Under the pieces are notes generated by a model that did no database searches, was not told where the DNA came from, and worked only from the letters and a program-made list of their open reading frames with translations. Of a stretch of DNA of 64,000 nucleotides, positions 1 to 64,000 are shown one piece after another. Made by a program: the position numbers and the translations under genes. How positions within the stretch are numbered: the first letter of the stretch is position 1; every line of letters begins with the position of its first letter. This DNA is from Ostrea edulis. Taxonomy: Eukaryota. Where the stretch lies: contig NC_079170.1 of the NCBI RefSeq assembly GCF_947568905.1, positions 85,126,001-85,190,000 on the forward strand. The letters run 5' to 3'.

Positions 1-3000
1 ATGAGCCTCTGCAATATCCATGAGTCACTTGAGTTCAGGATGAAATATTAACGTTACTTTTATTTAAAGATTCTATCTTGTACTTAAAGTCAGCATTTCG
101 CAAATTCTATGGTTGTCCAATATGAACGGATTTTGGATTTCAGGCGAATTCTCTACACGATTCACAGAATTTGTCTCAAATATATTCATATTAACCATGA
201 ATAGCTCCAAAGTGCTGTTCAATTCTTAAATATACGATAAAATCTTAACGAATATGTCAATCGGGAAAATATATATATCGGTCACACCCGCCGTGAGCTT
301 CATCAGGTAAACGGTGTTATATATATTTGACGAAAGTCTTTCGAAAAGAAATTGAAATGAAATAGCAAAAATCTAGAAAGATTGCGATTTTTTTTTCAAA
401 CTCGAAACATTTAAAGATTAGATGAATTGGTAGAGAAAACTAATTTCTTAATGAAAAGTGCATTAGATTAGCAAGGATATCATTATTTTACTTATTTCTA
501 TCGATTTTGATAGGGGTCGGTTATTTTTTGGTTTTTTGTTTTCTTCTTCTCTGATTTGGTTCAAATCTTGAGAAATAGAAATATTTATGATATTTTGAAA
601 TTTAATTTTCAATTTCTTTTTAAAATATGCTTTTCTGCTATATTTTTCTCCCACTGACTTGCTTCTTGAAGATTTTAGTCGTAGATTTAAAAAAAAAATA
701 TTAGCATAAAGCCGTTGTAATTTTCCTAAATATATTTTATTCAGAATGTTCGAACATGTACGTGAGTGTACTAGGTAGATTTGTTTTAAATATTCATATC
801 ATGCATCAAATCAAAGTAAAGTTTGGTTTTAAAATCTTATTCGCAAAAATACCTTTTTATCATTCCATAAAAATGCATATCTATGAAATCGATCATTGTT
901 ATCTTCGCCTTTTCTAAAATCTTGAAATATTGTATTTTTTTTTTCGAGATTGATGTAAAATCCTTAAACCAAACAATAAATAGACATCCAGTGCAATGAA
1001 CCACCTTCCTATGTTGTAATACCAACCTTTAACCACTGCTAGAAGACACAAGTATGAAATGCAGTTAAGTTTTTCTATTAAGATAATAGACAATACTATT
1101 TCAAGTAACTGCATTATTCTCTCCCGCAGCTTTTTTAATGTAGAGACTGGATGAATTGTTCTAGAAGTATGATAGGAAAAAGGAGAGATAACTGAAGCAT
1201 GTCATTCCACTTTCATGAAGATTCCCTTCTGTTTCCCTACCTACAAAATGTTTTCCTATATAAAGAAAATATGTCAAATATTGTTAGAGCATAGTGTACA
1301 CGGACATTGGTTTTATGCTAAACATAAAATACCGACTCTTATTGGAATCCCCGTGTAATTTCATATAATCAATGTTTATAAAGAAAAGTAATTGTGTGTA
1401 AATACGTCATTGAAATCTTGTTCACACTCAGTTGAAAATGTATAGGTGTAATTTTCCCTCGAAACATGTCGACAAAAGTACATATAAATGTCAACTTATG
1501 GGAAGAGAAATTAAACAATATTAGGGCTATTTTTGCGTATGATGGTTGAAATTGGAATCCAGAGGAAAAACGAATTCTTCGTCTGGACCAGTTATTGAAA
1601 AACTGTTAGAAGATCCGAACGCCATGTCTGTTTGTGTAAGTCATGCGGCATGGACGAATCACACAGACAACTTAGGGTGGAAAGATAATTCTAGTCTACC
1701 GTTCAGAGAAAAAAATAATTGAAACAGAAAAAAAAAGTTGATAAGCAGTTTTGGAATGTGTTGAGTCATGGTGAGGCGTGGGACGATGATGAGTGCATAG
1801 CCAGAAACTCTCTTCGAAAACTGTATGTTTGGCAGTCCCATATCGTTGGATACCCATGGCTGAAATAGTATTTTACTCATCATGATGGGATCCGACGATG
1901 GCTGTCAAATGGATACAAGAAAACTTATACAGTGACTATGATTGTAATAAAGAATATTCTTCCTTAGTTTTCAATACCTCATGTCCTCATTTATACAAAA
2001 TAAATTTATCAATCTTTTACATGTTTGATTCATTAGATTAATTGTCAACATTTAGATAAACCTGCGCAATAAAAATGACAATCCTGAATTTATAAGTCTT
2101 ACGAAAACGAACAGGTAATGCAGGTAACATCCCATATGTTCAGGACGCTATACACAAGGTAGCAAGGTTCCCCCAGGGCTTCACATCTGCCTTGAATTAG
2201 TTCTGTCCCACACTTCACTTACCTGGAAAAACCGACCGTTTGAAAACCTCGGCCTTTAAGTATCTGAAACATTTTATATCACGCCATAAATTTTGACTGA
2301 TTTCTAAAAATAAGTTCAGCATGTATTAATGTATATTATATATGAAGGCTTTGCCACAAATATCCACCCATGGTTATATTAAATTCACTATCATTCCAAA
2401 GTTAGAATATTAAAATTCGTCAACAAACGTTCGCATACAACACCGTTAATTTATCTTTCATTCATGATGGGGCCTATGTCATGAGATTTATTTTCGCAAT
2501 CGACTAAACCCGAATGTAATTTTGTAATTCTTTCTCCGTCAGCATGACCAATGTTATCGTCTACATCATCATTAATTTGCTCTGTCGGGGTTGTGTTTGT
2601 ATTGTATATTCTAACCTTTTGTTAATGCTTTTGGTTTGCTGTTGTTTGTGTGCGTAGAGTTCATTTTTCTTGCCATACATGATCCTATGGAAAGATGAAT
2701 TAAATAAACAACTTACTTTTTTCTCAAAGGTAAGTTATTTCAAAATATAATACCAACTAACACAAAAAAGAAATTTTGAAAGCAGTTTTGATATTACTTT
2801 AAAATTTAGAACATGTAAACTTTGCCATTTACCAGTTGATGTATCTTTACAATTCACTTGTAAATTCACATTTTCTGAAACTCTAAATAAAACAAATCGT
2901 CGTATGCTAGGAAGCTTGTTGATTTCGTGGGTAATTAACATGAGCCTCAAATGATAATGTTTTACTGTCATAGACTGGTGTAACTTAAACCGTATTTCCA

Positions 3001-3280
3001 CATTTCTATGGGTGGGGTTCTGCCCATTAATAAATTTGCATTATCATTTGACGTTAAGGGGCTCCACACGGGGCCCTGCTCATGGAAACATTAATTTTAA
3101 CCTAAATTAATCATTCACGTGCAAATCAAATAGCTAGATAACGTATGGTTAATTGTAAATCCCTGTTAAGTGGGAGCGGTTTGACAAGAGATGTATGGAA
3201 TAGCAAAAATGTTCATGTTCATTCCCATCCTATGTAATCAACGATTCCAGTTTCTCTTTTGAATAGTGCAATCAACAACT

Positions 3281-3390
3281 ACGTCATATTCCTGTTAACA
3301 TCTGATCTTTTGTTAATGTGCAAATCATTTCGAAATTAAAGCATTTTTTTTTTAAAAAGGACAAATCCGGTTTGGGCAGTATATATATTG
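3281..3390 (+). promoter_or_regulatory. Proximal promoter module of TIMP A1, conserved in A2 (14334-14434) and A3 (23031-23134)
   Basis: The ordered motifs ACGTCA, TTCCTGTT, (A/G)TGCAAAT and TATATATA recur at the same spacing upstream of all three A start codons. Confidence 0.6.
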
Positions 3391-3437
3391 GAGTTTTATG
3401 CGGAGCACACATATCGTGTCTATTGTTACAACAAACC

Positions 3438-5861
3438 ATGACAAACCTGGTGATTTTCTGTGTAGCTTTTGTCGCATTTCTGACTTATTCTGAAGCCTGT
3501 ACATGTCTGTCTCAACACCCACAAACCCAATTCTGTAACTCGCAGTTCGGTATGTTACTTTCATTTTCAGTTCTAATAATCATTAACACCGGCTATTCCT
3601 ACCAGTCCTCGTGGGAACGTTTGAAGCAATATTATGATAAGTCCTTTTATATGCACTTGCCACTTTGTTTCCTGCACCTTTAGCTTGTTGTTCGGTTGTT
3701 TAAAAATGTCGGCAAATTTCTAATTGTTAAAGCAGAGTAATGTAGTAGTTTGCCATAACTCCCTTGTGATTTTCGATAATTATTGTAGAACTAACTTTTA
3801 CAAAGCCAAGTCATCCATCACACACTGATATTTGATTTCAGATGCAATCCACACATCTTTAATATCTAACGTTTGTTTCAATTTCTTCCACCAGTGGTTA
3901 AAGCTAAAGTCATTCGTCGGGAAACTGTTAACCGAGGACGAGAAGTTGTTTATAGTGTGAGGATTCTGAAGGATTTCAAGGTAAAATTTTCATCATTAAC
4001 ATTTGATGATAATTCAAGTTTTCAGACATGTTGCGCCCGTAGTTTTGTAAATGAAATATCAGTTACATAATGCAAACAGATACAAATGTTTTGTAATCAA
4101 CAACAGAGGAAAAACACCTGAAAATTACGTTAAGAATCAAACAAAATTCTAATTATTTCTTGAGAAGCTGTATTTGAATTTTACTTTTAGTGTATTGAAA
4201 ATGTGACTAAAACTTGATAATTAATTTAATGATATCTAATTTTCTTAAACTGATAATTTCTTGAATTGTATCATAAATAATTGATTTGTTTCACTATGGG
4301 GTTTAATCCATGTTTTTTTTTGGGGGGGGGGTTGTGTCAGTTCAAATTATTTTAAGCACTAACGTGTGGGTGGTGTCTGCTTTAGGCATATCATGTAGTG
4401 TGTAAACTAAGATGCATTGTTTCTCCCAAATACATATCATTATTAATATATTTGTCTTCTCTCTTTTAATACATTAACATCTGAAAATATTGTTTATATC
4501 TCTTAATATACGTGAACTTTGTTTTTATCTAACATTAGACTTTTACTGACAATGCGTGCTCTGCGGAGATTGTAAATCTTTTGAAATTTTGATTACTTTG
4601 AGGTTCAACAAATGTATGCAATTTGTTTCTACGTTTCAGGGTGACGGAACACGCTATTCCAATACACAGAAAATATATACCAGCACTTCATCTGCTAGTT
4701 GTGGATCATATTTCGAATTACAAAAAGAATACATCATATCTGGTAAATTGAATTTCATGCTTAAACCTTTCAAATGTTATATTTATCACATAGATTGAAG
4801 TCAGCATTTCGCAAATTCTATGGTCGTTATAACGATCTAGTTTGTCAATACAACCTATCATTGGGTCAAATGCCGTCTGACGTGTTTCATACCGATTGTT
4901 AGAGCGTTCTTGACACACTGATTTTGACTACGGATAACTCCGTTTACCTGGTCAGGATATAGGATTCACGGCGGGTGTGACCGGTCGACAGGGAATGCTT
5001 ACTCCTCCTAGGCACCCGATCCCACCTCTGGTATATCCAAGGGTCCGTGATTGTCCAACTATCTGTTTTGTATTGCTTGTAGGAGTTATGAGATTGATCA
5101 CTGTTCGTTATTCACCTTTCATGTTTTCAGGTTCTATTAATGGACAAAAATGGAATACAGGCCTTTGTTCCTGGAATACAAGGACATCTTTTCTCACCCA
5201 ATACCAAAGAATTGCTTTGGATCTTGATATCTATAAGAATAGTTGCAACTGCAAGGCAAGTTATTTTCTGACTGATAGTCAGGTTTTGAATCGAGGGAAT
5301 TGATACTATTTCGATAAATGTTTCAACATCACCACTAGATAATATTTATAGTACCAACGTATGAGTACAGAACATCTATGCTTACTGCTGTGGAATCAAA
5401 CAGAAGTAAACGTAGAATGTGAATGTAAAGGATACATTTCACCTCCCCCCCCTCCCCAAATTAATGTGAGCTGCAACGTTTTACATCGATATACTTTTCA
5501 AGAAATATTAAGGCGTTTCATGAAAATATTCCGGCATAAAGTGTCGCTGTTTGTTCTTTACATAATTTCTAAAAATCTGATTAATTTTTCAACATTAAGA
5601 TTTAACTTTATTAAGAATTTCTTACGTAAGGATATTCTGGAATTATGTTGAAGTATAATGTCACTGTTAAATTGTGAAATATTTCCATGTGTTCTTCTTC
5701 TACAGATTGTAGAATGTGGTTTTGGCGGAAGTCAATGTCCACAAGCAACGGGAGTGTCGTGCGTGATTCCATCCAGATCTGACGTGAACTGTTGGTATCA
5801 GAATAATTCTTGCAACCTCTCTCCATATGGATGTGCCTGGCATTCCCCTGCATGCGCTTAA
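3438..5861 (+). CDS. timp: TIMP paralog A1 (193 aa, 5 coding exons)
   Basis: Exons 3438-3549, 3895-3980, 4640-4742, 5131-5255, 5706-5861 join in frame (phases 1,0,1,0; 582 nt). Signal peptide MTNLVIFCVAFVAFLTYSEA is followed by CTC..HPQ..FCNS.FVVKAK, IYT...SCG, LCSW and SCNCK, then a Cys-rich C-domain (14 Cys in the mature protein). Intron 4 donor is GC (aag|gcaagt). Confidence 0.93.
4793..5122 (+). mobile_element. PLE family copy in TIMP A1 intron 3
   Basis: Matches the 3' 330 nt of the family and ends 8 nt before exon 4. Confidence 0.85.
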
Positions 5862-6385
5862 CCTGCACAAACTAGACACATACTTCAACAGTGAAGGGGA
5901 GCGAAGAACATTCGTCTGCAATTTGAACTAATTCAAAAAACCTTCAAGGAATGTCTAGAAATCCGTTATGTATAATAGATATTGTAGATATTGAGCTATT
6001 TATCTTTGTTTGATTTCACTTTAGTTTGTACAATGGACGCTGATGATATGATATGGTTATTATATATACACTCCTTGTATCGAGTTACTTTTTGTCGTAA
6101 AATAATTTATGATGATATAAACTACTGGATATCTCATTTTTGATTATGGAAACAAACATATTTATAAAAAACCAACGCCCATATCCGATTCTTCCAAATG
6201 TATCGATGTATCCTAATTTTGCACTTCACACGCTCAAGTTTTGCAACGCATTTAATCGCAACAACTCTACATCAAGATTTCTAAATTATTTCTAGACTTT
6301 ACATATGACAGATAAAACATTGTCATATATTTATCACGAAACAATGTCATGACTGTAGGAAAGCAATATCATCATCATAAATGGT

Positions 6386-6715
6386 GATTGATTGATTGAT
6401 TGCATCTTGCTTAACGTTTCGCTCGAGAATTTTTCACTCATATGGATACGTCACCAAGACCGGTGAGGGGCTTCAAATTTAGGCTTATGCTCAGCGCTTA
6501 CGGTCATTGAGCAGTGAGGGTTCATTAGCGTGCCACACCTATTGTGACACGGGACATCAGTTTTCAAGGTCATCTCCTAGACCCGTGACATTCACGCCTG
6601 ATGTCGAGCGTTTGGCCAAGGAATTGTCACTACCTGTTTTAACGACTAGGGTCTGTTGCGGCCGGGGTTCGAACACCACCCTTCCGAATGCGGGGCGAAC
6701 GCTCTAACCTCTAGG
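6386..6715 (-). mobile_element. tRNA-derived SINE (family 1)
   Basis: On the - strand: tRNA-like head (GGTTAGAGCG..GTTCGAACCCCGG), conserved core and (CAAT)n tail. Related copies at ~12465-12800(+), ~22321-22570(-), ~31100-31630(+), ~53180-53335(-). Confidence 0.75.
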
Positions 6716-7018
6716 ACAGCGCATCTGTCAGCATTTAATTGAAATTCCTTAATGATATGTGAGTAATAACAGAAATTATTAAGAAATTACAAACTATGAT
6801 TATTTTGCAAGTTGTTTTACACTAATTCTAGGAAGTCTAAGCTAATGCGATTATTGAAATGAATAGAATCCATTCAAACTCCCCATCCTCAGGTAAGTAT
6901 ATGGTTGTATGTCACATACACTAGGTAGGTATGACTACGGGTTCACACTATAACACGGCATTACCCACTGCGAAGGGAAACAAAGTATGTCAACAAAATG
7001 ACCTCGGAGGTAGACATA

Positions 7019-7800
7019 CGAGGGTTGTCCGTAATGGACATACGGCGTTTCTTAGTTTTCTAACGTCATTGAAAAATTAAATTTTACAACATGAGGAGAA
7101 AACAGTTATCAATAAAAAGATGTAGAAAGTTTCAATATGAATTGACATTAAATAGGAATAGTTTAGGCTTTCCATTATAAAGAAGCATAAAGCGGCGCAA
7201 TAAATGAAATAGCTAATTAAACTAATTGAAACGGGAGTACAATTGCAGAAACAAAAACATTGTTTATTTCATGTCTGTTAGTATATCTTTGTAGGAGTTT
7301 TCTTTAGATATCCTTTTATATACACAGACAATTCTAATATTTATGTAAATTATGACATCATGCGATAGTTAGGAGGTGCAAATTTCCAGCGAAATGACGA
7401 CGTCAGCGTCAGAGCTTCTTTTGCACTTGACTCGGCTTGACTCTAACGGAGACTCACAAGAAGTTAGAATTTACAGAATCATACAGAAATGTTTCTCTTT
7501 CCCTGGTGTTCAAATAGCACAAGTTATTTTATGAAAGGTGTGTGGAAGGTACTCCAGAAGAGAGAGGTTGGCCTAAGGAAGCCGGCGAAAAAACTGTAAA
7601 ATAACTAGTTGACACTATTTAGGAAATCAGATTTCCGACCATACACGAGATTGAAGAATTTTTTAGCGATCAATAAATCATCTGTTCATCACATTTTATC
7701 GGATGATTTAGGAATACAAAGGGTATGTGCATGTTGGGTAACCCGGTTTTTAGAAAACGACGAAAAACAAAGACGTATTCACGTTCGGAGGCAAAACGTA
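7019..7800 (+). mobile_element. Mariner-type transposon remnant
   Basis: Begins TA|CGAGGGTTGTCC. A stop-interrupted frame gives TIHEIEEFLAINKSSVHHILSDDLGIQRVCACWVTRFL, resembling the mariner HTH/WVPxxL region. No right TIR found. Confidence 0.6.
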
Positions 7801-8155
7801 CATGCAAATTGATTTTCTCAACAACAAAGAAACTTAATGAAGTTCAAAGTTGATTTTTTGAGAAATTAACAACAATAGTATAATTAGTCGTATTTGGCAC
7901 ATTTTAGGGGATTATATTGGTTCTTGTAAAGCTAAAAGCCCAGTTCACGGACGTTTGCGACAAGCCTTGTACAAATGATAAAAGGAGACCATATTAGTAT
8001 GAGAATAAGATGATTCTCTACACAATATCGTTTAACACTGATGTCGAAATGTTCCTAGTTTATTAAATAAACAATGATTTAAATGTTTCAAGTGAAACAA
8101 TGGAGAAACTGCACGGACCGATACAGTTTTCTAAAATTGACGACAGAACAGAACG

Positions 8156-8388
8156 GTGTTTCATACTGATTGTTAGACCGCTCTTGACACACTGATTTGA
8201 GTACGGATAACTCAGTTTACCTGATCAAGGTATAGGACTCACGGCAGGTGCGACCGATCGAATTACTCTTCCTAGGCACCTGATCCCACCTCTATTTTGG
8301 CTAGGGGTCCCTGTTTGCCCAACCAGATATTGTGTATTGCTTATAGAAATTATGAGTTTGATCACTGTACATTATCTTCGCCTTTCAC
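8156..8388 (+). mobile_element. PLE family copy (diverged)
   Basis: Matches the family 3' UTR. Further copies or fragments at ~88-118, ~278-318, 9351-9387(-), ~14085-14240, ~21575-21702, ~23815-23900, 26267-26420, 27509-27788(-), 28209-28340(-), 35700-35786(-), ~38000-38172(-), 42320-42348, ~49350-49470(-), 53746-54128. Confidence 0.8.
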
Positions 8389-8978
8389 GGGGATAGGACA
8401 ACGATAACATTAATGGATGTTTAATTTCACATCACGTTATGAACGAATCACTGAAAAATTCCAAGGGCACATTTTCCGCTAGATGATTTTGGTGCCAAGT
8501 GAATAATAGCAGCCAATGAAACGTCATCGTATGACGTGGTGTACTTCATTTAAACCATTTGATTTTGTGTACACCCCTTGTCGCTTTTTAAGAGATGAAG
8601 ATGAATGTATTGATTTTAATGCTTTTAAGATATTGCTTCTGAGTTTTCTTAGATTATTATTTGTATGGAAAACACTGTAGCTCGCCGTTGCTGTGCTATT
8701 CATGTAATCGGAAAATTTACTTTTTCACAATTATACATGTAAGGCTTCCTTCTCCACTTTATACAAAAGTAACCAAGAAGAATTAATGCATCACGTGTCA
8801 CGCATTTTTTATGAAAGACCAGGATTGTTCTATAATTATTTCCGTGGAGTATTGACTGTCACAGTGCATATCTCTCGTGCATCGGCTTTTACAGCCATTC
8901 CGATAAAACGCAACATTCTTTATTTCAAAATTTCACTGGATACATGTACCAATACTTCTCACAATTATACCATATATA

Positions 8979-9826
8979 CCGTATATATTCGCCTATAAGT
9001 TGTTCCTCCTATAAGTCGGTTGTATTTTTAAGGTTACTTTGTAGGAATTTGACATTGACCCGTTTGTAAGTCGGTACAAATTTTTGTCAGAATCGGTTGA
9101 CATTTCAAGTCAATGCTCTAATGTTTTACCTAAGTTTCAAAAAATATTTTGAGAAATTAATAATAATTATGAGGTGCTCAATATCCAAGCGATATCTGTT
9201 TTGGGTTTAAACGCAACACTTGATTTATTATTGGCAATGATCACTTGTTTACGTAAGCAATTATGGTCTCCTAATCATCAGTACCTGACACCGTGACACG
9301 GGCCTCGTGAAAACTGTTATTGTGGGATTCTGGTATAATTCATTGTATCATGAAAAGTGAAGATAACGAACAGTGATCAATCTCATCAATTGAGTTGTTA
9401 AGAGTCAAGAATGATAATCTAAATTATCTGATAACAATATTCAATCTTTTATGAAATATATTTCAATCTTAAATTGGGTTCGCAATTCAATTTCACCGGT
9501 AAACGATAGATTAGTAAATTAAATAAAAGAATTAGTTACCGGTATGTAAATAATTTTCAAAATCAATGATATACACTTAACTATATAAAATATGAAAATA
9601 TGTAAATACTTGTACTTTATACATAATTTTAAAATGCATAAACAATACGATATGTCTAGATATTTGTGAACAATAAGCGTTTGTATGGTAGTCAATGATA
9701 ATCGTCGGAGTTGTTTGGAAACACTACATTAGCCTATCTTCTTAGGACACGCCTATAAATCAGACATAAGAGTTTTGGACAAAAAATTGACTCCCAGAAA
9801 TCCGACTTATAGGCGAGTATATACGT
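8979..9826. mobile_element. Non-autonomous TcMar (Tc2-like) MITE
   Basis: TIRs CCGTATATATTCGCCTATAAGT and ACTTATAGGCGAGTATATACGT, TA on both sides, subterminal TAAGTCGG repeats, no ORF. Contains a nested PLE tip. Confidence 0.75.
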
Positions 9827-9906
9827 TATTCATGTCCAGTGCATATATTAGTGATTCTCTATATCTGTAGAATACACATGAATGTATGTACGTTTTGACC
9901 TTTGTA

Positions 9907-11183
9907 TACTAGCGGAAAAAAGAAACTCTTCATTATATAGTATATGAAAAAATAAATTTAAAAAATAACAATGAAGAAATTCTATTTTTGTAATACTGTT
10001 AACAAATGTATTCGTTACATCATTTCATAATCCATTAATGTTAACGTCGAATAATATTTATTTCAGCACACTCGAAAGACACTGGTATTCGAACTTGAAT
10101 TAACAAAGTTAATAACGCATGTGACCACCATTTGCATTCACGTATGCTTGACGCCTCATTGATGCCACTAAAGTGTTCGGAAATGCTTGAGGGATGTTGT
10201 TCCAGATGTTGGTTAAAGCCTGGCCTAAATCAGCCAATGTCACTGACTGATTTGGTACACGGTGTAGACGTCGTTCCATTTTACCCCAGACGTGCTCGAT
10301 CGACGAAAATCGAGGGAAACAGCTGGCCAAGGCAAGACATCGACATTCTGTTGAACAAAAAAGTCCCTGACAACACGTGTATCAAGTGACCTTGCTTTGT
10401 CTTGCTGCAGAGTGATGTGGTTTTGCTGTCTCCTTATGAAGGGTATCACATGACGCTGAATAATTTCGTCTCGATAGCGTACGCTGGTGATATTTCCATT
10501 GACAATTTGTAGAGGGGTCCCTCCACGTGCTGTTATTCCACCACACACCATAACACTACATCCACCGAATTGTCGACGTTGCACAACACAAGCGTCCTGC
10601 TGGACGGCTTGGTCTGATGTTGTCCTCGCGCAGACGAAGTCCAGGAATGCTACGAGCAGTCAAATTTGCTGTCTGGAAACGATTTTTCAGGTGCACAAGT
10701 TTAATATGGTTGTCCCGTCGACGTGACGTCACACGAGGACGCCCGGAACGTAGTTGATCCCGAGTGTTACCAGATTGTTGGAAACATCTCCATAATAACT
10801 AGATGGTGTTCCGATGAACTCCAAAGTGTCCTGCTACGATACTTTATGCCATTCCAGCTTGAAACACCGCAACAGCACGATTATGTTGGTTTTCGCTGAG
10901 TCGTTCCATGACAGAAGGGTATATTTTGTCAATACTAAATTGCTTTCCTTAACAAATAGTGTCCAAACAAAACTTTTACCCATCTTACTCCAAACAGTAT
11001 TGGCCAGTAAAACTCGTGCGTACAAACACTTCAATAAATAACACGTGTTCACTAACCATGCATCTGAGTCGGGTACTATCTGATATTGTTCAAACCCATC
11101 GCCTCTATCGTTTGTTTAGATTTTATAAATATAGAAAAATTATACTAAAGTTTATAATGCACCGCTTCTTTTTTCCGCTAGTA
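9907..11183 (-). mobile_element. Tc1-family DNA transposon, degenerate with internal deletion
   Basis: Perfect 20-bp inverted repeats including the TA (9905-9924 and 11166-11185). Broken transposase at 10109-10909(-): MERLSENQ..., RSGRPRVT, GGCSVMVCGGI, QQDKAR, LPWPA, IEHVW. Confidence 0.88.
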
Positions 11184-13034
11184 TACATATAGAGAGGATG
11201 TGGTGTATGATGTTTTAGGGTTGGTGGAACACAAATTATATTTGAACTTTACAATTGTATTTTGAATGATGTTCATGTATATATTATCGTCATATTCATA
11301 TTTCGATATTAAAAAATAATAAAATTAATTGTCGAAATATTTCAAACATTCTAAAGGTTAATAATTAAGTCTTTGATGCAAATTAAACATGTATCATTAT
11401 TGTTTTATTATGTTACTGAAGCTAACTTACAACAGTGTTTCTTTCTTATCTTATTCATCACATATAAGAAAGGAATGTACACTACACCTCTGTATTTTGA
11501 CACGAATGGCGGTGAAGCACCTAGATTTTCCAGGTTTGTTTCCTTTCAACTCAACAGTGACGGATCCAGGATTTGTTAGAAGGGGTTTAATTGTTTAGGA
11601 GTCTGGGATTTCCAGCATTTTAGGGCGTTATACTACATATTTGGGGTTATTCTAGCTATAATTTATACATACATGTAATAAAATAGATAATTAACAGTGG
11701 AGCTTTAAATCCGGCACTGGGCCCTGTTTTACAAAAGAACTTACGACTAAAACAAACAATATTTCATTATTCTAAAACCTTGCCAACCTAATTAATTTTA
11801 AATCACAATTTAATCAAATTAAAGAATGAAATATTTTGCAAACGAAGATTTTTGTCTTAGTTCTTTTGTAAAAAGTAGCCCTGGACAACAGATGAAGCGC
11901 TCCCTCATATTATGGCTATATCAATCCCATCTCTGTTATATTTCTGGAAGTATCTTTAATTTTATTTTCATTCGCAACCTTATTTATGGATATTCCCTAA
12001 GCAGTTGCTCTGCAATATCACTGTTATCTGTTGATGGTTTAGAATAATTTGCCAGCGTTCCGTGAATCTTCATATTCGATGTTTGATGTATCTGCTATAG
12101 TGCGTTCCTACTTCTTAACTCAATGAAGTTAAGCAACGCATTAGATTCTATTAATGCTTAACGTGGCTCTATGAATTTACTGTTCAAACAAATACCTTCT
12201 TGCATATGATGTTCAGGGTAAATATTAACTACCAAACATTCTGAATTTCAAAAAGTATATTCCATTTATAATACGAGCCACTTCATTTCATAGGAGAAAT
12301 TTAAGCAAGCATATCATAACATCTTGTAAATGAAAATGATATTTGTTTAGCAAATAACGATAGACTACGCATACTAGTATACAAAACATGAGAAAGTATA
12401 GATAGCAAAAAACTGTAAAAACAAGGATATATTGGCATCATCTCTTGTTCATCATAGATAGCCTGGCTCTCCTCCCTTCCAATACGATCAGTAGCAGAGA
12501 GTTCGCTTCGTAAACGCCAGGTCGTAACTGCAATCCCGGTCGTGTCATGGTCGTGTCAAACCTAAAAAGTTAGCATAAGTAGTTATTGCTTCTTCGCCAA
12601 CTGCTCGGTATTTAGAATTGACAATCATGGTTCTTTCGAATATGACATTACAACCGGAGGTCCCATGCTGTGACAGGCGTTGACATGTTAAAGAATCATC
12701 ACTGCTACGGCCCTGAGCATAGTTCTAAATGTGTGGTACTCAAGTAAAGCTGGTGGCGTCGCAATATGAGTAATAGAATCTCAGCGGGACTTAGAAAATG
12801 AGTTGTCAATTGATCAAACAATCCTTAAAACATTTTAAAACTAAATAAAAATTAAAAAGGGCAATAAAGGAATTATCTGAATGCATTTGACAGCGAAAAA
12901 CAAACCATATTCCAACAAAGAACTTGATCCTTACACCCCTTACCGATAATAAGATTCCACCGAGAACAAACCGACTAGAGTTCTTATTTGATGTTCAATA
13001 GCAGTCTTTAAACCCAATGCAACATGTCTGCAAC

Positions 13035-13592
13035 ATGCAAGGTGAAGATAACGAACAGTGATCAATCTCATAACTCCTACAAGCAATACAAAATAGATAG
13101 TTGGGCAAACACGGACCCCTGGACACATCAGAGGTGGGACCAGGTGCCTAGGAGGAGCAAGCATCCCCTGTTGACCGGTCACACCCGCCGTGAGCCCCAT
13201 ATCCTGATCAGGTAAACGGAGTTATCCGCAGTCAAATAAGTGTTCCAAGAACGGCTTAACAATCGGTATGAAACACATCAGACAGCATTTGATCCAATGC
13301 GAGGTTGTATTGACGAACTAGATCGTTATAACGACCATAGAATTTGCGAAATGCTGACTTCAATCGAGACTGTTGAAATCCCTGTACCATCAACTTGTTT
13401 GTCAGTAGCTTACCTCGATTTAAAAACTGACTATACCCAGAACAAGCTCTTGCATATCGAATCAGTTGAGATATATAAACACCATATGCAGGTGATAATG
13501 GAATATTGCTACATAAATGTGGGAAGTTGACGATGGAGAAGCTGAAATCATCCCGTTTGTCATACAGTTGAGTTGTCAGTTTGCCGTTAATG
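13035..13592 (-). mobile_element. PLE family copy (5'-truncated)
   Basis: Near-identical to 19923-20480, with the same 3' terminus. Confidence 0.85.
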
Positions 13593-14487
13593 TTAGTAAT
13601 TAATGATTTGCCATTAATGATTTTGCCATGACATGATTAGGACTCGAACGTACAGCCTCCCGGTTACAAAACCAACGCTCTATCATTGAGCGCAACAAAC
13701 ACCAAAAACAATCTTAAAACCAAGCGTTATGTTCGTTTAATACTTGTTAACTTTGTCATATACAAGAAAAACCATAACCATTATTCAGTGCATCCAATTT
13801 ATAAAATCACAATTTGATAAGATTCATATTTTCTGAAATTCATATATATATACATATTTATATAAGGTTTTGGGGATTTTGCCGGTGGATTTTGTGAGTA
13901 ATTAAAACAAGCATCAAATTGCATGTGTTACTATCATACACTAGTATGACATAAACAGTATTTGCATAAATATACATAAAACTCTTAACTGGAATTAATG
14001 GGAATAAACAATTGCCGTACTGGGGCTCCACACAGGTCACTGTATATGGTGTGATAGTAATTATAACCTAGATTGATTATACACCTCTGGTATATCCAGG
14101 AGTACATATTTACCGAACTTTATATTCTGTATGATCCCACCTCTAGTATATTGTATCTAGGGGTCTGTGTTTGCCCAACTCTCCATTTTGTAGTCCCTCT
14201 GGGAGTTATGGGATTGATCACTGTTTGTTATATTCACCTCTTGTACACATGCAAATTATTAAGCGGGATGCACTATGATTAATTGTAACTCCTTGTTCAA
14301 CGATTATGATTTCTAACAGTGCAATTGACATCAACGTCAAATTCCTGTTAACATCTGACCGGTTGTCAATAATGCAAATCATTTCCAAATTAAAGGCAAT
14401 CTGTTAGAGCAAATTCCGAAAGTATATATATATACACAGCAGTTCTGTGTAGGAAATACATCTCGTGTACATTTTGAAGAGCATACT

Positions 14488-17400
14488 ATGACAAACCTGG
14501 TGATTTTCTGTGTAGTGTTTGTTGCGTACTTGGCTTATTCTGAAGCCTGTTCATGTCTGCCCGAACATCCACAAACAAAATTCTGTAACTCCCACTTTGG
14601 TATGTTACTTTCATTTTCAGTTCTATTAATTACTAAATTGTTCTCACACAGTTGATTCGCTGTACGCTTCATTTTCGTTCCCTTGGGTTTAATTATGACG
14701 TTGGTTTAAAATCGTGGTAAATGTTGCATTTACTAAAACCGTAACGCGAAATCATGCAGAATCCTGTCATTGCTCACTTGTGATTTTCCATAAATACTCT
14801 AGTAATAAATTTTACAAAACCGAGCCATCCATTACACAGTAATATTTGAACTCAGTTGTAATTTACTTTATTTGACTTTTTTCGACCAGTGGTTCAAGCG
14901 AAAATTCTTCGTCGAAAAACGATCAACAGAGGGCAAAACGTTGTATATACAGTGAGGGTACTGAAGGATTTCAAGGTAAAATTTTCGTAATTTAAGTTTT
15001 CATAAATACTGTACCGGTGTGGATGATTTGCCTGTTATATGATGAAAACACGTATTTTGTTTAATAACAGAAGAAACACTGATAAAAATTACGAAACGTA
15101 AATTACTTCTTCATAAGATGTATTTGAATTTTAGTGTATGTAGTATATTTAAAATATGACTGGAATTCAGTAATTGACTTATTCAATTGCAATATTGTTA
15201 AACTAGATAACTTATTGAATCAAATTATTATATTTGTTTTTGTTTGTTTTTGGTGTTTATATTCACCAGCTGGTATGTGATACCTCCTTTATTCAAACTG
15301 TGTTTTGTGTCGTATGCAAACTGATATTATGTTTTGTCAGGCTAAATGTACTTATTAAAGGACACATTTCATGTTTTCAAAGTATTACAAAGTTGTATGC
15401 ATTGGGTCTTCCTTATGCTTATAAATATTAATTCTAATTGTTCGTTCGCCGAAATACTGGGATATTTAACCACAATACGGACTTAAATCTAAGCCCCGAT
15501 TTCAAAAAGCCTAGTCAATAAGTTAGGTAGTCACGTGATACAGTGACGTCATATGCGACCTTCGTTGATCAACCTGTTGCGAAATTCTTAAGATATTTTT
15601 GAACACACGGGTTTTGGGGGGCCTACTTTATTTACCCTGGATAACTTTTATATCAATGTTGACAAATTCCCCGAACCTTGCGTGTTTTAGCCACCAGTTT
15701 ATACAAATAGTGATGTAAATACCATAATGTAGCGAGGAAAGCGAGTATGAAACGATTTGCGATTACGAGTAAATAATATTTACATGGGGTCACTGTCTAA
15801 ACACTATTTGTTATAATGTTATTCCTTTTAACATCTGTAATTAGCGTTGTTGATTTCTATTAATAAACAATGGAATTCTCATTTTGGAACATATAATTAT
15901 ATTACGATGTATCATTGACAACAGGGCCTTATATAAACTGTCACTGGTGCATTTCGAAAAGAAAAATGATCAACTTTATACTGCAAATCACAACATTTTG
16001 TTTTAATCAAAAAAATTTATTCATCATCTTTTCTTCCATCTACACGTTGTTAGGAAGTGGGAGCACGGCGTACTGCACGTATTGTTGTTACGTACAATGT
16101 ACGCGTTCATTGAAAAACAACTTAACGGATTATAGTTCAATTCAAAGTTACGAAAATACAATATTTCATTATTTATAATTGAAAGTTCAATTATTTTCAA
16201 TACTTTAATTTTGTTTATTTCTACTAGTTGGTAGAAACCGAGAGCACAAGGTATGCCTATATGTTGTTACAAGGTAAAGGTCAGCTGGTGCAAGTGTGAA
16301 TTGAACGGATAATGCTGTAGGTCCACGTGTAACAGTGTGTATCTTCGATAGAACTATATTTTCGCAGTTATCTACGTCTTTATCCAAATGCTTTTTTGAA
16401 AATATAAAGGGACAAATGCTACTGGTGTTTTTATGGCAAAGTCATTGTGCCGAAAAAATATATCCACGTCCTTTCCTTTTATACCTTCCTCCAAAAATTG
16501 AAGAAAACACTATCTAAATCCTTTCTATTGACAACTAAGTACACATTAAACGGCACAAAACACCCTAATGCAGAGTTATTAACAAACCATTAATGTGATA
16601 ATTGGTTTTTTTGGCCATTTAAATCTAATCTGTTTATGAAATGCCCAACAACTGTTTGCAAACCTTTTTGATCGAGGTCGCATATGACGTCACAGATAAT
16701 GGCGCGTAAAATTTCGAAGAAAATATGCATATCGCAAGATATGAATTCCATCGCTTTAAAACTCGAAAACTACGCAAACTGTTTCATTTAAAACACATGT
16801 AAAGTATTTTTTTGCATGAAATGAATTAATTTTGCTGAAAAAAATCAAAAAGTTTAGAAACATGCGATGTGTCTGTCCTTCAATAAATCTGTGATTTTTT
16901 ATATACACAGACATCTTAAACTGTTGTGTCTTAATATACCTGGTTTGTTTTATAACTAATAGTTATATTATTTTCATTGATAATATATTTCGGTGAATTA
17001 CTCTGCAGAGCTTGTGTTCCCATGTTTAGAAGAAATAAAGCTTTATCTAATCTTATCTAATTTTATACCTAAGATCAAATTGAGGGTCACCAAACATATG
17101 CATATTGTTAATATGTTACAGGATAATGGAGGACGATATTCTAGAAAACAAAAAATCTACACCAGTGCTAGTTGTGGCTCCTACTTCGAATTAAAAAAAG
17201 AATACATCATATCTGGTAAACTGAATTCCTGGTTTAAATCTTTCAAATGATTTATCTATCACAATGTATTATTACCCTTCCATTGCTGTCACGAAAAACA
17301 AATCATTGTGATAAACAATAACAAAGCAAAATTATGAATTTGATTTTAGAATGATATTTCATGCTCAGCTTAAAGTTTCAGTTATTTTGTTTCAGGTTCC

Positions 17401-18243
17401 ATTAATGGACATAGATGGAATACAGGCCTGTGTTCCTGGAATACCAAGACATCTTTTCTCACCAAATACCAAAAAAACGCTTTAAATCTTGGTATCTATA
17501 AGAACAATTGCAGCTGCAAGGCAAGCTATTTTCTGACTAATAATTGCATAATTATTTATAAAACATATCAGGTTTTAAATAAATGGATTGGATACTACTT
17601 AGAGAGATGATTTACAGCTTAAACAATTCAACAATCAAGGATGTTTTACTGTTGCAACTAAATATTTATTAGTATTTCCAATATTTGTCTTGTATATATC
17701 GACCAATTGTAATGATAGTTATTTCCCCATGAATGTGGTGTCGTTGTATATATCCAAAAATAAAGTACATCTATCTTAACAGTTGTAAAATCCAACAGAA
17801 GTAAAAGTAGAATGAAATGAGAGTATAACAATTTACACCGGCATGCTTTTCAAGAAAATATATTCTCTTCACGAAAATAGTCCGGTTTAAAGCCTCGCAA
17901 TGCATTCCTTGTATGTTTTCAAAAAAATATTTATTTCTCAACATCATGTTATAACATTTTAAAGATAATCTTAAAAAGGGATATTCTGAAATCAAACTGA
18001 AGTTCAATTCCATTGTAAAACTTTACAATGTCTCTAGATCCTCTTCTTCCACAGATTATAGACTGTAATTTTGGCGGAATTCAATGTCCACAAGTAAACA
18101 GAGGGGCGTGTGTGATTCGATCCAGATCTGACGTCAAATGTTGGTATCAGAATAATTCATGCAGTCGCTCTACGTATGGATGTAGCTGGCTATCCCCCGC
18201 CTGCACAAAGCGTGAACACAACGGATACCTACTTCAACACTAA
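14488..18243 (+). CDS. timp: TIMP paralog A2 (201 aa)
   Basis: Exons 14488-14599, 14890-14975, 17122-17215, 17396-17520, 18055-18243 are in frame. Mature N-terminus CSCLPEHPQ. Exon 3 has a 9-nt in-frame deletion relative to A1/A3. GC donor at 17521 (gcaagc). C-terminal tail TKREHNGYLLQH. Confidence 0.92.
15359..16879. mobile_element. Probable Kolobok-like non-autonomous element in A2 intron 2
   Basis: TTAA|AGGACACATTTCATGTTTTC at the left end and a degenerate inverted copy GAAACATGCGATGTGTCTGTCCT|TCAA at the right. It accounts for the ~1.5-kb excess over the A1/A3 intron 2. Confidence 0.5.
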
Positions 18244-19922
18244 TGGGAAGTAAAGAATCTTCCGTGTGCTGTTTGAACTATTTATTTTGAAAAGCCTTAC
18301 CAAGAACACTGAAAATTCTTTATGTATGATAAGTATTTAAAATATTAATCTATTTGTCTTTAGATTTTGTTGATTTACCTTTACTTTGTACAATGGACGC
18401 TGAAGAGAATATATTATTATTATGTACACACTCCTTGTATAGAGCTACGTTTTGGCGTAAACTATTTATGATGAAGTAAACTATTGAATATCTCAATCAT
18501 TGATGATGAAAATAAATAGATTTTTAAAAAATCTTATATCTGATTCTTCGACCCCCCCCCCCCCCCCCCCCCGCCCTCGAACTAATGGATATTACGTAAC
18601 ATTTGCACCTCGTACGCTTAATGTTTGAAACGATGAAACATAAAAAGGTCCTCGTCAAAATTTCTCAAGTATCTATATACTTCACCTGATGGCTGATAGT
18701 TATCATCAAACAATGCTTTGGCTGTTGGGATAAAAAAAAAAGCATTATTATAGATGGTAAGCATATAAATGAGATTTCATTTCATTTATCTCCTCTCAGT
18801 AATAACAAACTAATTTCAAGGAATTACAAAATGTGATTATTTATTTGCTGTGCTAATCAAGTTATCGGACAATTTACGCACGTTCATAACAATTAATCCA
18901 CAGCTTCCTTTTGAAAGTTAAACCAAAGAAAGCAAAAACAATCAATGCACCATGTTTCACTCATTTATGATGAACCATCATAAAAGCTGGAGTGTTCGAT
19001 AAGCCTTTTCTCTGGGGTATTGACTACCACAATACGGGACCATCTTGCATCCGCCGTCACAATCATCGTGATTAAAAATAGCATTCTTTATTTCAAAATT
19101 TTACTGGATACCATACTTTTCAAAATCATATCATATACATTCATATCCAATACATGTAATAGTATATCTCTATATCTATATAATGCACATTACTATATGT
19201 ATGTTTTATTCTTAATACATATACAGAGAATGTATGATATGACGTTTCAGAAATGGTGTCCCCCAAAACTGTATTTGAAATCATGATTCGGTATTCAAAA
19301 TTTAGATTGTCGAAATATTTTTAAAATTGTAAAGGAATGCAATTTAGTCTCTAATATAAAAGGACCCTATGTGTTCGCATTGATTTTAGATGTTACTGAA
19401 GTTCAATTAAAACAGACAGTAGGGTTATCGTGCCCTACGTAAAGTTCAAACAATAGTCACAAAATGTACCCCAGTGCACACTATCTGACGTCGAAATATC
19501 AAAGTACATCACGACGTACAGGTCCATAGTTTTATCGCGGGGAAAATGTCTTATTGTTTCGCTATTTACTACCGGTATCCAGTGTTCAAGATATATATGT
19601 TGAAATTTATTTGTCAGATGGATATCTTTAGTTTTCTTTGATGATATATATAGTGTGCACTAATCTTTATATTACATTTTGACCTTGATGTGCATAGTCA
19701 TTTAGGATAAAGAAAACCAACGTGTGTACATACCAACTTGGCACAGGTGAAAGATGAAAATATTCGGGTGGGGGGGATTTAAGGCATATTCCTAAAAGTA
19801 GCTAGTTCCAGATTTAGGATTTTGATGCGGATGGTAGGATTTTTTGCCTTGTTAAGATAAACTTTGGCAGCGAATGCGAGAAATTCCCAACATTTGAGTC
19901 GAGTTTATGGAAATTTCTATAT

Positions 19923-20572
19923 ATGCAAGGTGAAGATAACGAACAGTGATCAATCTCATAACTCCTACAAGCAATACAAAATAGATAGTTGGGCAAACAC
20001 GGACCCCTGGACACACCAGAGGTGGGATCAGGTGCCTAGGAGGAGTAAGCATCCCCTGTTGACCAGTCACACCCGCCGTGAGCCCCATATCCTGATCAGG
20101 TAAACGGAGTTATCCGCAGTCAAAATCAGTGTGCCAAGAACGGCTTAACAATCGGTTTGAAACACGTCAAACAGCATTTGACTCAATGCGAGGTTGTATT
20201 GACGAACTAGATCGTTATAACGACCATAGAATTTGCGAAATGCTGACTTCAATCGAGACTGTTGAAATCCCTGTACCATCAACTTGTTTGTCAGTAGCTT
20301 ACCTCGATTTAAAAGCTGACTATACCAAGAACAAGCTCTTGCATATCGAATCAGTTGAGATATATAAACACCATATGCAGGTGATAATGGAATATTGCTA
20401 CATAAATGTGGGAAGTTGACGATGGAGAAGCTGAAATCATCCCGTTTGTCATACAGTTGAGTTGTTAGTTTGCCGTTAATGTCTACTTTCAATAAAATAT
20501 CTAAGTATGAAGCAGAAGTGGACGACTCTGTGGTGTCCTTTATTTCGAGCTCACAGGGATATATCAAATGAA
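19923..20572 (-). mobile_element. Penelope-like retroelement (PLE), longest 5'-truncated copy: RT C-terminus plus 3' UTR
   Basis: The ORF gives IYPCELEIKDTT..ASYLDI..LYDKRDDFSFSIVNFP..SNIP.SPAYGVYISQLIRYARAC (PLE-type RT palm/thumb), then a stop and a ~220-nt 3' UTR ending TTATCTTCACCTTGCAT. Confidence 0.8.
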
Positions 20573-23184
20573 AGAATATTGAACTAGTCGAATCACTTTT
20601 TAAATTCATTCCATCAATGTCAACATATCAAGCCCAAACTTTACTGTAAATGATTTGAGTGCATATTTCACCTATGCCGAGGTGATAAACAACTGAGAGT
20701 CTAACGGATAAAAATAGCTCTACGTTACTTGTATGATGACGTAATAATCAAGCGAGGAATTTCCCCAGTTGATACGATGTCTTTTTATGTATTGAGAAAC
20801 GAGTTTTAGCAAAAATATACGATGCTTGAATAATTTGAACATGCTGTTATTACTTGTTACTTTACTTGGAACACCTTAACACCACTGTGCTGTGCTTCTT
20901 TCTTCTCCTATTCATCCTATAAAAGATAAGTTGCCGTGTTACTAGTCTGTATTCAGACATGAATGAAGGTGAAACATTTTTTTGTTTTCCAGGATTGTTT
21001 CCTTTAATTCAGGAGTGGCGGATCCAGGATTTATTAAACATAACCTACTAGACTGGTAGTTTAGGGACACGGGGGTTTTGAGACGTATATATTTCTCTTA
21101 TTCTGCTAACTCTGCTTTATACATAATACAATCAATAAATAACGTAATCGGATTCTAAATCTCAAACTGAATCTCCGGTGACGAACTCCTTCGTTTTGGA
21201 TATATCAACACATGACTCATCTCCATTATATTTCTGAAAAAAGTCTTTGAATTCAATATTCATTCGCAACATCACTTACGGATATTCTCTAAGCAGTTGT
21301 ACTGCAATGTCTCTGTTACCTGTTGAAGGTTTAGAATAATTCGTCATTGTTTTGTGATATCTATGTTCGAAGTTTGACGTATGTACTATGGTGTTTTTCC
21401 TACATCTATGCTGAATGAAGTTAAGCAAAGCATAAAACTCAATTAATGCCTAAAATGGTCCCATGGACATACAGTTCAAAACAGTGCCTTCTTCCATCTG
21501 ATATTAGCGTTAAATATTAACTAACAAACATGCTGGGCATCACAAACTGTATTTCATTGATGACATTAAGCATTTGATTCACTGATTTTGACTACGGATT
21601 ACCCGTTTACTGGATCAAGCCATATGACCCACGGCGAATGTGATCAGCCAACAGCGGATGCTTACTCCTCCTAGGCACCTGATCCCACCTCTGGTATATC
21701 CAGTTCTGCGATGAATCGAATTTCAGATTTTTGTCTAAAATGTTCATCTTGATATCGTATTTTCTTGCCGACACATGGAATCAAATTACTATTTACCACC
21801 ATCGACAACATTTTAATTCATAAACAAATATCTATCCAAAACATAAAACAATCATATTTGCAATTTGGTTCAATTGCGAAACGCAGATACAGTGGGCATG
21901 TTTCCAACTTCAAAAGAGAAACCCAAGCCTCATCTACGACAACGCATTGTTACCATATTGGTCCCTACAGTGACGTCGAGTGTGTGTGTCATTACGAATT
22001 TTCCTGAAATAGGAAACTTTATGGATAATAAGAATATATTGCATTTCATTTGCTCGAGAAAAATAACGATGCGCGTTAGAAGCGTTTCCTCCAACTACAG
22101 GTGAAAGCACTTCGTGCAGAGGGAAAGCATTTCAAGGTCAACAGTAATGAATATGCAAATTAACAAACTTTATGATTGCTTTGTTGTTGTTATCTGATGT
22201 TATTGAATAAATGTTCCATTTTTGTTTTTTCAATAGGTGTTTGGTTTTTTGTTTGGTTTTGGTCTCGAGGAGAATTTTTCTCTCATATTGAAATGTTACA
22301 AGTTGTAGGTGAAGTACCACAAATTCAGACATATATATAGCGCTTACGACTTTAGCAATGAGGGTTCTTTTAAATGTCAATGCCTGCCGCTTGATATCTA
22401 CTGTCATATCCGAAAGACCTGTGATTTTCAATTCTAAATGTCAGGTGTTTGGTGAAGAAGCAATCGCAACCTGTTTACGTTTTAAGTTTGACGCGGACAT
22501 TGCACAAGCGGGCTTTGAACTCACGATATCCCAGGCACGAAGCGAACGCTTTACCTATGAGCTCAACTAACACTAAAAATTTCCCAAAACCAACTGTTAT
22601 GTTTGTTTATTATTTTATAACTTTGTCTTCTACAAGAAAGACCATTAACATTATTCAATGCTTCGAACTTATAAATTTACAAATCCATATGATTCACATT
22701 TTCTGAAACTCAAACATAATATCTAACTTCAGATTTGGGGAATTTGTTTGTGAATTGTGTTGGTTCTCAAAACAAACTTCAAATCATAATGTGATTGTAT
22801 CACGGGATAACATTACATAATCAGTATTTAGATATTTTATAGGTGGGACTCTTCATTGGTATTGATTGGAATAAACAATTTACGTACTGGGGCTCCACAA
22901 TGCATATATAGTGATCGTAATCATAACCTAGATCAATTATACACCTGTAAATCAAGTAGTGGAGTGAACTTTGATTAATTGTAATTCCTTGTTCAACAAT
23001 TAGAATTCTTTAACATTGCAATTGACATCAACGTCAAATTCCTGTTAACATAGCTGATCTTTTGTCAATAATGCAAATAATTTCGAACTTAACGTCACTC
23101 TATTAGAGCAAAATTCGGTTGAGGACTATATATATCGGAGTTTTGTAGCGGAAATACATATCGTCTTTATTCTAACAGTGTGCC

Positions 23185-25983
23185 ATGACAAACCTAGTGA
23201 TTTTATGTGTAGCTCTTGTTGCGTTCTTGGCTTATTCGGAAGCCTGTAGATGTCAGTCTCAACACCCACAAACACAATTCTGTAACTCGCAGTTTGGTAT
23301 GTTACTTTCATCTTCAGTTCTATTAATCACTAAATTGTCCCCACACCTTTGATCGCGTTACATACTTCATTGTCTTCCCCTTGACTTTAATTGTGTCGTT
23401 GTTTTAAAATTCCGGAATATGTTAAATGAGAAATTATCAAAACCGTAACGCGAAATCATGCAATATCTTCCTATTGCTCGCTTGTGATTTTTAATTTACA
23501 AAAACCAAGTCATCACTAACACAGTTATATTTAATTTCAGTGGTAATTCATCTTATTTATCTGATATTTTTCGTACAGTGGTTCAAGCGAAAGTCCTTCG
23601 TCGAAGAACGATCAACAGAGGAAGAAATGTCGTGTATACTGTAACGATTCTGAGGGATTTCAAGGTATGTATTTCATATTAAGATTCCAGAAATGTTATA
23701 CCGATATACGTGTAACCAATTGCCTGTTATGTGATGAAAAAACGCATTTTGATTAAGAACATTTTAATTGTTTCTTCGTAAGATGTTTTAACATTCTAGC
23801 ATTCCCAATATATCAAGGAGTCCGTGTTTACCAACCTGGCTATTTTGTATTCCTTGTAGAGGTTATGAGATTGATCACTGTTCGTTATCCTCACCTTTCA
23901 TTGAAAATATGATGAGAATTTAAGAATTCGACCAACCACATCAAAATGTATTGAACTTAATTAGTATACTGGTTTTTGTTCCTTAGTGGTGTGCAAATCG
24001 TAATGTATATGTTCTAATCTAAATTATTTATTACATTTACCAACTAGCGTGTGGTGTCTACATTAGCCCAGCTGCGTCTTTTGTGGTGTGCAAACTGTGA
24101 TATGTTTCTCTAAAATACATGTACTTATAATGTATCTGTAATGTTTATTTTGATGCATGAACCTCTGAAAATGTGTCTGTGTCTTAAAATATGTTAAGTT
24201 TCTTTTATAAACAATAGTTACATATGTTTTCATAATACTGTATGTCATTCAAAAGCCCCCCCCCCCCCCTTGAGATTATATTTTCCCATGTATTGAAGCA
24301 TTCACCGCATGGATCTTATTTTGTCTCGGATCATTTTGAGGTTTCCGAAGTATCAGTACTTTGTTGATATTTTCCAGGATGACAGACGACGATATTCTAC
24401 AACACAGAATATCTACACCAGATCTTCTTCTGCTAGTTGTGGTTCCAACTTCAATTTAGAAAAGGAATACATCATATCTGGTAAACAGAGGTTCTTCTTT
24501 AAACCTTGGAAATGTTTTTATCGTTTATTTTGTTTAATTTTTCCCATGACAATGTCTATTATGTAAACTTATACGGTACCAATTTTGATGCACCAGATGC
24601 GCATTTCGACAAATACTATATCTTCAGTGATGCTCAACCGAAATTTTTGAAATCCGAAATAACAATGAAGTGTTAGAGATATTATAGGGAAAACAGTGTT
24701 CAAAATAAAGTGGAGTCAAATTTGTTTAAGGATAAGAGCTATGCGTGATGGAGATAATCCTTAATTTTGAAATGAATTTCTTAATTTTATCACAGCAGTT
24801 AAATATACATCCGTATTTTCAAGCTAGTAACGAAGTACTTAGCTACTGAGCTGTAGAGACCCTCGGGGACTAACAATCCACCAGCTGAGGCCTCGACCCA
24901 GGGTTTATAATGTAAAACTTATACGGTACCAATTTTGATGCACCAGATGCGCATTTCGACAAATAATGTCTCTTCAGTGATGCTCAACCGAAATGTTTGA
25001 AATCCCAAATAACAATGAAGTTTTAGATCTAAAGCAATTAAAGCAGAAATTCATGAAATGGATTTTAGATTGTACTTCTCTGCTTTAATTAATGGTTTTA
25101 TTTTATTTTTTCAGGTTCCATTAATGGACAAAAATGGAATACAGACCTGTGTTCGTGGAATACTAGAACATCTTCTCTCTCTCAATACCAAAGGACTGCA
25201 TTGGATCGTGGTATCTATAAGAACAGTTGCAGCTGCAAGGCAAGTTATTTCCTGACTGATGGTTGCATATATATTCATAAAACATGTCGGGTTTTATATC
25301 ACGGTGAATACAGTCGATCCTTTAGGACGTATGAGTACAGTAAATCTATTGTGACGTATGGATAGACTAAATCTATTGTAACGTATAAGTACAGTAAATC
25401 TATTATGACGTATGAGTATAGTAAATATATTATGACGTCTGTGAATTCCAACAGAAGAAAACGTAGAACGTTGACATAAAAGATTTATTTCAATTTTTAA
25501 AAAATAAGTAAATGTAGACTACAACGCTTAACACCGGCATATTTTTCAATAAATACTAACGCACCTCATAAAATTATCGCGGCTTAAGGTTTCCGTATAT
25601 ATCTTCAAAAACTTAATTCATTTCTCAAAGTTATGCTTTAACTTTATAAGAAAATTCTTACATAAGGATATCCTGAAATTAAGATGAAATTCAATTTCAC
25701 TGTTAAACTTTGAATTATATCCCTGTCCTTTTCTTCTACAGATTGTAGAATGTAGAATTATATCCCTGTCCTTTTCTTCTACAGATTGTAGAATGTAGAA
25801 TTATATCCCTGTCCTTTTCTTCTACAGATTGTAGAATGTAGCTTTGGCGGAAGTCAATGTCCGCAACCAACCGGAGGATCTTGCGTGATTCGATCCCCAG
25901 CTGATGTCAATTGTTGGTATCAGAATAATTCCTGCATGATGTCTACGTATGGATGTGCCTGGCATTCCCCTGCCTGCGCATAA
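23185..25983 (+). CDS. timp: TIMP paralog A3 (193 aa if the most distal intron 4 acceptor is used)
   Basis: Exons 23185-23296, 23579-23664, 24378-24480, 25115-25239, 25828-25983 are in frame. Mature N-terminus CRCQSQHPQ. GC donor at 25240. The intron 4 acceptor region is triplicated (25712-25840). Confidence 0.88.
24590..24633 (-). ncRNA. Type I hammerhead ribozyme, second copy with degenerate stem II
   Basis: Same as 24940-24983, but the stem II 5' strand is UAUA instead of GACA, so the G-C closing pair is lost. Confidence 0.75.
24940..24983 (-). ncRNA. Minimal type I hammerhead ribozyme (canonical core)
   Basis: The - strand reads GCAUCA CUGAAGA GACA UUAUU UGUC GAAA UGCGCA UC|UGGUGC: stem I 6 bp, stem II 4 bp, palindromic stem III, AUC cleavage triplet. 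Confidence 0.9.
25326..25440 (+). repeat. 27-bp minisatellite (~4.3 units) in A3 intron 4
   Basis: Unit GACGTATGAGTACAGTAAATCTATTGT. A1 has a single related copy at ~5356. Confidence 0.85.
25712..25840 (+). repeat. Perfect 43-bp x3 tandem repeat spanning the A3 intron 4/exon 5 junction
   Basis: Unit GAATTATATCCCTGTCCTTTTCTTCTACAGATTGTAGAATGTA at 25712, 25755 and 25798. Confidence 0.95.
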
Positions 25984-28492
25984 CATAAGCACAATAAATA
26001 CATGTACCTACCCACTGAAGGGAAGCAAATAAATTTTCGTCTGCAATTAAAAGTGTTTATTTTGAAAAACCATGGAGAAAAGATTAGAAATTCGTTATGT
26101 ATAATGAATTGTTTAGATATTCGTCTATTCATCTTTTTGTGTTTATTTCACTTTAGTTTGTACAGTGGACGATGATAATATGGAATATTGGAACTATGTG
26201 ATTTTGGAATTCTTCAGAAAAAGAAGTTGCAAAAATTATGCGTCCCTTGGGCACCTCTTGTATGATGCGGGTGTGACCGCTCAACAGGGGATGCTTACTC
26301 CTCCTAGGCACCTGATCCCACCTCTGGTGTGTCCAGGGGTCCGTGTTTGCCCAACTATATATTTTGTATTGCTTGTAGGAGTTATGAGATTGATCACTTT
26401 TCGTTATCTTCACCTTGCATGATACAGTCGGCTCAGCTCTGATTCAAAATTTTCTTCCTAATTTGAATATTATTTTTAAGAATGACACAAGGGAATACCC
26501 TGGTACTAAAGACATGAGTTATTAAATTACATTTCTGATGTTTGGTAGTGGAGTCAAAACAAAACAGCAAAATATGAATAATAATTTAGAGTACCGTCCA
26601 TTTTTACTACCGTATCGGTGTATGTTTACTAAGCAAGATTTTCTCGAATCATTATAACAACCGACCACTATCAAATGATATATGTATAGAAATAGTATAG
26701 AAATAATCACAATTTATGCATCGATCTCAAGGCATATACATGTACCTCTTCCAACACTCTTGATCCCCCTCCCGGCCTAGTTTTATTTTGGCACGTACCA
26801 TCGGGTTCTTATCACATACAAAGTTTGGTATTTTTACATGCAAAGAACAATTCATGAACTGACCACTATTTACATTGGCGGTGAATAGTAGTGTAAATGC
26901 CAGGTTGAATCGATGAATTGAACAAATACATCCTCCTGCTTCCTTTTTGACGATTTTGGGGTTTGAGCAGAACTGCTTTTCTTGCTACCTAAGAATTTTT
27001 ATACAATTTAAAGACAACCGTTTTTTTGTTTGCTCCCCACTCCTTAACTTTGAAAAACGATGTTTTATATCCTGTCTGAACTCACTATATCTAATAGTCA
27101 TGTATACTTGTTCAATTAGAAAAGATGATCTCGTTGAGCATACTAAATATAAAAACTCGATGGCATCGGGAATGAAATAATTCCGATATTCCACATTGAT
27201 GCTTATTATGTATAAACTTATTCCATAGAGTTATACTTTATTTTAAAATGTTTATAATGAAGTAAACTTATTGGATATATCATTCATTGACTATGAAAAT
27301 AACTAGATTTCAAAAACTAACTCTCATATTTGATTCCTCAATCCTTTGCCGAATCTATGGATATAGGGTAAACGTAGCAGGTCACGCGTTTAATGTTTGA
27401 GAAATTTAACACACAAAGTCTACATCAGAATTTTTTTATGTTTCTGTACACTTCACCTGATGACCGATGGAATATTCTCAAATATTTATCATCAAACAGT
27501 ACTTTATCTGAAAGATGAAGATAATGAACAGTGATCAATCCCATAAATCCCTTAAACAATACATGTTAGATAATTGGGCAAACACGCCAGATTGGGATCA
27601 GGTGTTTAGGAGGAGTAAGAATCCCCTGTCGACCGGTCACACCCACCGTGATCCCTCGATCTTGATCAGGTAAACGGAGTTTATCCGTAGTCAAAATCAG
27701 TGTGTCAAGAACGGTTTAACAATCGGTATGAAACACGGACAGACAGCATTTGACTCAATGATAGGTTGTATTGGAAAATTACATCGTTGCACTGTTGAGA
27801 AAAATTAGTATTTTTATAAATGGTGAGCATTTAAATAGATTCAGTGAATTCCATATGTCACATGTCAGTAGTAATAAAATACTTCAAAAAATTACAAAAT
27901 GTGATTAATTATTTGCTGTGCTAAGCATGTATACGCAATCAGAAAATTTACGAACTTTCATAGTAACTTATCCACAGGTTTCATGTTAACGTTATACCAG
28001 AGTAAACAAGAACAATTAATGCACTGCAATGCACTCGTTTCTGATAACCATCATAACATATGGAGTATTTGATAGTCTTTTTGTGCAGCATTGACTACCA
28101 CAATGCATACCTCTATTTCATCGGCTGTTACCAACACAAATTTCTCTATATACTAATACTTTTCAAAATGATATCATATAAATCCATGTTCAGTACAGAT
28201 ATTAGTATATGCAAGGTGAAGATAACGAACAGTGATCAATCTCATAACTCGTACAAGCAATACAAAACATATAGTTGGGCAAACACGGACCCCTGGACAC
28301 ATCAGAGATGGAATCAGGTGCCTAGGAGGAGTAAGCATCTCTATTTATCTAATTCACGTAGAACTATGTACGTTTTGTTTTTCGTACATATACATAGGAT
28401 ATATAATTTCACGTTTCAGAATTTGTGTTCCCCAAACGCTGAATGTATTATTAACACACCCATGCTTCGGCATTTGAAAATAGAATATATGT

Positions 28493-28578
<86 letters not shown>

Positions 28579-28700
28579 TTAGACTTGCCTAGATGGTCGA
28601 GCTGTCTAGCGTGCTGGTTACATGCTGCTAGGAGAATTGGTTCCGCAGATCGTGAGTTCAACCCCAGGTAGGGGCGGAAGTGGATATCCAAATAAAGTGC

Positions 28701-28756
<56 letters not shown>

Positions 28757-28837
28757 TGAATTTTGTTGCGCTTTGTATTAAATATTTCTTCACTTATGGC
28801 AGTTATGTTCATTTAAGAGTTCATTGACATTTCTGTG

Positions 28838-28885
<48 letters not shown>

Positions 28886-28981
28886 GGATAAATCTCCGAT
28901 ATAATCTTCTAGAGTGCTCGACGTGGCCTCACGGAGCTACATAAATTGACGATCAGATGGAGTTCAATCACATAACATTTA

Positions 28982-29036
28982 TTTCTCTACAGGCTGTTTC
29001 GTAAGGGGATGGTTTCCCCTCACTCGTCGGGAGAAA
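28982..29036 (-). ncRNA. Type I hammerhead ribozyme (different family; U4C core variant)
   Basis: The - strand reads UUUCUC CCGACGA GUGAGGGG AAACCAU CCCCUUAC GAAA CAGCCUGU A|GAGAAA: stem I 6 bp, stem II 8 bp, near-palindromic stem III, GUA triplet. Confidence 0.8.
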
Positions 29037-29253
29037 AATGACATCTAACGAAAAACATCCGCGTGGCTGAGAATATGTTACACAGAAACATACTGAATAG
29101 TTGCTAAGCATGATTACACACAGGATTGAGTAAATAGAAATTTATGGGAATGACGGCAAGTGCTGACAAGTTCTGAACGCTTATTCAATGAAGATTTTTC
29201 GGGATGACATATTATAAAGAATTTCTCTAGAATACAAAGGTTGCACTTTTTTG

Positions 29254-29297
<44 letters not shown>

Positions 29298-29322
29298 AAA
29301 AAATAATCCAATACTTAAACTT

Positions 29323-29362
29323 TTATCTATAGCGCTTTCGCCCTACGGGCTCGTCATTATAT
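29323..29362 (-). ncRNA. Degenerate minimal hammerhead-like motif
   Basis: The - strand reads AUAUA AUGACGA GCCC GUA GGGC GAAA GCGC UA|UAGAU. C3 is replaced by A and stem I has only 4 of 5 pairs. Confidence 0.5.
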
Positions 29363-29420
29363 TTTTAAACAATGTAAACAAGTTCCATGACTCAAACAAG
29401 AAAGAATTTATTTATATTAA

Positions 29421-29484
<64 letters not shown>

Positions 29485-31282
29485 AGGATTTCCAGGATTT
29501 GATAAAAGGGTCCAAGTAGGCTGATAGTCTAGGGATTCCAGTGTTGATGCTACATTTTGGATTATTCTTTATACATAATTAAATCAATAAATAACACAGT
29601 GTGGTTCTAGATCTGCAACTGGCCGTCTGGTGACGATGCGGTTGAGTAAAGAGTTTCCTCATAAATACCAGTGCTGTAAATAATGTACTTTACCACACTG
29701 GCACATAACATCACGTCACAATAAAAAATACGTCATGATGAAGACCATGACGTACATATCTACATTCCTTTTGCGGTTGCAAATGTTAAAATATTTTTTC
29801 GTTATTTACCACCGCTGTCAAACAATAAACCGCAATCGTGTAAAAGTTTCTGTCAAATGGGTTATATTAATTCTCTTTATATAACATACATGCTAAAGTA
29901 ATATCCATATTATATTGTGATCTTGATATCGCCCCTAATCTGCACGTAAATAGTGACTTTCACAATGAACTCATTTGCATAAACAGGGTTTCCGTACATA
30001 CAAATTTCATCATTGGAACGACACCCCGAGGTGTTTGAGTGAAAGATGTTTGATTTATGTGACGTGAACTTCAGTGCAAAAGGAAAGTTAGGAGAGCAAG
30101 TTGTATCTTCAACAGATCACATGTTTTTCAAGCTAGATTCAACTTCGTATATGCAAAAATCGCCGCATCTTGCATTTTCAATGCAAAAAATTCGACATGT
30201 TACAAGTCACGATAAACTTCCTCTCATCACTTTTCAAATTAAGAAATTAATATGTTTTGAAGTTATATTAACTTCAACTTGCATTGATATCTGGATATCG
30301 TACCAATGGAACGATTTATACATACACGGTACGATTTTATCTTGATATTTAATCACGTGATATACAGCTTATGTAGAGGCTATCGGTCTGGTTTATGGGA
30401 GGTGAATATGCACTTAATCATATATACATATTTTTTTGTATATAAGGGTTGTGTTTACAGAATTTGTCAAAAAATGATCTGTTTATAATGCTTTTTTCCT
30501 TTGACATATTTCTATGACACTACTTAACACAACTACGGAACTCCTTCATTTGGTATTTTAATACAGCACCCATTTCTGTTATAGGTCTGAAATATCTTGA
30601 AATTCAATTTTCATTCACAACTGAATTGAGAGATATTGTTCTGGAATGTCTGTTATCTGTTGGTGGTTTAGAATAATTCGCCAAATTCATGTTAGAAGTT
30701 GGATGTGTTGATATATGCGCTATGGTGTTTTCCCTACATCTAGACTGAGTGAAGTTACATGTAAGCATAATATTAAGTTCAATTAAGGCTTATAATGGTC
30801 TTATGAATTTACAGTTCAACAAACATCTTCCTTTGTCGGATATTAAAGATAAATGTTAACTAACAAGCATTTTGGACACCAATAAGTGAATTTCATTGAT
30901 GACATCAACCACTTGATTTTATATAAATTTAAGCAAGCATATTACAGCATCATGTAAAATGAAAATGGCATTTGTTTACCAAATGACGATATGATATTCA
31001 TACTAGCGTACAAAACTGTAAAGCATGGATATATTGGCATTATTTCATATAACATCTATAAGATTGACCACTGTTTGTTATCTTCACGTGTTCCTCATAG
31101 ATAGCCTGGTCCTTCTTCCTTTAGACATGCTCTGTGGTAGAACGTTTAATCGCTTCTTAACTGGGTGGCTGTGAGTGTTAATCCGTGTCACGGCCGTTTC
31201 AAACTTAAGATGTTAACATACGTAGTGAGTACTCCTTCGCCAAACGCTCGGAATTTAAAAATGAGTATCACAGTTCTTTCAG

Positions 31283-31445
31283 ATGCAAGGTGAAGATAAC
31301 GAACAGTGATCAATCTCATAACTCCTACAAACAATACAAAATAGATAGTTGGGCAAACACGGACCCCTGGACACACCAGAGGTGGGATCAGGTGCCTAGG
31401 AGGAGTAAGCATCCCCTGTTGACCGGTCACACCCGCCGTGAGTCC
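31283..31445 (-). mobile_element. PLE family copy nested in a tRNA-SINE
   Basis: Family 3' end, flanked by CAGAT at 31280-31284 and 31446-31450 (probable TSD). Confidence 0.85.
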
Positions 31446-34400
31446 CAGATATGATTTTAAAAACGAAAGTCTCGTGTCGCATTAGGCGTTGGCATTTAAA
31501 GAACCATCAATGCTACGACGATGAGCACTATACATAGGTCTAAATTTGCTGTACTCCACCTACATCTGGTGACGTTTCAATATGAGTGAAAAATTATCTA
31601 CTGGACGTAAAGCAATCAATCAATCAAACGATCCTTCAAACCTTTAAATACTTGTTTGTCTAAATGCCTGTGGCAACCAAGAACAAATGATCTACCTACC
31701 CCTTATTGATGCTAAGATTCAACCGACAACAATCCTGTTTGATTTCTTTGATTTTAAATAGCATTCTCTAAACCCAGTACAACATATCCGTATCTCATGA
31801 CGCGAAATGTTTGAAAATGTGTAACTCTCTATAATGTTGTGACCGTAAAATACAAAAATACATCTGTTATATATAGTTTGTATTTGAATTCCAAAGTGAA
31901 ATTGTAGTAAAATGCTATTCACATCATGTCATGGCTGCGTATATGACGTCATAATATTATATCGTCATATTATAGCACATGATACATACAAACTTCCGCC
32001 AGAGTTCGTTTGGTCACAAACCAAACTCTTCCAGTTAGGCATAATGGGATAACGATTTTTTTAGGCCACGTATACTGTGTGACGTCACTGTAGAATGACA
32101 AAACAAAAACATAGCGTCAAACGTAAATAATTCAAAACAAGAACGCAAGCATCAAGTTCATTACTTTACACTAATATATATACGGTGTGACCGTTGGACC
32201 GAGCGAAGCATGTAATGGTCATTGGAGTGTCCCAAGTGGTAATCATAATTCCGTTAAGTACGATAGATTATGGTTCATTTAAAAATATATATTTTTAATG
32301 AAATTTTCCTTGCGTTGATAACCCAGTAAGATCTCAATATCAAAGGGGTTTATATGGGGAGAACAGTTTTACAGGATCCGCCTATCCATTGAGCGCGGGA
32401 AATAAAACGCAAGGCGACGTAAACTGTGCATTGTGACGTCACATTTAGCCTCGACTTTTTTCTCTTTTTCAAAGCAAACAATTATTTTTACAACAATAAT
32501 ACATTCCGTATGCAATGACAAAGGCCGTTATAAAACTAAACAAAATTAACCAATGAATTCAAAATGGTAAAAAAGTAACCGTAATTTTATCATATATTCA
32601 TTCTTATTCAAAGAAACTCATGAACCCGTTCATCTATTTAGTCGTATTACGGTTTTATATGTAATTATTTGCTAAAACCTGTTATAATGATAATTATACT
32701 ATTTACTTTGAGCAAACTGAGTGTTTAAATTACGAATTGCACGTCAGAGTCTTCTATTATTGGCATTCAAAATAAATTACGAATAGCTGTTGAAGCAGGT
32801 AATGAAAAAATAAATGGCGGCGCCCATATGGATCACGAAAATTTCAGTGAACGTATATAGAGATTATCTCTTTTTCTTTGGCTGAATTTGACTTTTTTCT
32901 TTTACATACGTGTTACCTTTAGAGCCTTGCTTCGCGGACGGGCCTTCGGCCCGTCCGAGCTTCGCTCGGTATAATTTGAACAGAGTACCCCTACTTTTTA
33001 ATGATCCTTTGATCATTTCATGTTTAAAATATATACTTCAATATTATGGCAATGAATGTTGATATTTTCAAGCTTTAACTACGAACTACTTCTTTAGTGT
33101 TATCTGCCCGCGTGATAATCACGGACTCACAATATACAAATCTGTATATTGGATTGCGTCACATATGATAGGTATATACGTTGGTGACGTAATGAGTCCT
33201 CGACGGGGAGTTTGATGATTCATAATGCAATATTTGCCTTACGCAGGGTTTCCAGCATTTTCCCCGAAGGGTTCGGGGGAAATGCTACACTTTTAAAATG
33301 AACAAGATGTTAAATGATTACAGAAATATGACGTCTTTCTGTACGTAGAAGATAATGGCGGGCAATGCATTCACAAGATATCCGATCAAATAGCATATAA
33401 ATTACATTTCTTGGACACATCAAGAGAACGTTTCAGTATTGGCTAATTCCTGTATTTGACAATTTGTGGGTATAATGTGCCACAAATAATTGATTCATGA
33501 CATGTAGAGTAAATGTAAAATTAATGAACTAGATTAATCAGTTTAACAAACAGACATGAATGTTACAATCTTTGTCAATATTCCATGCTTATATTTTCCT
33601 CATGAGTTCTGCAATGAATGTCAAATATCGGACTGGAATGTTTTTCTTCATAAATAAGTTGGTTTTTTTTCGATCGACATATAGAACTAAATTCCAGTCT
33701 GTCACCACCGGTAATTTTCTGATTCATAAACAAATATCTCTCCATAACATATATTTCAATATCATTCGCAATTTTCTTTAATTGCGACACACACACATAA
33801 AATAAAAAATAAAGTAGAACAAAGTCAAGCCTCATCTACGACAAATCTTCCTTGCCACATTGGTCCTTACAGAGATGTCATGTACTTATGCTAATGTGTA
33901 TTTTTGCTAGAGACATTTGATTCATAACAAGAATGAATTATATTTCATGTCCTCGAGACGAATATACAAGACGATGCGTATTTGAATCGTTCCTCCAACT
34001 ACAGGTGAGAGCACTTCTATCAGACGGAAAACATTCCAAGGTCAACAAAAATGAATATGCAAATTGACCAACTTTCAATTTACCGCTAAAACATCAATCG
34101 GTGCTATGAGTTGTTTTTATTGGACATATGACCAGTATGTGTACCTTGTGGATTACATTATGTTAAGTGTACACAGATGATTAAAATACAACTAGTAAAC
34201 ATTGATATGAAGTATGATTTCAGTGTGTTAACCGTGCACTATTACATAGGGCAGAATGTGCTTTAAGCAATGTCACCGCCATTTAGTAACACTAGAAATG
34301 TCTGTGATGATTTCCATGCAAACTCTGAGATAATATAAATCTGTACATCATGATTTGCGGGTGTATACATGTATTACTAACTATCTAATTATCCACCTTT

Positions 34401-35160
34401 AATTTAATAATTTCTCCCGTCAGCAGTGATCGATCTAGACAAGAGTCTCATCCGGAATTTAGGTAACAAAGGATCACTGCAAATTATCCCCACATTATTT
34501 TAGAACATTATATTCCCACCTCTGCATTGTATACGATAGTTTGCTTTTTCTTTTATTTCATATCTGAGCATCCATCAACACACCAATAATTTGTTTTCTT
34601 CGAAAGTATCTTAGACATCACTATTCACAATGTAACATGGGACATGAGTTCTAGACAGTATCTTAGACATCATTATTCATAATGTAACATGGGACATGAT
34701 TTCAAGATATTATCTCCAACCCTGTCCTCTCCGGTCTCTGCATCAGCATGACTACATGTAAATAAATATTTTTTTACTGTACTTTTTGTGACTTTTTCCT
34801 CAAAATACCGCCAAAAAATTGGACAACCACAGAAAAAATCAGTCATAAGCTACATGTGTGTTCATGCTGCCCTATCCTCCAACGCATTTTTTTTATATTG
34901 CAATGTACTTTACCAAGGAGGTATATATTAAACAATACAGACCCTTATTCTTGTGGTAGACCTTAAATCTGAACACCATGATGTGTTTTCTTATGACAGT
35001 TTTTGTTTACAGATCACATGAGAAACTAATTAAAAATCAATTAAATTTCTTAAAACAAATACCAACTCAGTTTGAAATCATATAAAAGAAAGGAAATTAG
35101 TAAGCCCTACAACACAGAATTTTCCTGATGCACAGAAGATACGTCTAATTCTACAGTAGA

Positions 35161-37570
35161 ATGAAGTTGCTCGCTGGTTGTTGCTTGCTCGCCATTGCAT
35201 TGTTTCATTATTCAGATGCCGGTTGTTCTTGTCCACTGCAACATCCTCAGCAAGCGCTCTGTGATGACAACGCCTTTGGTAAGTCCATGATAAGGAATTA
35301 ATTTCGACTTAATACAATTATCCCTTTCGTTCAATAGACAAACCAGCACTTTGTATCATCTTAGATATGTATGGAAATTGGCATCTCCTTTTATCAAACT
35401 CTTCGAACTAAAAGCAGATTTAGAAGTTTTAAGAAATGAAATCCAAGTTTTCAATTATTCAGTCACAAAATTATATCGTATATCATGTCATCTACGTCTT
35501 TAGTTGAAATTACATATCCGTTGATAGATATTAAGTAACTGATGTAATGAATTATTTTTACAGTACTGAAGGTCAAAATACTAAACAGAAAGACGTTGTC
35601 AGGTGGACCAAGATCAGAACGCCGCGTTTATAAAGTTAAAGTCTTAAGGGATTACAAGGTATCGCAATTTTAAACACCAAAATATCAATGATTTACTGTA
35701 TGCAAGGTGAAGATAACGAACAGTGATCAATCTCATAACTCCTACAAGCAATACAAAATAGATAGTTGGGCAAACACGGACCCCTGATTAGATTTCATTG
35801 TGTTTCATATATTCATAATGTTGTTATTTTGCAGAACACATTTGACCCTATTCACGGAAATGAAAAGATCTACACGAGTAGTTCAAAGGAACCCTGTGGA
35901 GTATATTTCAGTAGGAAAGTAACATACATCATAAGTGGTAAGGTTTACCTCACAATTCTGGTCATCAAAACAAGTAACAAAAATAATAAAACTTTTAAAG
36001 AGGAACGTCACTGTGTTAATACCATACTGATAGTATCGTGTCTCCTTTTACTGTTTTCATTTATTTATTCGCTTTTTATGGTGGTTGCGTTATCTGGGTG
36101 ATTTATTTCTTTGAGGTTGTTACACTTTTCATGGATTTTCATATCGCCTTCAATGTGTGATATAAAGGGCCTCCGTGGTCGAGTGGTTAGAGCATTGTAC
36201 TCAAAATCACACGGCCCCTCACCGCTGGTTGGTGTGAGTTTCAATCCCGCTCGCGCCGGTAAGTGAGAAAGTTTCCCTGTTCACTTTCGGAAGGTCGGTG
36301 ATCTCTTCACTGGTACATTGTATCAGAGTTTTCTCTTCCACCAATAAAAACTAGGGCCACCAGATAACTTAAACTTTGTTGAGTGTGACGAAAAACAGCT
36401 ACACTATCAATCAATCAATGTGTGATAAATTCTAATTGCAGGATATAAATCTGGCGGGAGGTTTGTGACAAGTTCCTGTTTCTGGAACCAGAAGATCTGC
36501 ACCGTCACGCGCTTCCAGAAATTCGCTCTCAAGACTGGTCTATACAAATCCAACTGTCAGTGCAAGGTAATTTGTTGTTACCTTATTATTTTCTTAATAC
36601 CCTAACTGTCAGTGCGAGCTAAATTGTTTTTACCTTATTATTTTCTTAATGCTAAAGAATACCCATTCATCCATTTTTTTTTAGAATTTGTAATCTGCGA
36701 TTAAAGTACTATTGACTGTCATTTTGATGTCGAACATTTTTGTTGTGATATGAAAGTCTTGTTATTGGTATTTGTGTTAAAACGAAAATCTATTCAGGGG
36801 CTCTACATAAAGAAAAGTTACATTATCGTCTTCCCGCACAGATGTTTATTTTTAATGTATATGATGCTAACTTAGTTTTAATTTCATCAATGGTTATGAT
36901 TAGAGTTATATACAATACTGCCATAATATGACATTTTTATTACAAAAGAAAATTTGCAGATTTAGAGCTAATGATGCTTTGGGTAAGATTTATTGTATGG
37001 TAAGAACTCTAGAGGATGTGATAATAGTACCATTTTTTTAATCGAGTCCTCACTACCATCGTGTTCGAGATTGTGCGGTTTGACTATATCTGTATTGTAC
37101 AGTGTACCATTACAAGGGGGTAACTACTAGTATAATTACAAGTACCATCTTAATTCAAATCAAATGTGATGTGCTACTTTGTTAAAATTATTTTGTTCTA
37201 GATCAAAGACTGTACAGACGGATTCTGCAATCCCCCAACGAGAGAAGACTGTGTCATCAAATCAAACAGAGGCTGCTTCCTAGAAAAGAACGCATGCGTC
37301 CAGAAATCAAACTATGGCTCCCTGCATTGTGGCTGGAAATCAAATACTTGTGACTCGGATTCCACCTTTAAAGTCAACAAGCAGGTTGTTTATGAACCCA
37401 CGGAAACCGAGGTTCTAAATCATAAGACCTTCGAACAGACTGTACACAGATTGTTTGATCCACCTGCGAAACCAGACCATGGGCCAGAGTACAACCACGC
37501 AGCACCAGGGCCGTACACAACACACGTCCAAAAAATCGTCGATCATGTCGGGGGAAATGTTGGCCACTAA
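35161..37570 (+). CDS. timp: TIMP paralog B1 (269 aa, divergent, long C-terminal extension)
   Basis: Exons 35161-35278, 35564-35658, 35835-35937, 36442-36566, 37202-37570 are in frame with the same intron phases as the A genes, and all introns are GT-AG. MKLLAGCCLLAIALFHYSDA-GCSCPLQHPQQALC, IYT...PCG, NCQCK. Exon 5 encodes 122 aa. TATAAAA at 35081. Confidence 0.9.
36167..36418 (+). mobile_element. tRNA-derived SINE (family 2) in B1 intron 3; paralogous copy at 45949-46204 in B2
   Basis: A-box GTGGTCGAGTGG, B-box GAGTTTCAATCC, (CAAT)n tail, and a 13-bp TSD TCAATGTGTGATA (36150-36162 and 36415-36427). Confidence 0.8.
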
Positions 37571-38592
37571 ATTCATTTTACCAACATTTTTGAAATATAT
37601 TTATGTAACAGATTTTTTTAATGTTGATATTTAAGTTATGCATTTGTTTTGAATTTGAAAATAATCTTTTAGGCCTGTGGATCATGTAACGACATTACGT
37701 TTTAATCATTTAATTTGAACTGTAGATTGTTAATAAAATGACAATTTCAATTAATCTATGAATCGAGTATATCTCTGATGCAAACAAGAGTTTGATCAGG
37801 TGAAGAGGATTGACTTGTTAGATATATGTATCTAAGACATAATATATTTAACAAAAGATATTAGAACCAAATATTTTCTGAAGGACATATATGGATTGTC
37901 ATGTCTTGTATGCACCCAGTGGCGGATTTAGAGGGTGCGCAGTCGCCCCCCCCCCCCTAAAATTTAATGTACTAACAATAAAAGAAGCAATAATTTCTTC
38001 CACTCCTGGAGAAATAAATGACCAAATGGCAAAATGAAGGCAATGACCACAGATCAATCTCATAATGCCTAACAAAAGGTTTAAGATTAAGAGGAGGGCA
38101 AACACGGGAACCTGGACACACTAGAGATGGGATTAAGTGTATTGGCAGAGTAGGCATCCCCTGTTAATCGGTCAAAGCCATTTTATTTCCTTCCTCACTA
38201 TACGTGAATTGAATAAATTACTCTCGTCAAGTTAATAATCAAAATACAAATTTACAAATTTATACTCATCTGAAAGTTATATGCATACTGCAAACATAAG
38301 TAAATATCTTATACTTACGATCCTCAGTTCTTATGCAAAAAAGATTGACTTACAAATAATGTGTATTTGAATTGTGCGATCATGTCCTTTTGAGGTCCTA
38401 TCGGATTGCAGGATGTAGTTACTTGATAATGTCAGTGGTATCTACTTCAGTAGTATTGACAGCAGTCAGTAAAGGTGCAGATGGTACATCTAATAGTGTT
38501 ATTTTCACCAGACAACTTATCATAAAAAATGTTTTTAGGAGAACTTGTGTATTTCGTTTCGAATGCTAACCATGATCCAATTGTTCTATTAT

Positions 38593-52595: not shown

Positions 52596-52630
<35 letters not shown>
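50813..52630 (+). mobile_element. Non-autonomous Helentron (HINE) carrying a ~166-bp satellite array
   Basis: 5' subTIR GCTCACCTGAG, hairpin AAAAGCTC-AAGT-GAGCTTTT, (GTCC/GTCT)n microsatellite, ~10 satellite units, 3' subTIR CTCAGGTGAGC (52596-52606) and palindrome GGCCCATGGGCC (52612-52623). Inserted in a T-run; the empty site is at ~39834-39839. Confidence 0.92.
50923..52575 (+). repeat. ~166-bp tandem satellite (HindIII/Cg170-like), ~10 units
   Basis: CTCAAGAACCACT anchors at 50923, 51061, 51228, 51430, 51596, 51761, 51927, 52093, 52261 and ~52425. AAGCTT is present in most units. The family name is from recall, not from a search. Confidence 0.85.
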
Positions 52631-52631
<1 letters not shown>

Positions 52632-55076
52632 AATCGAGGCAGACAACTGACAAAGAAATTGATGATGCAAAGGTTTCAATAGTCTCGTTTTAAAGTCAGC
52701 ATTTCTCAAATTCTATGGCTGTTACATGTATGATAATATAGTTTGCCAATACAACCTAGCATTGATCAAATCTTGTCTGGCATGTTTCATAACAATTATT
52801 AGACCGTCCTTGACACACTGATCTTGACTACGGATAACTCCGTTTACATGATCAAGATGTGAGGCTCACGGTGGGTATGACCGGTTGACAGGGGATACTT
52901 ATTCTTCCTAGGCACCTGATCCAGCCTGTAGTATATCCAGAGATCCATGTTTGTCAAACTCTTTATTTTGTATTGATTATAGGAGTTATGAGATTGATTA
53001 CTTTTCGTTATCATCACTTTTCATATATAAGCACGTTTAAGCGTGCATAGTGTATGAAAAGGATGCTATATAAATATGGTATTATTATAAGTATATATGC
53101 TGACAGTTTTCTATTGTCAGGAATCCACAGACACTGCACATCTTTTTGTATATTATGAGTGATCAATGGATGTTTTCGTTTCACTCATATTGAGAGGTAA
53201 CCAGCTGAAGGTGGAGTACCACAAAATTAGGACCTATGCTTAGTGCTCAGGGTTTATGTTTGAAACGGCCATGACACAATCGGGGCTTGAACTCACGACA
53301 TCCCGGTAACAAAGCGAACAATCTACCATTTGTCTACTGAATAAATAGATAAAAAGTGATAGGTGGAATAAATTCAACCCGTTTATCACATTTCTTATGT
53401 CAATATCTTTTATCTATTTCCAGACGTACAACTCGAAGGCTAATATTGACAATGATTTTAATCCCCAATTAAATACGTATTACATAAATTTAGAAATACA
53501 TTCACATTAATCCCGCACAATTAAAAACACTAATTTTTCAGGAACGCTGGTACAGTTTAAAAACCAGTTTCAAAATATTCCGCACTCGTACGCTGTCTGT
53601 AATAACATAAACCAACAAAAATACTTCAAATAAAGAAATAAAAATAAGAAGAACAGTATGTCATGAAAACAACCAAAATTAAATTAAATTAAAAGTCAAG
53701 GGGAATGCAAAATCAGTTTTCATCAGTTATGCATAATCCAGTTGTATGAAAGGCGAAGATAATTAACAGTGATCAATCTCATAACTCCTATAAGCAATAC
53801 AAAATAGAGAGTTGGGCAATCACGGACCCCATGACACACTAGGGGTGGGATCAGGTGCCTAGAAGAAGCATCCCCTGTCGAGCGGTCACACCCGCCGTGA
53901 GCCCTATATCCTGATCAGGTATTTCAATCTCATAACTCCTATAACCACTACAGAATAGATAGTTGAGCAAACATTGATACAATGACATATGTTCAGGGGA
54001 TGCTTACTCCTCCTAGGCACCTGATCCCACCTCTGGTGTGTCCAGGATTCCGTGTTTGCCCAACTATCTATTTTGTATTGCTTGTAAGAGTTATGAGATT
54101 GATCACTGTTCGTTATCTTCACCTTGCATCACAGTGAACTAAACAAAAAGACACCACACAGTCTTCAAAATCTGCTTCTTATTTGGATACTTTAACAGAT
54201 CTTCAGTAAATTCACACTAATAATCGATTCGAAAATCCAATGAAATGTACCAAACATGGCATAAAAAAGTTTTGATAAGGCATTATTAACACCATCTGCT
54301 CAATAATATCACTAAAGTGTGCAGATGTATCTGTGTTCCTAGAGTTATGACTTCATATGTACAACATAAGTAATTGTGATTTCATTTTATGGACGACACA
54401 ACCGATTTAGACTAAGAAGATATACAACGATTTTCTTATCTTCATCCTCCTCCCTATCGTCATCATCATCTATTATCTTCTCTCTCCTTTTATTATCTTC
54501 TGAATTAAAATTGAAAAAAAAAATCTTCAAACATCTTTTTCTTCGAATCCAGTTAATTCATTTATTTTCATTAACGATGTCACAATTGGGCGTTATCTAA
54601 TAGTAAATCTGCCATTTTACATTATCATTTTCTGAATCGCAAGAATTGTACATTTTCTGCTTACTCCGATTCACCTTAGTAATTAATTCAAAATACATCA
54701 AACTGCAATGTTTAATAGTCATGGATTCGTGATCAAACGTGTATAGACATATTTGCAGATGTGAAGAACTAGAAATTGATTATACGCATGTATGGTAAAT
54801 AACAAAAAGTAATATGATTGGTGGAAATTTCGTTTTAGTGTTATCCTTTTTCCAAGAAATGTTCTCAATCGGAAATAACACCACAGCCTTTTTAATAAAA
54901 GAGCGTTCTCAAATGCATTCGACATAGATAGTCTTTTGTTAAACATCTGACCTTCTGTTAATGTACAGATCAACTGGAAATTAACAACACTCTCTTAACA
55001 GTGAAATCTGGTTTGGGGAGTATATATAACGGGGTTAAATGGGAAATGTATATCGCTTTCATTCTTAGCTTCGACC

Positions 55077-55901
55077 ATGAGAACCGTGGCGATTGTCTCG
55101 GCAGCGTTTGCTGCGATTTTTGCCTATTCCGAAGCATGTACCTGTTGGTCTCAACATCCCCAAACTCATTTCTGTAACTCCGATTTTGGTATGTTGTATT
55201 TTTTGTTTCATTTTTAATACTAACAATCACCAATCCATCACTCTCTGTTTTCTTTTCTCCCGTTGAATTTTACACTTGCGATACACTGTTTCTGGATATG
55301 AAACATGTCCTTGTAGGTATTTTTAACACTAACACATCCAGTATCTTGCAGTTGTTCACTTTTGACTTTCCATAATTTCTACATTATTCCGGAATGATTC
55401 AATAATTGTCATATTTTACGCAATATCATTTATATCTAATTTTGGTTTATCTTCTTCAGTATCGAACTTTTATTTCATCTGTTCTCAACAGTTATCCGGG
55501 CAGCGATCCTTAATCGAAAAACAGTCAACATGGAAATTGTATATACAGTGAGGATACTGAAAGAGTTCAAGGTAATAATCTTATCATGATATTTGATAAT
55601 CAGATAACAAATAGAAATCCTACAAAAGCATANNNNNNNNNNNNNNNNNNNNNNNNNNNNNNNNNNNNNNNNNNNNNNNNNNNNNNNNNNNNNNNNNNNN
55701 NNNNNNNNNNNNNNNNNNNNNNNNNNNNNNNNNNNNNNNNNNNNNNNNNNNNNNNNNNNNNNNNNNNNNNNNNNGTAGCATTTTCCTTGCATTTTTTTGT
55801 AAAAAAAGAAATCATATCATGTTAATGACGGAGCAGAAAAGAAAGAGGTCCTTTTGGAATAATATTTTGCTGCTATGTCATTTTGTTGTTTTTCTACGTT
55901 T

Positions 55902-55937
<36 letters not shown>

Positions 55938-56306
55938 CTAAAAAAAAAAAAAAACTTGAAATTCCAGAAAGTTTAGAGTGAACATTCAATTTTGTCTCTT
56001 TTAAGAGTGTTTGGATTTTAGTTCTAGTATATTGAAAATTAAAATGAATGAAAATCCAACATAATGAACATGGGATATATGATCAAGTACAGCAATTGTA
56101 TGCAGTTTGTCTGAACACTATAGAATGGCGCTGGGAGGGGATATTCTCAAAAACAAGACATCTACACCAATCCTTCATCTGCTAGCTGTGGCTCATATTT
56201 CGAATTAAGGAAAGAATACATCATATCAGGTAAATTGAAATAAATTCCCTGCATACATTTTGTAATTATTTTATTTATCACAACGTAGCATTTTCCTTGC
56301 ACTTCC

Positions 56307-56343
<37 letters not shown>

Positions 56344-56982
56344 AAATCATATCATGTTAATGACGGAGCAGAAAACAAAGACGTCCTTTTGGAATAATAT
56401 TTTATTGCTATGTCATTTTGTTGTTTTTCTAGGTTCCATTAATCGCGGGAAATGGGTAACATATCTATGCGAATTTAATGCTGTGCCATCTTCTCTCACC
56501 CAATACCAAAGAGCTGCTCTGGATCTTGGTATCTATGAGAACAGCTGCAGCTGCAAGGCAAGTTATTTTTAACCGATCCGATTATTTAATTTCTATACAT
56601 ACGAAAAATGTCAGTCTTTAAGTCAAGGAATGTCATAGAATTATCGCCATCAAAAAATGGTTGGTATCTTACACATATCACCAACCAAGGTACAATTCTC
56701 ATGATAATTTGATTCATTTGATTACATTCATCAAATTATTATAAATATGTTAGCTTACTTTTAAGATTTTGCTTCATGTCTTCCTTTTTGTAATAGATCG
56801 AACGATGTGGTTTTCAAGGAAAAAAATGTCCAGAACAAACGAGAGATAGTTGCGATATTATATCGGATTCTGATGCCACGTGTCGGTATCAGAATAATTC
56901 CTGCAGACTGACTCCGTATGGATGTTACTGGGATTCCTATGCCTGTTCAAACAATGGAAACAACGGATATCAAAACCTATAG
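55077..56982 (+). CDS. timp: TIMP paralog C2 (202 aa)
   Basis: Exons 55077-55188, 55492-55571, 56124-56229, 56433-56557, 56797-56982 are in frame. MRTVAIVSAAFAAIFAYSEA-CTCWSQHPQTHFCNSDFVIRA. GC donor at 56558. TATA at ~55021-55029. Assembly gap in intron 2. Confidence 0.88.
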
Positions 56983-59643
56983 TGCAGTAAAGAAAAAACA
57001 AATCTGCTTGAATCGTGGAAAGCTGTCATACCTAATAAAGCTCTGCAACTTTCACTTTTGATACATTTTAGTTATCTCTTTATTTTTTTTTCAAAATGTT
57101 TTGAATATTTGTTTTCTATTTTTTTTTAATATAACCCTGAATTTGTGGAAATCATGGTAACATATGCACGATCTTTGCAATTCTAAAGCATTTCATTGAG
57201 ACTAGTTAACAATGCTTCTCTGAAGTTAATCCGGTCTAATCTTTTCAAACATGTATCATGAAACATTATTCGGCTGTTAAATCGTCAGAAATAGCGAGAG
57301 TTAAACAAAATAGTCAAAAACATCAAATTCATTTTATTCATTACTTAAGAATATACAATTATTACAGATAAATTATGAATATTTGTCGTTTACTTCATAG
57401 AATCGGATATTTTGCCAACTTTCGCAAAGGGATTCATGTTTTAATTGATAAATGTGCCCTGTTTTGTTGATTTCAAATCCCTTTTGATGAAGAATCACAG
57501 ACATAAATGATTTAAATGTGCCCTTAACAGTGGTGGTATGAACAGCATCAGCAGCCAATGATATAAGATAATGCATTTTCCATCCATCCCATTTTCTATA
57601 CAATGCTGTCAATTTATTAGCTCCAGCACACGTGCTATTATATCAAAGATTCTTAAAAATAAGCAAGACCTCACCTGCTATCTTTCAGCAGTACTTGATT
57701 TTATCTCAGTCATCCCATTTAGAATACATTCATCCATCCTCCCATTATAACGATATCCTCTGATGCTGTCTGATTTGGTGCAATGTCAGGGACACCTTTA
57801 TATCGCAACATTTTTGCGTTTTTAACAAATCAATTTTAACTTTTTTGTTTCTGTTTAAAAATCGTATTCTTTGTTTTTGTTTTCAAACGTTCATTTAACA
57901 TTTTTATTTCTACTTTTTACTTCAAGCTTCTATATTTTTGTTTCAACAATTCTTTTTTTAACATTTTGGCTAATGTTAATGCTTCTGATTTCATTTTTTT
58001 TTTCATTTTAACCTTTTTATTTCTGTTTATAATTTTTATTCTTACTTTCGAATCCCATTAAAATTTCTTAAGAATGTTTCTAAACATAGAAGTTACTGTA
58101 AAGAGTTACTTTGAAGTGATAATCAAGTTGTCACACAGTATGCGCTGAAAACTGGCACATACGAGTACATACAATTTGGTGCGCAAACATGAGTAAAGAT
58201 AAGACTGCTAAATCGCTACGGTAGGCAGCAAACGCCTTATCTAATGACACCGCTTGTGTGACGTGCAGCCACGAGTCGGATCACACATTCAATATTAGTT
58301 CATGCAACATGCCAACAACGAGTACACCGCCTTTAATGGAAATATTAAAGACTGCCTTGCACATGGTATAGCCTATCAATTTTCTTTGTGTGATCCCCTT
58401 TTTTACATTCCCTCTGGTTGATATCCCTTTTCAGCAATTGTTTCCATGTAAAACCTGTACCAGAAATCTTGGTGAAAGCACCAAATATAAGGACCGGTAA
58501 GGTTTGGGGCGTATAAGAACTAAATATTTTATTTGTGCAAATCAGCTAAAGAGACTTGTTCTAGGAAAATGATAGGCGTTCCAATGAATTATTTTCTTTT
58601 AAAACGCGCTAAGGTTGATAATATTTACAAGAGTTTTGGTTATATCTGGAGATGAACAAACTAAGAGGAAAAACATCGTTAATATTTATTGCTAGTGTCA
58701 TCGGGAAATCATGCAGCAACTGACAACTTTGATTGACTCATATCATTCTGAAGAATATAAATGCATTTGTCGAGAATATAGAATTCAGCATAATTAATTT
58801 GTGATTTTGGTTAACTGTACCTCACACACACTATATTCCATACCCTAAGCTCATATAAGGGGAAATGATCAGACTAACCCAGCTTCAATTGGGATAACGC
58901 TTCGTCGCCGTTTTATTCTGCACAGCAATGTCGTGTGCTTGTGCAAATACTTGTTTTCGTATGATGGGGCATACACTTTATAAAACGAAAACATTGAAGT
59001 TAATTTCATCTTGACGACTATACACGACACTACACCTCTGAAATATTTGAACTACAGGTGAAAGTACTTTGCTTAAAGGAAATAGTTAATTTCAAGGTCA
59101 AAAGTAATGTAGATGCAAACGACCCTTAAATCAATCTATGCTCTAAGTTGCCGTGTTTAACAGAATATACATATCATATGACCAGTCTACGAATTTTGTA
59201 GATGTCGATTTGCTTAGCTTGATAAGAGTACTCCACACTGAGAAGACACATAAGGACATCATGTGTTTACTTCTCACTGGTGTACATACATGCAACAATG
59301 AATACAATCGCCTTTTAAACACACTGAAAATGACTAGAATTTTTAACATTTAACAAACGTAGTGAGGTTTTGATAATTAAATTTAGGTTACAACCGAATT
59401 AATCCCTGTACAATGTGTTATTTCTACGATATATTTTCGCAACAGATTCAGTTTGGTATCAAAAACGTTTTTGGTTGGGTTTTTTTTCACTCTAAAGTGG
59501 AAATTCATATTGGTAGAATATTTTATATTGTCATGAAGTATGGTAGTGAATTTACCAATACTCGGGAGAATTTCTTAATCATTAGGACTACTCAAATAAA
59601 CACAACCAATTTAAAAAAAACAGCAATTATTTGCTACAAAAAA

Positions 59644-59920
59644 TATACAACCTCGCATTGGGTCAAATGCTGTCTGACGTATTTCATACCGATTGTTAAA
59701 CCGTTCTTGGCACACTGATTTGACTGTGGATAACTCCGTTTACCTGATCAGGATATGGGGCTCACGGCGGGTGTGACCGGTCAACAGGGGATGCTTACTC
59801 CTCCAAGGCACCTGATCCCACCTCTGGTGTGTCCAGAGGTCCGTGTTTGCCCAACTATCTATTTTGTATTGCTTGTAGGAGTTATGAGATTGATCGCTGT
59901 TCGTTGTCTTCACCTTGCAT
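59644..59920 (+). mobile_element. PLE family copy
   Basis: Family 3' end ending CCTTGCAT. Confidence 0.85.
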
Positions 59921-60599
59921 ACAATAAACATAAAGACGAAAAAATGAAATACTGGTGAAAATAATAATCCTACAGTCGATTATTGTTTCAATCTTTCAGA
60001 AAAGCCTTTACGCTATTACTATCTAATTTTGGAACCGGTTTTGAATAACTGTCTAAGTTATACTTAGTATACTTTTCTTAAATAGAATCACTTAAAGACC
60101 CAATTTTAAGTTAACTCCCCCAAATTATAAGCTGCCTGTCAATCAAACATTTAACAATAGATCTCATTTGGGATGACATCTGCAGACATTGTGGTCTTGA
60201 GCTACCCCAGAGAGGTGTTTTGATAACAATAACAGCCAGTACCTACAGGCATTCTTTAGATCTTGAGGAAGCCCAGTATACCTGAGTTTTGATAGCATTG
60301 ACCTGTCCACAACTGCTATTTTCTGGTAATTCATTTTTTTTAAAAAGACCCCTGAACAATGCAATTTCAATATAATTGTAATTTTCCCCCTCTACATACA
60401 TGTATTATAAATTACACAATTTGAAATCAAACGATAATTTGCACAATAATTTCTAAAACTTGTAACTTGTTGAAATAATTTATGTCATCAATTTATGACA
60501 CCTCTATATTTATAACAGAAATTATTCATTGAGTCAATGAGGGTAAGAGAGAGAGAGAGAGAGGTGGGTGTAGAATGTGTGTCAACTACCCTTGGGAAT

Positions 60600-60755
60600 A
60601 CAACCATTATTCAAACACTATGACCACAGAAACTCTGCAGAGGTTCCTGAGACAGAACGGACAGTTCCTGAAATGTGTGGATAAGTGTGGACTAGATAAT
60701 TAGGATGGTCTGAGTGTGGACAGTGAGGGGAGGTTGTGGGTAGGGTTAGTTCTTT
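60600..60755 (+). pseudogene. Isolated NHL-domain C-terminal fragment
   Basis: Translates QNGQFLKCVDKCGLDN*DGLSVDSEGRLWVGL. Confidence 0.6.
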
Positions 60756-61380
60756 CAGGCGAAGGGAAAATGATTCAGTACATGGAATAAACACATGGTA
60801 TTACATAAAGATATCAGATAAGGATAGTGTAATTTACACAGTGCTTTTGATACACACAAAGGCATGTTTTGGTGATATCTGTTTGACAATGTTTTTTGTT
60901 CAAGATGCAAATTAATTGTTCCAATTCTCAATAACATATTATTGTATGATAGGGCATTAATGTTTCACAACCCTTACCTTTGCAGCTATGTTTTCATCAC
61001 ATTAAACATTAAATCTAAATTATTGCTCCAGTATTGCTATGCAAAGGAGGAAGTTATCAAAAGAAACTTTATATTCCAAACTTGTTGTTCTGGAGAGGAT
61101 TTTCAAACGATTTTCCCAGATGATGTTTCCGTGATATGGTGAGCCCTATTCTTATGACATGGGTCTATGCTACATCAGAATGAATATAAATTAATTCGAT
61201 TAAAATTGTTCTTGTAATGGTGTTCCATTTTGATACATTTCACAATTTTTAGATTTTCCCTATACATATTTTAATATATATCATTTTCAACCCTAGATTG
61301 TGCTCCAACCTTTAACCCTGGATCATGTTATTAACAATTATGAATGTATTCTACATGAGGATGATGCTGCTGGCAAATAA

Positions 61381-61960
61381 ATGAAAAAAGAAGATAACGA
61401 ACAGTGATCAATTTCATAAATCCCATAAGCAAGCATTGGGTAAAATGCTGTCTGACGTGCATCATACCGATTGTTGGGGCGTTCTTTGCACACTGATTTT
61501 GACTACGGATAACTTCGTTTATCTACTCAAAATATAGGGCTCACTGGGTGTGACCGGTCGGCAGGGGATGTTTACTCTTTCTAGGCATACCTCCTTTGGT
61601 ATATCCAGGGTTCCGTGTTTGCCCAACTATCTATTTTGTATTGCTTATAGAAGTTGAGATCGATCACTGTTCGTTATATTAATCGTTTATGAAGTTTAGG
61701 AATCCAGTATAGGTACAGTAACTCATAGTCATCCGACCCATTGACTGGGATGATAAATTTCTCTAAAACAGAAACATGGTTTTGAAGAATTTCGTCTTTT
61801 GAATGGGTAGTTGGAGTATAAGTGCGATTACCAAGAGTGGAATTATTGTCAAGTTCGTTTAAAACACAGTTGTAGTAATTAGCCTTACAAACAAAGACAA
61901 TGTTCTTACAAGCTTTGTCAGCTGGAACCAAAACATATTCCTCATGTATTCTATCCGTGG
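61381..61960. mobile_element. Rearranged PLE: inverted 3' tip (61381-61433,-), 3' region (61434-61678,+), RT N-terminal fragment (~61680-61960,-)
   Basis: The last part encodes HEEYVLVPADKACKNIVFVCK...LYWIPKLHK, which are PLE RT N-terminal motifs. Confidence 0.75.
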
Positions 61961-62109
61961 GACTGCTTTCTGGGACTGCTTTATTCAGTCAAGCCTGAAT
62001 TAATCACTAATGTTATGATTGACAAGAAAGCCCCGCCCATCGTGTATTCAGAATATACACAAATCACTTCAGTAGTGTGTTCACCGCTTACTGACGCGCT
62101 TTCACTAGA

Positions 62110-62400
62110 GAACTTGAGAAAATAATGGATGGAAATAGAATAACAAGAATATATCCCTACATTCGGCGGGGGATAATTTTGATGAAAGATAATGGACTGA
62201 ATAATTCCCAAATACGCGAATCCATAAAAAGAGAAAATAATGTTCTTGTATCCAGACAAGGAATATCAGAATTTTTAAGAGGTACAGAGCTACCGGCAGC
62301 ATATATGATCGGGTGCAACAAAATGGACGGGACCCATGCACCAAATTGACGGAAGAGCACCTGGAATATTTAGACAATGCTGTTTCAGCAGATTGAAATC
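62110..62400 (+). mobile_element. Possible Tc1/IS630-like transposase N-terminal HTH remnant
   Basis: GIILMKDNGLNNSQIRESIKRENNVLVSRQGISEFLR, followed in another frame by KLTEEHLEYLD. Confidence 0.4.
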
Positions 62401-62563
62401 ATCAGATGCTCACGAAAGATGGCAGATATTTGAACACTTTTGAATTGATTATCAAATTAAAGACCCATCTCATGACCATACGGTTGGTGAAAATATAGGC
62501 GGAGCCTAATCTAAACAGATGTTATTTACCTGGAGTGGCCAGGGTCTACCAAGGTGTTAATTG

Positions 62564-64000
62564 CTATATCCCATGGCACTCAAAGAAATACACAGAGACA
62601 GAGATGATCCAGACAGAACATCTGTCCATGTTTTTTTTTATATTTTGATATACACAGGACCTGTCTGTCACTATATGTCTAGGATTAAATGACTTCTTCC
62701 TCCTGGCTGGTGCACCGTTGTATCGGAATCGAATTATCCCTGACTTGTTCACTACGACTACGGTGTCAGCATTATCATCAGAGGCACATATGTCCCTTTT
62801 GTTGTTTTCCTCCACAAACAGTGGGACATTCCCTCCTTTATAGATTGGTTCTCCATCTTCATCTCTATATATTTCCTGTTTAACTATGTGTCCTTGATAA
62901 CAGAAAATTTTATGTTGGCTAAAATCAGTAGTACACATACTGACCAGGATGTTCCCTGACTTAGTACACAATAGTTTGCCTAGATGCCAGCCCTGTGGTG
63001 TGGTTATCAGTGTCTCTGTTCTGCCGTGTCTGACAATGTCCACAGTTCTATTATTTCCATCACTGTATACCAGTTCTCCCTGTCTGGGCACTGTAATGTC
63101 ATTGGGACATGTTTCATATATAGTGATGACAGTGCCCCATACAGACCCGTGTATATCAACACGTCTTATGGTTTTATATGTACCACTAATCCAGGCTTCA
63201 TCCAGTCCCACACAGGCGACATGGAAGATAGGATTAACTCCCATAGGAATGGTTATAATTGATTTGGCTTGGTTTAATATATTTTGGAGAGGAAACTTCA
63301 TCTGTTTGACTCGATGAGATTATCTGTGTCAGACTAGCCCTGTATTCGTTTAATTTCAAGCTGAGTCCTCTCCCTTGGACTATCTTAGTTTTCAGTGATG
63401 GTGTTTCGACATCAAATATCCGTAGGTATGTTCTTGTATTGTCCAAGTTTGGATTTGTAATTCGTGACTTCAGACACTTTTTTTTATTCAGCAGTTCTTT
63501 GTTTTGTTGAACTGTTTTAATCATATGTTGTATTCGATTTTATATTTCACATTGGTGAAATTTTAGAGCAGCTAGTTGAACCTCTTTCATTAATTTGATC
63601 AAAGAACCCAGCTTATTAAAGATTTTACTGCATTTACTTCTTGATGCCAGAGTTTTCTATCCTTTTCTTTTTCTTTATCGATTTCATGAAATTTGGTTAA
63701 TGTAAGATATAATTTGCTTTCTGTTTCCTCATTTTTCTTCTTGTACGGGGGAATGATAATGAATTCAATTTTCTTTGTTTCATTTTNNNNNNNNNNNNNN
63801 NNNNNNNNNNNNNNNNNNNNNNNNNNNNNNNNNNNNNNNNNNNNNNNNNNNNNNNNNNNNNNNNNNNNNNNNNNNNNNNNNNNNNNNNNNNNNNNNNNNN
63901 NNNNNNNNNNNNNNNNNNNNNNNNTCAGACAGACTGCAACTTTACATTGTTGGCAGTGAACTTCACATCTCTGATTAGGGTGAAATTCACACTCAGGAAA
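62564..64000 (-). pseudogene. B-box + coiled-coil + NHL/beta-propeller (TRIM2/3-like) gene, frameshifted, partial at the window edge
   Basis: 63925-64000(-) encodes CEFHPNQRCEVHCQQCKVAVCL (B-box). 63234-63786 gives coiled-coil frames. 62564-63301 gives NHL-like repeats (DITVPRQGELVYSD, ICASDDNADTVVVVNKSGIIRFRY, PRHIVTD). The frames shift near 63300 and 63620. Confidence 0.75.

What the first reader, a model, noticed from the sequence alone, without database searches (positions are those of the whole stretch)
35161..35278. B-type TIMPs have an extra Gly before the zinc-chelating Cys1 and may be non-inhibitory
Seen: A and C genes read YSEA|C-x-C, while B1 and B2 read YSDA-G-C-S-C. The (-3,-1) rule favours cleavage after Ala (S-D-A), leaving Gly-Cys. 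The segment before the Cys70 equivalent is also atypical (SKEPC versus SSASC). Known: TIMP inhibition needs the free alpha-amino group of Cys1, and a one-residue N-terminal extension abolishes it. Inference: B proteins are catalytically silent TIMP folds with a new role, or need aminopeptidase activation.
Basis: partly seen in the sequence, partly recalled or inferred. Interest (0 to 1): 0.7.

Follow-up and report, generated by a model that had tools for sequence, protein, structure and literature searches.

The report
Oyster TIMPs with an extended N-terminus
Two neighbouring flat-oyster genes, and their counterparts in three other oyster species, encode metalloproteinase-inhibitor (TIMP) proteins with one to three extra residues in front of the cysteine that normally has to be first, so they probably cannot block matrix metalloproteinases in the usual way.

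Summary
The window is Ostrea edulis chromosome DNA holding seven tandem TIMP genes. Five read ...Y-S-E-A|C-x-C. B1 (35161-37570) and B2 (43742-48958) read ...Y-S-D-A-G-C-S-C, with a GGT codon at 35221-35223 and 43802-43804. My hand models equal NCBI proteins XP_048740556.2 and XP_048741235.2. The Gly codon stands unchanged in DNA contigs of three other sequencing runs, and is not shown to differ in a fourth.

Ten other O. edulis TIMP exon 1s were read. Nine put [S/A]-x-Ala directly before Cys1, and the tenth is a fragment without a start codon. B keeps that S-D-A site and adds Gly after it. Cutting before Cys would need Asp at P3.

The extension is a clade feature: Magallana gigas has ...A-E-S-G-CSC, and the Saccostrea species have ...S-E-A-IKE-CKC and ...S-E-A-KSE-CKC, where Cys1 exposure would need Glu at P1. 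The clade also keeps Glu-Pro before the Cys70 equivalent, an extra Cys125 and a His-rich tail. It is under purifying selection.

An extended mature N-terminus is likely. Published [-1A]TIMP-3 data show that this costs MMP inhibition but not ADAM17 or ADAMTS inhibition, so 'catalytically silent' is unproven. No protein or RNA evidence was available for O. edulis. I rate it a new variant of a known kind, of moderate interest.

The parts
35161..35278 (+). B1 exon 1: signal peptide MKLLAGCCLLAIALFHYSDA, the extra Gly21, then C22-S-C24-PLQHPQQALC34; it ends in phase 1 at a GT donor
   Evidence: identical to the N-terminus of XP_048740556.2
35218..35226 (+). Codons GCC GGT TGT = Ala20-Gly21-Cys22 of B1. 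The predicted signal-peptidase cut lies between Ala20 and Gly21
   Evidence: unchanged in DNA contigs of runs X1-X3, and not shown to differ in X4; P3/P1 table
35564..35658 (+). B1 exon 2
   Evidence: AG/GT borders
35835..35937 (+). B1 exon 3, holding S-K-E-P-C92 (Lys89-Glu90-Pro91-Cys92 at 35886-35897), the equivalent of the loop before Cys70/72
   Evidence: C92 aligns to Cys72 of TIMP-2; E90-P91-C92 invariant in the clade
36442..36566 (+). B1 exon 4, holding the B-specific extra Cys125 (TGC at 36498-36500), which A-type paralogues lack
37202..37570 (+). B1 exon 5: C-terminal TIMP subdomain (7 Cys) plus a roughly 70-residue His/Pro-rich tail and the stop codon
   Evidence: 100% match to P0001 residues 148-269
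43742..43859 (+). B2 exon 1 with the same ...YSDA-G-CSC junction (Gly codon 43802-43804)
   Evidence: equals XP_048741235.2
45438..45532 (+). B2 exon 2
45624..45726 (+). B2 exon 3 (SKEPC)
47819..47943 (+). B2 exon 4 (extra Cys125)
48590..48958 (+). B2 exon 5 with the tail and stop codon
3438..3554 (+). A1 exon 1, comparison: ...LTYSEA|CTC, canonical junction
14488..14604 (+). A2 exon 1, comparison: ...LAYSEA|CSC
23185..23301 (+). A3 exon 1, comparison: ...LAYSEA|CRC
55077..55193 (+). C exon 1, comparison: ...FAYSEA|CTC

Best explanation
B1 and B2 are the two Ostrea edulis members of an oyster-family (Ostreidae) subfamily of secreted, two-domain TIMP proteins. In this subfamily the signal peptidase site (S-D/E-A, or A-E-S in Magallana) is followed by one to three extra residues before the C-x-C motif. 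The mature O. edulis protein therefore most likely starts Gly-Cys-Ser-Cys.

Canonical TIMPs block MMPs by chelating the catalytic zinc with the free alpha-amino group and carbonyl of Cys1. With that amine locked in a peptide bond, these proteins are predicted to be poor MMP inhibitors.

The rest of the fold is kept under purifying selection. The clade has also fixed its own features: Glu-Pro directly before the Cys70 equivalent, an additional Cys125, and a basic His/Pro-rich C-terminal tail. My reading is that the subfamily was retargeted rather than inactivated. It would be a TIMP-fold binding protein that no longer depends on Cys1 chelation. It could be selective for non-MMP metzincins, as engineered [-1A]TIMP-3 is for ADAM17 and ADAMTS-4/-5, or it could be a matrix- or metal-associated protein.

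Shown: the sequence, its presence in other individuals, conservation across four species, TIMP family membership and purifying selection. Inferred: the cleavage site, the loss of MMP inhibition and the new role.
For: Junction codons in B1 and B2 versus A, C and the pseudogene. Five further O. edulis TIMP exon 1s outside the window read VSEA|CKC, YANA|CKC, YSEA|CLC, LSSA|CTC and VSEA|CKC. So the family site is small-x-Ala directly before Cys1, and B keeps S-D-A and then adds Gly. P3/P1 table: only Ala20|Gly21 gives Ser/Ala; Gly21|Cys22 gives Asp at P3. The S3 and S1 pockets of eukaryotic signal peptidase are shallow and hydrophobic (PMC13385932). Orthologues: M. gigas ...CCAES-G-CSC, S. echinata YSEA-IKE-CKC, S. 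cucullata YSEA-KSE-CKC. Each extension lies in one uninterrupted genomic exon 1, and for Crassostrea/Magallana also in an intron-less transcript contig. Family membership: Pfam TIMP 73.8 bits against a cut-off of 23.1, and Cys22 aligns to residue 1 of mature TIMP-2 chains. Purifying selection: pN 0.149 against pS 0.744 for Ostrea versus Magallana over the TIMP domain. E90-P91-C92 and C125 are invariant in the clade. In the segment that enters the protease cleft, positions -1, 2, 4 and 5 all vary among the four species, while 63.5% of domain columns are invariant. Published biochemistry: blocking or extending the N-terminus severely reduces MMP inhibition, and [-1A]N-TIMP-3 has Ki 800 to >1000 nM for MMPs (PMC3003256). 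The Gly codon is unchanged in independent DNA contigs.
Against: The mature N-terminus was not measured and SignalP was not available, so the cut site rests on a rule and on paralogue comparison. Gly is an acceptable P1 residue, so a minority cut at Gly21|Cys22 in Ostrea and Magallana cannot be excluded. No RNA or protein evidence exists here for O. edulis B1 or B2. The structure prediction failed (pLDDT 34), so the fold and the pairing of Cys125 are inferred from alignment only. B1 versus B2 gives omega about 0.4 in the domain and about 0.85 in the tail, from few substitutions, which is weak evidence for constraint since the duplication. M. gigas has 16 Cys, so an 'unpaired Cys' is not universal. 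Positions 2 and 4 also vary among canonical TIMP paralogues, so their variability is weak evidence.
Confidence: 0.6

Rival explanations
1. Ordinary TIMP: signal peptidase cuts after Gly21 (Gly23 in Magallana). The mature protein starts with Cys1 and inhibits MMPs normally, and the extra Gly is only a longer c-region of the signal peptide.
For: Gly is a common P1 residue (established knowledge of signal peptides). The C-x-C, HPQ and disulfide cysteines are all intact.
Against: This cut puts Asp (Ostrea) or Glu (Magallana) at P3, which enters a shallow hydrophobic pocket (PMC13385932). A better site, S-D-A|G, lies one residue upstream and is the very site the paralogues use. In both Saccostrea orthologues the residue before Cys is Glu, so no such cut is possible there.
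Confidence: 0.12
2. Latent inhibitor: the protein is secreted with the extension and later trimmed by an aminopeptidase or another protease to expose Cys1. The extension would act as a very short pro-segment.
For: It would reconcile the extension with the intact TIMP scaffold and its purifying selection.
Against: The extension differs in length and sequence between genera (G; IKE; KSE), and no dibasic or other recognisable processing motif is conserved. I know of no precedent among TIMPs, and none turned up in the papers read.
Confidence: 0.08
3. Decaying duplicates: B1 and B2 are young, redundant copies drifting towards pseudogenes, and the Gly insertion is a neutral lesion.
For: B1 versus B2 shows 21-22 non-synonymous against 8-11 synonymous changes, with omega about 0.85 in the tail. 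A neighbouring paralogue already carries a stop codon.
Against: Both reading frames and all splice sites are intact. The subfamily, with its extension, exists in four species of three genera, with pN/pS about 0.2 and all cysteines kept. The Crassostrea/Magallana orthologue is transcribed and spliced.
Confidence: 0.05

Closest known systems
Vertebrate TIMP-2 and TIMP-3 (Pfam PF00965, MEROPS I35)
   Same: It has a signal peptide, a C-x-C...HPQ N-terminus and two domains. Cysteines align to Cys1, 3, 13, 72, 101, 126, 128, 133, 138 and 146 of TIMP-2. The gene has five exons (five is the common number in molluscs, PMC10755359). Pfam score is 73.8 bits.
   Different: One to three residues precede Cys1 after the predicted signal-peptide cut. 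Glu-Pro replaces Ser/Ala-Val/Leu before Cys70/72. There are three more cysteines than the canonical twelve, one of them (Cys125) specific to the clade. There is a roughly 70-residue His/Pro-rich tail.
Engineered [-1A]/[-2A]N-TIMP-3 (Lim et al. 2010, PMC3003256)
   Same: A TIMP whose Cys1 carries a one- or two-residue N-terminal extension; B-type looks like a natural counterpart.
   Different: Those are laboratory mutants of human TIMP-3 with Ala. A Gly variant was N-blocked and weaker (ADAM17 465 nM, ADAMTS-4 107 nM, ADAMTS-5 118 nM). Whether oyster B-type proteins inhibit any ADAM or ADAMTS is untested.
Scallop byssal protein Sbp8-1, an 'atypical TIMP' (PMC5975577)
   Same: A bivalve TIMP-fold protein proposed to have left protease inhibition for a matrix or cross-linking role. 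It has extra cysteines and is basic.
   Different: Its extra cysteines are in the C-terminal domain, and no N-terminal extension is described. It did not appear in the sequence searches, so it is not an orthologue. Its 'no inhibition' result was obtained with an N-terminal Trx fusion, which would itself block a TIMP.
'Pseudo TIMPs' of molluscs (Ma et al. 2023, PMC10755359)
   Same: That survey recognises that bivalve TIMP expansions include copies with altered N-terminal domains.
   Different: There, 'pseudo' means no match to the SMART NTR domain. The residue(s) between signal peptide and Cys1 are not discussed (terms CXC, C-X-C and Cys1 have 0 occurrences). B-type proteins do match Pfam TIMP, and the Saccostrea orthologues also pass the Pfam NTR cut-off.
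Internal NTR modules (PCOLCE/PCPE, netrins, complement C3/4/5, sFRPs)
   Same: The same fold is used without a free N-terminal cysteine (abstract of PMC2871463).
   Different: Those modules are embedded in multidomain proteins, whereas B-type proteins are stand-alone two-domain TIMPs with a very short extension. I did not read PMC2871463 beyond its abstract.

Membership tests
TIMP (Pfam PF00965 / MEROPS I35) | Significant match to the TIMP profile over both domains | tested here: met
   P0001 (identical to the B1 model) scores 73.8 bits and P0010 (B2) 80.8 bits against a cut-off of 23.1, over residues 22-184. Single exons alone fall below the cut-off but are collinear with the profile.
TIMP (Pfam PF00965 / MEROPS I35) | C-x-C N-terminus and the conserved disulfide cysteines (Cys1-Cys70, Cys3-Cys99, Cys13-Cys124 and the C-domain set) | tested here: met
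   A phmmer alignment to TIMP-2 chains 1bqq_T and 1br9_A places C22, C24, C34, C92, C118, C144, C146, C151, C156 and C164 on the TIMP-2 cysteines. All are invariant in four oyster species. The disulfide pairing itself is not shown.
TIMP (Pfam PF00965 / MEROPS I35) | Cys1 is the first residue of the mature protein, with a free alpha-amino group that chelates the catalytic zinc | tested here: not met
   By sequence, the best signal-peptidase site (P3 Ser, P1 Ala) lies one residue before Cys22. Cutting at Cys needs Asp or Glu at P3, or Glu at P1 in Saccostrea. All nine complete O. edulis paralogues read have the site flush with Cys1. This is a prediction, not a measured N-terminus.
TIMP (Pfam PF00965 / MEROPS I35) | Tight 1:1 inhibition of MMPs | not testable with these tools
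   This needs recombinant or native protein and enzyme assays.
TIMP (Pfam PF00965 / MEROPS I35) | OB-fold NTR N-domain | tested here: inconclusive
   AlphaFold2 on a 7-sequence alignment gave mean pLDDT 34.3 and pTM 0.25. Pfam NTR (PF01759) passes its cut-off in the Saccostrea orthologues but stays below it in B1 and B2.
TIMP (Pfam PF00965 / MEROPS I35) | Five-exon gene structure typical of mollusc and vertebrate TIMP genes | tested here: met
   B1 and B2 each have five exons with GT-AG introns at the same phases. Five exons were found in 132 of 142 molluscan TIMP genes (PMC10755359).
N-terminally extended, MMP-sparing TIMP (the [-1A]TIMP-3 type) | One or two residues appended before Cys1 | tested here: met
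   Gly in Ostrea and probably in Magallana; one to three residues in Saccostrea. This holds if the signal-peptide cut is as predicted.
N-terminally extended, MMP-sparing TIMP (the [-1A]TIMP-3 type) | Retains nM inhibition of ADAM17 or ADAMTS while losing MMPs | not testable with these tools
   Known only for human N-TIMP-3 mutants (PMC3003256).
Cross-linking atypical TIMP (the Sbp8-1 type) | Free cysteines that drive intermolecular disulfides, and location in an extracellular material | tested here: inconclusive
   The mature protein has 15 Cys in Ostrea and both Saccostrea species but 16 in M. gigas. The clade-specific Cys125 is invariant. No localisation data and no thiol mapping are available.

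The most novel reading that the evidence does not exclude
Oysters evolved, and have kept since before the Ostrea, Magallana and Saccostrea lineages split, a natural 'reactive-site-edited' TIMP. A one- to three-residue N-terminal extension, together with an invariant Glu-Pro in the loop before the Cys70 equivalent, switches the inhibitor away from MMPs towards other metzincins (ADAM, ADAMTS or astacin-like enzymes). It might use a zinc-blocking mode that no longer relies on the Cys1 amine, for example the conserved Glu90 carboxylate. That would be nature's version of the engineered aggrecanase-selective [-1A]TIMP-3.
Probability: 0.25. Interest if true: 0.8.

Novelty: new variant of a known kind. 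Interest (0 to 1): 0.55.

Why it matters
The free amine of Cys1 is the central element of TIMP inhibition. Variants with an extended N-terminus are so far known as laboratory constructs, some developed as aggrecanase-selective therapeutics. A natural subfamily that has carried such an extension through the divergence of three oyster genera, under purifying selection, has two uses. It is a ready-made test of how far the TIMP scaffold can be retargeted. It also gives a concrete handle on why Pteriomorphia bivalves keep up to 28 TIMP genes (PMC10755359). For oyster biology it marks B1, B2 and their orthologues as candidates for roles other than MMP control, in shell or matrix assembly, immunity or metal handling. 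For annotation, it warns that 'metalloproteinase inhibitor 3-like' should not be read as MMP-inhibitory for these genes.

Tried and rejected
1. Pfam on single exons by reference: only sub-threshold, collinear TIMP matches. Membership was settled later with the database protein P0001.
2. Word search with exon 5: blank, because the length window of 67-213 aa excludes the 269-aa protein. A later search with the full protein and one with a four-sequence profile found only the B clade, so I could not build a broad survey of TIMP N-termini from the database.
3. An IUPAC pattern for C-x-C..HPQ over the whole genome: 289 hits, fewer than the reversed-pattern control, so useless. I replaced it with the Pfam TIMP scan of the genome and fetched six exon 1s.
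4. AlphaFold2 on the 7-sequence alignment: pLDDT 34 and unusable, so no fold search and no disulfide geometry.
5. RNA evidence: no RNA run holds the stretch. The four holders are DNA contigs, which I used only to check the Gly codon.
6. Paper searches by protein accession and for oyster His-rich TIMPs: nothing on this subfamily. One signal-peptidase search returned nothing.
7. I did not score cleavage sites with a von Heijne weight matrix, because I could only have typed it from memory. SignalP is not on hand.
8. I sent no complex prediction, because I do not claim a specific binding partner.
9. The joined spliced model was never typed into a search tool. Joining was done only inside local scripts. 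Full-length searches used P0001 and P0010, the database's own identical proteins.
10. Rejected readings: assembly error, annotation artefact and a lineage-private lesion (see the rival explanations).
Full report
**What is there**

The window is a tandem cluster of seven TIMP-like genes, all on the + strand. A six-frame scan for C-x-C...HP finds exon 1s with their first Cys codon at 3498, 14548, 23245, 35224, 41078, 43805 and 55137. Codon read-out shows that five of them (A1, A2, A3, a copy with an in-frame stop, and C) read ...Y-S-E-A followed directly by C-x-C. The two B genes read ...Y-S-D-A-G-C-S-C, with codons GAT GCC GGT TGT TCT TGT. The finding's coordinates, 35161-35278, are exactly exon 1 of B1, from the ATG to a GT donor.

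**Gene models**

B1 has five exons with GT-AG introns: 35161-35278, 35564-35658, 35835-35937, 36442-36566 and 37202-37570. They encode 269 residues. B2 has the same structure at 43742-43859, 45438-45532, 45624-45726, 47819-47943 and 48590-48958.

Pfam gave only sub-threshold but collinear TIMP matches. The word search with exon 5 was blank. I therefore sent exon 5 to the large representative search, which returned a 269-aa protein matching 100%. That protein, P0001, is NCBI XP_048740556.2, 'metalloproteinase inhibitor 3-like [Ostrea edulis]'. It is identical over its whole length to my B1 model. P0010 (XP_048741235.2) is identical to B2. All later full-length work used these ids. The joined model was never typed into a search tool and was joined only in local scripts.

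**Is the Gly real?**

- B2 carries the same codon.
- The genome search finds no other B-type exon 1.
- DNA contigs of four other public runs from two studies span exon 1. In X1-X3 every difference in the spanning contig is accounted for elsewhere (35130, 35148, 35177, 35208, 35237/8, 35271/2, 35329/34/44), and no insertion or deletion falls in the exon. In X4 one difference is not located.

The Ala-Gly-Cys codons are therefore not an assembly slip. No RNA run holds the stretch.

**Family membership**

P0001 scores 73.8 bits on Pfam TIMP against a cut-off of 23.1, over residues 22-184. Against solved structures the best matches are TIMP-2 chains (1bqq_T, E 3.9e-10). Cys22 of the precursor aligns to residue 1 of the mature chain, and C24, C34, C92, C118, C144, C146, C151, C156 and C164 fall on the TIMP-2 cysteines. 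Gly21 therefore sits at position -1 of a TIMP.

**Where will the signal peptidase cut?**

SignalP was not available, and I did not type a weight matrix from memory. Three lines of evidence bear on the site.

1. *P3/P1 residues.* Only Ala20|Gly21 offers Ser at P3 and Ala at P1. Gly21|Cys22 puts Asp at P3. The S3 and S1 pockets of the eukaryotic enzyme are described as shallow and hydrophobic (PMC13385932).
2. *Paralogues.* The four intact paralogues in the window use S-E-A|C (the stop-bearing copy reads the same). Five further O. edulis TIMP exon 1s, found with the Pfam profile and fetched, read VSEA|CKC, YANA|CKC, YSEA|CLC, LSSA|CTC and VSEA|CKC. A sixth has no start codon. B keeps the family's S-x-A site and adds one codon after it.
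3. *Orthologues.* Searches with P0001 and with a profile found only one clade:
   - Magallana gigas XP_011421474.2 and M. angulata read ...CCAES-G-CSC.
   - Saccostrea echinata reads YSEA-IKE-CKC.
   - S. cucullata reads YSEA-KSE-CKC.

   In each genome the extension lies in one uninterrupted exon 1 that ends at the same phase-1 donor. For Crassostrea/Magallana it is also present in an intron-less 1083-nt transcript contig. In Saccostrea, exposing Cys1 would need Glu at P1, which the rule forbids.

The extended N-terminus is thus a property of the clade, not an O. edulis accident.

**Other clade features**

- Glu-Pro-Cys before the Cys70 equivalent is invariant (S-K/H/R/Q-E-P-C).
- An extra Cys125 (Q-K-I-C-T) is invariant and absent from the A-type. 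It gives 15 Cys in the mature protein of Ostrea and Saccostrea, and 16 in M. gigas.
- All members carry a basic His/Pro-rich tail, duplicated in Magallana.
- Over the TIMP domain, Ostrea versus Magallana gives pN 0.149 against a saturated pS of 0.744. B1 versus B2 gives omega about 0.4 in the domain and about 0.85 in the tail, from few changes.
- Positions -1, 2, 4 and 5 of the strand that enters the protease cleft all vary among the four species, while 63.5% of domain columns are invariant. This is mild evidence, from few sites, that this strand is less constrained than the scaffold.

**What follows for function**

The literature read here states that blocking or extending the N-terminal amine severely reduces MMP inhibition. 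For [-1A]N-TIMP-3 it gives these Ki values (PMC3003256):

| Enzyme | [-1A]N-TIMP-3 Ki (nM) | Wild-type Ki (nM) |
|---|---|---|
| MMP-1 | 800 | 1.7 |
| MMP-2 | 970 | 2.7 |
| MMP-3 | >1000 | 53.6 |
| ADAM17 | 33.9 | 13.7 |
| ADAMTS-4 | 22.2 | 1.8 |
| ADAMTS-5 | 1.7 | 0.5 |

An N-blocked Gly variant was weaker but still active in the 100-500 nM range.

My best explanation (confidence about 0.6) has three parts:

- The mature proteins start Gly-Cys, or x-x-Glu-Cys in Saccostrea.
- They are poor MMP inhibitors by the canonical mechanism.
- They were retargeted rather than inactivated.

The evidence here does not decide between a selective inhibitor of non-MMP metzincins and a non-inhibitory matrix or metal-associated protein. 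Rivals are a minor cut at Gly|Cys (0.12), later trimming (0.08) and decaying duplicates (0.05).

**Comparison with what is known**

Bivalve TIMP expansions, 'pseudo TIMPs' (PMC10755359) and the scallop byssal 'atypical TIMP' Sbp8-1 (PMC5975577) are on record. The Pteria survey does not mention the C-x-C motif or Cys1, and the sections of the Sbp8-1 paper that I read describe no residue inserted before Cys1. Sbp8-1's lack of inhibition was measured on an N-terminal Trx fusion. No paper holds the accessions of these proteins. I therefore rate this a new variant of a known kind.

**Limits**

- There is no measured N-terminus, no expression data for O. edulis and no activity data.
- The structure prediction failed (pLDDT 34).
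- The survey of TIMP N-termini is limited to one genome plus the B clade.

I confirmed the tail and its conservation but did not study it further.

Noticed in passing
window 37484-37561 (B1 tail, exon 5 residues 95-120): The tail motif (PGPY..HV..DHV) matches 11 separate stretches of an unnamed 1939-aa ENA protein, P0002 (E 8e-14). The tail unit therefore exists elsewhere as a tandem repeat. The M. gigas orthologue carries two copies of a His-rich unit.
   Followed up: partly
window 35637-35818 and 36092-36455 (B1 introns 2 and 3): These stretches reach summed contig depths of 1e5 to 1e7 in all four DNA runs, with many 'goes back' joints around 35700-35745. They are very high-copy repeats. By eye, 36165-36260 looks tRNA-derived (SINE-like).
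   Followed up: no
window 35177: G>C (Gly6Ala in the B1 signal peptide, which is the B2 state) is present in the spanning contigs of all four resequenced runs. Two runs also carry the B2-like changes at 35237/8 and one also those at 35271/2. This could be a polymorphism, gene conversion between B1 and B2, or cross-placement of B2 contigs.
   Followed up: partly
window 41015-42571: This TIMP copy has an in-frame stop inside the HPQ motif of exon 1 (CTCWPQHP*T). It is a probable pseudogene lying between B1 and B2.
   Followed up: no
window 43860-45437 versus 35279-35563, and 45727-47818 versus 35938-36441: B2 introns 1 and 3 are about 1.6 kb and 2.1 kb, against 0.29 kb and 0.5 kb in B1. The difference is presumably due to repeat insertions since the duplication.
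   Followed up: no
L042 (G000:C7:85041930-85042330): This is a TIMP exon-1-like stretch without a start codon (...ISDV-CIC-VSCHPQEQFC). It is a probable fragment or pseudogene about 84 kb before the window.
   Followed up: no
literature (PMC5975577): The published 'no inhibitory activity' of scallop Sbp8-1 was measured on a protein carrying an N-terminal Trx fusion tag. Such a tag would by itself block a canonical TIMP, so the result does not show intrinsic loss of inhibition.
   Followed up: yes

What the first reader, a model, noticed from the sequence alone, without database searches (positions are those of the whole stretch)
37202..37570. 72-aa His/Pro-rich C-terminal extension on B-type TIMPs
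Seen: after the last Cys, B1 continues DSDSTFKVNKQVVYEPTETEVLNHKTFEQTVHRLFDPPAKPDHGPEYNHAAPGPYTTHVQKIVDHVGGNVGH (7 His). B2 (48590-48958) keeps all 7 His and adds one. Six replacements cluster in the first ~11 tail residues, while the distal part is nearly invariant and free of stops and indels. A and C tails are only 1-12 aa. The ORF track misses this exon. Inference: a constrained appended module, possibly for Zn/Cu binding, matrix or shell cross-linking, or release as a peptide.
Basis: partly seen in the sequence, partly recalled or inferred. Interest (0 to 1): 0.7.

Follow-up and report, generated by a model that had tools for sequence, protein, structure and literature searches.

The report
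Conserved histidine-rich tail on oyster TIMPs
Two neighbouring flat-oyster metalloproteinase-inhibitor (TIMP) genes end in a 72-residue histidine-rich tail that is kept under purifying selection in at least four oyster genera, so it is a real added module; what it does has not been tested.

Summary
Exon 5 of B1 (37202-37570) and of B2 (48590-48958) runs on for 72 codons after the last Cys. B1 has 7 His and B2 has 8. The five other TIMP paralogues in the window have tails of 1-12 aa.

B1 and B2 are recent duplicates whose introns and 3'UTR are as alike as the tail, and tail dN/dS between them is 0.85.

The conclusion is nevertheless right, on evidence from other species:
- Both genes are RefSeq models in Ostrea edulis (XP_048740556.2, XP_048741235.2).
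- Orthologues in Saccostrea echinata, S. cucullata, Magallana gigas and M. angulata, and in an unnamed oyster contig, all carry the tail in the same last exon.
- Tail-only BLASTP gives E 1e-15 to 2e-12, while introns and UTRs no longer align.
- The maximum-likelihood dN/dS ratio (omega) is 0.30 for the tail and 0.14 for the Cys-rich part. Omega = 1 fits worse by about 26 lnL units.
- An intronless Magallana contig carries the tail.
- His columns are better conserved than other tail columns. Magallana duplicated a roughly 47-aa unit and reaches 28 His.

Nothing related was found outside these TIMPs. The function is inferred only, most likely metal- or pH-dependent anchoring. No release sites are conserved. 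This is a new variant of a known family, of moderate interest. The scan had not noted the tail before.

The parts
35161..35278 (+). B1 exon 1: start codon, signal peptide, then G-C-S-C at the start of the TIMP domain
   Evidence: P0001 mapped onto the window, GT donor at 35279
35564..35658 (+). B1 exon 2
   Evidence: AG/GT junctions read directly
35835..35937 (+). B1 exon 3
36442..36566 (+). B1 exon 4, end of the N-domain (…NCQCK)
   Evidence: Pfam TIMP E 7.6e-5 for this exon alone; junctions
37202..37351 (+). B1 exon 5, first part: Cys-rich C-domain, 50 aa with 7 Cys
   Evidence: omega 0.14 across species
37352..37378 (+). B1 tail, variable linker (DSDSTFKVN), where the B1/B2 replacements cluster
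   Evidence: also the least conserved stretch across species
37379..37567 (+). B1 tail, conserved core of 63 aa. Motifs: KxVVYEP, E..L.H, VH(K/R)LF, KPxH, GPY(T/S)xHV, (I/V)DHV, and a variable end …VGH
   Evidence: 18 invariant columns across the nine Ostrea, Saccostrea and Magallana sequences of A4/A5; 13 remain invariant when L008 is added (A7). Tail-only BLASTP E 1e-15, 2e-12, 4e-14. ML omega 0.30
37568..37570 (+). B1 stop codon TAA
37732..37737 (+). AATAAA, likely poly(A) signal 162 nt after the stop (inferred)
   Evidence: read; conserved in B2; not tested with transcripts
43742..43859 (+). B2 exon 1
   Evidence: P0010 mapped
45438..45532 (+). B2 exon 2
45624..45726 (+). B2 exon 3
47819..47943 (+). 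B2 exon 4
48590..48739 (+). B2 exon 5, Cys-rich part
48740..48955 (+). B2 tail, 72 aa with 8 His
48956..48958 (+). B2 stop codon

Best explanation
Shown: the tail is the translated C-terminal part of the last exon of a distinct TIMP subfamily ('B type'). In this window its members are XP_048740556.2 and XP_048741235.2 of Ostrea edulis. Orthologues in Saccostrea, Magallana and a further oyster carry it too. It consists of a short variable linker of about 9 aa followed by a conserved, Cys-free core of about 60 aa that has been under purifying selection since these genera split. It occurs nowhere else in this genome and has no detectable relative in the protein libraries, Pfam or the PDB. Inferred: the core acts as a histidine-based binding tail for metal ions (Zn/Cu) or for ligands whose binding depends on pH. 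It would hold the secreted TIMP-like protein in an extracellular matrix or link it to partners, much as His-rich flanks do in mussel byssal collagens. Val/Tyr/Leu/Phe positions alternate with the His and probably form short strands that present the imidazoles. I put about 0.9 on 'real, expressed, constrained module' and about 0.35-0.4 on the metal or pH anchoring mechanism.
For: - Gene model: P0001 is 100% identical to exon 5, and the five exons have GT-AG junctions. Pfam TIMP scores 73.8 bits on residues 22-184, and the tail lies outside that match.
- Orthologues carry the tail in the same last exon.
- Tail-only BLASTP gives E 1e-15, 2e-12 and 4e-14, while introns and the 3'UTR do not align between genera.
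- NG86 omega for Ostrea against Saccostrea is 0.34-0.37 (intervals 0.16-0.70) at dS of about 1 or more. ML omega is 0.30. Omega = 1 fits worse by about 26 lnL units.
- An intronless 1083-nt contig, L007, encodes the whole 322-aa Magallana protein with the tail and ends in an A-run. Genomic L006 has the introns.
- His makes up 9-22% of the tail against about 1-2% of the core.
- His columns are conserved at 3.0 of 4 against 1.65 of 4 for other tail columns, permutation p = 0.017.
- Magallana duplicated a roughly 47-aa unit and has 28 His. The L008 tail has 13 His.
- A decayed third copy (L003) has a frameshift and stops, and has lost H229, H246, D261 and H262.
- His-metal cross-linking by His-rich domains is established in mussel byssus (PMC6477608).
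Against: - Only 3 His (H221, H229, H262) are invariant, and most invariant residues are hydrophobic or Pro. That fits a docking motif as well as metal binding.
- His content in Ostrea and Saccostrea is modest, about 10%.
- No known metal-binding motif or family matched.
- The AlphaFold model was unusable, with mean pLDDT 35, so neither fold nor disorder is established.
- S. cucullata lost the last 7 residues to a stop, so the extreme end is dispensable.
- B1/B2 omega is 0.85, which could mean relaxed constraint in O. edulis.
- I found no transcript or proteomic evidence for O. edulis itself beyond the RefSeq models. I found no tissue or shell-proteome record for any orthologue.
Confidence: 0.55

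Rival explanations
1. The tail is a docking tail for a specific protein partner. Its conserved short hydrophobic motifs (VVYEP, VHKLF, GPYxxHV, DHV) would bind an exosite, for example a hemopexin-like domain of a metalloproteinase, as the C-terminal tail of vertebrate TIMP-2 binds proMMP-2. His would be incidental or would tune the interaction with pH.
For: 15 of the 18 invariant tail residues are not His. They form short motifs separated by variable spacers. The TIMP core aligns with human TIMP-2, whose own tail is functional: PDB 1gxd is listed under the same chain sequence, and the tail-hemopexin contact is from my own knowledge.
Against: There is no sequence similarity to the TIMP-2 or TIMP-4 tail, which is short and acidic. 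His columns are among the best conserved. His content rises 2-4 fold in the Magallana/L008 branch, partly by duplication of a unit, which suits binding that depends on His number better than one fixed interface. No partner is known.
Confidence: 0.25
2. The tail folds back on the TIMP C-domain as extra strands. It would be a structural extension of the fold with no binding role of its own.
For: Conserved Val and aromatic positions alternate with polar ones, which looks strand-like. DSSP of the poor model places one strand at 208-211.
Against: The tail is hydrophilic (GRAVY about -0.9), is 10% Pro, and has variable spacers with indels between motifs. Magallana tolerates a 47-aa internal duplication. 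The model confidence is far too low to count.
Confidence: 0.1
3. The tail is cleaved off and acts as a free His-rich peptide, such as a histatin-like antimicrobial or a metal-carrying peptide.
For: It is His-rich, Cys-free and sits behind a variable linker. Oyster TIMPs are induced by wounding and infection (Montagnani et al., as cited in PMC4860685; own knowledge for the details).
Against: No dibasic or furin-type site is conserved at the linker or anywhere in the tail. B1, S. echinata and S. cucullata have none at all. The tail is weakly acidic to neutral in Ostrea and Saccostrea (pI 5.1-6.2), unlike cationic antimicrobial peptides.
Confidence: 0.05
4. The tail has no function. It would be a neutral read-through extension or an annotation artefact that looks conserved only because B1 and B2 duplicated recently.
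For: B1/B2 tail omega is 0.85 and the flanks are equally similar. The extreme C-terminus varies, and S. cucullata truncates it.
Against: The frame stays open in seven sequences from four or five lineages, at synonymous saturation. Omega is 0.30, and omega = 1 is rejected by about 26 lnL units. The tail is present in an intronless transcript-like contig. The one copy that is clearly dead (L003) has decayed.
Confidence: 0.04

Closest known systems
Canonical two-domain TIMPs (Pfam PF00965; human TIMP-2, PDB 1br9/1gxd)
   Same: The Pfam TIMP match is well over the cut-off. All 12 canonical Cys align with TIMP-2. The protein has a signal peptide and a two-domain layout. The M. gigas orthologue is catalogued as a 'core Mollusca-Brachiopoda TIMP' (PMC10755359, supplement).
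   Different: It has a 72-125-aa His-rich tail after the last Cys, where TIMP-2 has about 19 residues. It has three extra invariant Cys (C125, C172, C197).
C-terminal tail of vertebrate TIMP-2/TIMP-4 that docks on the proMMP-2 hemopexin domain
   Same: Both are functional sequences appended after the last disulfide of a TIMP C-domain.
   Different: The vertebrate tail is short and acidic and has no sequence similarity. The oyster tail is 4-7 times longer and His-rich. No partner is known for it.
Sbp8-1, atypical TIMP-like protein of scallop byssus (PMC5975577)
   Same: It is a bivalve TIMP paralogue from a tandemly expanded family with altered features at the C-terminus. It is reported to be non-inhibitory and to act as a structural cross-linker.
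   Different: Sbp8-1 cross-links through two extra free Cys and has no His-rich extension. The oyster proteins were not detected as its relatives in the searches run here, and their activity is untested.
His-rich flanking domains of mussel byssal preCols and similar His-metal cross-linking sequences (PMC6477608)
   Same: These are secreted bivalve proteins with Cys-free, His-rich terminal segments. Their His-Zn/Cu coordination is the model for the mechanism proposed here.
   Different: There is no homology. They belong to a different protein family (collagens). Their His density is often higher than in Ostrea and Saccostrea. Metal binding by the oyster tail is untested.

Membership tests
TIMP (PF00965) | Pfam TIMP domain match above the gathering score | tested here: met
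   P0001 scores 73.8 bits (cut-off 23.1) on residues 22-184, profile positions 3-178 of 183. P0012 scores 82.8 bits.
TIMP (PF00965) | Twelve conserved Cys (six disulfides) across the N- and C-domains | tested here: met
   In the profile alignment to human TIMP-2 (1br9, E 1.5e-15), all 12 TIMP-2 Cys pair with Cys of the oyster profile. Three further invariant Cys are extra.
TIMP (PF00965) | Cys1 is the first residue of the mature protein, with a free alpha-amino group that chelates the catalytic Zn | tested here: inconclusive
The sequences read …SDA-G-CSC in O. edulis, …A-IKE-CKC and …A-KSE-CKC in Saccostrea, and …AE-SG-CSC in Magallana. No signal-peptide predictor was available.
TIMP (PF00965) | Inhibits metalloproteinases | not testable with these tools
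   This needs an enzyme assay.
TIMP-2/-4-type C-terminal docking tail | Short acidic tail after the last Cys, similar to …QEFLDIEDP | tested here: not met
   The tail is 72 aa with pI 5.9. The PDB profile search with the tail alone found nothing at E up to 10. The alignment to TIMP-2 stops at the last shared Cys.
His-rich metal-coordinating extracellular segments (functional class, not a homology family) | Strong His enrichment in a Cys-free terminal segment of a secreted protein | tested here: met
   His is 9.1-11.1% of the tail in Ostrea and Saccostrea, 16.5% in L008 and 20.5-22.4% in Magallana, against 1-3 His in the core of about 180 aa.
His-rich metal-coordinating extracellular segments (functional class, not a homology family) | Demonstrated binding of Zn/Cu/Ni | not testable with these tools
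   This needs a peptide or recombinant protein and ITC, ICP-MS or IMAC.
Sbp8-1-like structural TIMPs | Extra unpaired Cys near the C-terminus that drives polymerisation | tested here: inconclusive
   There are 15 Cys in the mature protein, an odd number, and the invariant extras include C197, the last Cys. Disulfide pairing is unknown.

The most novel reading that the evidence does not exclude
The tail is a module confined to true oysters (Ostreidae), with no detectable relative in any other protein. It turns a TIMP scaffold that probably no longer inhibits, because its N-terminus is blocked, into a metal-cross-linked structural or metal-buffering matrix protein of shell, cement or hemolymph. 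The number of metal-binding His has been raised in the Magallana lineage by point changes and by an internal 47-aa duplication.
Probability: 0.2. Interest if true: 0.6.

Novelty: new variant of a known kind. Interest (0 to 1): 0.42.

Why it matters
Oysters have the largest TIMP repertoires known: 28 canonical genes in M. gigas (PMC10755359). What the extra copies do is open. One subfamily combines a conserved His-rich tail, three extra Cys and extra residues before Cys1. That makes it a concrete candidate for a TIMP that has taken on a new role, such as matrix anchoring, metal handling or cross-linking. Oysters also accumulate exceptional amounts of Zn and Cu (own knowledge). The tail gives direct handles for experiments: tail-specific peptides for proteomics, a natural His-rich segment for metal-binding assays, and a natural series of 7, 13 and 28 His across genera.

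Tried and rejected
- Word search with exon 5 alone (122 aa): no candidate in the 67-213-aa range. This is uninformative, because full-length proteins are 269-324 aa.
- HMMER search of 1.84 billion cluster representatives with exon 5: only its own cluster, plus two spurious multi-repeat matches. One is a bacterial or phage tail-fibre-like protein with …TATHVQDALDEIDGNVDGN… repeats. The other is a Tudor-repeat protein. I rejected both as chance matches inflated by repetition.
- Pfam on the tail and on the Magallana tail: nothing significant.
- PDB profile search with the tail: nothing at E up to 10.
- ESM Atlas by features: no usable hit.
- JGI metagenome scan with the tail profile: 260 pattern matches, none confirmed.
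- AlphaFold2 on a 9-sequence alignment: mean pLDDT 35. I discarded it and ran no fold search on it.
- Literature searches by accession, LOC id, SRA/ENA run id, and 'histidine-rich' with TIMP and bivalve: no paper on this tail. PMC10755359 lists the M. gigas orthologue only as a core TIMP.
- No complex prediction was run, since no partner is claimed.
Full-length sequences came from proteins the searches returned (P0001 and others). The L008 gene was used exon by exon, by reference.
- The N runs at 55633-55774 and 63787-63924 were left alone.

Full report
**What is there**

The window is G000:C7:85126001-85190000 of an 895-Mb assembly. Proteins returned by the searches name the organism as Ostrea edulis.

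Each has 50 residues with 7 Cys, then 72 residues without Cys, then TAA. An AG acceptor precedes each exon.

The representative search returned P0001 (269 aa, XP_048740556.2, 'metalloproteinase inhibitor 3-like'), which is 100% identical to exon 5. B2 is XP_048741235.2 (P0010).

Mapping these proteins onto the window gives five exons with GT-AG junctions:
- B1: 35161-35278, 35564-35658, 35835-35937, 36442-36566, 37202-37570.
- B2: 43742-43859, 45438-45532, 45624-45726, 47819-47943, 48590-48958.

The tail is therefore not an exon of its own. It is the second part of the last exon, and it is already inside the RefSeq models. The bacterial-style ORF list misses it only because the frame has no start-type codon until late in the exon.

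Pfam TIMP matches residues 22-184 at 73.8 bits. A profile of the orthologues aligns to human TIMP-2 (1br9, E 1.5e-15), with all 12 canonical Cys paired. The tail, residues 198-269, lies outside both matches.

The five other TIMP last exons in the window end 1, 12, 1, 11 and 11 residues after their last Cys. The gene order is A, A, A, B1, C, B2, C.

B1 and B2 belong to a recently duplicated B-C unit. Their introns and 3'UTR are about 90-95% identical where they align. The tail differs at 16 of 216 nt and 11 of 72 aa.

Nei-Gojobori dN/dS (omega) values for B1 against B2 are:

| Region | omega |
|---|---|
| Whole tail | 0.85 (bootstrap interval 0.35-3.4) |
| Distal 59 codons | 0.70 |
| Cys-rich part | 0.24 |

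The paralogue comparison therefore shows no constraint on the tail. The cluster of six replacements in residues 3-11 coincides with a linker that also varies between species.

**Cross-species evidence**

A word search with P0001, and a second with a profile, found full-length orthologues:
- Saccostrea echinata, P0004, 278 aa.
- S. cucullata, P0005, 271 aa.
- A cluster holding Magallana gigas XP_011421474.2 (P0012, 324 aa) and two M. angulata proteins.

An ENA metagenome contig (L008) carries a fifth, more divergent gene with all five exons. In a codon tree it sits next to Magallana.

In S. echinata (L004), S. cucullata (L005), a Magallana genomic contig (L006) and L008, the tail lies in the same last exon as the C-domain Cys.

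Tail-only BLASTP against the O. edulis tail gives E 1e-15 (S. echinata), 2e-12 (M. gigas) and 4e-14 (L008), at 43-48% identity. At the DNA level only exons align between genera. Introns and 3'UTRs do not.

Selection estimates between genera:
- Nei-Gojobori omega for the tail between Ostrea and Saccostrea is 0.34-0.37 (intervals 0.16-0.70) at dS of about 1 or more. The Cys-rich part gives 0.10-0.13.
- A GY94 model on seven sequences gives omega 0.30 for the tail and 0.14 for the Cys-rich part.
- Fixing omega = 1 lowers the tail's log-likelihood from -1183.3 to -1208.9 at kappa 2.5.

The tail is under purifying selection, about half as strong as on the neighbouring Cys-rich part of the C-domain.

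**Transcript evidence**

L007 is a 1083-nt Logan contig. It encodes the complete 322-aa Magallana protein, tail included, without introns, and it ends in an A-run. The genomic contig L006 of a close relative has the introns.

For O. edulis itself I have only the RefSeq models.

**Anatomy of the tail**

The tail has a variable linker of about 9 aa followed by a conserved core.

Eighteen tail residues are invariant in the nine Ostrea, Saccostrea and Magallana sequences: K207, V209, V210, Y211, E212, P213, E217, H221, V228, H229, L231, F232, P251, Y252, V256, D261, H262 and V263. Thirteen stay invariant when L008 is added.

The extreme end (…VGxxVxGH) varies. S. cucullata has a stop that removes the last seven residues.

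| Tail | His |
|---|---|
| Ostrea B1 / B2 | 7 / 8 of 72 |
| Saccostrea (both species) | 7 |
| L008 | 13 of 79 |
| M. gigas | 28 of 125 |

In Magallana a unit of about 47 aa is duplicated. The TIMP core holds 1-3 His.

Columns where O. edulis has His are conserved in 3.0 of 4 other lineages, against 1.65 of 4 for other tail columns (permutation p = 0.017). Val is equally well conserved.

No dibasic site or N-glycosylation sequon is conserved.

**Distribution**

In the O. edulis genome the tail occurs three times: in B1, in B2, and in a decayed copy 5.2 kb past the window end (L003). That copy has a frameshift and in-frame stops, and it has lost H229, H246, D261 and H262.

Outside the orthologue cluster, the scan of 1.84 billion representatives gave only two spurious repeat-protein matches. 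Pfam, the PDB, the ESM Atlas and a JGI metagenome scan gave nothing.

A tail-only relative at oyster-level divergence scores about 45-50 bits. That is borderline in a library of this size, so absence outside oysters is not proven.

**Mechanism**

Shown: the tail is a translated, lineage-restricted, constrained C-terminal module of a TIMP subfamily.

Inferred: it binds through His. Two things support this. His positions are conserved. His number also rises sharply in one lineage, by substitution and by duplication of a unit. That pattern suits binding that depends on imidazole number, such as metal coordination or pH-dependent charge. Mussel byssal His-rich domains work this way (PMC6477608).

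The main rival is a docking tail for a protein partner. Most invariant residues are hydrophobic and form short motifs, and the TIMP-2 tail sets a precedent (own knowledge). Release as a peptide has little support. Neutrality is rejected.

The AlphaFold model (mean pLDDT 35) says nothing either way.

They also have three extra invariant Cys. A structural role like that of scallop Sbp8-1 (PMC5975577) is therefore conceivable.

**Novelty**

The proteins are annotated. The M. gigas orthologue (LOC105324115) is listed as a core TIMP in PMC10755359. I found no paper that mentions the tail. It is a new variant of a known family, of moderate interest.

**Limits**

- No O. edulis expression or proteomic data were available.
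- There is no usable structure model.
- There is no survey of bivalves outside the oysters.
- The species behind L008 is unknown.
- The N runs were left untouched.

Noticed in passing
L003:1359-1659 (G000:C7:85195255-85195413, 5.2 kb past the window end): A third, decayed copy of the B-type last exon. The Cys-rich part is nearly unrecognisable. There is a stop after …CDSEPSFKVKN and a frameshift. The last 43 codons are still open, at 78% nt identity to B1, but several invariant residues are lost. It is probably the relic of a third B-C duplication unit.
   Followed up: partly
window 5652-5861, 18019-18243, 25792-25983, 37202-37570, 42377-42598, 48590-48958, 56797-56982: Seven TIMP last exons lie on the + strand in the order A, A, A, B1, C, B2, C. 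The B-C pair is a tandem segmental duplication of about 11-14 kb.
   Followed up: partly
P0001 residues C125, C172, C197 (window 36498-36500, 37274-37276, 37349-37351): Three Cys beyond the 12 canonical TIMP Cys are invariant in all orthologues. The mature protein therefore has 15 Cys, an odd number, so one may be free or form an intermolecular disulfide.
   Followed up: partly
window 35002-35088 and L004:9847-9929: An 87-nt upstream stretch is 78% identical between O. edulis B1 and S. echinata and sits at the same distance (about 70-160 nt) from the start codon. It is the longest of the few non-coding stretches that still align between genera. It may be a conserved promoter element.
   Followed up: no
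window 35699-35786, 38592-38847 and more than 15 other places (e.g. 13035-13289, 19915-20178, 59666-59930): A short interspersed repeat of about 90-260 bp occurs in both orientations, with 80-100% identity between copies. One copy sits in B1 intron 2 and is absent from B2.
   Followed up: no
window 44111-45404 and 46216-47796: B2 carries insertions of about 1.3 kb in intron 1 and about 1.6 kb in intron 3, relative to B1.
   Followed up: no
L005:12648-12680: In S. cucullata a stop replaces the codon that is Arg in S. echinata (…DHV*QKVVGL*). This removes the last seven tail residues. The old frame and its stop are still readable downstream.
   Followed up: partly
P0012 residues 200-324; L007; L006:652-1176: The Magallana tails contain an internal tandem duplication of about 47 aa (KVNVHKKVNHEPP…KQHPKHENSH and KVNVHKGVVYEPP…KQHPEHKSSH) and end in …HVKHHVASHH, which resembles a natural His-tag.
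   Followed up: partly
L008:399-617: On the unnamed oyster contig, a short-tailed TIMP last exon (…CTWHSPACF*) lies about 1.7 kb upstream of the B-type gene, so the A-next-to-B arrangement is shared with that species.
   Followed up: no
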